DNA of 64,000 nucleotides, from NCBI RefSeq assembly GCF_009914755.1, contig NC_060934.1; one strand, 5' to 3'. Both the position numbers and the translations under genes were made by a program. The DNA comes from the human T2T-CHM13v2.0 reference genome, Homo sapiens. How positions within the stretch are numbered: the first letter of the stretch is position 1; every line of letters begins with the position of its first letter. Under the pieces are notes generated by a model. It did no database searches. It saw nothing but the letters and a program-made list of their open reading frames with translations, and was not told where the DNA came from. Below, piece by piece: positions 1 through 64,000 of this stretch.

Positions 1-819
1 ATGAATGCCTTTATAATAAAAGAATCCAAATGTAAAGCTGTATGAGCAGAAGGTAAAGGAAGCAATTCACTCCAGGGAGATACCAGAGAAATTTAACAAC
101 AAAAATTTCTAATTAGCTTAATCTTCTTTGGCTATATTTCTTAAACAATTTTAGTAAGGGATGACATGGTAAGAAAAGAGCAGGATCATAAAATAGCTGG
201 ACTGTTACAAGTTGGCTTCTGTACAGATAATTATGGAATCCCGCAGTTACACAGAATACTTTCAAAGATAATCTGTTTGTAAAATTACAGTGTAATCTCA
301 TTTTTTTTATTGGCTTTCACTTGTGGCTACCTGTAGTAGTGGAAAGTTTTGATATGTATCAAATGGAGAGGAAAATGGTAGAACATTTAAAAAAACGCTT
401 AAACACTGCTCTTCCAAAGTGTCCTGAAAGAGAGTTACGATGAGTCATTCTTTTACAGAAGTACGAGATGAATAATTTGTAAGAATCAGAGTCTAGGAAG
501 AGATTTTTCCCTGTGATAAGTCTTAGAAAGACCACTTTGTCTTAGCATCATTCTCTAACTATGAAGACACTATGTCACACAGTATTTTGACACAGGCCTT
601 ATTGTGGATCCTCTTTTCTCTATGGTTTTTCTTTAAAATACATGTAATCCTGGGAGGGGTAACAGGTCGGAGTAGGAGAGTAGGGTTTGAGATATGTGTG
701 GGGAAAATAAAAGATGGATCACAGTGGGTTCAAAGTATAAATTCAATCTACATCACACAAAAGTAAAAAGTGATACAGGTTCATCTATAAGATGTTACCA
801 TCCACAGTGACTTAGATAC

Positions 820-1022
820 TGTTAGGGTTGCTTTTGGAATCACAAACCTAGGGTATAAGCCTGGCTTGCCACTAAATAGCCACGCAGTCCTGAGTTGACT
901 TCATTCTGTAAGGCTCCTTTTCCTCATTGGGACAAATTAAGATTTGGGCACTTGCCTCCTAAGTCGAGAACTAAACAGGAGAGTGCTTGTAATGCATTTG
1001 GCACAGTGCTTGGCATATGGCT
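820..1022 (+). mobile_element. MIR SINE
   Basis: Degenerate MIR core and 3' end (ttggcacagtgcttggcata); approximate ends. Confidence 0.6.
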
Positions 1023-2644
1023 GCTGCTTCTGCTGCTTTGGATTTCATTATTCTTATTTATTTTATTATCGATGATGACAATGCTAGTATTCTTAGAGTA
1101 ATCTACTTACAGGGGAATAATGAAGACCTTCCAGAGATTTCGTAAGCCAAAAATGTCAGTGGCACTTTCAGATTTGAATCTTGTCCCAGGATTATGGACA
1201 GCAATGAATTCAGTGAGGGGTAGGGATTCCTGTCTCATGGGGCCATTCCGGCCTTCTCCCAGCACAGTGAACTCATGTAAAGAGACTGGACAGGAATCCC
1301 CTTTGGTGTGAGGCCAAGGAAGGGCTTGCTAGTATATTTTAATAATTGATTTTGTTTTAATGCTTCTGTTGTATCTCTAGGGAAGCGTTAAGACAAGTCC
1401 AAAATCAGCAGCAGTGTTTGACTAGTTTTCCAGGAGCACTAATGGACTACGTGGAGTTAGAAGCATGGCCACCTGGCCTCACAGTGATGAATGATGTTAA
1501 TTTGTTACATGCTAAAATAAATTCAGTGCACAGTCTGTACAATGAAACCGTTTTTATTTGTTTTTCTGCCGAGTTAGCTGACCTTTGGCACCACACCGAA
1601 GGGTTAAATGCTATAGATTTACTGTTGATCCTAATTCAGCTAAGATGAGCCCAGCCCCTGAGGATCCCTATTGATGATGTTTTAATAAACCTTGACAACT
1701 ATGCAAGTTTTCCTTTATCCCTCTGAGAAGAAATAGAAATATCTGTTGCCAAGAGACTACTCACTTTATGTGAAATTATGGTCAAAACGAGAGCCTTTAT
1801 CCAAGATGAATTGTTAAAATTGCTTTGCTGGTTTCATAGAATCTATGGTATTGTCATTTGTGAATCACCTTTACTTCATTTTATTTTTTCCAACCTCTTA
1901 TTTATATCTGCTTTATTACTAACTGGAGTTTTATGAAAACAAGTAAAGGATTAAGTTCCTTTCATAAGGAAACATAGCTTAAAGGAAATAATATTTTCAA
2001 TGCTGTTTTCAGCTCTTTCTCATTTGTGGTGTTTCTGCTTTGTTGCCCAGAATGTGTTCATTAGAGATTGTCTAAAGAAGTTCTATTAAAATTTCTGTGG
2101 CCAAGGCAATTTGATGGATATATGCAAACAATCTTACAGGATTTGGATGTTCATATACCTGCCATTCATATTGATGAATCTGTCTCCTTAGCTTACTTTT
2201 AATTTTCAGAATTCATATCAGCATATCTCTCTGCATTTTTATAATACTTCTGAAAAAAAATCTGAAAATATGCAAGCAGGTTTATTTTTCTGTTGAACTC
2301 CTGTCTTATTATGACAACAAAATACAGCTTTCAAAGGCCACTGATATATCTTTAACACTGCTAGTATTTCAGAGACAGGTATCCATTGGCCCCATACTTT
2401 ACAGCCTAAAAATATTAAGGAATACGAATTTGACATAATTTTACCATAACCACATTATATATTTTTTGTGAGCCCTATTTAGTCCATTTTAAATACATGG
2501 ACTTTGTAGAGGCAGGTCATTAGAATGACATTTCCCTACTCATATATTGCCTAGGGATTTTCTTGAAATCTTATTCATACTGCATAAATTCATATAAACA
2601 ATGAAGAAGCAAAGGATCAGTTTTCCAGGAATACAGGGCACTTA

Positions 2645-2850
2645 ATAACAATAGTAATATAGTAATCAACATTTAATGAATTCTTACTGGGCCAAGTACT
2701 TATCTAAATAATTCATGTGTATTGACTCATTTAGTCTTCAGACCAACCCTATGAGGTAGATGTTTATTTTATCAATAAGACAGCTGAGACCCAGACAGGT
2801 TGAAATACCTCGGCCAAGGCGACCTAGCCAGTAGCTTCCAGAGCTAGAAT
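2645..2850 (-). mobile_element. MIR SINE
   Basis: Reverse MIR core (aaccctatgaggtag...gctgagacccagacaggttgaaatacctcggccaagg). Confidence 0.65.
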
Positions 2851-2865
2851 GAAATTGACAGAGGT

Positions 2866-2970
2866 TGTATTAGTTTCCTATTGCCAGTATAATGAATTAC
2901 AACAAATTTAATTGGTTAAAGTAACATCAATATATTATCTTTTAGTTCTGGATGATGGAAGCCCAAAATG
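2866..2970 (-). mobile_element. MLT1-type MaLR LTR fragment (truncated)
   Basis: Begins tgtattagtttcctattgcc, a typical MLT1 terminus, and ends abruptly at aaaatg. Confidence 0.65.
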
Positions 2971-4829
2971 TCCACAAAGGACATTTATTAGTAAAGAAGA
3001 GGAGTCAGCACCAGGACTTAAGGCAGGAAGGAATAGCCTAACTCTATTTTGTGCAAATGAAGTCAAGTTTATGATCAGGACTGCCCTTCTCTATAAAGAT
3101 GCTAAACCCTAAGCCTTCAGGTGAAGGGAAAAGATAAACATCAGCTGACAGTCTTATGGATGCATAACAAAAAGGGCTAAAGAACATGAACCCCTTTTCT
3201 GGATTGGTTCCATAATCAAAACTTTGTCCCTGAAGTCAGGAAGTACCTAGCCAATAAACAACTGCCTTTTTACAGTTTTTTTTGTTTTGTTTTTTGTTGT
3301 TTACATTGGACAATGCCCCTGGGCCACCCAGAACCCCATGAGTTCAACATTAAAGGCTTTCATATGGTTTCCTTGCCCCAAACACAACATATTTAATTCA
3401 GCCTCTAGACCAGGAGTCACATGACGTTTAAGGCACAAACATCACAACCATATGCTGTGGAAAGAATTGACAATGCTCTGAAAGAGAATCTCTGCAGAGG
3501 GAACATCATAAGCATCTGGAAGGATTTCACCAGTGAAAATGCCGTCATCCTTATAGAAAAATCTGTGAAAGCCATCAAGCCCAAAACAACAAATTTCTGC
3601 TGGAGGAAACGGTCTAGATGTTGTGCATGAATTCATAGGATCTGTGACTGAGCCAATCACGAAAATCATGAAAGAGACTGTGGATATGGCAAAAAAAAAA
3701 AAAAAAATTGGTGGGAGGTAAGGGGTTTCAAGATAGGGATCTTGGAGACATTCAAGAGCTAACAGACAACACACCAGAGGATTTAACAGAAGATGACTTG
3801 ATGGAGATGAGTACTTTGGAGCCAGTGTCAGACAATGAGGAAGACATAGACGCAGTGCCAGAAAACAAATTGACATTAGACAATCTGGCAGAAGATTTCC
3901 ACTTACTAAAGACTGCTTTTGAATTATTTTATGACATAGACCATTCTATGATATGGGCATGAAAGCAAATGGTGAGAGAACTGGTACCATATAGCTGGGG
4001 TCCCCAACTCCTGGGCCATGGACTGTTACTGATCTGTGGCCTGTTAGGAACCAGACCACACAGCAGGAGGTGAGCAGCAGGTGAGTGAGCATTACTGCTT
4101 GAGCTCCACCTCCTGTCAGATCAGAGATGGCATTAGATTCTTATAGGAGCACAAACCCTATTTTGAACTGCACATGCGAGGGATCTAGGCTGTGTGTTCC
4201 TTATGAGAATCTAATGCCTAATGATCTGAGGTGGAACAGTTTTATCTCTAAATTAACCCCAATCCCATGCCCCCCATCCTGACCCATTCATGGAAAAATT
4301 GTCTTCATGTCCCTGGTGCCAAAAAGTTTGGGGACCACTGCCACATAGAAACATTTTTAGAGAAAGGAAAAATCAAAAAAGTCAGACAGAAATTACAATG
4401 TATTTCCATAAAGTTACACTGTGCCTGCCTCTCCTGCCTCCTCTTCTCCATCCTCTACCTCTTCTAGCTCTGCCACCCAGAGACAGCATTATCAGCCCCT
4501 CTCCTTCCTCCCCCTCAGCCTAATCAATGTGAAGATGGTGAAGATGAAGACCTTTATAATGATCCACTTTCACTTAAGGAATTAGTAACTATATTTTCTT
4601 TTCTTTATGACTTTAACAGCATTTTTTCTCTAGCTTACTTTCTTGTAAGAATACAGTATGTGACACATATAATATATACAAGAAGTATTAATAACTTTGC
4701 TATAGGTAAGGCTTCTCATCAACAGCAGTCTATTAGTAGTTAAATTTTGAGGAGTCAAAAGATATATGTGGATTTTCTACTGCACAGGGGATTGGCACTC
4801 CAACCCCTGTGTTGTTCAGAGGTCAACTG
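2965..4829 (+). mobile_element. Tigger2 (TcMar-Tigger) DNA transposon, 5'-truncated, decayed transposase
   Basis: ORF fragments PQRTFISKEEESAPGLKAGRNSLTLFCAN..., NIISIWKDFTSENAVILIEK... and GFQDRDLGDIQELTD... resemble Tigger transposase. Right TIR gtgttgttcagaggtcaactg followed by TA at 4830. Confidence 0.88.
3995..4340 (+). mobile_element. MER1B (hAT-Charlie) nested in Tigger2
   Basis: TIRs ctggggtccccaa / ttggggaccactg; 8-bp TSD CCATATAG (3987-3994) / CCACATAG (4341-4348). Confidence 0.9.
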
Positions 4830-5085
4830 TATATATATGTTGTTGAGGAGAAATAATAATAATTTTAATTAAGGAAGACTAAATAAGCTTGAAAGCCTCA
4901 TTGTTTTCTTTGTATGAAATAGCAGCAAAGGGGTAATTAGTTTTAAGTCAACAGTTAAGTCAATAAGATACAAATCTTTGGATTTATATATCCTATTAGA
5001 TATTTCTCAGAGTCAAGAAAAACAATGAAATTAAAATCAGCCCTTAATTCTGTGACCAAATGAGCTCTCTTCTATTATGACTTCA

Positions 5086-5144
5086 TGTGTGTGTGTGTGT
5101 ATATATAATATATATATATATAATGAGATATATATATATCTCAT
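5086..5144. repeat. (TG)n(TA)n microsatellite ending in a 22-bp perfect palindrome
   Basis: Direct reading; atgagatatatatatatctcat at 5123-5144. Confidence 0.9.
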
Positions 5145-6714
5145 AGATTATTTTAGCTTAGAATTAATTACATTTAAAATTAAATATAAATCCTGATTTT
5201 TAGCTGTCCTATCTGAACAAATGATTAAATGATGGCTATAATTTTATATTTACTTTTTAGCATATAAATCTTCTTATTTTATGTACATAGGAATACATTA
5301 ATTTACTGTTAAACGTCATTTTAGCCACCAAATGGATTTCAATAAAGTAATAGATAAAATGCATTTAACTTACTGCATTCTTTAATAATGATATTTTAAT
5401 TGTTAGAGACTATATTGTAAGATAAAAAGGAAGTCATTTAGGGCCTTTAAAAACTGATGTGGCCTTATTTCTATACAATGCTTACATTGAAAGATGATAT
5501 CCAGATAAATGCATACCCAGTACCTTTCAGTGTTACTTAATCCTTTATCTGGTGAAATGACAGTTATCATTTGCTGAGGTCTTAAATTTGTTCTGAAAAA
5601 AAAAAATTGTTATCACTGTGGAGGATAGAAAAAGGAAGTCATGAATAAGGCCACCTCTGCTGAAACTTTCAACTATTTGGCACATAGGTTTACCTCAAAA
5701 GATGGAATACATACATGGTGCAAAGAGATGGACTAAATGATATATAAATAATCTTTCCAAGCCTGAAATCCTAAAAGATTTTCTGTCTTTAAGATATAGT
5801 TCAAGAATTGAAAACATCCTATTTCTTTATGAACTAAGACACATTATCATATTAATTACTCTATTAATTTATGCTACCCTATCAGTGGCACGTAACCTGA
5901 TAAAAATAAGGCATATCAACCTTTTTGGAATTTAACTGTTCTACCTACCCATTTGTGAATCTTTTGATTTTTCACAATCCAGCCACAAATGTGTAATATT
6001 TTCCTTTACTTTCGTGAAAGAATGCGGGGAAATAAACATATTTTCAATTTCATTTGACTAGAGGTGGGATTTGCTTTCTTTTGATCTGTATTAATTGTAG
6101 TTTTAAAAAATTAGACAATAAATATAATGGACAACTAACAGAGGCCACGCAGATGCTATTTTAAGAATCATTGAAAAGAAGCCTTTTCTCATTCATAGTT
6201 TCTTAAAATCTTAAAAGGAAGAACTTACCGAATTTATGTGCAAAGTAGATGGTTGCTTTATTGTTTGGTGAAATTAAGAGACAACTGTTTTTTTTTTTAT
6301 TACCAATTGGAAGAAACACATATATGGGTCCAAATTGTCTCCAGTTCCAGAAGGAAGCAGAAATTATATGATGTCTGTAAAAATACTTTATGTTATAGTT
6401 TTTAGGTCGCTGGATTACTTGCGTTTTACAGTTGGTTCTTTGTAAACACATCTCCAAGAAGTTGGTAAGAGATAAACTTGACTGATTTTGAAACTTACCC
6501 TGTGTTAAGGAAGCGATAATAACCCTGAAGGGCCACGTAGAATTAAGGCATCATGTTGCTAAATTATCCTTGGCTTTGCAGAATGTAGTAAGGTGCTATG
6601 CCGGACTGCAGAGGGCGTGTAGAATGGAGCCCTAACTCTCCCCTTAGTTTATCTTTGAAATCTTTCGGAGAAGTGAACTTGCACTTTTATTTATTTTTTT
6701 TCAAAGTTAATACC

Positions 6715-6890
6715 TTTTTAGTTTTTTTTAAACTTTTAAGTTCAGGGGTACAAGTGCAGGTTCGTTACGTAAGTAAACTTGTGTCATGGGGGTTTGTTGT
6801 ACAGATTATTTCATCATCCAGGTATTAAGCTTAGTACTCTTTAGTTATTTTTCCTGATGTTGTCCCTCCCCCAACTCTCTACCCTCTGAA
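6715..6890 (-). mobile_element. L1PA/L1PB-type LINE-1 3' UTR fragment
   Basis: ttttaagttcaggggtacaagtgcagg...aaacttgtgtcatgggggtttgttgtacag, typical antisense L1 3' end. Confidence 0.8.
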
Positions 6891-6917
6891 ATTTGTTTCT
6901 TTTCAATGCTTCTTTTA

Positions 6918-7225
6918 TTTTTTTTTATTTCAATAGTTTTTTGGGAGACAGGTGGTTTTTGGTTACATGGATACGTTCTTTAGTGGTGATTTCTGAGATT
7001 TTGGTGCACCCATCACTCAAGCAGTGTACACTGTACCAAATGTGTAGTCTTTTATCCCCCCACTCCCCTCCCACTCTTCCCACTGAGTCCCCAAAGTTCA
7101 TTGTATCCTTCTTATGCCTTTGCATCCTCATAGCTTAGCTCCTGCTTCTATGTGAGAACATGTGATGTTTGATTTTCCATTCCCGAGTTACTTCACTTAA
7201 AATAATAGTCTCCAACTCCACCCAG
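6918..7225 (-). mobile_element. L1PB-type LINE-1 3' end, 5'-truncated
   Basis: ggtgatttctgagattttggtgcacccatc motif; TSD-like AATGCTTCTTTTA (6905-6917) / AATGCTTATTTTA (7226-7238). Confidence 0.85.
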
Positions 7226-7384
7226 AATGCTTATTTTAAAAATAGCAATAAAATAACAGAGTCTCCAAACTGTCAATTCACAAGTACTTAATGAAGGCCT
7301 TCCAGGTGTCCAGCACTGAACTGGACCTGTTGGAGATGTTGGAAAACAAAACCAAAAACTATTTGGCATGACTTGTTTCTAGAC

Positions 7385-7522
7385 CGGGGTTGCCAAATAG
7401 AACATAGGACATCCAGTTAAATTTCAATGTCAGATAAACAGTGAACAGTTTTGTTACTGTAAGTGTGTCCGATGTGATATTTGCAAAATCTGTATTTTTA
7501 CGTACTACCTCTGGCAACCTTT
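7385..7522. mobile_element. MER53-like palindromic hAT MITE (internally deleted)
   Basis: Termini ggggttgcca / tggcaacc; internal ggacatccagttaaattt..cagataaaca. Confidence 0.7.
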
Positions 7523-7723
7523 TCCTCCAGAAACTCACAGGTTGGTGAGAACAGTAACTTATGTATATTAAATCCTTCGGGAACAGCATCGCACAGCATG
7601 TTAAGCAAGTTACTAGATCATGTACTTTAGGCCAGCACTTCATGGTTTTGTCCTCCAGTGACACAAATCACAGATGGTCCTCATGGGAAGCATTAAGACA
7701 TGCAGTATAAATGTTGAGTTATT

Positions 7724-7802
7724 CCGGGAGGTGGAGCTTGCAGTGAGCCGAGATCGCGCCACTGCACTCCAGCCTGGGCAGCAGAGCGAGACTCTGTCCC
7801 AA

Positions 7803-7850
<48 letters not shown>

Positions 7851-7862
7851 GTAAATAAATAA
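7724..7862 (+). mobile_element. 5'-truncated AluY (end of right arm) with (TAA)n tail
   Basis: AluY-diagnostic ggagcttgcagtgagccgagatcgcgccactg; TSD AAATGTTGAGTT at 7709-7720 and 7863-7874. Confidence 0.9.
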
Positions 7863-9905
7863 AAATGTTGAGTTCTTGTTCCTGATTGTTTCTCCCATTT
7901 ATTTTCAATTCAAAAAAGCAAATTGTAATGACACATAATGAGAGTGCCTTTATTATAGTGATATTTCTCATGTGATTCTAGTTTCTATATATTTTCAGAT
8001 AAATTATTCTAAAGCACCCTTCAGCTATGGTTAGTAACAAAATACTTGCACAGCTGATCTTGTCACATTTATGTGTGTGTGTGGTTAGGAAGCTTTGCTT
8101 TATCTTTAAATGTCATGGGATGTCCTGATCCTCCATAGTCAGTGAGAATCAGAGGAGGCAGATCAAGTTTCACTGGAGAGACTGGCTATGAGTGAGTTCT
8201 CAAGAGCCTAGAGTGGATGCAGTTAAAGCAGCAGTGTCTGACCATTTTGTCATAGAAACATGAAGGAAGCCATTTCCTAACCAATAGAATGACCAGAACA
8301 AGATGTTACCCAGAAGGGGAGAAATATCCTCTCAGCTTGGGTAAACCAATGGAAGGGTTACCTCAAAAATCCTCTTTTGAGAAAGAAGTACATTTTAGAC
8401 AAAGACCTAAAACATGGGAAAAGATTGTAGTCCTCTGTTCTGCTGTATTTTAATTGCTAAACAACAGTCAAGAAACTAAATGTATAATAAAATCTAAATT
8501 ATTAATTTAAATATTATAAATTCTTAAATGAGATCGAGCATCTAAGGAATGACATTTTTATATAAAGCCTGCTGAGCAGTGAGAGTCATTTGGGAAACTT
8601 TGTTCAACCTCCACAATGTCTCAAAATATTTATAATATGCACAACATTATTACACGTTTCTTCTGCAATAATCTCTGTAAATAATCACTTGAACTTTAAA
8701 AATGTTGCACTTTGTCTCCTGTCTCAATGCCCTAAATAGATCTAAAAGATCTTAAAAAGAAGCAACAGCTTAACTAACAGATGACAATGTTTTCACAAAT
8801 TCTTATTATTTAAGGTAATGAAGCTCAGGCCCTTATGTGTCTATGGGCCATGGATTTTCACTACCAATGTGTCACTTTCCAATGTTGCCTTTTAGTATTA
8901 TTTTTCAGTCCAAAAATTCTGCTACTTACTGCTTTAATTACAGTTTAGAGTCAGTAAATAAGAAAGAAGGTATGATTAACTTTGTGAAATAGAGTATAGT
9001 TGGCATAATCACCTAGCCTGTGCCAACATGGTAAAATGTGTCATGAAATAACTGAATTGATACAATATGGCATGTTTGATTTCTAGTGGTTATTTTAGAA
9101 TCTTTCCATTTATTTTCAAATTATACACACGCATGCACATATATAGACATTGGGTAAATATTTAAATATATATTATCCTAATTTCACAAAGAAATATGAA
9201 AACTCAGAGAGGTTAAATGACAGCCTGATATCTCAAAACTGTTTTGGAGAGGAATACAAATATTGACTCCAGTTTTTCTGATCCCATATATGTTCCCACT
9301 CATATTTCATCCTTCTCTCTTTAAATTCTTAAAGAGGATGTAAGATGTTGACATGTACATCACACAGTGAAATTATACCAAGGATGTCACAGGTATGCCA
9401 GAAGTAATGGCTTTCAATCTGTATGATAGTTAGTGACATAACCTTTTGAGAAATTCATGTCTACATGTTTTTTTCAGGGAACTCTGCCTGGCTTCCAGTG
9501 ATGTACACCATGATGACAGGGTAGCAACCCTGCTCTTGTTTCATATTCAAACAATGACCTGTCAAAGATACCTAAGTGTGGCTTGCTTAGGAGTGAGTCC
9601 AAGTATCACTGCCCAAGTGAATCGCATTTTGCTGTGTCATGTAAAATGTGGCCTCTCATTTCTCTTTCAGTATACTATAAATAATCAAGGAAAACAACAC
9701 CTAGTTTATTCCTCTTATGATGTTGTTCACTAAATTATTCTAAGTAAAAAATCCTAACACTGGTTCATTCTACAGCTTATATTCTGTTATTACAAAAAAA
9801 CCTGTCTTTTGAAAATGTACATAATCTATTAACAAAATTTTCCTCTTCTTTGTTAGATAGCTATTGCGATGATACTAAAGGTGTCAAAAGTAGAATTTTT
9901 ATTAA

Positions 9906-10226
<321 letters not shown>

Positions 10227-10536
10227 TTCAACAAGGATTTATTGGCATCACCTTATACTCTGAAAGTCATCACAGGTCTCAGCGGGGGAGTGGCTAGGAA
10301 TATAACCAAGAATGTCATTTAGAAATATACTAGGCAGATTGCTGAAACCACATTATTTTCTGAAACATAAAATTTGGATATACTTTCTTCCCCCTACTTA
10401 ACCCGCATTTTTCTAAAAGAACACATGCAGCTTCTAGGAATGTCCATATTAAATCAAAGGCGTAAAACCAGCTTATTTCTTCATGCTTATTTTCTTGGTT
10501 AGGAAAATACAGGGTTTGACTTCTCTTAACTGGTCA

Positions 10537-10872
<336 letters not shown>

Positions 10873-11164
10873 TCTTATCTCAAAAATGACTTTATGTGTT
10901 AAAAACAATAACAACAATAATAATAATATCACTGCCTTACATAGGTCATATATAGCAGTGTCAAAGAGCTTTACTTGACTTTGGATGGTGGTTCCTCATC
11001 TTCCCGGGCCATGTCCTGTATCACACCACTTCCCACTTCTCAATTCCCGAGCTGTGAGCCTTGACATTGTAAAGTCATTGTAACAGTGCAAAGATCAGGG
11101 TCATGATGTACCAGATGCTCACTGGGAAGGTGCTACTCAACACTCTTTAGAAGACCTGATTCTA

Positions 11165-11464
11165 GGCCGGGCGCCGTGGCTCACGCCTGTAGTAATCCTA
11201 GCACTTTGGGAGGCCGAGGCGGGCGGATCACAAGGTCAGGAGATTGAGACCATCCTGGCTAACATGGTGAAACCCCGTCTCTACTAAAAATACAAAAAAT
11301 TAGCCAGGCGTGGTGGCGGGTGCCTGTAGTCCCAGCTACTCGGGAGGCTGAGGCAGGAGAATGGCGTGCTTGCAGTGAGCGGAGATCGCGCCACTGCACT
11401 CCAGCCTGCGTGAAAGTGCGAGACTCCATCTCAGAAAAAATAAGAAATAAAAAAAGATGAAACC
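11165..11464 (+). mobile_element. AluY-like with a short right-arm deletion
   Basis: gagaccatcctggctaac and gaatggcgtg diagnostics; TSD AAGACCTGATTC(T/C)A at 11151-11164 and 11465-11478. Confidence 0.93.
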
Positions 11465-14059
11465 AAGACCTGATTCCAGGTTGAGGATGCACGTGTAGAT
11501 CTCTTTTTGTACTCTATTGGGAACATGCCCATCACATATTTTTGTGTGTCTTTTGTTTTTAGAAAGATGGAGGCAGGAGGAAGAAAGATCAGTACCCTCA
11601 GAAAAATATTGAGAAAATTTTTTTCTCAATTGAGAAATTGAGGCATGTTGTGCAGAGGCAGGGAGGGAAGATAGGAAAAGAGAATGAGACCAATACCACA
11701 CTCTTTTCTGGGAGATCCAGTTTGCTTTTTAGAGCCGAGACATAGTTTAGAGCTATGCTTCCCAGCAAACAGTGCAAAGAGAGAAGTGTTTAGTTGCATG
11801 CAACATAGTATCCGTAAAGCACAAACAGCTTGATTGCTCAATAGATTATTCACATAGTTGGTACCACTTTATGATCATTCGTCTGTCATAGTCATAGCTG
11901 CCGTGTTGCTACTTTATGTGACCAACTGCGTGCAGAACTGCATGTTCCAGGGCTAGGTAGAATGGCCATCCTCTTAGGAAGGGTAAATTATCTAAGAAAG
12001 GAAAGTGCCCAAGCAGAAATGTATCCATTGGACTGAGAAAGTACCTAACTAACCATGGCCAAGAAATGTTCACCAATGCCAAATACCAGAGTTTTCCCAG
12101 AGATCTCCATTTAGATTATCTCATTGAATCTTATCTCTCTACAATGTAGAAATTATAGTCCCATTTTTACCGATAGGTAAATCTAGGCACAATGAGATCA
12201 AATAATTTATTTATCTTACTTAAAAAAAGGATCCAGAACAGAGTATGTTGGAGTCCTCTGCCCACAGGCTTTTCATCACACAAGATAGAAAGTTGCAGAT
12301 GGAAGTGGAAAAAAAGTGGTAGGGAAAGTATTTTGGAGAAGCAATTTCACATACATCTTCTTTAAATTAAACAATCTATGTACAGCACATGGCACAGTGC
12401 CTAGCACATACTAAATACACAAAAATGTCAGCTATTATACTAACACTTCGTTTTAACAATTTTGCTCCATTGGCAATGTAATGACAGCCTTTGTTGACAT
12501 TTTTACTCAGTATTATAGGATTTGTAGATAAGAAAATGTAGTACATATTGTGATGTTTCTCTACTCTTATTAAAATTGCTTAGCAAACATCATAGCTATT
12601 AGTGTTTTAACCATTCCATTGCTTTGACATTAACAGATAATTTAAATATAATTTGGGTTGTTAGATTATGACGTATGATCTGGATTGTGTATGTCAGTGA
12701 GAATGCTTTAATCCTATCTAATTTTAGTCTTTCTCTAGATATAAATAGTTTGTTCTTGGGGATCAAGGTGAAATGTTTCCACACTGAAGTTTCCTGGAGA
12801 CACTTTGTGCAGTGTTGAGTTCACTGCTTATAACTTTGTGGAGGGTTGTTGGTAGGACATTCTACTGAAGCAGACAATTTACTTGCTTAATGAAGACATT
12901 ATGAATCTTGAGGAGTTACTTCTTTGGGCTCTGTTTATCATCTCATTGAATTCCTAAGTGCTCTTCCCATATCTTTCTTCTTCTCGCATACTACTTAACA
13001 TTAGCAGAGGGGTCTTCTTAAAGCTTATGATAGTGCCTGTCTTTAAATAAAGGATTAAAATATTCTAACATCACAGCCTTCTATTCTCTGCCTGCTGAAG
13101 CCTGACTGTAGACCATCTTTCTGACTGAGCCTTCCATATACCCTGAAGCCAACCTGCTTCCAGCAAAAGTGAACCTCTCAACACACGCCATCATTCAGGT
13201 TGCCCCCACTATTTAGAATAATCTTCCTTCTATCACTACAAACAGATTCTATCAGTATTTTAAAATCTGGTCAATATCTCCTTTTTCACATACTCACTCC
13301 TAAGGTTTCTACCTGAATGCAGTTTATGTTCTTTCCAGATCCCTTCATAAATACTTAGCTTGTGGAATTTATAACTTTTCTCTCTTGTATTATAATTATT
13401 TTGTGATTCTTACATAAACTTCTGGAGCTTCAGTTTCCTCCAACTGAAAAATGGAGATAGGCATCTGTAGCATATACGTTAATAGTTATACTTTGATTGT
13501 TAATTACAAAGCCCAATTCAATCTAGTGTGACTCATAAAGGGACCATATTAGATGGGTAATGAGGTATTTCATGGACCCAAGGTTCATAAGATATCTTGA
13601 AACTCTCAAAAATTATAATGAGCACCAATAAATCCATTGAAAACACATAGGATTCTTTCTCTCATCTCAGCTTTTCTGTTAACATCTCTCATTCTTTCTT
13701 GTTCCAGACCTGTTTTCTCTGCTTTTTCTATTCCTGTGAGAGCTTTCAGCCAAAGCTCTCAGGTTTTGACTTGTCCTTAAATACAAGTGTCCCTGATTCC
13801 CAGTTATCCCTAAACAGAATTTGATTGGCCAGCTTGGTCATGACATTTACCTCTAAGCAGCTGTAAGCATAAGAGCCTTCTGGCAAAGAATAGGATTATC
13901 AAAGGCTCACCTGATAAGCTTGGAGTACAAAAAACATTCTTATGAAATTATGACTACGGTCGTCCAAGAAAACACTAAAAAATCTATCATTATAGGATTG
14001 TTGTGAGGATAAAATATGATAATTTATGCTGCAAGAAGTGTAATTTGTGGTACCTCGAG

Positions 14060-14290
14060 TAAGATTACCTGAATTTGCATCCATGCTGTGTGCCACTCAT
14101 CAGCTTTATGGCCTTGGGGAAATTGCTTAACCTCTGTTTACTGAAGCTTCTTTATCTGTCAAAGTGAGAAAGCATAATAGTAACTAAATGATAGTGTTCT
14201 TTTGAAGATTCAGAGTTTGAATGTGCAAAGACCTATTACAGAAATTGGCACATGGTGATCACTCAGTACATATTACTTATTGTTTACTAA
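14060..14290 (+). mobile_element. MIR SINE
   Basis: ccttggggaaattgcttaacctctg MIR core and 3' end ggcacatggtgatcactcag. Confidence 0.65.
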
Positions 14291-14459
14291 AATGTGCATA
14301 GTTGCTAATCTATTGTTAGCATGAAATAAAAGTTTGTTGCTAATCTCTAACATTGCTTTTATTAAACTATAAATTTCTTGACAGTAAAAATTATTCATTA
14401 TGTATCATTGTATCTGTCTTAGTGTTTAATATGGCTTCTTACATATTTTAGACACAGTA

Positions 14460-14508
14460 AATGGATGAATGGATGGATGGATGGATAGATGAATGGATGG
14501 ATGGATAA
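14460..14508. repeat. (GGAT)n tetranucleotide repeat at an L2 tail
   Basis: Direct reading. Confidence 0.85.
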
Positions 14509-15457
14509 ATAAAAAAAGAACAGAAGGGAGGGAGGGAAAGAGAGAGTGTAAGGGAAAGAAAATATCTGCTTTTCAAATGAATTTTGAATTAGGAAGGCAG
14601 ATTTGGCTGCTTTGTTCGTAAAGAATATCAGCCTACAATCTTGGGGTAGATTGAAGAAAATAGTGCAGCAGATATCTGATGAAGTGGTGTAACTGACTGT
14701 GTCCTGTTCTACAGGTCACAATACTAGACAGCTGTGACTGTCTGGTAGTAATAGGAGATTTCTCAATTGTGTGATTAAGAGCAAAGATGGCAAATGATCA
14801 TTGTAAGTCTCATGCTATAGCTGCACATAATTAAAATCACTAGGTACCTTAATTAAGATTATTAAGTGTTTCATTAAGAATTTAATTAGCAAGTTAGGTG
14901 CTTTATGATTTTTTAAAATCTATCAAATGGTATGATGTTTTATTAAGCTACAAATTGTATCTATTGAGCACTGTCTTGTGAGCCACTGTGAATGTAGTTT
15001 AGAGTCTGCAGAAGTTATTGTTAAATCGCTAAGTAATTAGCTTTAGTGTAGATTTTATTTTTGTTACTGCAGAGAAAATGTTAATTAAGCACTTGGGCTT
15101 GATTAGATCGTCTTTCTTCAGATACAGAAGCATAAAATCACAAGAATAGAAGGGAGTGGTAGAGGAGTGTTTTTTGCATAATAATGGACTTGGGGTTAGG
15201 TAAATGTGAGTTTATGTCTATGTTATTGCTCAGTTTAGGTGGTGAAGTCAAATATGACCTGTAGAACAATACCCTTTGATCACAGCCTCAGAAATATCAG
15301 AGACAGATATGTCTAAGGCTGGGGAGATAATATGATTAGTGGAAGGTACATGGATGTTGGGAACAAATGTAGGTTCAAATCTAGATCTGCCACTTTTTAG
15401 CTGTATGACTCCTGCCAGATCCTTGAATCTCTTTGAGCTTCAATTTCTTCGTCTATT

Positions 15458-15660
15458 GGGGGAGGGAAACTTTTCTGTCAAGAGACAGATAGTAGGTATT
15501 CTAGACTTTACATATCACATATGGTCTGTCACATATTTTAGTTCTTTTCGTTCTTTTTTTTTTCCTTTCAAACAATCCTTTAAAAATATGAGAATCATTT
15601 ATGGCTTGAGAGCTTTATACAAACAGGCTGATTTGAGCTCACAGGCCTAATATGCTGAAT
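15458..15660. mobile_element. MER58-family hAT element interrupting a MIR (about 15330-15730)
   Basis: ggaaacttttctgtcaagagacagatagtaggtatt is a MER58-like start; approximate ends. Confidence 0.6.
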
Positions 15661-16529
15661 ATATATATATATGTTTTCACTTTTAAGCAGCAAATACCTA
15701 GCACAGAGAAGTGCACAATAATTGTTGGTTCTTCCAATCATCAATGAAGCTAAAACTTTTGCTCAATTGTGCAGAGATTTTCAAAATGACCCTATTTTGC
15801 TATCATATATGCTTCCTGATTATCAGCTATAAACTTAAAGTAACAATTTATGGCTCTTGCTACCTGCCTTCTCAGTGCTCCCAATAGAGTAGGTGCTCAA
15901 TTAAGTATTATTTAATGATAGTAATGGGAATACATGGTGCACCAGCACGTCAGCATTCATAGAGAAGTGGCTGTGAATGGAGCATTGTAAAGGAAATAGG
16001 AAGCAGATGCAGTTGGTAGTGCAGGATCCAGAACATAAAAGGTAACGAAAGAAGTTTTCCAAATGTCTCATATCTGTCCATTACTGTCACGCACACGAAA
16101 TATCATGGGTGTATCGAATAGAATAAATGATGAGAGCAAATGGGTGGTAGGAAAGGAAGATTTATTGGTAATACTAATATTGTTACTATTAACTTTATCT
16201 AAATAGTTCGCTTTTTACAATTATCTTAGAAGGATTTAGGGGTTTTTCTAGCAATTCACTTTAGTCTCTAAGGACAAAAAAAGAAAACAAAATAATAGAC
16301 CCAAACAACATTGGCCATACATTATCTCCTGGTAATCCTGTTTTTTTTTAATTCATTCTTTCTCCCTTCTAGAGATTTTACATAGGTTTAACAATGTGTT
16401 AAAACAATTTGCTGAAATTTTAAAGGACATTTGTGTAGTCGATATAAAGCCATTTAGAATTTTTTCTGTCGCAAAGGTGATAGTCTTATTTCTCTCTCCT
16501 TGCCTATTTGGCCCTAGAGCTTCAGCCAT

Positions 16530-16925
16530 TATAAATTTCCTGCTATTCCCTATACACAATACTTCTCATTTTATTTCACAGGCTGTTCCTGGTGACATGA
16601 CCATCTCACTTTCTCTGTTGATTAACTTCTATATGCACATCAGTTCTTATCTAAGACATCACCTCTTCCCATGGCTTTCACTGATCCACTATCAACCCAT
16701 TCCCCTTCCTCACTCCATCTCATAGTCAGGGTTGGGATATTCCCATGTGATTTGTTGTCACTGTGCTCACACCTTTAGCCTACTCTGATCACGCTGCATT
16801 ATAATTGTCAAAAACTGTGTTACTTACTAGACTATAAACTCTTTGAGGGCAATGACTTTATCCTTTACCCTTCTGTATACCCAGCAACTTGGACTATCTG
16901 GCTCAGGGTGTATATTCAGAAACTT
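16530..16925 (+). mobile_element. L2 3' fragment
   Basis: tagactataaactctttgagggcaatgact..., a typical L2 3' end. Confidence 0.6.
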
Positions 16926-16931
16926 TATTTT

Positions 16932-17488
16932 TGGGTTTCCTGGTAAAATACAGGATACCTGGTTAAATTTGAATTTTAGATATTCAGAGAAAAACTTTAG
17001 ATGAACTAAATTTAGCAGACTTTATTTGAGCAAGGAAATGATTCATGAATCAGGCAGCGCCCTGAACCAGTAGTCTCGGAGAGCTCCACTCAGCAATATA
17101 GACAGGAAGTATTTATAGACAGAAAAAAAAGAGGTGCCATGCAGAAATAACCTGATTGGTTACGGCACTGCCTTTTCCTTATTTGGACATGTTTTGGCAG
17201 TTTGCAGCCTGTGATTGGCTGAAAGCTCTGCTGCTATGATTGGCTAAGATTTGGCTACTAGTACAAAAATGTACTTTCAGTTAGAATGCAGTTTGTTTCC
17301 ATATTAAGTTAGGTTACAGTTCATTATAGCTTTAGGCCAAATTTAAATTAACACAGATAAACAATGTATACGTGTTTAGTGTAACTACAAAGAACACACT
17401 TATACTAAACAAAAGTACTCATTATTTATCTGAAATTCAAATTAAATTGCATGCCCTGTATTTTTAGTTGCTAAATCTAGCAACCCTA
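16932..17488. mobile_element. MER53 MITE split into two halves (16932-16980, 17354-17488) by an LTR
   Basis: Left half aaatacaggatacctggttaaatttgaattttaga; right half cagataaac...tttatctgaaattcaaatt...agcaaccct. Confidence 0.8.
16981..17353 (-). mobile_element. MER57-family ERV1 solo LTR
   Basis: Minus strand begins tgttaatttaaatttggcctaaagct and carries three CCAAT boxes and a TATAAA; 4-bp TSD TAGA/CAGA. Confidence 0.8.
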
Positions 17489-17809
17489 CTCTATTACATG
17501 AATGAATGAGCCGATGTTATTCTATTCTGTATTATAGTAAGAAATAATTTTCATTATTTTCTGTAGGTTTCAGACTAGAGATTAAGCCACAGTAGAAAAT
17601 TTCACCAACGTGATCTGAAATCCTTGCTTGCACTTCGAAAGAATGTTTTTCTAATAACAACAGAGGGTCTTACTCACTGTGAAGAGATGACTGTTAATCC
17701 TTGAGAAACTTTCCAAATTAATAAAGCAGTGTGACACTCATGATGGTTTATCAACAGTAAACGGGAGTGAACAAGAATCTATTGGGATTAGACATGATGT
17801 AATAATAAT

Positions 17810-18070
17810 GAAATAATAACACTGCCTAATGTTCATTGAGGGCTTCAGTATGTCAGACAGTGATCCAGGTTATTTTCGTGTATTTACTTTCTTATTCTTC
17901 CCAAAATTAGCCCTGTCAAATACCATTATTTTCCTCATTTTTTTTTTTAAAAGAAAACTGATAGGCAGAGAACTTAGGTATCTGACCCTAGGTCACACAG
18001 CTGATTAGTGGCACATTTGGTATTTTAAGCAATATAGAGTAACTCTTCAGCCTGCTTTTCTAACCACTAT
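17810..18070 (-). mobile_element. MIR SINE
   Basis: gaaaactgataggcagagaacttaggtatctgaccctaggtcacacagct, reverse MIR core. Confidence 0.65.
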
Positions 18071-18263
18071 GTTCTACTCTCTCATTGTAAAGATATCCTG
18101 TGAGTTAATGTAGTGGTTAATGCACCTTATGTGATTAAATTCTGAATCATTATGAAGAGAAAATCTGTTTCCCAATTGCTAGTGGGAATATTAGAAAGAG
18201 AATCTCAAAGTAAGATTAAATATAGGTATTATTATATGCATGCATGGATATCTATGTGAAATA

Positions 18264-18265
<2 letters not shown>

Positions 18266-18305
<40 letters not shown>
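18266..18305. repeat. (TG)20 microsatellite
   Basis: Direct count. Confidence 0.95.
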
Positions 18306-18309
<4 letters not shown>

Positions 18310-20804
18310 ATTGGTAGCTTAATCTTTTAAGAGATCCAAAATGCCACTCTAAGAGTTATGAAGGGTGTTAAGATGTCCCTGCTGAAAAAATACCTTCCTT
18401 AGTTTATCATCCAGTTCCTATGATTGTTGCCAAAGAAACTGGGGCAAAAGGCAATGCTGTAAGTGACACTGGAGGATACTGTGTTAAACATGTTTTACTT
18501 GATCTACCTGCTAAACTGGTATCTCTTCAGTGTAATTACACTGGGCCAGCATAAATTACCTCTAGACCTGATAGCTGGGGATGGTTTTGGTGTGAGGGTT
18601 GAGGGATGACCCAAGAATGAACAGCAGCTAATAACCACACAGTCAACACACAGCCCTTCAGAAAGAGTAAGACCTCAGCAGCCTCTCTACTCGGAAATTA
18701 CTTGTGAGAGTTAATTTCTATTATTTTGTATATCTTTTATTAAAAAATAGAATATTTATTTTATACATGTAATTCGAATATATAATATAAAATTTAAAAG
18801 CTACAATAATAACTATCCCTTCTTCCTCTGTCTTTTAATCACACATTCACTTCCTTGAATGTAATTATTTTTTCTAATGCATGCAGAAAAATACCATGCA
18901 TTTTGTGTGTGTGTGCATATGTGTTTTACAAAAATGATAAAATACATACACATGGTTCTATACCATGGCCTTTTCACTTAAGGTAGGAGATTGTATACAT
19001 ATAGGGGTTTTTTAGTTATTTTCAATGGTTTTAAAATATTTCCTTTTATTATTGTACAAAAAATGTATTTTAATCAATACTACATTGATAGGTATTTAGG
19101 TTATTTCCAATCTTCCTATACACAACACTATAGTAATATGCTTTTAATGTTATTTCCCAAAAGTATAAGTACATATGTAAGATTAAAAATTACAAGAAAA
19201 TACTTAAATAAATTATGCTGAATTGTCTCTACAAAGGTAATACTAGATTGTATTTATACTGGCATTATTTTCACATGCTTTTGCATTTCTCTTACTGTGT
19301 GTGAGATAGTTCATATTTTCTCTGTTTAAAGGATGTTTCTCTTTCCTTGTCTGTGAACTGACTGTTCATGTCTTTTTCTTACTTTTTAATCGGGGTATTC
19401 TTTATATTATTATCACCTTGCAGAAACTCTTTAGAATCAAATAAATTTAGCTTTTGGATATTTAGATATTTAAGCTATAAATACTTAAGGAAACTTTTAA
19501 TGCATACATATCTATATAGAGAAATATTTAGGACAATTTCAATGTACATATATGTGTTTATATTTTATATATATACAATATTTTAAGACCTTTAAAATGC
19601 TTATACAGTGTATCTCTATGATAGGTGCTGAGCCAGTAAGGCAAGTTTAATATGTCACAATTTTTGGTAAAAATTGATATGTTTAATAATTCAAATGCCA
19701 TGTTTGCTTTTTTTCCCTAAATTAATGCTATTTTAAGTTTTGACTGTATACAGAAGTTTGGCTTTTAGTACTTTTCATTTGAATTGGATATGAATTTCTT
19801 TTCTTTACAGTTGTTTCCTCTGCTTTTGAGTCACAGTTAATATTTAGTGTGAGTAAAATTATACCATGGTAGATGCACTAAATGATAAAGTCACTAAAAA
19901 TTTTTGCTTAGCAAGCTAGCTCTTTATTCAGTTAAGATGAAATAGGAAATATGTGATGAGCATGTACCAAAAAACTTTTTTCCAATTTAACTTTATACTA
20001 TAATTTTGCATATTTCTTTTCCTTAAAATAACTACTTAAAATCTCAATTTTAATTTTCATTTATGATATATGGTTTTATACACATTTATTACATTTTCTT
20101 GACTTTTTATTGTGAGAATCTATTATTTAAAGTGATCGTGCTTGATTTCTATGTGAAAATACATTTTAATCACCTATATAAACTATTATTATGAAAATCT
20201 ACATATTCCATAATACACTACTTATATTTTCAGACAGTAGATCACAATTACAGGCTTATAATTACTATTCTATCTAAAGAAGTATCCTTGGATTCAAGAT
20301 GAATCATCTCAAGAGCATTGAAGACCATGATAATTAGAACTTTTAAAAAGTATCGACATGCATAAAATCCTAACAAACCACAGAGTAGAACAGTGCCATG
20401 ATTTTGATCAACATTTCACATATGAAAAATGAAATGGAGAATGAATCATTTTCTCAAGGTCATATACCAAGTTGGCAATAGAATAATAAAAAGGAGACAC
20501 TCTCTCCTGACATGTTGTCTAGAATTCTGATGAGAGAACACAGTCCAGTTTTGAGGTATTTTAGGTAAAAATCCTTTGAAATATGTGACCATGCAACTTA
20601 ACATTTTTCAAATTTGTATCAGTTGAGGTTTACTAGTTTATCAATCCAGTCATTCCAGTATGCCTTCTCTTACTCTACTTTCAAAATAGGAAAAAAAGTG
20701 AATAAATATTTTTCAGCCCTGTGAATGAAGAGTACCAAGAAAAATAAAGGAAAGACTAATGCATTACTTTACTCTCTAAAGTACTCATAACCCATGACAC
20801 AACC

Positions 20805-23509
20805 TGTCTTGTCCTGTCTTGATCTGTTTTGTGCTGCTATAAGTGAATACCACAGACCAGGTATTTATAAAGAACAGGAATTTATTTTTTACAGTTGGAA
20901 GTTGAAAAGCCTAAGGTTGTGGCCCCATATCTTTTGAGAGCCTTTTTGCTGTGTTATCCAATGGCAGAAGGCAGAAGGTGGAAAGGGAAGAGAGCACAGG
21001 CATGAGAGAGAGACAGAGAAAGAGAGGGAAAGAGCGAGACAGAGAGACAGAGATAGACAGACAGAGACAGAGAGAGACAGAGAGGGAAAGTGAGACAGAG
21101 AGAGAGAGACAGAGAGAGAGAGACAGAGGCAGAGAGACAGAGAGAGGGAGACAGAGACAGAGAGAGAGAGAAAGAGGGAGAGAGACAAAGACAGAGAGAG
21201 AGCACACTGAACTTGCTTTTATAACAAACTCACTCCAGCAATAGCAAACTCACTCCCTCAGTAAGGACATTAATTCATTCATGAGGGCAGAACTCTCATG
21301 ACCAAATCACCTCTTAAAGATCCCACCACTCAATACTGTTGCACTGGAGATTAAGCTGCCAACACATGAACTTTGGGGGATACATTCAAACCATCAAATT
21401 CTGTGCATGCCTCTCCAAATTTACATCCTTCTCACATTCAACATACATCCATTCCATCCCAATAGCCCCCAAAGTTTTAACTAGTTCAGCGTCAACTCAA
21501 AAGTCCGAATCCCAAAGTCTCATCTGAATCAGATATGGATGAGACTCAAGGCATGATTCATTTTGAGACAAATTCTCTCCAGCTGTGAGCCTATGAAATC
21601 AAGACAGGTTATCTATCTCCAAAATACAATGGTGGGGCAGGCATAAGATAGATATTTTCATTCCAAAAGGGAAAAATAGGCAAGAAGAAAGGGGTAACTG
21701 ATCCCAAGTAAGCCCAAAACCCAGTGGGGCAAACAACATTAAATCTTCAGAACAATCTTCTTTGACTCCATGTTCCATCTTCTGTGCACACTGGGACAGG
21801 AGTTGGGCTCCCCAGACCTCAGGCAGCCCCGCCCCTGTGTCTTTGCTGGCTTTAGTCCGCCCTGTCAGTCTGTGCCTGAAACTTTCCAAGGCTTACGTTG
21901 CACTCTGGCAGCTCTACGGTTATGGCGTCACAGATGCAGCCCCACTCCTATGGCTCCACTAGGCATTGCCCTAGCAGTGGCTCTCTGTGGTGATTCTGCC
22001 TCTGTGACAAGTTTCTGCCTGGGCCCCAAGCTGTCCACGACATCTTGTGAAATCTTGGTGGAGGCTACCGTGGCCCCATAACTTGCAAACTATGTGCACT
22101 TTCAGAGTTAGTTATATGTGGACACTGCCAAGGCCCACTGCTTTTGCCCTCCAAAGTGGCAGACCAAGCAGCCCAAGCTGCACCTAGGCCCACTTAAGCC
22201 ATATTTACTCCTGGGGTGGCCCAGGAGTGCTGCATTGGGATGAAGAAACAGAGGTGTCCTGCCCTGGAGGTGGTGTAGGACAACAAATCATGAGGCCTTT
22301 AGAGCATCTCTCTGGAAACCTTGCCTTCAAGGTCCTGCTCTGGGCCTGTGATTGGAGGGGCAGTCCTGAACATATCTGAAATGCCTAGATGATCTTTGTC
22401 CCATATTCTTGATGAATAGGATCTATCTTCCTTCCATCCATATTACTATTTTTAGCAAACAGTCGCTTGACCACACGGTTAGTATTCTCTCCCAAGCATG
22501 CTTTATTATTGTTTACATGGCCAGTCTGAGAGTTTTCCAAATCTTTCTATTCTGCTTCTGTTTTAATTATTAATTCCATCTTAAAATCATTTCTCTTCTC
22601 TCTAATTTTACTGTAAGCAGCTAAAAGAGGCCATGTAGCATCTGGAATCCTTTGCTGCTTAGCTATTTCTTCTGCCAGATATTTTAGTTCATCACTCTTA
22701 AATTTCATCTTTAATAAAGCCCTAGGGCGTGGACATAATTCAGCCAGGTTCTTTGCCACTTTATAATAAAGCTGACCTCTACTCCCGTTTCCAATACCTT
22801 ATTCGTCATTTCTCTCTGAAACTTCATCAGAATTGCCTTTAGTGACCATATTTCTACCAACATTTTAATCATGACCAATTAAGTAATCTCTAAGAAGATT
22901 TAGTTTCTCCCTACAGCTCCTGTCTTCTGAGCCCTCACCAGAATTTCCCTTAACACTCTGTTCACAGCAGTCTCGATTTTTTTCCTGGGCTGCTGCTTGA
23001 AATTCTTTCAGCTTTTAGTCATTATTCCATTCCAAAGCTACTTCCACGTTTTCAGATATTTGTTTTAGCAATAGCCCAACTCCTTGGTACCAATTTCCTA
23101 TTTTAAGCTATTTTGTGCAGCTATAACAGAATACCCGAAGTTGGGGAAACTGTAAAGAACAGAGATTAACTTGTTATACTTTGAGACACTGGGATGTCCA
23201 AGGTTGAGGGGCTCACATCTGGTGAGGGTCTTCTTGATGCATCATTCCATGGTGGAAGGCAAAACATAGAAGGGCAAGAAAGCGTGTGCACACGTGCAAG
23301 AGAGTGCAAGAGGGAGCCAAACGCACTTTTATTACAAACTCACACTTTCAATAGCATACTCACTCCTGACATAATGACATTAATCCATTCATGAGGGCAA
23401 AGCCCTAATTGACCTAATTACCTCTTAATGGTCCCTCTTCTCAACACTGTTGCATTAGTGATTAAGTTTCCAAGACATAAATTCTGGGGGATACGTTCAA
23501 ACCATAACA
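20805..23509 (-). mobile_element. Complete MaLR provirus (MST-type, probably MSTD): 3' LTR about 20805-21398, internal about 21399-23098, 5' LTR about 23099-23509
   Basis: Two homologous direct LTRs (gctata..gaatacc...ttcatgagggca...ttcaaaccat) flank an MST-int sequence. Minus-strand ORF 22547-22759 (LAELCPRPRALLKM..DELKYLAEEIAKQQ) resembles the MaLR internal ORF. Confidence 0.9.
21003..21202. repeat. (GA/GACA)n purine-rich microsatellite inside the 3' LTR
   Basis: Direct reading. Confidence 0.95.
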
Positions 23510-24114
23510 CACCTATCGAATAATTATTCTATTTATATCTTCTACTCAAATTCAAACTTATCTTTCACCTATTACCTTACAAAATTACATGTATCAATGT
23601 CTGAAAACCACCAGATTTATGTTAATTCATATTATTTTATAAAATATGGCTCAGAGAAGAAGAATAGATATAAGAGGAATCTACTAATAAAATAATAACA
23701 AAGAACAATAAGCTCATCCTTCTATCTGTAAATTCTCCCTGGGGTGACATTCTTTAAATTTGTAAGGCTTTGCCAAAGAGTTTAATATTTGAAGCAAAAG
23801 TACAGAGTAAATACCATTTGTACCCTAATAAGAAAGAAACTAGGATTCAGAATTCTTCAGAATGTCTTATGCCAGCTATAATGGAATGTAAAGAATATTA
23901 TCTGTAATGACTAGATAGAAAGAACAAAAGCCACCAGTCACGTTTTAACATTTAGGGGAATGAATTCATTCAAATGTGGAATATGGAAGATGTACAGGTT
24001 ACTGTCGATTCTCAGTTCCACTGATAACACAAAGGAAACACAACAGAAAAAAATAGCAATATATATCCCACTGCAATTACTTTTTCTTCCCCTTTCTCTT
24101 TCATTAATTCTGTA

Positions 24115-24195
24115 TATTAGGTTGAACCATAGAAAATTGTCAATATTTGGCTGTTTTTAACCTGCACAAACAATTTTATTTGGCTCAGTCTAATA
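24115..24195. mobile_element. MADE2 mariner MITE (about 80 bp)
   Basis: TA-ttaggttgaaccata ... tggctcagtctaa-TA termini. Confidence 0.75.
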
Positions 24196-25120
24196 AATGG
24201 CTACATTCTTTGTCACTGAAGAATGCCATAGAAAGTGAAGTTTGTATGTCAGATAAAAAATTCATTATGCTATCAACCCAGCAGAAGTAATGAAAAAAAT
24301 GTGAAAATTGAATTCTTCCAACTTCTTCATTCTCTATTTAGTTATTGTGTTCTCCCGTGGATATAGATCGAAGAGGATATGCAGTCTCTCAGGAAGTGAA
24401 TTCATATAATGAATGGAAATATCCAATCACATGACCAGGAAGAATAAACCTTGGAGTTGGTTTTTGGACAGCACTTATAATTTTTCTGCCTAGAGAATCA
24501 GTCTCTTTTGGGTCATGTTACGAGTCCATATTATTGATAAGAAACCAGAGACTGCCTTGGGTAAACTCCAGAAAGAGGATCTGCTTTAAACTCAAGTCTA
24601 TGTTTATCATAAGTTGATATATATTCTTAATAATACATTGACCTTTATGCATTTTTCATTGCTCCTTTATTTTACATTGTAGGATTTTTAAGGACAGAGA
24701 TCATATTTTCTGTTTAGAAGAAATTGTTCTTTAATATATGAATTCCTTATAAATGGCTGTAGCAATAACATTTACTTCAATATGTGAAAAGGCCATCAGT
24801 ATAGGTACTCCAAAATTACTAATTCAATTTTCTTAAAACTTCATTCTATCATGGCTACAAATTGTTTCCTCTACTTGAGTTTAAGCTCTCTAACTAATTT
24901 TAGAGATTTTAGTTAACATGGTAAAGGAAAAGAAAGTGAATCTTAAAAAAAAAATAAATCCTTAGAACTACCTCCAGACACTGAATGATGTGGCCCTGTT
25001 TTCTTCTCTGTGTTCTATGGTCTCTGCCTTCTTTTCTTTTACTCAATCTCTGAATTCCAACTTTGCTTATGTTACAATAAGCTCTTTCCTAATTCAAGCT
25101 ATTGTATATGTTCTATATGT

Positions 25121-25284
25121 TGTGACAGTTGATCTGATAACTGAGATGGCTACTAAGTGGCTAATGGGTGAGGAGCATCTACAGCATGGACACACTGGAC
25201 AAAGGGAGGGGTTAAGTCCATGGTGTGAGGAAGCAGGACAGAGTAAGACTTAATTAAGCTACTTAGAATGGTGTGCAATTTAAA
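25121..25284 (+). repeat. 164-bp duplicated MER82 segment (copy of 27005-27168)
   Basis: Ungapped manual alignment, 13 mismatches in 164. Confidence 0.92.
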
Positions 25285-26420
25285 TGGTGTTATTTAAGGA
25301 TAGGGACATATTCTGAGAAATGCATCTTTAGGCAGTTTCATTATGCTAGCATCGTAGAGTCTACTCACACAAACCTAGGTTGTATAGCCTACTACATACC
25401 TAAGCTCCATGGTATAGCCTATTGCTCCTAGGCTAGAAACCTGTACAGCATGTGACTGTACTGAATACTGCAGGCAGTTGTAACAGTAGTATTTGTGTAT
25501 CTAAATATATCTAAACATAGAAAAGGTAAAGCAAAAATATACCATGAAAGATTAAAAATGGTACACCCAAATAGGGCACTTACCATGAATGAATCTTGCA
25601 GGACTATAAGTTGCTGTGGGTGAGTCAATGAGTGAGTGATGAGTGAATGTGAAGACCTAGGAAATTACTGTACACCACTGTAGACACTAGAAACACTGGA
25701 CACTTAGTCTACACCAAATTTATAAGAATAGTTTTCTTTCTTCAATAATAAATTAACTTTAGCTTATTGTAATTTTTTACTTTATAAACTTTTTAATTTC
25801 TTTTCTAATAATTTCTAAAATACAAACAATTCATACAGCTGTATAGAAATAGTTTCTTCTTTACATATTCTATAAGATTTTTTCTATTTTTAATTTATTG
25901 TATTTTTTACTTTTCGAAGTTTTTTTGTTAAAAATGAAGACACAAACATTCACAGTAGTGTAGGTCTACACAGGGTTGAGATCATCAATATCACTGTCTT
26001 CCACCTCCACGTCTTGTCCCCTTGGAAGGTCTTCAGGGGCAATAACACACATGGAGCTGTTATCTTCTATAACAATGCCTTTTTCTGGAATACCTCCTGA
26101 AAGACTAGCCTGAGGCTCTTTTATATTAAGCCCTTTTCTTTTTTTTAGTAAGTAGGAGTACACTCTAAAATAACAATAAAAAGCATAATGTAGTAAATAC
26201 TTAAACTAGTAACACAGTCATTTATTATCATTATCAAGTACTATGCAAGGTACATAATCATATGTGCTATACTTACATATAATTGGCAGCACAGTAGGTT
26301 TGTTTAGGGCTATGATATTACTAGATGAAAGGAGTCTTTCAGCTCCATTAGAATCATGGGACTATTGTTGCATATGTGGTCTGTTTGTTGACCAAAATGT
26401 CATTGTGTGGTGCATGACTA
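25285..26420 (+). mobile_element. Tigger3b/GOLEM-type DNA transposon, first bases of left TIR missing
   Basis: ttctgagaaatgcatc..acacaaacctag..gtatagcctattgctcctaggcta; right end gtggtgcatgact. Confidence 0.85.
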
Positions 26421-26589
26421 TGCATGCTTCCTGTAACACATTTCTCCTGACTGTTTATCTTAAGGACCCAAACTCCACCGTTGGGTCTTAATTTCTAATG
26501 TCCTTACAAAAGTTGTCTGTCCTAATTGCTGAATGAGATCCTCCCTATTAGTTATCTGATTGCATGCTATTTGATCAATGTTTCCATTA

Positions 26590-27275
26590 GAGTAGCCCTC
26601 ACTTATCTGCAGGGAATATATATCCCAAGACCTCCAGTGGATACCAGAAACAGATGATCATATGGAACCCGATTGCCCTCAATTGGAACACGTTTCTGTT
26701 TGTGTCTTCCACCCACAAATGTAATGCCTTTCCTATCTTAACTAAGCACTTAACATGCACTGTGGCCATAACTTTTGCAGTTTGAATGCAACAGCAAAAC
26801 TAACACAAATGTATTTTTCCTTCTTCACAATTTCACAGATAGAAGATATGTTTTCATCATAGATCTTAGTAACCTCACCATGTGACCTTTTTTTCTTTCT
26901 TATCAAGTCAATAACTTTCACCTTTCATGAAAGAAGCACTTTAAGGCTTTTCTTTGGCATATCAGAATTGCCAGCATCACTACTCTTGCACTTTGGGACA
27001 GTGATGTGACAGTTGATCTGGTAACTGAGATTGCTACTAAGTGGCTAATGGTTGGGGAGCATATACAGCATGGACACACTGGACAAAGGTAAGATTCAAG
27101 TCCACGGTGTGAGGAAGCACGACAGAGTAAGGCTTAATTAAGCTACTTAGAATGGTGTGCAATTTAAAACGTATGACTTGTTTCTGGAATTTTCCATTTA
27201 ATATTTTTGGACTGAAGTTGACTGCAGGTACCTGAAGCCTAGGGTAACTGAGTGAAACTGTGGATAATGGTGAGG
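26590..27275 (+). mobile_element. MER82 (Tigger-family) DNA transposon
   Basis: agtagccctcacttatctgcaggg..ccaagacctccagtggata start; gaaactgtggataa end. Confidence 0.75.
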
Positions 27276-27611
27276 GGAGGTGGTGGTGGGGCAGGGGAGG
27301 GCTACTGGGTATGTTTGTGTACTAATTTGATATCTGTCTCCACTAGACTGCAAGGTCAGGCATACAAAATATATTAACCTTTGGCAAATATTTGTTAAAA
27401 TAATTGCTGGTTTATTATTATTATATTCATGGGACATATAAGTACTTCATAATAAAGGTGGATTTTCTAATTTAATAAATAAAAAGAGATAAGAAGAATA
27501 AAGGGTTTGTAAGGCTATTCACCAAGATGTTAATCTTAGTTATCTCCTGGTAGATGGTGTTACAGTACTTTTTATTTTCCCCCTTTTTTTGTAATTAATA
27601 TGCAAAAATAC

Positions 27612-27750
27612 TTCTTTTTCTTTCTTTCTTTGTAGAGTTGGGGTGTTGCTACATTGCCCAGGCTGGTCTCAGACTCTTGGGCTCAAGTGATCTTCCCGCC
27701 TCAGCCTTTCATGTAGTTGGGATTACAAGTGTGTGCCGCCAAACACAGCT
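27612..27750 (-). mobile_element. FLAM/AluJ monomer
   Basis: tgcccaggctggtctc..gggctcaagtgatcttcccgcctcagcc. Confidence 0.8.
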
Positions 27751-27799
27751 CTGTAGAAATATTTCTTATGTGTAAAAATTGTTCTTATCCTTTAAAAAT

Positions 27800-28780
27800 G
27801 CTACTGAAGGATAATGGAAGTTTTATGGATGAACTGAAATAGAAGGTTCTTAGAAGAGTCAGCTGCATGTGCACAGGCATGGACAGAATTTACAGTGGTC
27901 ATATTTTGAGGAAACAGTTATCTGTCACCAGTGCAGCAGAGGGTCGTCAGTATAGTGCCTGGAAAGGTGATAGATCAGACAGTTGGAGGACCTCTAACTA
28001 TACATGAAAACATTGAAACATTGACATTTTTCTTGTTTTCTTTAAAAGTTCTTGTGCAAAGAGTTGACATGACTAGATTTACATTTGAAAATGTATGGCA
28101 GAGTGAGATAAGGATTAGAAGGGGGAGAGAGTAGAGGCGAGGGGATCACTTAGGAGGCCAGATCAGTGGTGCAGGGCAGAGATAGTGGTGGCCCACAGTA
28201 GATCCATACCTGTGGGAATGTGAAGGAAGGATGAATATGAGAGATAGACAGAGATAGAACCAATATGACCAAATATACACAAGAGAGATGGGGAAGAGTT
28301 AAAAAATGAATCCAATCTTTTGAGCCTAGGTGAGTGCAATAATGCTGATGCCATTTACCATGATAGGGAACCCGAGGAAAACAGTGGTTTTGAGGTTAGG
28401 AGAAAATGAGTTAGGTTTGAATCGCAGGTTGCAATGGGACTTCCAGATAGAAGTATGTAGCAGGAGAGAGGTAAAAGTTAGAAATGAAGATTTGCAAGTC
28501 ACTCATGTAAAACTAATAGTTGACGTCATAGTGTTATGTGAGTTTTCCTCAATGAGAGAAAGCAGGGCTAGCAAAAAGAAAGCCCAAAACAGAATTTTGG
28601 GAAAACACCTATCATCTATGGGCTAGGGATGAAATGTCAACAAAACAAATTGAGAAGGTGGTGTCAGAAAATAATTGGGAGATTAATTTATTATATAGAA
28701 ACTTAGGGAAGGGGACTACTAGAGACAAAGTATATAAAAAGGGGTCACATGCTTCCCCATGTCAGAGGGTCCTAAAGTGA
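27800..28780 (-). mobile_element. L2 fragment(s)
   Basis: Purine-rich degenerate L2 antisense motifs (gatgccatttacca..gggaa, gaaaatgagtt..gtttg); approximate ends. Confidence 0.6.
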
Positions 28781-29560
28781 TGATGATCGTGATGATGACC
28801 ATGATCATGATGATTGTCACTAACATTTATTGGTTGATTACTCTGTGCAAGCATGATTAGAAGGTATATAATTATTTGCATGTATTAGCTGATTGTTCAC
28901 TTAGGTTGTGGGTTTTATTACAGTGTTGGAGGCATAAATCATGGTGGAAGAGCTTCAGGACTTAGTGGAAAGTGGAATTAGTGATTGACCTGATATGACT
29001 TTTCCTTAAAGCACATTTATCTGCCAAGGGATCCAATTTTCAAAAAAGCATAGTCAGATTTACCACCAACTCTACAATTCTTGTTTATAATTAATTTATT
29101 TCATTTTTTGTGGTTCTTTGATGCTTGTCATTTCCTATCAATTTTGATTATCCTACCCCTTGTAGTAAGATTGCTTTTGATTTTGAGATGAAAAGAATTT
29201 GCTTTGTGCTGTGTGAACTAAACTTAACTGGGGACATTAAACTGCTGCACATGACAGAGAGTAAAGAGCTCTGACCCCGGGATTGCTGTAAGCTCATAAG
29301 CAACTGGAGTAGTGTCGAGTTTCCATGAAGGCTGGCACTGAGAGAGTGCTGGGACTCTGTGGACAGCAGTCATGTTGCTCCAGAGCTGAAAAGGGAGAGC
29401 CCCTACTCTGACAGCTACTTTGTATCAACTATGTTCTGCTTTGGCCTCATACATTCTGTGTTTGTTCCCCTGAGGTATCAATGAACGCTAGAGTTCTCTC
29501 ATAGCCATGAGACACAAGAGAATTGGTTTAGAACCAGAAGAGCCGATGTAAATTCCCTGT

Positions 29561-29646
29561 ATGGATTATTCAGATACTGACAGTGACGCCACTTTGGGAT
29601 ACAGCGATGATGAAGATTCCAGTGACGAAGTTCAAAGAATATCAGA
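29561..29646 (+). CDS. PRKG1: Candidate alternative internal first coding exon of PRKG1 (MDYSDTDSDATLGYSDDEDSSDEVQRIS + GA)
   Basis: ATG at 29561 with an in-frame upstream stop (TAA 29549-29551). Donor-like AGA|GTCAGT at 29647 is phase 2, matching the 34942 acceptor. Region looks repeat-free with locally retained CpGs. No transcript evidence available to me. Confidence 0.55.
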
Positions 29647-31019
29647 GTCAGTGCACGGAAACCTATATTTGCAAATATTTTGGGATATTTTTCATGCTCT
29701 ATTGTTTCACTGAAAGGAATTTCTAACACATCTGAAAATGTTAGAAGTGGCTTAAAAAGAGGCCACTACTAAACTGCATAGCTTTGATTGTAATTACTAA
29801 TTAATCAGCAGCAATTTTGTAAAAATACCTGTTAATCTGCCAAACAGTAGCTACTTTTGCAGTAGTGCTTTTTAAAGTATTTATTAACTGCACACCGAAA
29901 TCAACTAATACAGAGGCACAGAACTAGATAAGCGTGAGATTTTATTTTTAGAGACAATTTGCATGTTGGATGTGGACTGTTATGTGGCTAGATATACATT
30001 TATTTATTATAAAAAAGCAAGTCTAGTGTGCTGAATGTTCAGAGGTAATGTGTGTTTGGTAAAAGTTTTTAATTAAATAAATTGAACATTATAACCCTAG
30101 TTATAAAGTTCTCTTGTGTTCAATATTTTACCAAAATGTCTTGTATTCTTCTATTAGAAATTATTAAATACCCTGATCTGTAAAAAAGTACAAATGAAAG
30201 TAAGTTCAGTTTTTAAAAAATAATGCTTTTCTCCTCTCTTTCCTTGTCCTGCTTCTAAACCGCTCTGACGTGAAATGCCCGCTAACTTGGTAGATGTTCT
30301 GTGTGAAACCAGTATCATAACATCTACTGATAAAAATACATTTAATAACCCAGATTTATTAAGACCTTTGTATTATATGAATATGTAATATTACATCTTT
30401 AAATTCAAATGATATTTGCTTTACCATGGTCCTTGGACCCATAAAAGATATAAACATACATAGTAAATCACAGTGTTGTCAGCTTCTATCATTGACATTC
30501 TCTCTTTAGAAGTTAGAAATTTCTACTATCACTCCTAAAATGAGAGATTAATACATGTCATATACTAATGTCAAGGATTAATATATATGTTAATACTAAG
30601 TCAGATAGTATTTTGTCTCTATCTCTAGCAGGCTTTGAGTGCACAAGAACAGAATTTACAGACACCCTCTTAGAGAGCTACAAGCACCTTAATAATAGAA
30701 ATAAAATGACACCGTCATGGCAACATGAGTTTGCCATTGAATGAGCTTGGCGACGAATAATTCTCTATTGTTAGGCAACATTATTACAAAGCAATATAGC
30801 AGGCTAGGACATAGCTATGGATGGGAATTCTAACAATTTTAAAATGAAAATGACCCTTTCATATTAGTTTTACAATTGGAAACCCATAACTCTATTAGTG
30901 CTGGTTCTATTAACAAGTAAATATAATTTTCATAATGATGGACAGTGAATACTTACTGCTCAAAGGTTATTCAACATTTTAATGAATGTTGAGTTTAAAT
31001 CTGATAGCAAAGCATATAA

Positions 31020-31240
31020 GCAGCCTACTGTTGTGGAAAGAACATGACTTTAGGGACAGCCAGATCTGTGTTCAAATTCCAGAACTGTAACTCACTAGCT
31101 ATATCTGACTTTGGGTGCATTCCCTAACCTCTATTCTCAGAGCACCACCCTTTGTTATGTGCAACAAATGATATTTGTATGAAGTGTTTAATGTTGTTCC
31201 CGACATGTACTATATGCTCAATAAATGGCAAATATTATAA
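31020..31240 (+). mobile_element. MIR SINE
   Basis: gttcaaattcc..cactagct..gactttgg and tgctcaataaatg. Confidence 0.65.
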
Positions 31241-32669
31241 TTTATTGTTTAATATGTTGGTTTTTCCCCCCAATGTGATGCTTCTTTCCAGTTTTAATAT
31301 ATGTCACTTTACTAGGTACTACACCTGGCTTTAGGCCATACTTGTTTTCCTTTTTAAAATAAAATTTTCTATTTCTGTTAACTATGTCACTCTTCTGATC
31401 TTTGATATTTTCCCCAATCTACATTTAAAAATACCAATGCATCTTCTTTTTGTTGCATGGAAATTGCATTCAACTTTAAAAGTATATCCAATTTAGGCCA
31501 GATAATATGACAAAATTCTGAAATATTGTAGATTTGTGATGAATACATTTTTAAAAATCTATATGCACAGAAGATATCTTCAAAATGAAGCACTATTTTG
31601 TATTTATTATATTTTTAAAGGATGTGGGCACTTTCTTAATAGTCAAATGGAAATATATTTCAGGAAAAGCTAAATTTAGTATTATATTTTCTATTTTGTG
31701 ATGGTAGTTTGTTTATTATTGTTATTCATTTATTTGTTTTTGGCTGGCAGCAATTGATAGTAACTTATGCTGCCATGAACAACTAAGAAATAAGTCATTC
31801 ACATAATTTATGAAGAACCCAATGAGCACTACAGAAGTTTCCTGCCCATTATGTTCATTTCACCAAAAATTCCCACTATGAAAGTGATAACGAATTGAAA
31901 ATACATTGCTTACATCTATGGAGCAGAAAGAAAATCCCCACTGTGTTTCTGAATAGGAGTGTTTTATAAAACACCAGATAGAGCCTCCGCAGAGACAACC
32001 ATGAAGGTGTTGGGGATGAAAAGAATTAGAAATAATAAACAGCAGAACACAGTTCAGCTGGGCCAGGTACTATGTTAAACTTACCTTTGATTATCTCACT
32101 TAATACCACATAGTGAGTGGCTACTCGTATTCCCATTTTACAGATGAGGAAATTGAGGCTTTCACTTGTGAATGGAGGGAATGGAGGTGGGTTTAACACC
32201 AGAATAGTGCAACTCCAAACCCTGAGCTCTGCCTTCCTACCCCAGGGTTCAGAAGTATGATGGATGTCTGTGCCATAACTGCTTTAAACACTAAGCATGT
32301 TGTATGTGTGAGGCATTTGGGATGAAACGGGGAGCAAAGCCAGCTATGGTCCCGGCCCTCATAGGGTTTAGTGGAAGGAAGACAGAGTTATTAAACAAAT
32401 GACTACATAAATACACGTATTAATATAAATTACAAATGGTGATACATGCTTGGATGGAGAGGTATGTAGGGCTACGAGAACAGATGCATAGGAAACCCAA
32501 CCTGGTCAATTCATGATGGCATCCCTGAAGAAGAGGTACGTAGGCTGGGATTGAAGAGATAAGAAGGGGTGAACTAAGCAAAAGTTAGAGAGGAACTTCC
32601 TAGGCCTATGGAAAGCATGTTAAGAACTCGTGGCAGGAGGGCGATGATGTGTATTAAAAGGAGGCCAGT

Positions 32670-32921
32670 GGCTGGGCGCGGTGGCTCACACTTGTAATCT
32701 CAGCACTTTGGGAGGCTGAGGCGGGTGGATCCCCTGAGGTCAGGAGTTCGAGACCAGCCTGGCTAACATGGTGAAACCCCATCTCTGCTAAAAATACAAA
32801 AATTAGCCAGGTGTGGTGGTGGACTCCTGTAATCCTAGCTACTTTGAACCTGGGAGACGGAGTTTGCAGTGAGCCGAGTGCTACTGCACTCCAGCGTGGG
32901 CGACAAGAGCGAAACTCCATC

Positions 32922-32950
<29 letters not shown>
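32670..32950 (+). mobile_element. AluSq-like with internal deletion and A29 tail, inserted in an L2
   Basis: TSD GAGGCCAGT at 32661-32669 and 32951-32959. Confidence 0.93.
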
Positions 32951-32954
<4 letters not shown>

Positions 32955-33414
32955 CCAGTTTGGCCAAAAGGCAGGGAATGTGAGGGAGACACTGGGAGGA
33001 TTGTGCTGGGAGTTAACGAGACTATAACAAAAATTTTAGAGTTAAGATGATGTAGTATGGTGGGTGGATTAAAATATGTACAATAATTGATGGCTTTTTT
33101 AAAAAACAGGGCAACCAGTGAGAAACAAATGAAAAGGAAAGTTACTCATAAGAAAAACATAATATGCAACATATAGGAATATATTTTTTAAATATCAGGA
33201 CCCAAGTGAAAGAAATTATGAAATTGTATTTAAAGATATGAAATTATATCTGAACAAGTAGAAAGTCATGCCATGTTCTTATATGGAAAAAGTAATATCA
33301 TCAGAAATTCCTTGCTTTGATATCAATGAATAAATATTAATATAATACAACTCTACTAGAATCCCAAGGTGGGTGTTTCAGAAGTGGAAGATTATTTTAA
33401 AGTCTATATGAAAT

Positions 33415-33494
33415 AATAAATGCTTAAGAATATCATCAAGGAATTTCTCAAAAAAATAAATGCTTAAGAATATCATTAAGCTATTTCTGAAAAA
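33415..33494. repeat. 40-bp tandem duplication (2 copies, 4 mismatches) within an old L1 fragment
   Basis: aataaatgcttaagaatatcat occurs twice with period 40. Confidence 0.85.
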
Positions 33495-33874
33495 AGGATT
33501 TTAGTAAGGGAGAACATGCTTTGCCAAATATTAAATACAAATAGTTAATTTAAAGCAATTGTAATCTAAACAGCATGGTATAGCAACAGTGAAAGACACA
33601 GAGATCAGTGAAAAATAGAGTTCGGAAATATATTTCAGAATGTAATGTGTTTCAAAAGTATAAAAAGTCACTGGGAACATCTTTATTCTCAAACCTTTAA
33701 GAGCCTGTTATTAGAGATGTGATGTTTTTTGGTTTATAGACTGTATTATTAATGCTATATCATTTCATATGTACCTATCTCTTTAATATATTTCAAACAT
33801 ATTAATTATTAATTAACTTAGAAATTTTATGGTTTTTGGAAAAAGTAAATTTTCAAGTATAGCTTATTTTGTAA

Positions 33875-34180
33875 TTTTTAAATTATTTTTAAAAATTCTC
33901 ATGGGTACATAGTAAGTGTACATTTTTATGTGTACTTAGGTGTACATAGTAGGGAGTACATGAGATGTTTTGATACAGGCATGCAATGTAAAATAAGCAC
34001 ACTGTGGAGAACGGGGTATCCACCCCCTCAAGTATTTATCCTTTGAGTTACAAATAATTCAATGACATTAAGTTATTTAAAAATATACAATTGTGTTATT
34101 ATTGACTATCGTCATCATATTGTACTATCAAATAGTAAGTCTTAGTCATTCTTTCTATTTTTTTGTACCCGTTAACCATG
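33875..34180 (-). mobile_element. L1MA-type 3' end
   Basis: gtacatgagatgttttgatacaggcatgcaatg..gggtatccacccctcaag. Confidence 0.8.
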
Positions 34181-34941
34181 TTACCATGATACTGATACTA
34201 TTAATTTTTAACTAGCTGAAAATGAATTGTGAATGTTAATTTATCAAATCCACCTTTAACTACTGGATCAAACATAAGATACCAGGATAGATTTTCAAAG
34301 GTTTAAGAGATTGATAGATACGAATGCAGTAACAAATTAAATGCTTCTAAAGAGACAATATTTACATGTTTCTATCAGTGTGACTTAAGATTTGTCAAAT
34401 GCTCTTGAAGAACCATAACCTCTGATATAGATGAATGACTATGTGCCATAAATTGCCAAAACATTAGCTACATAAAAACAGGGTCTTTAAAGTAAGGAAA
34501 TAATTTAAACAGATCAATTGTTCTCAAGGATATAATGATAAATTCATATACAAATGGATCAGATACTCAGTTTCTAGAAGTACAGCTTCAAATTCTTTAA
34601 AAACTTTTGCATATTTATGTTTGTTACTATCTTGATCATTATCCAACTATTTTATTAATTTCCCCAAAGGGAATGATATCAAATTTGTTCTACTTGGGTG
34701 AATGAAATTTCAAATTTGAAAATTGTAACTACTGGATTGTAACTGTAGGATTTGTATGATTAATGACAAGGGTAAGATGATTCCTCAAAAAAAATTTTGA
34801 AACATAAACAAAGCTTAAGCCTGGAGGTGGATAAATCAGAAGAGTTTATATAATGTAAATTTTTTCCTGAATTAATCACAATGGACACTGTGCTTTGATA
34901 TTAAAGGTTATTTTATTTGAATGTCTCTATTTTTCACATAG

Positions 34942-35007
34942 GGAAGATGTGAGAACAGCAAACGTAATTGCTGCAGAAGCTGTAACCTGCCTTGTGATTG
35001 ACAGAGA
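34942..35007 (+). CDS. PRKG1: PRKG1 internal coding exon (probably exon 8), 66 nt, phase 2-2; phosphate-binding cassette end of cGMP-binding domain B
   Basis: Acceptor ...ttttcacatAG|G and donor GA|GTAAGT. Translates (G)EDVRTANVIAAEAVTCLVIDR(D), matching the PKG-I sequence I recall. Contains the R-T pair of the CNB-B cassette (R316/T317 in PKG-Ibeta numbering). Confidence 0.97.
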
Positions 35008-36064
35008 GTAAGTACATTGTTTTATTATGTGAATTACACACTCATATCAGCAACACACATGAGTTCTTGGAATTAGACATCATTTTATGGAGCTATTAAT
35101 ACTTGTTTTATATCTTTTCATTTTTAAATGAATTCTGTATTTGTTTCTCATTCCCTATTCTTAAAAGTGGCTGGCTCTGCCATTCTAGCTTTGTGATCTT
35201 TAACAAGGTACTCAACCACTGTGAGCTTCAGCTCAGCTCATTTGTAAACTGAGGTAATGAAATATCATACAGATATTTTGAGGATTAATGAGAACATTTG
35301 AGTAAAGCATTTGTCCAAGTGTCTTTTACTCAGGAGGTACTCAACCAATGCTAGTTATTTTTGTAAATTTTTAGAATTATTATTCCATTTTTGTTAAGAA
35401 ATGGGTTATTTTTTGAGTAGTTTTAGTTATGCCCTCTATTCTCCTATCTCCAGACTTCCATAATAGAAGCATTTAGGGAAGAAACTTTTGAAGAAATAAT
35501 CAGTTCTAGACATAGGCATATATTTAAGGCCATTAAAAATTTGTCTGATAATGTCTATCCCTGTTTCTTCTCTCAGTTCTGGCTTGCTCTTTTCATTACC
35601 TGGACGCTTTATAAGTTAAGCTGCAAATGTCAGATTATTGATTCTCCAAGAGCATGGTTAAAATGCGTATGTACTTTCTGGAAGCAGTGGAACAGGCTTT
35701 TCTTCCTTGTAATGTATGTGGATAAATTCATCGAATAGCCAAGTACATGACCCAAGAATAACTGTAAAACATCCATTTTAGTGGAGCCATTCAAACTGGA
35801 ATAGGCAGTGAGTAACCACATAGAATGAACCTGAGGAGCCAGGTATGATTAGCCTAGAATGATGGAGCTGGATGCCGAGCTCAGAGGACTCCGGATGGAG
35901 AGAAATTCTACCTGATTTACAAATCTCACTTTGAGAGGCCCTTCTATGCTGGATCACTAGAACCAGAGCAGAGACACAGTTGCAGAATGGTAGCAATATC
36001 CATGGATATTTCTGAAATTGTTATATTTTGTCTGGTTCCCAAAAACAATAATTACCAATTTGCT

Positions 36065-37560
36065 CTTCCATTCAACTCACATTTTACTGAGAATCTCCCA
36101 TGTGCAAAGCATTGTCCTGGAAGAAGATTCAAAGGAGCAGCACAGATGCTGGTTTTAAGAGTTAGCGTCTAATAGAGATGTGGCATATACAAAAATAACC
36201 ATGATACAAGGCAAAAAAAATGAGTTCAGAATAAAATTTTAAGGGAATTCAGAAAAGAGAGTGAGTACTTTTGAGAAGAGTCGGGGAGGTGTTAAAAAGT
36301 GTTAAGTGGATGTGGAAGTATAGGAAAAGCAATATAAATATGATGACTAGTGTAAGAATTACTCATAGGAAAGCTATCAGCCATTTAAACTGGCTAAAGT
36401 GAGACTGTGTAAAGGTAGTTGGTGGAGGTGCTGTAACAAGTTCACAAGCATGCTGGCACTGGTTCACTGAGAAAATTGAATGTTGGGATAAGGGCAGTTC
36501 AGACCATTTTATGCAGCAAAAAGTTATCACTATAACAATGGATTTAATAGACTAATCTGAGAATTCAGTGTAAAACGAATTAGAGGGAGAGGTTAGAGAC
36601 AAAATATTTGGTTAGGAGTCTAAATTCAGTTGGTGATTATGAGACCATGGGTAGGAGGAACCCATAAGAAATGAAGAGGTAAAACCAGAAGGTTTCACGT
36701 CTTACTGAATGTGAAGAGCAAGGGAGAAATTAGGGATGTAGTTGGGATAGAAAAGATGTAAAAGGAAAGTAGAAAAATCAGTTTGGTAGGTACGATGACA
36801 TTCTACTAAGAATGTAATGCATTGAACATACAATATCGAACACTCAAGAATGGATGGCCTGTAGGAGACAGGAAATGTGGGACAGAAACTCTTGTTAGAA
36901 TTAACTTAAAATTAACTTTAGAATTGCCTACATGTGGTTAGCAGCTGAAGCTATGAGACAGGACAGAATTGCATGAAAGAATCGAGAAGAAGATTAAAGA
37001 GCCAAGGCTAGATTTGGGGAAATCCTTTCATTTAAGCATTAGGGAAAGTAAAACCAGTGAAGAATAATGAGATGTTAGAAAGCAGGGCGGTGTAGGAGAC
37101 TTCAGAAAGCAAGAGGATATTTCATGAGAAAAGAGATAATCACAGTGTTACAAGCTGAGAGGCATGCAGATAGAGAAAAGGGCAATAGGCTTAGTAACCT
37201 GGGAGAAAACAGTTTTATTAAAATGTTAAGAATGGAATCCAGATTACAAAGTGTGACTAGGTAAAAAGGAAGTGAGAACACTGAGCTTACAGTATACAAG
37301 TATCCAGGAAGTTGGAGCAAATGAAATACTAAAGGGGATATTTGATAAATGGGACCCCAGGGGAGAAAATAGTGGGCAAATGAGGAAAGGTTCTTGGAGA
37401 GCACATATATATGTATTTTTGATTTTCTGAAAAGTGAAAAAGAGGCAAGGTAGAAAATTTGTAGAGAAATGCCAGGATGTAGATAAGGATCGTTGTGGGA
37501 ACTTAGATGGAGTTAATCTTGCCTCTTTTAAAGCATGAAGCAAGGAAATCTAGTGAGGGG
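36065..37560 (-). mobile_element. L2 fragment(s)
   Basis: Starts cattcaactcacattttactgag (antisense L2 tail) and continues as a purine-rich body; approximate ends. Confidence 0.6.
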
Positions 37561-38591
37561 AGGAATGAGACTAAGGCTTTTCCCTAATCCTAATTTTCTC
37601 TCCTTATCCAAACCTAGGCATATACAGTGTACACTGACAAGTGAATGGATGTGGTCAAAGCTCAATACTTGAATCTTGACTACACCATTTTACAAGAATA
37701 TGGGTAAATTACTTAAATTCTGAGTCTCAGTTTTCCTGTCTGAAAAATTGGATAACATTATCAAAATTATAAAATTGATTTGAAAATCAAATGATTTAAC
37801 ATAGGTAAATGTCCATGCACAGCACAATACATGAAGTAAGCACTAAATAAATATGCCCTTCCTCTTCTTACAGAAGGCATAGGATTCCCTTGGATTTAGC
37901 TGTGTTTCTCTCTACTCAGCATTGGTTTATCTTCAGGGTTATATACGGAGAAGAAACCTTGAGAGAGGTCTACCTTAAGCACAAATACAGAAAAATCAGC
38001 TTGAGTCTAAGAATTCAAAAAGTGCATTTGTATACTCTTAGCAGAGAAATTGGGTTTCTGACCAAATGTTGAATTCACAGCTGTATTTTTTAAAAAATGA
38101 AACTGTAACTGAAGGATCCTGTCAAAAGCCTGCTGCTGATATCTAATTTATGGCCAATTAGAAGAGCACCAGGGCTTCATCCCATGCAAACAGATGGCAG
38201 ACATTAGCACTGTCAACAAAAGTAGCTTCCTTTACAAATTTACAAGCGAGGTACCATGTTCCGTAAGCCAGTGATTATGCTTTATCATTCCAGAGGGAGA
38301 GCAAAAGAACATTATTGTAACTAATCATGCATGTCATTGACAAACCAGAAGATGATAAACAGATACATGGTGTCCTCAAAGGCATTCTCTAAATATTGGT
38401 TTTTTGTAGTCTACTTATTATCTTAATAAGTACCTGCAGTGATGTCAAAATTTATGAATATTGTATAAAAAGAATATTAGTCTAACAGAACCATCCATTA
38501 ATAAATTTCTTAAATATATAAAAAACAATTAAGTACCTTTGGTACCTCTTATTTTGGAATCTGTGAAAAGAAATAAATATAAAACTAAGTA

Positions 38592-38933
38592 CAGTCATTC
38601 TTTAGTATCCACGGGGGATTGGTTCAAGGACTCCCTTTGAATACCAAAATCCACAGATGCTGAAGTCCCTCAATATAAAATGGCATAATATTTGCATATA
38701 ACCTATGCATGTCTTCCCTGTACTTTAAAATATATCTAGGTTACTTACAATACCTAATAAAATCTAAATGCTATGTAAAAACTTGTTATACTATATTGTT
38801 TAGGAAATTACGAGAAAAAAATTCTATGCATATTCAGTAAAGGTGTAACCAATGTCTTTTTCAGCTAAATCTTTTTGATCTACAGTTAGTTGAATCCACA
38901 GATACAGAATGCATGAATACGGAAGGCTGACTG
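38592..38933. mobile_element. MER2 (Tigger-family MITE)
   Basis: TA-cagtcattctttagtatccacgggggattgg ... atacggaaggctgactg-TA. Confidence 0.88.
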
Positions 38934-40952
38934 TATACTTTTGTATTCCGTAATCTGTTATGCAATGTCTGCTTATTCACCGTTATGGGAAGCTGTTTAA
39001 ACTAAAAGTTCTATTAAGATAATTGATTTTTTGACACATTGAGGATCATTTTGACAATTGTTCAAAGACAGCAACTTATAATTATTAGTAAACCTTAAAG
39101 AGTTGTATATTTTTCCCCAGGAAATTAAGATTTAAATTATCAGGGTCCTAACTCTATCCCTGATTCACTGTGTTGCCTCTGAGATACAGCCATACTGGTT
39201 ATGAAAATGGAAACATTTTCATGCTGGATGGTAAATAGCACTCGTCTGAGATCCCTGCATGTCTCTCCCACTCCTCTTCTGCCCCAGTTGTCTGATTGCC
39301 CCCTACTCCTAGGACATTCTAGATCCTTCTTTAATCCAGCAAGTAAGGAAGTGACATCTGGCAAAAACCGGGACTATTGTCCATTTTTGTTGGTCAGTTC
39401 CTGGGCCCTACTGGCCATTAATTATCTTTCCTTTCACCTCTGATAATGTCAAGCTAAAATATAATGTCCTATTATCAATTGTTTTCATGCTTTTGCTTTA
39501 CCAGGCCCATTGTTTAAATAAAATCAATTAGAAAGAAAACAGAGGAACTTTTCTGTTTGTCATGGGAGTAAGACTCCTAAAGGATCCAGTGGTCTTCATT
39601 CTTTCCCTCAGAATCACTCCAGGTGATTCTTGAGGCCCTTGTGGGACCCTAGAAGACACTAAGAATGATTTATACAGCACACATGGCTGATGATGTCCCT
39701 ACCATCAGTGACACTCTGTGATGTTTTCTCATACCATGGGGCCAGTTTTGTTATTGGGACAGTCTAGGAAGTAGAGACCAAGAACTAGCCCAGAGTAAAT
39801 GCAGTGTGATAGAGCATAAAAATTATGAAATTAGGAGGAAATGTCAAGCATGAGATTGTAGGGCATTGCAAGTAGCAATCTCTGAAACTGAGATATCTCT
39901 AGATATCAGGGAAGTCTGGGTTACCATGTTTCAAGTTTTTGACCTCCCCAAACTATAGTCACCTGATATATTCATGCCATATATTTAAAAATGTACCAAG
40001 ACTCTCACCATAATTGGGGAGCAACTCATAAGATCAAGGTTGATCCCAAGGTCCATAAATAATAAAGTAGCAAATATATTACTGAAGAGGATTAGACACA
40101 GAGAAAAACGTCACTGGAGTTGGCAAACTAAAGACTATTCCTTGACACCCAGACTGGAGCCTAAGTATTAAAACTGGGTATGTTTTAATAGATTTGGCAT
40201 TAGAGCTAGACTAGGCAATTTTTATATTTATTCATAGAGAAAGATAACAAGGAATGTCTGATTCCTGTGTCAGGTACTGGGATACTGAGATGAACAAGAC
40301 ACAAATTCAAAATAGGTTTGAAAACTGAATATATGTATAGAACCAGCTCAATTAGAGACAAATTGGTGTCTGTATTAAAATGGTTTTTTGTTCCTTTACC
40401 AGTACTAGTAGGAAAACCTCAGTGCCTTCCACATGTAGCCTCTGTTTAGAACTCGTTTGTAACTCTTTAGCCACAACAGCATCAGTCCCCAAGGATACAG
40501 CTTCTGATGCTGGTCTCTATCTCAATCTCCTCCCAGCCGCATTGCTTACGGTGAGTTTGTGTCTTCCTCCATTTCCTGTTACTGCGTTTATTCAGATATT
40601 CAACTCCAAGTTCCAGGGGCAAAGAAACAGAAATACTGAATCCATGCTCTGGGATAGGAAGATCACACAGTGAACCAGCCATGCAGGAACCTGCATGGCC
40701 ATTGGAACCCAGAGTGCCAAATGGGATAGAAATATGTGGAGAAAATAGTATTTATGTAACTCTTCTCAGGGAGGTGCTATTGGTGTTTCTGATAAGCAAC
40801 TTGGGATTGGGGGGTAAAGCTCACCAAGGTGCATACTCAAGGTAGAATAGGTGATCACTAAACTGCCTGGTAGGTTGCATTAAGTGTGGGAGTTTTATCT
40901 TCTGAGTGGGGTCTCCAGGCATGACTCTATTATAGAACTACATGACTCGGAC

Positions 40953-41290
40953 AAGGGGTTGGCAAACTTTTTCTGTAAAGAGCCAAATAGTAAATATTTT
41001 AGGCTCATGGGACAAATTACCTTTGTTGCAGCTACTCAACTCTGTCTTTGCAGTGCAAAAGTAACTAAAGATGATATGTAAATGAATGAAGACAGATGTG
41101 TTTCAATAAAGCTTTATTTATGGACATTGACATTTGAATTTATATCATTTTCTTATGTCAAGAAGTATTATTCAGCATTTGATTTAGTTCTCATCATTAA
41201 AACATGTAAAAATCATTCTTATCTCATGACCATACCGAAAATAAGCAGCTGACAGAATTTGGCCTGTTGGCCATAATTTCTTGACCCCTG
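40953..41290. mobile_element. MER58B (hAT-Charlie)
   Basis: aggggttggcaaactttttctgtaaag ... ttgacccctg; decayed 8-bp TSD ACTCGGAC/ACTTAAAC. Confidence 0.85.
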
Positions 41291-44200
41291 ACTTAAACAA
41301 TATTAGAAAGTGGAGGGCTATCCGTAGTTGTCCTGCTCCAGTTTTTCTCCATCCTGTATTCAGCTTTTTAAAATAAAGCAAATACATAAAAAGAACTGAT
41401 TTGAAGCGTCTGATCAGCACTGCCCATGGTGTCTTCCAGTGCTGCTCCTCCTGATGCCATCTGTCTGTTTGTCTTCCAAACACTGGCAGGCATGCTTTAC
41501 TCCATCCCCTCAATTTCTTCACTTCACTCTTCTGTACACATCTTCTGTAACTCTTTCGCATTGTATCCCCATCCCACTCCACTCCCCATGCACACACCTC
41601 TTTTTATAGTTGATTCCTGCACCTCTTAATTCCACTCTTGCATTCTCTAGAAGTTTGCTTCAGATTTTGCATCAATTTGGTAATAGCTAACTAATTAGAG
41701 ATTAAAATGGTTCTCTGCAATAGTTATTTGCATTATGATAACATACCCCTGAGGAATGACAAATCGTGAAAATCCAGAAGAATCTTTCAGAATGTCAGGT
41801 GCCATTGGGGGAGAGAAGAGGGAAAGTAGAGGGGAGATTTGGGGACAGCAAACCCTTGCAGGCACCACTCTAAGATCACCAACTAGGTCAGTCTCAGGAA
41901 GGAACATGCACCCAAATGGTGATTTGCCCACCGAGGTCACCTGTATTCTTCTTCTTATATAGCTTGTCACTCTGTGTCCACATGATAGGACTGTATGAAC
42001 TCCACATGTCACATCGCCCGTTGTCACATTGCTTAACTAATAGGATGATACACTTAAAATATTTCACAGCCTCAGCCTTTCCTACAGCCTAAGTGGATTT
42101 TATTTTGGTTCATTTTCCAGAATAAAATCTAGGGTGATGTGAGGATATTGGCAGGATGGTCACAGGAAAACAAATGTGCCTTTTTAGAATGGTGTCAGCT
42201 GCAATTATTTGAACTTGTCTTTTTTTACAGAGCTGTTATTGACTGGTGTGCTTCTCAAAAAATGTGTATTAAGCAGGAAAGATAAAATCTAGAGGTTTAG
42301 AAGAAAGAGTAACATTATATTCATTCAATTTAATGATGTGGGTTGAATTATAGCATGCCCTGAACAAGCATGATCTAACTACAAAATAAGTACATTCTCA
42401 TTCGAAAAGGAGTATACCCTGAGACAACATTTGTGGTTTAAAGTCATGGAAAGAGACAGTTGAGACAACTCCTCATGTTTGCCTGGCTTTGAAATGGTAA
42501 TAGACATTCATCCTATTTCAAGTCCTTATAGCAATGATATACAGCATGACTGACTGGGATGCCCAGACTGTTGGTTCATCCACCCAACCAGAGCTTACTG
42601 GTTACCTGCCATATGTGAACCATCCAGACATCTAGTATTTGGGGGTTTAAAGGCAAATATTTAAATATTATATGCTTATTTCCATCTCTGTTATATGGAT
42701 AGTTTCCAGCAATAATCTGTTAAGCCACAAACTTACAAAGGTTCTCTTTAGTAACCTTTTGACTCTGCTCAAAGTAAAAGAAGTCCAGTCTCAATTTTTA
42801 ATATGCTGGTGGGCCATCAATCAAAATTTAACACACTTAAGAAATTATTGTTAAAAAATGTATATGGTAAGTGGATAAGTCAGAAAGTCATAGAAGAGAT
42901 TTAAGAAGGAGAAGTAAAAGGGAACATACAAACCAGAGCTTACCAAGCGTTTTTTAGAAAAGGCCAAACAATAAATATTTTCAGCTTTGTGGGCCAAACA
43001 GTCTGTGGCATGAAAACTCAATGCCATTTCACCCAAGGGCCATAGTTTTCTAACCCCTTTTATAAATAAACTTATTTCACAGTTGAAGAATTTGAGTCCC
43101 AGAAGTGTCAGGTATACACAAATCACACTGTTTAATAAGAATTAAGACAGATCGGGTATTCACATTCTTACACTATAATGCATTTGTTATATCTCAGGAT
43201 TTTAGAAAATAATGAGGGTTTGAAAAACCTCTCTTCCGAATCCTTTAGTTTAAAAATGAGGAAGGCGAGTCCCAGAAGGAGTGTGGATTGTCCAAGCTCT
43301 TTAATGTTAAGGGTGGGATTACAGCACAGGCCTCATAACATCTGTTTCAGTGATTTTTCACCTACCCCACATTATTCTGTAAATGACTAAGATAGAAAAC
43401 TCATACATTTATTAATTCAATAAGCACATACTGAGAGTATCAAGTGGGTTTTATGCTCAGTGCTATGATATATAGGGATGTCTAAAAAGAGTTTCCTTCA
43501 AGAATCTTGGAGTCATGAAAATGAATAAATCGTATGATAGTCCACCTGAAAAAGAGGAATTGATGGCTTATGAATTGAACTAAAATATTTTCATTGAATT
43601 AAATCTTAATCTAATTACACTACTTCTAAATATATATAGATATATGGATCTTTATAGATATCTCTCAATATATAGATCAATCAATCAGTGGTAAAATATT
43701 TGAGTTCCAAATGACTCTTCAAATGGATAAGAACCTCACGAGTCACATCTCCATCATCCTGGCTAAATATTTGGAATTAGAATTTAAATGACAATTTTAT
43801 CAATTCAGCTAATAAATTTATTTCATTAAAAACATGTGGGCCCTTACTAGCTCACTCCCCTCACATCCCATAACAGCTTTGGTTCGCCTGTTGATTTTCA
43901 TTGTACCGTCCTTTTACTTGCCATACCATACATTTACAACACTCGTTTATCTGTATTAACTTACAAACTACAAGCTTAAGGAGGACAGGACTATGTTTAT
44001 TTGGTTCACTACTGTATCCACAATTAGCACAGTATCAGGAAATATAATAAGCACCTACTATCTATTGAAATGAACGAATGAATGAATGGATGATGCCATA
44101 TTAGTCTGAATCTAATCAGCATATAGTAATTTGAGCAGCAAAGTGTTATGATAAAAAAATAGTAACTATAATAGGGGACTGGAATAATAAGGGATTACCA

Positions 44201-44371
44201 AGTAAGAAGCAAAGAAAGCTTTAGAACATATAGAAATAGCAGCTATAAGGAGTATTCACTAACACTACTCCTGTGAGAGAGAGCACCCAGTGAAGACACC
44301 TCCCTTCTTGCCACCCCCCAGCCTTCCCCATTCCACCCTGCTGAGGCTGAGAGTTACACCTTGTTATAGAG

Positions 44372-44595
44372 CAGGGTCCCTGAAGCACACCACTATTGAC
44401 ATTTGGGGTCAGATAGTTGTTTTGTGTTGCGGGGGCGGGGCTGTCATGTACAAAGTAGGATGTTTGGCAGCATCCTGACCTCTACCCACTAAATAGTAGT
44501 ATCCCTCACCTCTCCAGTGTGACATTCAAAAGCATGCCCTGAGCAAGCATTGCCAAATGTCCCCTGTGGGGTGAAAATCACCCCCTGTTAGGAAG
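44372..44595. mobile_element. MER20 (hAT-Charlie) nested in an older LTR-like sequence
   Basis: cactattgacatttgggg..agata..ggcagcatcc..cctctacccacta..cattgccaaatgtcccctg. Confidence 0.8.
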
Positions 44596-45628
44596 GATAT
44601 AGTCATTACTTACTGGATGTCAGTGAAGTCTCTGTGATGCCAAGCCAATAGAACTTGTGCCAGGAATCTGCACTGTAGGGTGCAGGAAAGCTCTGTAAAG
44701 GGAGAGCTTTAAAACCACCTGAGGGGAAGTCCGCTGGGGAAGCTGCTGGCTGCCATGTACTGTAGTAGCCAGACACAAGAGAAACCTCAAGAGCCTACCA
44801 AGAACACTGGAACCAGGAAGCTGAACCCTTTTGTCCTTGAAGTATCTCCCCAATACCTTCTGCCAACAAAGTTTCAGTGCCAGTCAACCCGATCCACTTT
44901 TACAGAGCAGTTAAAAGAGTAAATTTTGGACTGAGAGGGAATAAATCAATTATCCATACAGATTCCAAACCAAATCCTATTCTGGGATCCAGAGATATAA
45001 AGGTGAATAGCAAAGTCTTCTCCTTCTTTGGATTAACTCTTGGTCCAAACAGATGCATTCAAAAATCAGCATGAGAAACTGCATTTTGAGTAAGAATAAA
45101 ATACTTGGGGAACATTGAGGATGGAGGAATATGTTTGGCCGGTAGCATCCCAGAACTTCCTGGACACTATAACATGAGAGCCAAGTTGTTAAGTTTGAGT
45201 AGGTATATTACAAGTGAGGAAGGAAGGGTAAAGACAGCTACTGCTGAGGGAAGGACCTGTATAGAAGACAAGGAATTTAGAAAGACCTTTGTACAGTAAT
45301 AAGGGGAGTGTGGCAATAACAGAGGATTTATGGGACAAGGAACTGGATAATTAGGAGGAAAGCTGGAAGATGTGTTTGGAAAGAAGAGATGGGGATAGAT
45401 AGTAAATAAATATCCTAGTATCTCAAACTAAAATAATCTAGATTTATTTTGGGGGCAATAAGAAACCAACAGAGAACCATTGGAACTCTATTTTGTATCT
45501 GTTTTCGAAGGAAGAGAGTAGCAGATTAATTACAATGGGGAGGAACTCAAACAGGCAGACTTTTAAGATACTGCTGCAGTAGTCCTAAAGGATGTTCATT
45601 AGAGCTTAAGAGCCTTAACTTTAGTCTA

Positions 45629-45945
<317 letters not shown>

Positions 45946-48900
45946 AACTTTAGTCTAAAGTAGATTTTTATTAATAATTAAATGTGAGGGATGAAAGGGA
46001 AATGTTTCTAGTTTAGGAGACTTGGATGTATTTAATAAATAAAGAAAAAATAATAGATGTATGTAATAGATAAAGAATAGAACAAGACAGAGCAGGTTGA
46101 GATGGAAGTAACTGGCTGATTCAGTTACAGATATTGCAAGCTCAGGCTGCCTAAGTGATATGCAGATAGTCAGCAGATGTCCATTGGCAGTTAGAAATGT
46201 GAGTTTTGTTTTGTTTTACTTTTTACAGTCAGATGATGAATGGAAATTGATGTTGGAGTTCATAATTATTTTAAAAATATAATAATCACAGCTTTGATTA
46301 CGTTAATTACAGTTATTGTTTTGTTTTGCACCAATGAATAAATAATTCATTTTTTTCCAGTAAATGCTTGAAACCTTACTATATTTCTAAGACTTGCATT
46401 TTTGTCCATTGGATGTTATAAAACTTGTTATTTAGAAATTCACAATGTCTTCGGAACTCATAAACAAGTTGTATGAGTGAATAAGAAAATATAAAAGATT
46501 TCAGTTTCTAAATCATAAATATCCATCTTAATTTCTTCAGTTAAAAAGATAATATTTGAAATTTTATATTTGAAAATCTCTTTACCTTTTTTATGTACAA
46601 CATTTGGCTGTTTATTTGAGGAGACGTTATAATGCTTCTTGTGTTCCAGAGGTAAACCAGGGAGGTGGAGGGCACCAGGATTTATTTCTGACAGAAGCTT
46701 AGCAATCAGTTTAAAAATTCACTGTATAGTCATGAAGTTTGAGAGTTGAATTCTGCTTTAGACATCCACAGCACTTTTTTGGTGGAGTTAAATGGTTTTG
46801 CTTACTTTAGTATTCACACTTGCCTGGTGAGACAGTTATTACAGGCCCAGCTGGGTCATAAAGATCTAAGACTTTTCTTTTCTTTTCAATATGTCTAGCA
46901 GTTGGTACTCGTTTTGGAACTCATAGCATGGATGTATGAATTGGATTAGCATCAGCCACAATAACAGTGAAACTTCATTCCCAGACAGCTGTGTTTACAA
47001 AGGAGGCCTTTTTAGAATTTACTTCTTTGCATAAAGTACAATGATCATATTAGCCATTGCTTTGCTACAGTCATATAATTGAATTAGTTTTAAATGGAAA
47101 GCCAGACTAGCAAAGGCAAATCATGATTTGCCTTTAATAGGCAAGAAGGGTGTTGTCCTCCTAGCTGCACTGGAGACAGTACATTGTCATCTAGACAAGA
47201 AACCCACTTGGGCTGAATAACATTTTATTTAATTATTTTTCATTATTCCCATGGGGTTCACTTTAAATCTTCTCTCTTTTTTTACCTTTCTAATATAGTC
47301 TATGTCATATGATTATAAATGTAATAACTGTTTGTTTTAGAAAGATTGGAAAGCATAGAGACATATAAATATAACCCTACCATTCAAAGGGAATTACTGT
47401 TGATAATTTCGTGTCCTTAAATAGTGAGATAATTCTGCCTAGATATTTTTCTCCTGCGTTGTCTACATCCTGGGGCAGCATTAATAAATCACATACACAC
47501 AGATAGAGATATTAATATATACACATAGATGCTAGATGTACTATAGATAAATAGTCATTAATTTTTCTCACAGCAAACTTGCAAGGAATTCTTTTTTTTC
47601 TCCATTTCAAAGGTAAACTAAGCTTCACATAGCCAAACTGTCAGGTTGCAAAACACACAGCTTGTAAGTAAAGAAATGGTATTTGAGTATAATTCTATTT
47701 TCAAAGCCTATTATAGCACATACTTTACCACGTTGCATTAGCAATTTACCATGTTAATAAAAACACTTCATGTATAATTGAGTTTCTTTGTCATAGTTTC
47801 TTGACTGTGCTTGGGCATTTAAGCTCATTTTAATTTTTTATTTTGTAAAGAATTCTCTGTGTTAAACTTTACCCCTGTTTTAGAAATATGCAGTATTAGA
47901 ATTACTGATTCAAAGGATATGTATTTTTTAAATTATTGCCTAGAATCATTATACAGTTTACTCTCCAGTGACAATATATGAGAACATCTGTTCCACTGCA
48001 CCCTCGCCAGCTTAAGTTTTTGGTTGAAACAACATGACTGGGGTGAATCAGCCCAAGGCATTAGTTACATCACCGTCCTAAAAGAGTTAGTTTGACATTT
48101 GTTCTTTTCTTGCAGTTGAGACATGGAACTTAATTATTGACAGAATCTGGAAGATTGTTCATTCTTTAGTGATTGCTTCTTTGTTCTGGAAAAGAATAAA
48201 CAAATCTGAGACTTCAGAAAACTGGGAGTAGAAATGAGCTCAAATAAACTTCCTCTGAAATGTCAAAAGTAAATAGTAAAGGCCAACAAGGTACCTAAAG
48301 AAAGGGTAGACAAAAGAAAAATGGAAATTATCCAAGTAATAACTTACATAGGAACAAAACATTATGACTTGAGAAGATCCCAGTTTATAGATGATATAGA
48401 TTGTGGTCAGTGGTGGAAAAGAAAGGAAGAGTTCACACAAGCTAATTTATAAATTTTCTCAGCATCCAAATATGATGTTTTTGTTTTAATACACTCATGT
48501 CAGCTAATCCCCACAATAGCCCCATGGGACCAGAAAACAAAAACAGTTTCAGAGAGAAATTAATGATCAGAAAGACCCAGTGACTTGGTCAGAGTTACAT
48601 TGCTGTATTGGAATTCCAGGCCTGTCTGCACTAAGACCATGCTCTGCCAATTATACCAACTCTTGCTTTTATACCAACAAAGTAAGTGGTAACTGGAAAG
48701 CGTGGTTGTGTTTGGGGAAAGAGTAGGGTGGGAGAGATTAAAGGCAGCGAAACAGAGGATGCTTCTGAAGTAAGAATGTCAATAACCTGAATAAGGCAGT
48801 AGAAGTAGAAAGGAAAAAGAGGAACAAATTCAAGAGAGATTGCAAAGGTAGACCGGATGGACTTGGGTAAAAGGGAAAGGTCATAGATAACACCAAGATT

Positions 48901-49299
48901 TCTATCCTGAATTATTGGTAGGTGATAATGCCATTAGAAAGTCAGAAAACCTAACAGCAAGTCTGGATGGAAGCTGGTTAATACAGTTATGGTTAGGTTG
49001 AGCTTGAGGTACAGGTGAGACATGCATATGACACTGAGAAAAATGATGACAATATGTATCCGGAGAGTTCAAGGATACGGATATAGATTTGAAGGTCATC
49101 GGCCTGGGGATCTGAACTGAAGTCTTAAGGTTAAATGTTATTTTATGGGAAAACTTAAATCAGTGTACTATGTAAGAACTAAGTTCTAATAAAAATCAGA
49201 CTCCTGGGATCAAATTCTAGATCACTTTCCAGCTATGTGGTCCCAGGCAAGTTTATGTAACCTCTCTTAGCCTTGTCACTTATGTATTCTCATCTAGGT

Positions 49300-49476
49300 A
49301 ACGTTGGCAATGCCTGGAGACATTTTTTGTTGTCACAACTGGGTTTGCTACTGTTATCTTAGTGGGCAGGGTTCAGGGATGCTGTTAACCATCCTACAAT
49401 GCACAGGACAGCTCCCTAAAACAAAGAAGTATCTTGTCCAAAATGTCAGTAGCTCTGAGTTTGAGAAACCGTGCTG
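49300..49476. mobile_element. MER20 fragment inserted in a MIR (about 49160-49560)
   Basis: ttggcaatgcctggagacattttttgttgtcacaactggg..catcctacaatgcacaggacag. Confidence 0.8.
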
Positions 49477-50321
49477 TAAGTATTCTATAAAGCAGAGATA
49501 ACTGTACTTACCTTGTAGAGATGTTGTGAGGTTTCAATGAGATCATGAAGGTAAAAAACAAAACTGAACATATCTTAAACAAGAAATATTTAAGAAAACA
49601 AATTTAATATATTGAATAGAAAAAAAAAGGCAAAGGACACAATTTGGGAAACCATTTACCTTTAAGAAATGTCAGAGGAAGGAATGTGTGTCACATATAC
49701 TGAAAGGTAGCATAGAGGGAGAAGAGAAGAATCGGGAAAGTGGGGCATCAGTGATCAGCACAGAGCCCCTTAGTGGAGTGCCATGAGCGTCTATTGCATG
49801 ACTGCAACCAGGGAAGAAGGCGAGCAGGACCCTGAACCTCAGATAGCTCACCGAGGATGGGACCTGGAAAGAGACCACTGGGGTGAATGGTTAGCAGAGT
49901 CGTGATAACTTTGAGGGAAAAGTTGTAATAAGGGTGAAAGAAAGATGGGAATAGAATTCCAGGCAGCAATAGGCTGAGAATTAATGAAAAATGAGGATAA
50001 GACATAGGAAAAGCAGCTTCTTCACACTGACTATTTGACCACAGAGGATAGTTTTGCTTTTTTTTTTTTTTTTTTTTTTTTTAGGTTTGGAAAGAACATC
50101 CTGTTTAGACTGAAAAGAAAGAAAAGTCAAAAGGGAAACAACAAAACAATAAGAAAGATTGTAATTGATGGAGCAAGAGTCCAGAGGAGAAAGATGAAAG
50201 CCTCTGTGATTAGTAGCAATGAAAAGGAGACTTGTTTTAGAAAAAACATGGGGTACTTCCTATGGCAGAAAAGTACGATGATAATGTCACTGCACTTGAA
50301 GTCCAGGGAAAAAATGCAAAT

Positions 50322-50424
50322 CTATTTAATAAGATTTTCATTTGTAGCTTTTGAAAGGTTCATAAAAAGCTGAGTTCTTTTTATGAACCTTTCAAAAATT
50401 ACAAATGAAAATCATATTAAATAG
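50322..50424. repeat. Inverted repeat, 48-bp arms (45/48 complementary), 7-nt loop
   Basis: Manual reverse-complement of 50377-50424 against 50322-50369. Confidence 0.95.
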
Positions 50425-50485
50425 CCCAAATACACAAGAAAATGTATTGTCTAGACTGCCATTGGTGTTCCCTCATTAGACTTCC

Positions 50486-50875
50486 TATTAAGGACTGAAT
50501 TACGTCCACCCCAAATCCATATGTTGAAGTCCTAACCCCCAATGTGACTGTATTTTGAGACAGGGCCTTTCAAAAGGTATAATAATTAAGGTTAAATGAG
50601 GTCATAAGGGTGGGGCCCTAAACCTGTGGGACTGGAGTCCTTGGAAGCCAGGAAAAGACACCAACAGGGCGCACATGCAGAGGAAAGGCCATGTGAGGAT
50701 GCCGTGAGTAGGGGCCTGTTAGCCAAAGGCAGGACAAAATAACTCACCAGAAACCAAACCTGGTGGCTCCTTGATCGTGGACTTCCAGCCTCCAGAATGG
50801 TGGGAAGATAAATTTCTGTTCTTTAAGCCACCCAGTCTGTGGCATTTTGTTATGGCAGCCTCAGGGGACTAATTA
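50486..50875 (+). mobile_element. MLT1A/B MaLR solo LTR
   Basis: catatgttgaagtcctaaccccc..ggacttccagcctccagaa..ttgttatggcagcc; 5-bp TSD CTTCC (50481-50485 / 50876-50880). Confidence 0.9.
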
Positions 50876-50963
50876 CTTCCCTAAATGGAACTTTTATACA
50901 CATAATACAATAGGAGAAAGAGGTGACCTATTGAAATAAAAATTATTTATCTTAAGGAATCTT

Positions 50964-51333
<370 letters not shown>

Positions 51334-52189
51334 TTAATACCAAATCTTAGACACAACTATTAACTAGATCACCTCAGATTTCCATATTGGGGAGATAAAT
51401 ATGGTGCCAATTACGGCTGGGATTGCAGATGTTGGAAACAGGTTGCCTTGGTTCAAATCCCAGTGTTGACACTTACTAGACATGTGACCTCGAGCAAATT
51501 ACTTAATTTTCTTAGCCTTGATCACCTTACCTGTAAAACAGGGAACATCCATGTAAAATAGTTTGTACAATCCTAATACATGCTAGCTAGTATTTTCATG
51601 TTTTATTTGAAATTTTTATACTGCTAAGTTATATAAACATTAATTTGTGACATAAAGGGATGCATTCATTGGTAAGCTTCTAATTATTTTTTGGGAAAAG
51701 TATGTATTTCCCTTTCTAATCATGTAATGAGAGCAGAAATAAAAAGTCCAGTAATTGATTGATATTTATAAAAATGTTAAACTAATGTCTTTGTTTCAAG
51801 GAGTTTCACAGCATAAATAACAAAAAGTCTACTAAAACAGATACCTTGGGATAGATTTATTGTGCCATTTTAGGATTTCACTTTCAAGTTGCTTAATAGA
51901 AAATCAGTGACTATCATAGTATTTGCATTCCCAAGATATTTTTCTTAGCCAGAGTTTCCCAGAAGCAGTTTTTAAATAGTCAGTTACTAAAAAGTGGATT
52001 GTTGTAACTGATATCTACTATAATTGATATGTCTATATAAACTAGAATATATCAGCTATAGATTTTTATTGTTTTTAATAAATATGGCCTATTTGTTTTT
52101 AGACAATTTTGATAGGATTTTTTGCCAATTATACGAATTTGTAAATTTTAAATAATTTGTAAGTAGAGGAGCCTGAAATTTTTAAAAAC

Positions 52190-52378
52190 ATTTCTTTTAG
52201 GTTTTAGGGTACATGTGCAGTTTTGTTATATAGGTAAACTTGTGTCATGCGGGTTTGGTGTGTAGATTATTTTGTACTCAGGTACTAAGGGCCTAGTACC
52301 CAATAGTTATTTTTTTCTGCTGCTCACCCTCCTCTCACCTTTCACCCTCGGGTGGGCCCTAGTGTCGGTTTTTTCCTT
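52190..52378 (-). mobile_element. L1PA/L1PB-type 3' UTR fragment
   Basis: gggtacatgtgcag..taggtaaacttgtgtcat..ctagtacccaatagttatt. Confidence 0.8.
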
Positions 52379-53309
52379 CTGAAAATTTTTTAATAGATAA
52401 GACGCTCATTGTTGCCATAGATTCTGCTTTGAGAATACCAAAATTTGGAGAAAAAATTCACATTTGCTTCTACATAATTCTATCACAAAATGGTCTTAAA
52501 ATTGAGAATTTACAGTGTTATGAAAAAATTAATTTAGTATTGATAGTTTGTTTCCATTGGGAAAGTATATTATTTTGATGAAATTAATTAAACATATGTG
52601 AAACTTATCATTGGTTTTCATGTCAAAACAGTGTAATCTGGTCCAGAAAAGCAGTGATAGGAAGAGTAATGTGTAATATCTACTTTTGTTAGTATGGATT
52701 TTATATAGTAAGGTAAAGAGAGTTGCTAACACTTAAAATAATTGTCCAGCCACAAAAAGTATGTCCATTGCATGGACCATTTGATTTAAGTATAGTTGAG
52801 AGATATTTATTTTTAAGGAAAAGGAAACATATAGAGTGGGCACATTAGGGCAATCTATTCTTATATTTTCCTCCTAAACACTGAAAAGGCTAAGAACTAT
52901 CACCTGAGATTTGATTCTAATTTCTCCTGCTTTTAATTGAAAATGAAAGTCATGCTACATTTTAAAATCCTTTCTTCCACTTTAATTGCAATTGGGATTC
53001 ATGGATATAAATTTCATTATGGTCTAAAATAATTACCCTCATTTAATGTCCTCTATATAATTCAATGTTAAATTGCTAAGTGTTTCAAATCACTTTACCC
53101 GTATTTATACCAATGTATTGCTGTATTAGGATGCTAGGCATTCATTTTAACTAAGCCTTTGTCCTAAGAGTTCATATAGGTGGATACCCTAAGACATACA
53201 GAGGACTTTTAACTCATATATCTTAAATTTTAAATAAAACTTTGCTTCAGAAACTTAAGAGTTTGCTAGTCATATCCTGGGCACATACATATACCCAAAT
53301 GAATAAATG

Positions 53310-53985
53310 AGTAAGTGGTTGAGCGAGTCCATCCAGCTATTTATTAATTCATTTTAAATTTCTATTACAGGCCAGGAAATACTCTAGTTCCTAAATAGAG
53401 ATACTGATAAAGAAGCTAGACTAGGTGCCTGATCTCATGAAATGTACATTTTGGCATGAGGAAGACAGCAGATATTTAAACAAACAAAGTGATTTTTAGC
53501 TAGTGGTGAGTGAAAATGAGTTAAAATCACAGAGTGACATTAGGAAGGATTTTGAGTGAAGGCTACTTTGCATGGGTTGGTCAGTCCTGTATAAAGAGGA
53601 AACAATTGAGCTGAGACCTGAATGGTACTGAGAAAAAACCATGAAAATCTAGAGAAAGAATGTTCCAGGCAGAAGACAAAGGCCCTGAGGCAGATGCGTG
53701 AAGTATTCTATGGTCAAATGTAGCATGGGATAATTCAGAGAAGTTGTAGAGGTCAGCAGAAGAGTGACACGATCTGATTTATGTTTTTAAAAGATTACTC
53801 TGCTTACTGTGTAAGGATGAGAGAGGAAATAAAGGAAAAGGCAGTTACAGAATTCTTCAGTGAGAAAATGGCAGTTGAGACCCAAAGATAATATAGAAGA
53901 GGGGATTCATTTCAGATTATTGAAGTTAGAATATACAGGATTTGGTGTTGGATTAGATACAGAGGAAGGAAGAGGACAATCTAGA
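53310..53985 (-). mobile_element. L2 fragment
   Basis: ttgagctgagacctgaatg..gttccaggcaga..aaaggccctgagg motifs. Confidence 0.65.
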
Positions 53986-54825
53986 ACAGGAGTCAGCAAA
54001 TGTTTTTGGAAAGGGCCAGGACATTAAAGAGTATCTGTAAACGTGGACATTAAATAGCTCAGTTTATAGAGAAGGAGACTGACCAAAAACTAACAATTCC
54101 AGAACTCTGCAATATGCTCTGAAAAGCAACCACAAGGTATCAGATAGGATTCAGAAAGAGGCATATAGGTGGGGGTGAGAGAGAAAGTGAGTGGTCTAGG
54201 ACAGTGCTTTTCCAAGGATCTGTGCTTAAGGACCAGTTTTGTTTTTATTTTCAGCCCATCCATTGTGGACAGATGTTTTTGTAAAACAAAATACAAATGA
54301 ATTGCTAGAAAAATACAAGTGAAAAAAAGCATAGAAATAAATACCACTCTTTTTTCCTATTATATTCGGCATACATAAAATCCTATTTCAATAAAAATAT
54401 TAGAACAAACATAATGCCAGATAAAAGGAAAAAAATTGCCCCAATTAATCACATTGTCATTGAAAGCATGTGTACAAGTAATAAGGAAGATAATGGCTAT
54501 TATACTTGTCTACCATCATAACAAAACCACAATTTATGAGTGAAATAGCAATTCTCCATTCTGACTGCAATTGGTACACTTTGAAAGAACACTGTGGATT
54601 TCACTGTCTAGTCTTTCATGTGTCAAATGTGCCTGTTTCTTGATTGTTAACTTTTTTGATCTAGGTTAGATGGATGATGGAAATGCCACTTGCAGGGAGT
54701 AATGTGTTCTTTAGCTGTTTTATGTTTTGTTTAATACACTCAGAATAGAGAAACCAGTCTCACAGAGTAGAACTGACGGGAACAGAAGAAGTGATTTTAA
54801 AGTAGTATCAGCATACTGCAAAAAT

Positions 54826-55193
<368 letters not shown>

Positions 55194-55751
55194 TAATCCT
55201 TCATTAGTAGCTAGTTCTATCAATTGCTCCTGTAAAGTATGGTTAAATTTTGATTATCTTTTGATAAGATAAATAGATTCTGAATTTATATACTTTAGGT
55301 TAAAATTAGCAAACTAATCTTAAAATAGCACACATTTAATAATACCCTCTTACTCATGACTTGTATGCAGCTTTTACCAAATGTTTCTCACCTTATGGAT
55401 TTGACAGTAACAGAAATCTGTACCCTGTTCAAAAACACAAGTCCACTGATCTTGCCCTTGGATGTCTCAGCATTGTCAAATTGCTAGAAAAGTTCCTAAA
55501 CTTCTGTGCTTATGTCTTTACAGACTAGCAACAAATAGTGGGCCAACTATACTTTGAGTAGCACTACTCTACAAAAAGATTGTGAATTCAGTCATCCTTA
55601 GAAAAGGGTGAATCATATATAGGAAACTTGTATATAAATATTTAAGATAGAATATTTATAATATCAAAATTGTGTGTAGGAAAATCTCAAAACACTTCTT
55701 TTTAAAACAGTGTTTCTCTTTTTACACCCTTTATTAAGATGCATATATTCC

Positions 55752-56410
55752 TTTTTATTTCAATATTTTTGGAGTACAGGTGGTTTTTGGTTACATGGGT
55801 AAGTTCTTTAGCGGTGATTTCTGAGATTTTGGTGCACCCATCACCCTAATAGCGTACACTGTACCCAGTACGTAGTCTTTTATCTCCCACCCCACTTCCA
55901 CCCTTCTCCCCTGAGTCCCCAAAGTGCCTTATGTCATTCTTATGCCTTTGCATTCTCATAGCTTAGCTCCCAACTGTAAGTGAGACATGATATTTGGCTT
56001 TCCTTTCCTGAGTTACCTCACTTAGAATAATGGTCTTTGACTCCATCCAAGTTGCTGTAAATGTCATTATTTCATTTTTTTATGGCTGAGTAGTATTCCA
56101 TGGTGTATATATACCACATTTTCTTTATCCACTCATTGGCTGATGGACGTTTAGGTTGGTTCCATATTTTTGCAATTGTGAATTGTGTGGTTACAAACAT
56201 GCATGTGCAAGTGTCTTTTTCATATAATGACCTCTTTTCCTTTGGGTAGATATACAGTACTGGGATTGCTGCACTGAAATCCCGTACTACTTTAAAAGTT
56301 CTACTTTTAATTTTTTAAGGAATCTCCATACTATTTTCCATAGTGGTTATACTAGTTTACCTTCCCACTAGGAATGTAAGTGTTCCCTTTTCACTACATC
56401 CATACCAAAA
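55752..56410 (-). mobile_element. L1PB-type LINE-1 3' end, 5'-truncated
   Basis: Same subfamily motifs as 6918-7225; TSD-like ATG(C/T)ATATATTC on both sides. Confidence 0.88.
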
Positions 56411-56829
56411 ATATGTATATATTCTTAACAGTTAAGGATTAAAAGTGAGAAAGAGTTAAAAATAAAATCTTAAGCTAATGTTTGTCACCAATATTTCAAC
56501 AGTAGAATTACTAGATAAGCAAATAAACAAAAAAATCGAGAAGTTTAGTCATTTCATATTGGATATTTCTATGTAACCAGGCGTGTCCTACATGCTTGAC
56601 TGGATAGTTTTCCACACTTAACCATTAAGTTGGTTATAGTATAAGCACAGACAGCCTAAAATCAAGTAAGTACTAAACCAATACAATTTCAACTTTGAAA
56701 TAACTGAAAAAAAATCAAGGAGGATACGTGCCAAAATGTTAACGTTTAGCTCAAGATTGTAAAATTACAATACATCTTTTATCCCTTAGAGTTCTTTGGT
56801 GTCTTTCAATTTGTTAACATATTGCTATT

Positions 56830-56831
<2 letters not shown>

Positions 56832-56869
<38 letters not shown>
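56832..56869. repeat. (AC)19 microsatellite
   Basis: Direct count. Confidence 0.95.
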
Positions 56870-56871
<2 letters not shown>

Positions 56872-57611
56872 AATTTTAAAATTCAAAACTAGATGATTTC
56901 ATTTGATTAATATAATAAGCCTAGTCAACTTAACAAGACCCTGTCCTGGAAAAGACTGATTTATATAGACATATTAGACATGGAAACTTGATCACCACTA
57001 AGTCACTTTTTTATTTCTCAAAAGTGACAGTAAGTAAAAGGAGAGAATTCCTGAAATTAATTCTTAGCTTTTTATTCCTTTGTGCATATGCCAGATTGGA
57101 TCATTATTTTCAAATGGTGGTACCTTTTAAAGCACATAATTATAATCAGGAAACAGTTTAAATGAAGTGTTTGTTATTTGAAATCCATTTTTCTAGTGAA
57201 TAATCCCCATGATAGACAGGGGGATATTATTACAAAGCAAAGACACAGACAAACATCTAATACTCTGGTGTATGTAACTGTCTCTCGCAAATATAAACAT
57301 GTGCATGATAAGAAAATACTAATAATTAGTTAGTTACTCATAAAAATGTAATTGCTTTCCATGAAATTACTATCTGATATGATTTTGAGTAGATGAAATT
57401 ATTTTTATGCAAGCTATAGCCTTCCTTCTGATAAGCATTCAGCTACTCATTACTTCTCACGTTCGTATTATAAGTCTTTGTGTCTTATCTGTAATATAAG
57501 GCTCTAAATTCCTCAAAGTTGTACTTTATTCTTTTTGCATAATCCACAGTAGCTTGAATTGTCCCTTATAGATAGTAGGTATTGTATATGTACATATGTG
57601 TGAGTTTGGTT

Positions 57612-57663
57612 GAATGGATGGACTGATGGATGGATGGATGGATGGATGAATAAATGGATGGAT
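57612..57663. repeat. (GGAT)n repeat
   Basis: Direct reading. Confidence 0.85.
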
Positions 57664-58304
57664 AACTGGGAAAATATGGATGTGGCTGGTTTTATTTTAT
57701 TTGGGGGTAATTTTTTCTCCAAGGAAACATATATTCACATGATAGTTGATAGTATAAACCGCTAAGAATTATGATTGTCCCGTTATAAATAAAATAAACA
57801 AAAAATAACAAACATAAGAACACTTGAAGCCACAAAGTAAATCAAGGGATTTTCTGCATAAGTGTGTCAAAACAATGAAGGATCCCTCTGAAACCTTGGG
57901 CTTAGCTAAGTAAAACATCTCAACTACTTTGGAACACTAACTTTCTACATTTTTAAATAAATATATTTTTAAAAAGATTTAGATGAGATTCAGGTTAACA
58001 AAGCATAACGGTATAGCCTGTGAAATTAAGAAGGCGTAGCCAAGCATTCTGATAATACCTGACAAACATTTTGCTTAGCATTATTGAAGTGTTTGAAATA
58101 GCTTCCAATTTAAGATTTTACCTTTTACACTTTTTGACTTATAACATTTCACTATTAAATGTAAAAAAGAAAAAATCTGTTTTGAATGTTATGAGACTTT
58201 CTCCCACCCTATTTTTAATTTGAAAATATTCTATTTTTAAAATGTTTATACAAAATTCTAAGCCACTATATCACAATAAGGGATAGGAGATCATGAGAAT
58301 TAAA

Positions 58305-58420
58305 TCAACTAACTCATACACTGTATATACACACCAAGTATATATATATATATACATGCACATATATATGTTGTGTATATATACACATATATACATATAT
58401 ATATTGTGTGTGAGTTAGTT

Positions 58421-58467
<47 letters not shown>

Positions 58468-58470
58468 GTG
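58305..58470. repeat. AT/AC dinucleotide low-complexity tract with flanking 16-bp inverted repeat and (AT)n
   Basis: Direct reading. Confidence 0.9.
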
Positions 58471-61400
58471 ATACTTTGTAACCTGTAAAGTAAACTTTAA
58501 ATGCTATGATTTTTTAGCAGTGGTAATGCTGATCTCTGATATTTGGACTGCCTTTCTAATAATTTAAAAGACCATTTCTGTCTAGATGAAGTCTCATTAT
58601 ATCACAACTGATGAACCGAATTATATTCTTTTTAGACATACCATTGAGTAATCAGCTCCCTTCAGAAGAATGTTTTGCCTTAATAATGAAAACATTTTAA
58701 TAACTAAACTTATTACCCACTGAATTACTGTCATCCTTGACTTCTAAAACAGACACATTTTCTAAAATGAGAAACAGCCTCTTAACTGATATTCCTAAGG
58801 ACAATTTCTTTAAATGTCACCATTCTTAGTGTGTAAGAGTTATAGTTTCTTCTCCCTTTCTGTCTCCCTTTTTCCATCCACCTTTCACTCTTTCCTTCTT
58901 CCCTTCCTTGTTCTTCCTTCTTCCTTCCTCTTTCCTTTCTTTTCCTTCCCCACCTGACAAGTATGTCTAAACTACCATCATTAAACATGAAAGGGATTTC
59001 CCATTTGCTCTCTTTCAATATCTGTGTACTCAACTGATAATATTTTACCCATGCTCCTTAAAGTATTATGTCAAGACTTGTAAAATCAGATTTTCTATCC
59101 CAAGAAAAGTAACAGAAAATTTTGAATGAAATATGTGCATGCATAAAGGTTTGCTGTGGAGATGCCCTAAACTAAAGCCATTTGCTCGGTAACATGTCTT
59201 TAATTTCTTCCGAAATTAAGTTTAGCATGTAGAAATTTGGTATTTTATTTTACAATGTTAAAATGTAACGTGTGTATGAATTGTGTTTGTTTAAAAAGAT
59301 AATTTAATGATTTTTCTGTAGTCACCTATATTTGTTAAAACTCATAAATAATATTTTCTGGTTTCTACTTATTCAGTTGCTGGAGTTTTCACAACATCTC
59401 ATTATAATCATTTTCAGAATAGAATAACAATCAAAAAAAGGCATTAGTCAAGAAATGTCATAGGACCTGAGTAACTATTTAGAAAAGCATCTGATACCTA
59501 TAGTAGTACTTTTCTGAATGTCTATTTGATGAGGGTTCACACAGATGTCAGGTGTTCCTACAGAGTGTCTGAGAGAAGGAAAAATGAAACACTAATTGGT
59601 TCATTTTTGTGCCAGGAGTGATAAATTCTATAACACCATCAATTATGCTTATCAAGATGTCTTAAATTACTCATTGATCAGTACAGGGATCTGCAGACAG
59701 TGGCAGTCATTTGGAACTTAATAATATTACTTGAAAATTCTATATTTTCTTAAACTTCCGGTTATGTATAATGGTTGACTTATTGTTTGAGGAGACTTAG
59801 AATCTATCAGCAAGACACATTTGTTTAACGTTTCAGAAAATGTATTCTTTTGGCTAGGATCATCTTCTAAGTAAAGATTATTTATTAAGGACCCATGGTT
59901 CCAATTCCAAATGCCAAGATTATAGTTCTGAGTATTTTTATTTTGAAAATAAATTCTATATATTTATAATATAGAGTATGAATAAAGATACTTGTGTAAA
60001 AGGTCTCCAACTCCTCCTTCAACTGTGTGTATTTGAGTATCTGTGATGTATTCAGCTACTAAAATATTGCTTAAGGAGTTTTTCAAAATAAAAGTAAATA
60101 CTTATGCTATAATATTAAGTTAAAAATCATAGCGATGAAGATTACAAGTATGAACAACAATAAAGCTATGCAAAAAAATTAAAAGTAAAAGGAAATATAT
60201 AAAGATACCTCCTCTAGTCATTTGTAGTTAGAGTCCTATGGGTGATTTCTTAATTTCTCCATTCAGTTTTAATTTTTTTATAATCAAAAATCAATTACAT
60301 TTCAAATGAAATTTATAGGGAACTGAATTTAAAAATAGTTTTTATAATATTTTTACAGGTCTTTTGTAGGTACATATTATTTTCTCACTTTTGTCTAGTC
60401 ATAAGAAATATTAATAAATATTGGGTCATTAGGACAACATAGAACATTCATATTTTAAATCAAGGACACTTAAGAAGACCTGAAGAAAGTTATACTTCAA
60501 ATACTACTTTTGTTCGTTGTTTTTTAATGTGATACTTGTCACTGGATATGATATTATGAGGTTTAAAATGTGTTTTTTTCCAATCAAGCTCAACTTATTT
60601 TTAAGCTCATTGGGATGATTAGATGGTTTCTACTTTTAAAACTCCATCTAGCATAACCATATCTATGCTTTTCCATTTATTATATTTTGCTAAGAATTTC
60701 AAAGTGTATTTTCAAAATAATATTTTGTGGAGTTTTAATCTAGCTTAGTAGGTTGAACAGAATTTGTTAAGTTAAAAGTTTTAATTCTTGTCAAATTTAT
60801 CATCAGTTTACTCTGTAATTCTTTGGTAATACGCTATCCTGTTTAAAGTGTCCTTAATTCAAATAGATAATAGAAGGAAGACAGGATTTTTTTAAAAAAA
60901 ACTACTTGAACTCTCAGAATTACTATGAGTTTTAAATGCCTAATAACACAATCTCTTAATATATTGAAATGGATTTGAAAAACTAAGTTTTAGTAATTAT
61001 TGCTGTTTGGTTTTCCTACATAATATTATTTGATTCTTCTCTTTCAATACCTTTTCATAATGTTTTGGATTTTGTTGTATTGTAAATATCCAAATATAAA
61101 GGACAGAAGCATTATGGAATATACATTCTGGTGGTGGACGTGCTGCTGAATTGCAGTCATCTTGGACAAGGAACTTAAACTGTGCTTGAGTTTTCTTATT
61201 ATCTAAAAAACCCCCAGAAAATTAGCCAGATATTATCTATTTATAATAAAAGAAATATTATACTTTATGTTGTGAACGCGTCTAGCCTTAACATTCTCTA
61301 AACTCGGACTCCCTCTAAGTTTAGGTAAGGACCAAGACATTCTATGGGAAAGTGGGAAATTTTACCATATAAAGAACAATGACAAAAATAATATTTGAAC

Positions 61401-63007
61401 ATATTTTTCAACTGTGGGAATTATATTTATTATCACTGGTAATATACTTTTGAAAACTTTCTAAAGACTGTTGCCTATTATTTGTCTATTTAACAATCAT
61501 TTCTTTTGGAATGAATTAATACAATTAATTACAGAAAGCTTTATATTCTTGAATATGATTCTTGATTCCCCGTGTCTCTGTCTAATCTTTTTTGGGGTCC
61601 CTTTATGTATAGAAATAGTTCATGTATTAGGTTCAGCATTCTGGTTACCATGCACTCTAGATGAGCTCACTACCCAAGGGTCTGAAGTAACAGCTTCTCC
61701 CTTCCCCTCCACCCACCCCAAGAAGGATGTCATGTTCCTCTTTATAGTTTTTCAAAATAAAAAAGTATATGTAAAAGCAATTAAGGAACATTGCATTTTA
61801 AATCAGCAAGCACCTTACTATGTTTCAGGACCTGACCATGCATAACTTATTGTTTAATACTCACAACACACAAACCATTTACATGTATTAAGCTGACAGA
61901 GGATTAAAATGAAATGTAATTTCTTACAGTATTTTAAAATTATCTCCATTATAATTAGAGATTATAATACTAACTCATAGTATTTCAAAATAAAAGAATT
62001 AACTTTTATTTTGAAAAACCTCATTGGAACTATTAAAGTATTTGTTATTACATATAAAGCACTTATAGCAATGCCTGGCATATGAGTACCATGTAAGTGA
62101 GGATCTGATTATCATGTGGGTCCTGGGACTTCTGAGTATAGACTTTCACTTTTTTCTTTCCTTCATTCCAGTTCAGTAGTTGCTAGAATGTAGTGTACAG
62201 TAAGAGTTACTGTATCTGGTTGTATTCAGTAATTTTCAAGGGCGATTCTGGTATACATGTGTGTATTCATTTTGTGTTGGCGCTATAATATTTACAATTT
62301 TAGTGACACAATTGATGATGCTTCACTATAGAAGTCTGAATACAGTTCCAGGTGCATAGTAGGATATTGAATAGATTGGATTTAAGCAGTTAAATCATTC
62401 CTCCTGTTATATGCTAAAGTTGATTTTTCACTCTTCCAAAATGAGTTAATTTTTCTGTGATCTTCTCCTTTTGTTTTCCTGTATTCTTCATATTTATTTT
62501 GCCTGTGAACATTAGTTTACTATTTTGTTAAGTGGAGATAATGATGCTTGTTTTTCAGAATTTGTTTGAGAATTGTAATTAATATATGTTACTGGTAATT
62601 TAAATAACAGTACCTGGCATATAGGAGGCACTCCATAATTGGTAGATCTTGCTGTCATTTCAGTATTTTAATTGACTGATTAACTTTGTGGTGTATATCA
62701 TTTAGTGTGTCACAGACTTTATTCCAAACAATTATTTGAACATCTGCTTTTGCCAGATATGGTTGCCAGATTTGTTTATGTGTTGGCAACTCTATTGGCA
62801 AATAATGTAGAAGAGGTCGGTAATTTCATAGAGTTTATATTCTAGTCAGGAAAAATGTCTGACATGCTTCTTATTAATGTACTTAGATTAAGTGTTTGAA
62901 TTTACTTTTCTTTAGATGTCTTTAGATTGTTTCACTATATCACTGACTAGGTTGCCATTGCTACTATTTTGTAGAAGATTAATCACTGTGCTTTTTTCGT
63001 CTGACAG

Positions 63008-63082
63008 CTCTTTTAAACATTTGATTGGAGGGCTGGATGATGTTTCTAATAAAGCATATGAAGATGCAGAAGCTAAAGCAAA
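63008..63082 (+). CDS. PRKG1: PRKG1 internal coding exon (probably exon 9), 75 nt, phase 2-2; CNB-B hinge/capping helix and start of switch helix
   Basis: Acceptor cttttttcgtctgacAG|C and donor AA|GTAAGT. Joins the previous exon in frame (GA|C = Asp) to give (D)[24 protein letters not shown](K), including capping Y351 (Ibeta numbering). Confidence 0.97.
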
Positions 63083-64000
63083 GTAAGTGACTTTTTTCCT
63101 TAATTTTGATTGAAAAATGATTTTGAATAGAAATAAGATCAAATATTTTGTTGGACTTGACACATCCCAACACTCTGACAGGAAACAACTAATTAGTTGA
63201 GAGACAAAGAAGCAAACTCTTCAAGATAATTATTACACGGTATGCTTACCTAGGAGTATGTCTCTCTTCAAACACAAAACTTCAATTTTGTGATGAAGAT
63301 AATCTCAGCAAGAAAAAATGCTTATTTTAAAATCTAATATAAACAATTAAATGTAAACCTGTTGTTTGTCCTCCAGAAAATACTTTCTGAACAAATGGTG
63401 GTTGTGTTCCATAGTTGCTTGTGGAATTGTATCAAAAATAATAAGGCTAGAAATATTTCCCTGTGCTAATACATCATTACATTGAACTTTGATGTTACTA
63501 ATATGAGAATGATATGAGATGGTAAATATCCCATTAAGTATGATGTTGCATAAAAATACAATTCCGTCTACAAGAATAATTTGATTAAAACAATGTTTTT
63601 TGACAAAGATTTAAAGTAAGTTGATATTAGCTTTTTCTGCAAAATTATTATTTTTAAAATACCAGTAATCTATATAATCCTCCCCTCTTTCCCCTAATGT
63701 AATTAGTATTTAATAGCATATAGCATACCTAAAGGATTAAATTGACAACAGTTAGCATTAAACAGATAGTTCAGGGCCAGAATTTGATCTGTTGATTTTG
63801 TAGTAACCTAAAAATCAAAAGAAGTAAAATAATGTATTTTGCTTTGAGAATCCATGAAGATTAAAAATTTGTCCTAGAACTAAAATATTAAGAATTATAT
63901 TCTATGTTAACCCAATAAAATTATGTTATTTTCAAAGCTATATGAAAATATTCACAATTTCTCCTCTGTATCCTCTGTATAACCCTGAGGTCAAATGCCT

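What the first reader, a model, noticed from the sequence alone, without database searches (positions are those of the whole stretch)
29561..29652. Candidate internal first exon encoding a truncated, potentially cGMP-independent PKG-I (PKM-zeta-like)
Seen: an ATG at 29561, with an in-frame stop 9 nt upstream, opens MDYSDTDSDATLGYSDDEDSSDEVQRIS. It ends at AGA|GTCAGT, a donor-like site in phase 2, the phase needed by the PRKG1 exon at 34942 (GA+G = Glu), giving ...[13 protein letters not shown].... Six CpGs survive in about 180 bp (29480-29660) of an otherwise CpG-depleted intron, inside a roughly 2 kb block where I recognise no repeats. The ORF track missed it because it is under 60 aa. Established: the PKG-I N-terminus holds the leucine zipper, the autoinhibitory pseudosubstrate, CNB-A and the first half of CNB-B; PRKCZ makes constitutively active PKM-zeta from an internal promoter. 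Inference: this transcript would encode a roughly 400-aa monomeric kinase with an intact catalytic domain and no intact cGMP site or autoinhibition. I cannot exclude that it is already listed as a minor or predicted isoform.
Basis: partly seen in the sequence, partly recalled or inferred. Interest (0 to 1): 0.82.

Follow-up and report, generated by a model that had tools for sequence, protein, structure and literature searches.

The report
Conserved candidate alternative 5' exon in PRKG1
A short, single-copy stretch inside a PRKG1 intron keeps its start codon, its 28-codon acidic reading frame and its splice-donor-like end in 26 related sequences from other sources, so it is probably a real alternative 5' coding exon, but whether it is transcribed, spliced or already listed in gene catalogues could not be checked here.

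Summary
There is an ATG at 29561 and an in-frame TAA at 29549-51. Twenty-eight codons plus GA end at AGA|GTCAGT (exon end 29646). Phase 2 fits the PRKG1 exon at 34942. Six CpGs lie in 181 bp.

The ORF-plus-donor layout alone is not beyond chance. Nineteen donor sites in the 35 kb upstream of the exon give an equally good layout, and the donor is weak.

Conservation is what lifts it. Twenty-six database ORFs from unnamed sources are orthologous. M1 and the S-E-S-V codons across the donor are invariant in 27 of 27 rows. The 28 residues match the consensus at 92.7% of cells. No reading-frame change was seen between 29561 and about 29655. Frame shifts and scattered stops begin 10-45 nt after the donor.

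The locus is single-copy in the human genome, has no paralogue and matches no Rfam family.

The predicted product is about 403 aa: the acidic peptide plus PKG-I beta residues 313-686. That is the tail of CNB-B and the whole kinase domain.

Not shown: a transcript, a start site, the junction, translation or activity. Three upstream ATGs argue against efficient translation from a long leader. Seven literature searches found nothing. RefSeq, GENCODE and UniProt isoform lists could not be consulted.

The parts
29561..29646 (+). Candidate coding part of the alternative 5' exon: ATG, 28 codons of an acidic Ser/Asp-rich peptide, then GA (phase 2).
   Evidence: Conserved in 26 orthologous ORFs, with 92.7% of cells equal to the consensus and M1 invariant in 27/27 rows.
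29644..29652 (+). Donor-like site AGA|GTCAGT (GT at 29647-48).
   Evidence: Crude score 2.9 against 6.4 and 8.2 for the two annotated donors in the window. The codons spanning it (S28 E29 S30 V31) are invariant in 27/27 rows.
29653..29692 (+). Conserved flank after the donor, where the reading frame begins to differ between species (intron-like behaviour).
   Evidence: Residues 32-40 match the consensus in 78% of cells and residues 41-50 in 44%. Frame switches map to about 29656-29692.
29549..29551 (+). In-frame TAA 9 nt before the ATG. It closes a 14-codon upstream ORF in human.
   Evidence: Three of the four ORFs that extend upstream have a residue here and read through from an upstream Met (P0002, P0003, P0004); the fourth (P0021) is open from further upstream.
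29507..29551 (+). Upstream ORF MRHKRIGLEPEEPM-stop, in frame with the main ATG. Its last codon is another ATG at 29546.
   Evidence: It is homologous to the N-terminal extensions of P0002, P0003 and P0004.
29481..29504 (+). Third upstream ATG with a 7-codon ORF. Its stop TAG also supplies an acceptor-like AG at 29503-04.
   Evidence: Read.
29460..29476 (+). Pyrimidine-rich run ending in AG|GT (AG 29473-74), which could be an acceptor or a donor. This leaves open that the ATG exon is internal.
   Evidence: Read. The same stretch appears conserved in the upstream part of P0021 (by eye).
29480..29660 (.). Local CpG cluster (6 CpGs).
29200..29500 (.). Local G+C rise (0.49 against 0.355 for the window). 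A promoter or 5'UTR here is an inference only.
   Evidence: The upstream part of P0002 is Ala/Arg/Gly-rich, which suggests G+C-rich DNA in that source.
34942..35007 (+). Annotated PRKG1 exon that would accept the candidate exon. It encodes [21 protein letters not shown] of CNB-B.
   Evidence: It matches PKG-I chains in the PDB at 21 of 21 residues in the three alignments printed.

Best explanation
29561-29646 is the coding part of a real, evolutionarily constrained alternative 5' exon of PRKG1. Translation would start at the conserved ATG and make a 28-residue acidic, serine-rich peptide. The exon would be spliced from the donor at 29646/29647 to the exon at 34942. The product would be about 403 aa, consisting of that peptide, one Glu from the split codon, and PKG-I beta residues 313-686. 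Those residues are the last helices of CNB-B, the linker, the full catalytic domain and the C-tail. It lacks the leucine zipper, the autoinhibitory pseudosubstrate, CNB-A and the cGMP-binding barrel of CNB-B, so it should be monomeric and active without cGMP. Shown here: the sequence features, single-copy status, conservation of the ATG, the frame and the donor codons, loss of frame conservation after the donor, and phase compatibility. Inferred: transcription (from a nearby promoter or from an upstream non-coding exon), use of the junction, translation, and constitutive activity.
For: Sequence and phase. Conservation: 2 related ORFs of 89-2000 aa and 26 of 27-207 aa, the 2 among the 26. Aligned with the human ORF they give 27 rows and 22 distinct 28-mers. 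Invariant in 27/27 rows: M1, S4, D5, D7, S8, D17, D19, S20, E23, S28, E29, S30, V31. The S-E-S-V block is the longest invariant run and covers donor positions -3 to +6; at the protein level it fixes -2, -1, +2, +3, +5 and +6. Cells equal to the consensus: 701/756 (92.7%) in residues 1-28, 81/81 in 29-31, 177/226 (78%) in 32-40 and 93/212 (44%) in 41-50. ORF ends scatter from 37 to 118 aa. The tails switch among the three human frames at about 29656-29692, and none of the 26 changes frame inside 29561-29655. Twenty-three of 27 rows start exactly at M1. In human the upstream frame carries stops. One copy in the genome and no paralogue. No Rfam family. CpG observed/expected is 0.75 against 0.18 for the window. 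The sense-strand C-to-T change at the in-exon CpGs would be synonymous, so their survival fits low germline methylation (inference). The downstream exon is PKG-I CNB-B. Chain offsets in 4ku7 (position 97 of 153) and 7lv3 (244 of 617) place it at beta residue 313 (construct limits recalled). N-terminally truncated PKG-I is constitutively active in vitro, and so is the proteolytic PKG-I gamma fragment (passages of PMC10299703).
Against: There is no transcript, start-site, junction, ribosome or peptide evidence of any kind; the tools hold none. The donor is weak: it is non-consensus at -2, -1 and +3, its crude score is 2.9, and 317 of 1798 GTs upstream of the exon score as high. The layout alone occurs 28 times (19 donors) by chance in 35 kb. 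Three ATGs (29481, 29507, 29546) lie within 80 nt upstream, so a leader starting further 5' would hamper translation. The start context has T at -3. Detection bias: only ORFs of at least 27 aa that share words with the query can be found, so lineages that lost the ATG or the frame would be invisible. No DNA of the orthologues could be fetched, so synonymous against non-synonymous change, and the G at donor +1, could not be tested. The 36 nt after the donor are also conserved (78%), as expected for a non-coding conserved element. No spliced protein carrying the peptide was found among database proteins of 89-2000 aa; this is weak evidence, because that database appears to be prokaryote-style ORF calls on contigs. 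The sources of the 26 ORFs are unnamed, so the taxonomic depth is unknown. The full HMMER search found no more distant relatives.
Confidence: 0.55

Rival explanations
1. It is a conserved non-coding element, such as an intronic enhancer or splicing-regulatory element of PRKG1, whose core happens to be open in one frame. The ATG and the donor-like site have no function.
For: Conservation runs past the donor (78% in the next 9 codons) and upstream (62/78 cells, 79%, in the 20 columns before M1; only 4 rows). Cores of conserved non-coding elements also lack indels. Protein-level data cannot show synonymous change. The donor is weak and the layout is common by chance.
Against: M1 is kept in 27/27 rows and is the ORF start in 23/27. 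The most invariant block sits exactly on the donor. Frame-breaking indels start right after it, with none in the 95 nt before. The phase fits the next exon (1 in 3 by chance).
Confidence: 0.22
2. The exon or ORF is expressed but not as a PRKG1 kinase isoform. Either an unspliced small protein is made, with a conserved roughly 34-40-aa acidic head and a variable tail, or the exon belongs to an unannotated nested transcript that splices elsewhere.
For: All 26 database ORFs are unspliced readings. The first 34-40 residues are conserved.
Against: The tails differ in frame and end anywhere from 37 to 118 aa, which is unlike a selected protein. No other gene is annotated in the window (hub table). 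The donor codons are invariant.
Confidence: 0.1
3. It is a cassette ('poison') exon spliced into canonical PRKG1 transcripts through the AG at 29473-74 or 29503-04. It brings in stop codons and lowers PKG-I output.
For: Acceptor-like sites with pyrimidine runs lie upstream. An exon of 172 or 142 nt (from 29475 or 29505 to 29646) would shift the canonical frame, and read from 29505 the canonical frame meets a TGA inside the exon (read by hand).
Against: A poison exon gives no reason to keep the ATG and an open acidic frame up to the donor in all retrieved sequences.
Confidence: 0.08
4. It is a chance ORF in neutral intron, with no function.
For: Twenty-eight comparable layouts occur in 35 kb.
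Against: The 28 residues match the consensus at 92.7% of cells across 22 distinct versions, while the neighbouring sequence in the same ORFs falls to 44% and shifts frame. There is a CpG cluster.
Confidence: 0.04

Closest known systems
PKM-zeta from PRKCZ (recalled knowledge, not from a call)
   Same: An AGC-kinase gene in which an intronic start would give an mRNA for the catalytic domain without the autoinhibitory N-terminal part, and so a second-messenger-independent kinase.
   Different: For PRKG1 no promoter, transcript or protein is shown here. The candidate adds a new 28-aa acidic N-terminus and keeps a remnant of CNB-B.
PKG-I alpha and PKG-I beta, the two accepted PRKG1 isoforms made from alternative first exons
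   Same: Same gene and same principle: alternative 5' coding exons joined to common exons (passages of PMC10299703).
   Different: Alpha and beta exons both encode a leucine zipper and an autoinhibitory segment and join upstream of CNB-A. The candidate joins about 220 residues further on, at beta residue 313, and encodes neither element.
PKG-I gamma proteolytic fragment and engineered N-terminal truncations (delta 1-77)
   Same: PKG-I species that lack the autoinhibitory part and are constitutively active (passages of PMC10299703).
   Different: Those are made by proteolysis or in vitro and keep a complete CNB-B. The candidate would be genetically encoded and would keep only the end of CNB-B.
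Drosophila foraging isoforms P2 and P4
   Same: PKG-I orthologue products from internal promoters that lack the zipper and the autoinhibitory sequence (passage of PMC10299703).
   Different: I did not check whether they keep the cGMP-binding domains. There is no sequence relation to the acidic peptide; the full HMMER search found relatives only at the orthologous locus.
Testis-specific truncated kinases from intronic promoters, such as FerT
   Same: The same kind of arrangement. FERT is named among genes expressed from intronic promoters in germ cells and cancer (passage of PMC10832218).
   Different: PRKG1 does not occur in that paper's main text (0 occurrences). The tissue for the candidate is unknown.

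Membership tests
Protein-coding alternative 5' exon of PRKG1 | Start codon followed by an open frame up to a GT donor | tested here: met
Protein-coding alternative 5' exon of PRKG1 | Donor close to the consensus | tested here: inconclusive
   AGA|GTCAGT matches 6 of 9 consensus positions. Crude score 2.9 against 6.4 and 8.2 for annotated donors; 317/1798 GTs score as high (matrix recalled).
Protein-coding alternative 5' exon of PRKG1 | Phase compatible with the downstream exon | tested here: met
   86 nt gives phase 2, and exon 34942 starts with the third base of a codon.
Protein-coding alternative 5' exon of PRKG1 | ATG, frame and donor conserved across species, with the frame not conserved outside the exon | tested here: met
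   This is protein-level evidence only, the sources are unnamed, and the detection bias is stated in the report.
Protein-coding alternative 5' exon of PRKG1 | Codon-type substitution pattern (excess of synonymous change) | not testable with these tools
   No orthologous DNA could be fetched. The search with the overlapping frame found nothing.
Protein-coding alternative 5' exon of PRKG1 | Transcript with the junction 29646->34942, and a start site | not testable with these tools
   No RNA-seq, CAGE or EST data are held.
PKM-zeta-like constitutively active kinase isoform | Product lacks the autoinhibitory and ligand-binding parts but has a whole catalytic domain | tested here: met
   The entry point is beta residue 313 in CNB-B. 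The domain map is recalled. The downstream exons were not assembled.
PKM-zeta-like constitutively active kinase isoform | Internal promoter; activity without the second messenger | not testable with these tools
   Needs CAGE or 5' RACE and an enzyme assay.
CpG-island promoter | At least 200 bp, G+C at least 50%, observed/expected at least 0.6 (recalled criteria) | tested here: not met
   181 bp, G+C 42.5%, observed/expected 0.75. The highest G+C in any 200-bp window nearby is 0.495.
Repeat, transposon-derived or retro-copied ORF | Other copies or a parent gene in the genome | tested here: not met
   One DNA match. The protein search found only itself and an E=2.4 match. No in-window repeats.
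Known structured RNA (Rfam) | Match to a covariance model | tested here: not met
   0 matches at E<=1 in 28500-30500.

The most novel reading that the evidence does not exclude
Mammals have a third, genetically encoded PKG-I isoform that has been overlooked beside alpha and beta. It would be a roughly 403-aa monomeric kinase with a conserved acidic, CK2-site-like N-terminus and no working cGMP site or autoinhibitor. It would be transcribed from within the PRKG1 intron, possibly in the germ line given the surviving CpGs, and would phosphorylate PKG substrates independently of cGMP.
Probability: 0.3. Interest if true: 0.8.

Novelty: new member of a known kind. Interest (0 to 1): 0.6.

Why it matters
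The paper read here (PMC10299703, passages) describes PKG-I signalling through two isoforms, alpha and beta, both held off by an N-terminal autoinhibitor and switched on by cGMP. A conserved, genetically encoded form without either cGMP site or autoinhibition would be a cGMP-independent arm of the pathway. It would escape drugs that act through cGMP, such as NO donors, sGC stimulators and PDE5 inhibitors. It would be missed by antibodies and knock-outs aimed at the N-terminal exons. It could also complicate the reading of PRKG1 alleles that leave the 3' half intact. The claim is cheap to test against public RNA-seq, CAGE and Ribo-seq data. If the exon is already in RefSeq or GENCODE as a predicted model, the new element is the evidence of selective constraint and the functional prediction. 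Neither appeared in the open literature searched.

Tried and rejected
1; the 28-aa peptide was too short for the protein search. It was re-sent as the 50-aa ORF.
3. A profile search of the own genome is not accepted. The single protein was sent instead: no paralogue.
4. One search searched with the overlapping +1 frame (29562-29723). The aim was to recover the nucleotides at the donor, since Ser against Asn there would tell GAG from GAA. No candidate was found, so donor +1 stays untested.
5. Orthologous DNA was sought in viral contigs (13 pattern matches, none confirmed) and in genome contigs (one search gave no answer; 2 pattern matches, none confirmed). Metagenome scans are capped at 0 and were not tried.
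6. The full HMMER search of 1.84 billion representatives gave 7 hits at E<=0.001. Five belong to the same locus family. P0029 (7497 aa, 19 stretches) matches in many short stretches and was not examined further. P0030 (724 aa) is an unrelated repeat protein. So there is no deeper homologue and no parent domain.
7. Rfam gave nothing.
8. Seven literature searches found nothing. They covered peptide words, junction peptide words, guessed accession numbers, and phrases for a third, truncated or internal-promoter PRKG1 isoform. Main texts only were searched; supplements and subscription journals were not.
9. The transposon-derived or retro-copied idea was rejected because the locus is single-copy.
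10. A CpG island was rejected on G+C and length.
11. The spliced product was not assembled, folded or searched.

Full report
**The observation**

The window is human chr10, inside a PRKG1 intron of more than 35 kb, upstream of the exon at 34942. Reading the sequence confirms each point of the finding:
- An ATG at 29561.
- An in-frame TAA at 29549-51.
- The frame MDYSDTDSDATLGYSDDEDSSDEVQRIS, followed by GA|GTCAGT. The last exon base would be 29646.
- That is 86 nt, so phase 2. The annotated exon starts with G and then GAA GAT GTG AGA ACA GCA AAC GTA. The split codon gives Glu and the PRKG1 frame continues.
- Unspliced, the ORF is 50 aa.
- Six CpGs lie in 29480-29660, with observed/expected 0.75 against 0.18 for the whole window. 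Only 45 of 6382 sliding windows of that size hold six or more.
- G+C rises to 0.49 at 29200-29499, against 0.355 overall.

**Is the layout more than chance?**

By itself it is not. I enumerated every ATG-initiated open frame in 1-34900 that ends at a GT in phase 2, which gave 625 combinations. Of these, 104 have a donor score at least as high as the candidate's. Twenty-eight of those have at least 20 codons, at 19 distinct donors, the candidate included.

The donor is weak. It departs from the consensus at -2, -1 and +3. Its crude score is 2.9, against 6.4 and 8.2 for the two annotated donors in the window. Of 1798 GTs, 317 score as high. The scoring matrix was recalled from memory and is only a rough stand-in for MaxEntScan.

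**What lifts it: conservation**

A search of the 5.8-billion-protein collection with the 50-aa ORF found two longer ORFs, at 84% and 75% identity. A profile built from these found 26 ORFs of 37-118 aa, clustered at 90% identity, from unnamed sources. One of them (P0006) is the human sequence itself, read through its TGA. Aligned with the human ORF they give 27 rows and 22 distinct versions of the 28-mer.

- M1 is present in 27 of 27 rows and is the first residue of 23 of 27.
- Invariant residues include S28-E29-S30-V31, the longest invariant run. These codons span donor positions -3 to +6. At the protein level they fix -2, -1, +2, +3, +5 and +6.
- Agreement with the column consensus is 701/756 (92.7%) in residues 1-28, 81/81 in 29-31, 177/226 (78%) in 32-40 and 93/212 (44%) in 41-50.
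- The fall at the end is due to indels. When each tail is aligned to the three human frames, four ORFs leave the human frame just after 29656 and about a dozen do so between 29679 and 29692. The ORFs end anywhere from 37 to 118 aa. None changes frame within 29561-29655.
- Upstream, the human frame carries three stops within about 100 nt. Only four ORFs extend upstream. The far-upstream part of P0002 matches a different human frame.

The pattern is therefore frame-free, then frame-kept from the ATG to the donor, then frame-free again. That is what an exon looks like.

**Limits of that evidence**

- The collection holds prokaryote-style ORF calls. A lineage that lost the ATG or the frame would leave no ORF long enough to be found, so failures cannot be counted.
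- Only proteins could be retrieved, not DNA, so synonymous change and the donor G at +1 are untested. Orthologous DNA was sought without success. A search with the overlapping frame, meant to recover the nucleotides, found nothing.
- The 36 nt after the donor are also fairly conserved, and only four rows show the upstream flank (79%). A conserved non-coding element with a fortuitous frame therefore cannot be excluded.
- The sources are unnamed, so taxonomic depth is unknown. The very different tails argue for wide divergence. The full HMMER search of 1.84 billion representatives found nothing more distant than this family (7 hits, of which 5 are family, one is an unrelated repeat protein, and one 7497-aa protein matching in 19 short stretches was not examined further).

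**What it is not**

- It is not a repeat or a retro-copy. Region 29300-29760 occurs once in the 3.1-Gb genome. The peptide has no paralogue; the only other match has E=2.4. There is no in-window repeat.
- It is not a known RNA family.
- It is not a CpG island by the usual criteria: 181 bp and G+C 42.5%.

**What would be made**

The exon at 34942 matched, at 21 of 21 residues in the three alignments printed, the CNB-B segment of solved PKG-I structures. It sits at position 97 of the 153-residue chain of 4ku7 and at position 244 of the 617-residue chain of 7lv3. With the construct limits as I recall them, both put its first full codon at PKG-I beta residue 313.

The product would then be 28 + 1 + 374 = about 403 aa. 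It would consist of the acidic peptide, the end of the phosphate-binding cassette and the last helices of CNB-B, the linker, the whole catalytic domain and the C-tail. It would lack the zipper, the autoinhibitory segment, CNB-A and the barrel of CNB-B.

Truncated PKG-I without the autoinhibitor is constitutively active in vitro, and so is the proteolytic PKG-I gamma fragment (passages of PMC10299703). Cyclic-GMP-independent activity is therefore a reasonable inference. Stability of a form carrying a CNB-B remnant is unknown. The acidic Ser/Asp tract looks like a cluster of CK2-type sites (recalled motif, not tested).

- Nothing shows a promoter.
- Acceptor-like AGs with pyrimidine runs lie at 29473-74 and 29503-04. 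The ATG exon could therefore be internal, fed either from an upstream non-coding exon or from canonical exons. In the latter case it would be a frame-breaking poison exon.
- Three ATGs (29481, 29507, 29546) precede the start within 80 nt, and the start has T at -3. Unless transcription begins between about 29510 and 29555, translation would rely on leaky scanning or re-initiation.
- In three of the related ORFs (P0002, P0003, P0004) the 29507-equivalent ATG is in frame and open, so the N-terminus may differ between species.

**Known or new?**

Seven searches of the open full-text library found nothing. They covered the peptide, the junction peptide, and phrases for a third, truncated or internal-promoter PRKG1 isoform. 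A 2023 paper still describes mammals as having PKG-I alpha and beta (passages). Supplements and subscription journals were not searched.

The hub table says RefSeq holds 7 PRKG1 transcripts and shows one. I could not see the other six, nor GENCODE, nor UniProt isoforms. The exon may well be a catalogued model already.

**Verdict**

The element is real and constrained. It is most likely (0.55) an alternative 5' coding exon of PRKG1 that gives a regulatory-domain-less kinase. The main rival (0.22) is a non-coding conserved element. In kind it is a new member of the class of truncated kinases made from intronic starts, with PKM-zeta (recalled) as the functional analogue. Membership of that class by mechanism is untested.

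Noticed in passing
P0006 (database protein) against window 29561-29755: The database copy identical to the human ORF is 64 aa, not 50. It reads the TGA at 29711-13 as Trp and stops at the TAA at 29753-55. That ORF was evidently called under a TGA=Trp code, which is an artefact of gene calling on host-derived contigs.
   Followed up: partly
P0028: This 37-aa relative differs from P0024 only by changes that a C-to-T conversion would cause (Ser to Leu or Phe, Thr to Ile, His to Tyr). It looks like a bisulfite-type converted copy rather than a real variant. It is not in alignment A2 and so did not enter the conservation counts.
   Followed up: partly
window 29325-29411 and P0002 residues 1-30: The human ORF MKAGTERVLGLCGQQSCCSRAEKGEPLL, in a different frame from the candidate, resembles the Ala/Arg/Gly-rich N-terminal part of P0002. 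Homology therefore reaches at least 240 nt upstream of the ATG, and that source seems much more G+C-rich there. This may be a promoter or CpG island that has decayed in human.
   Followed up: no
window 28775-28815: An imperfect (GAT/CAT)n run (gatgatgatcgtgatgatgaccatgatcatgatgatt), with a TATA-like gtatataaaaagg at 28730-28742 just upstream. It was not examined.
   Followed up: no
window 29654-29665: Human (and P0006) has His-Gly-Asn where 21-24 of 27 rows have Arg-Lys after the His. This is a lineage-specific change in the first 20 nt of the putative intron.
   Followed up: no
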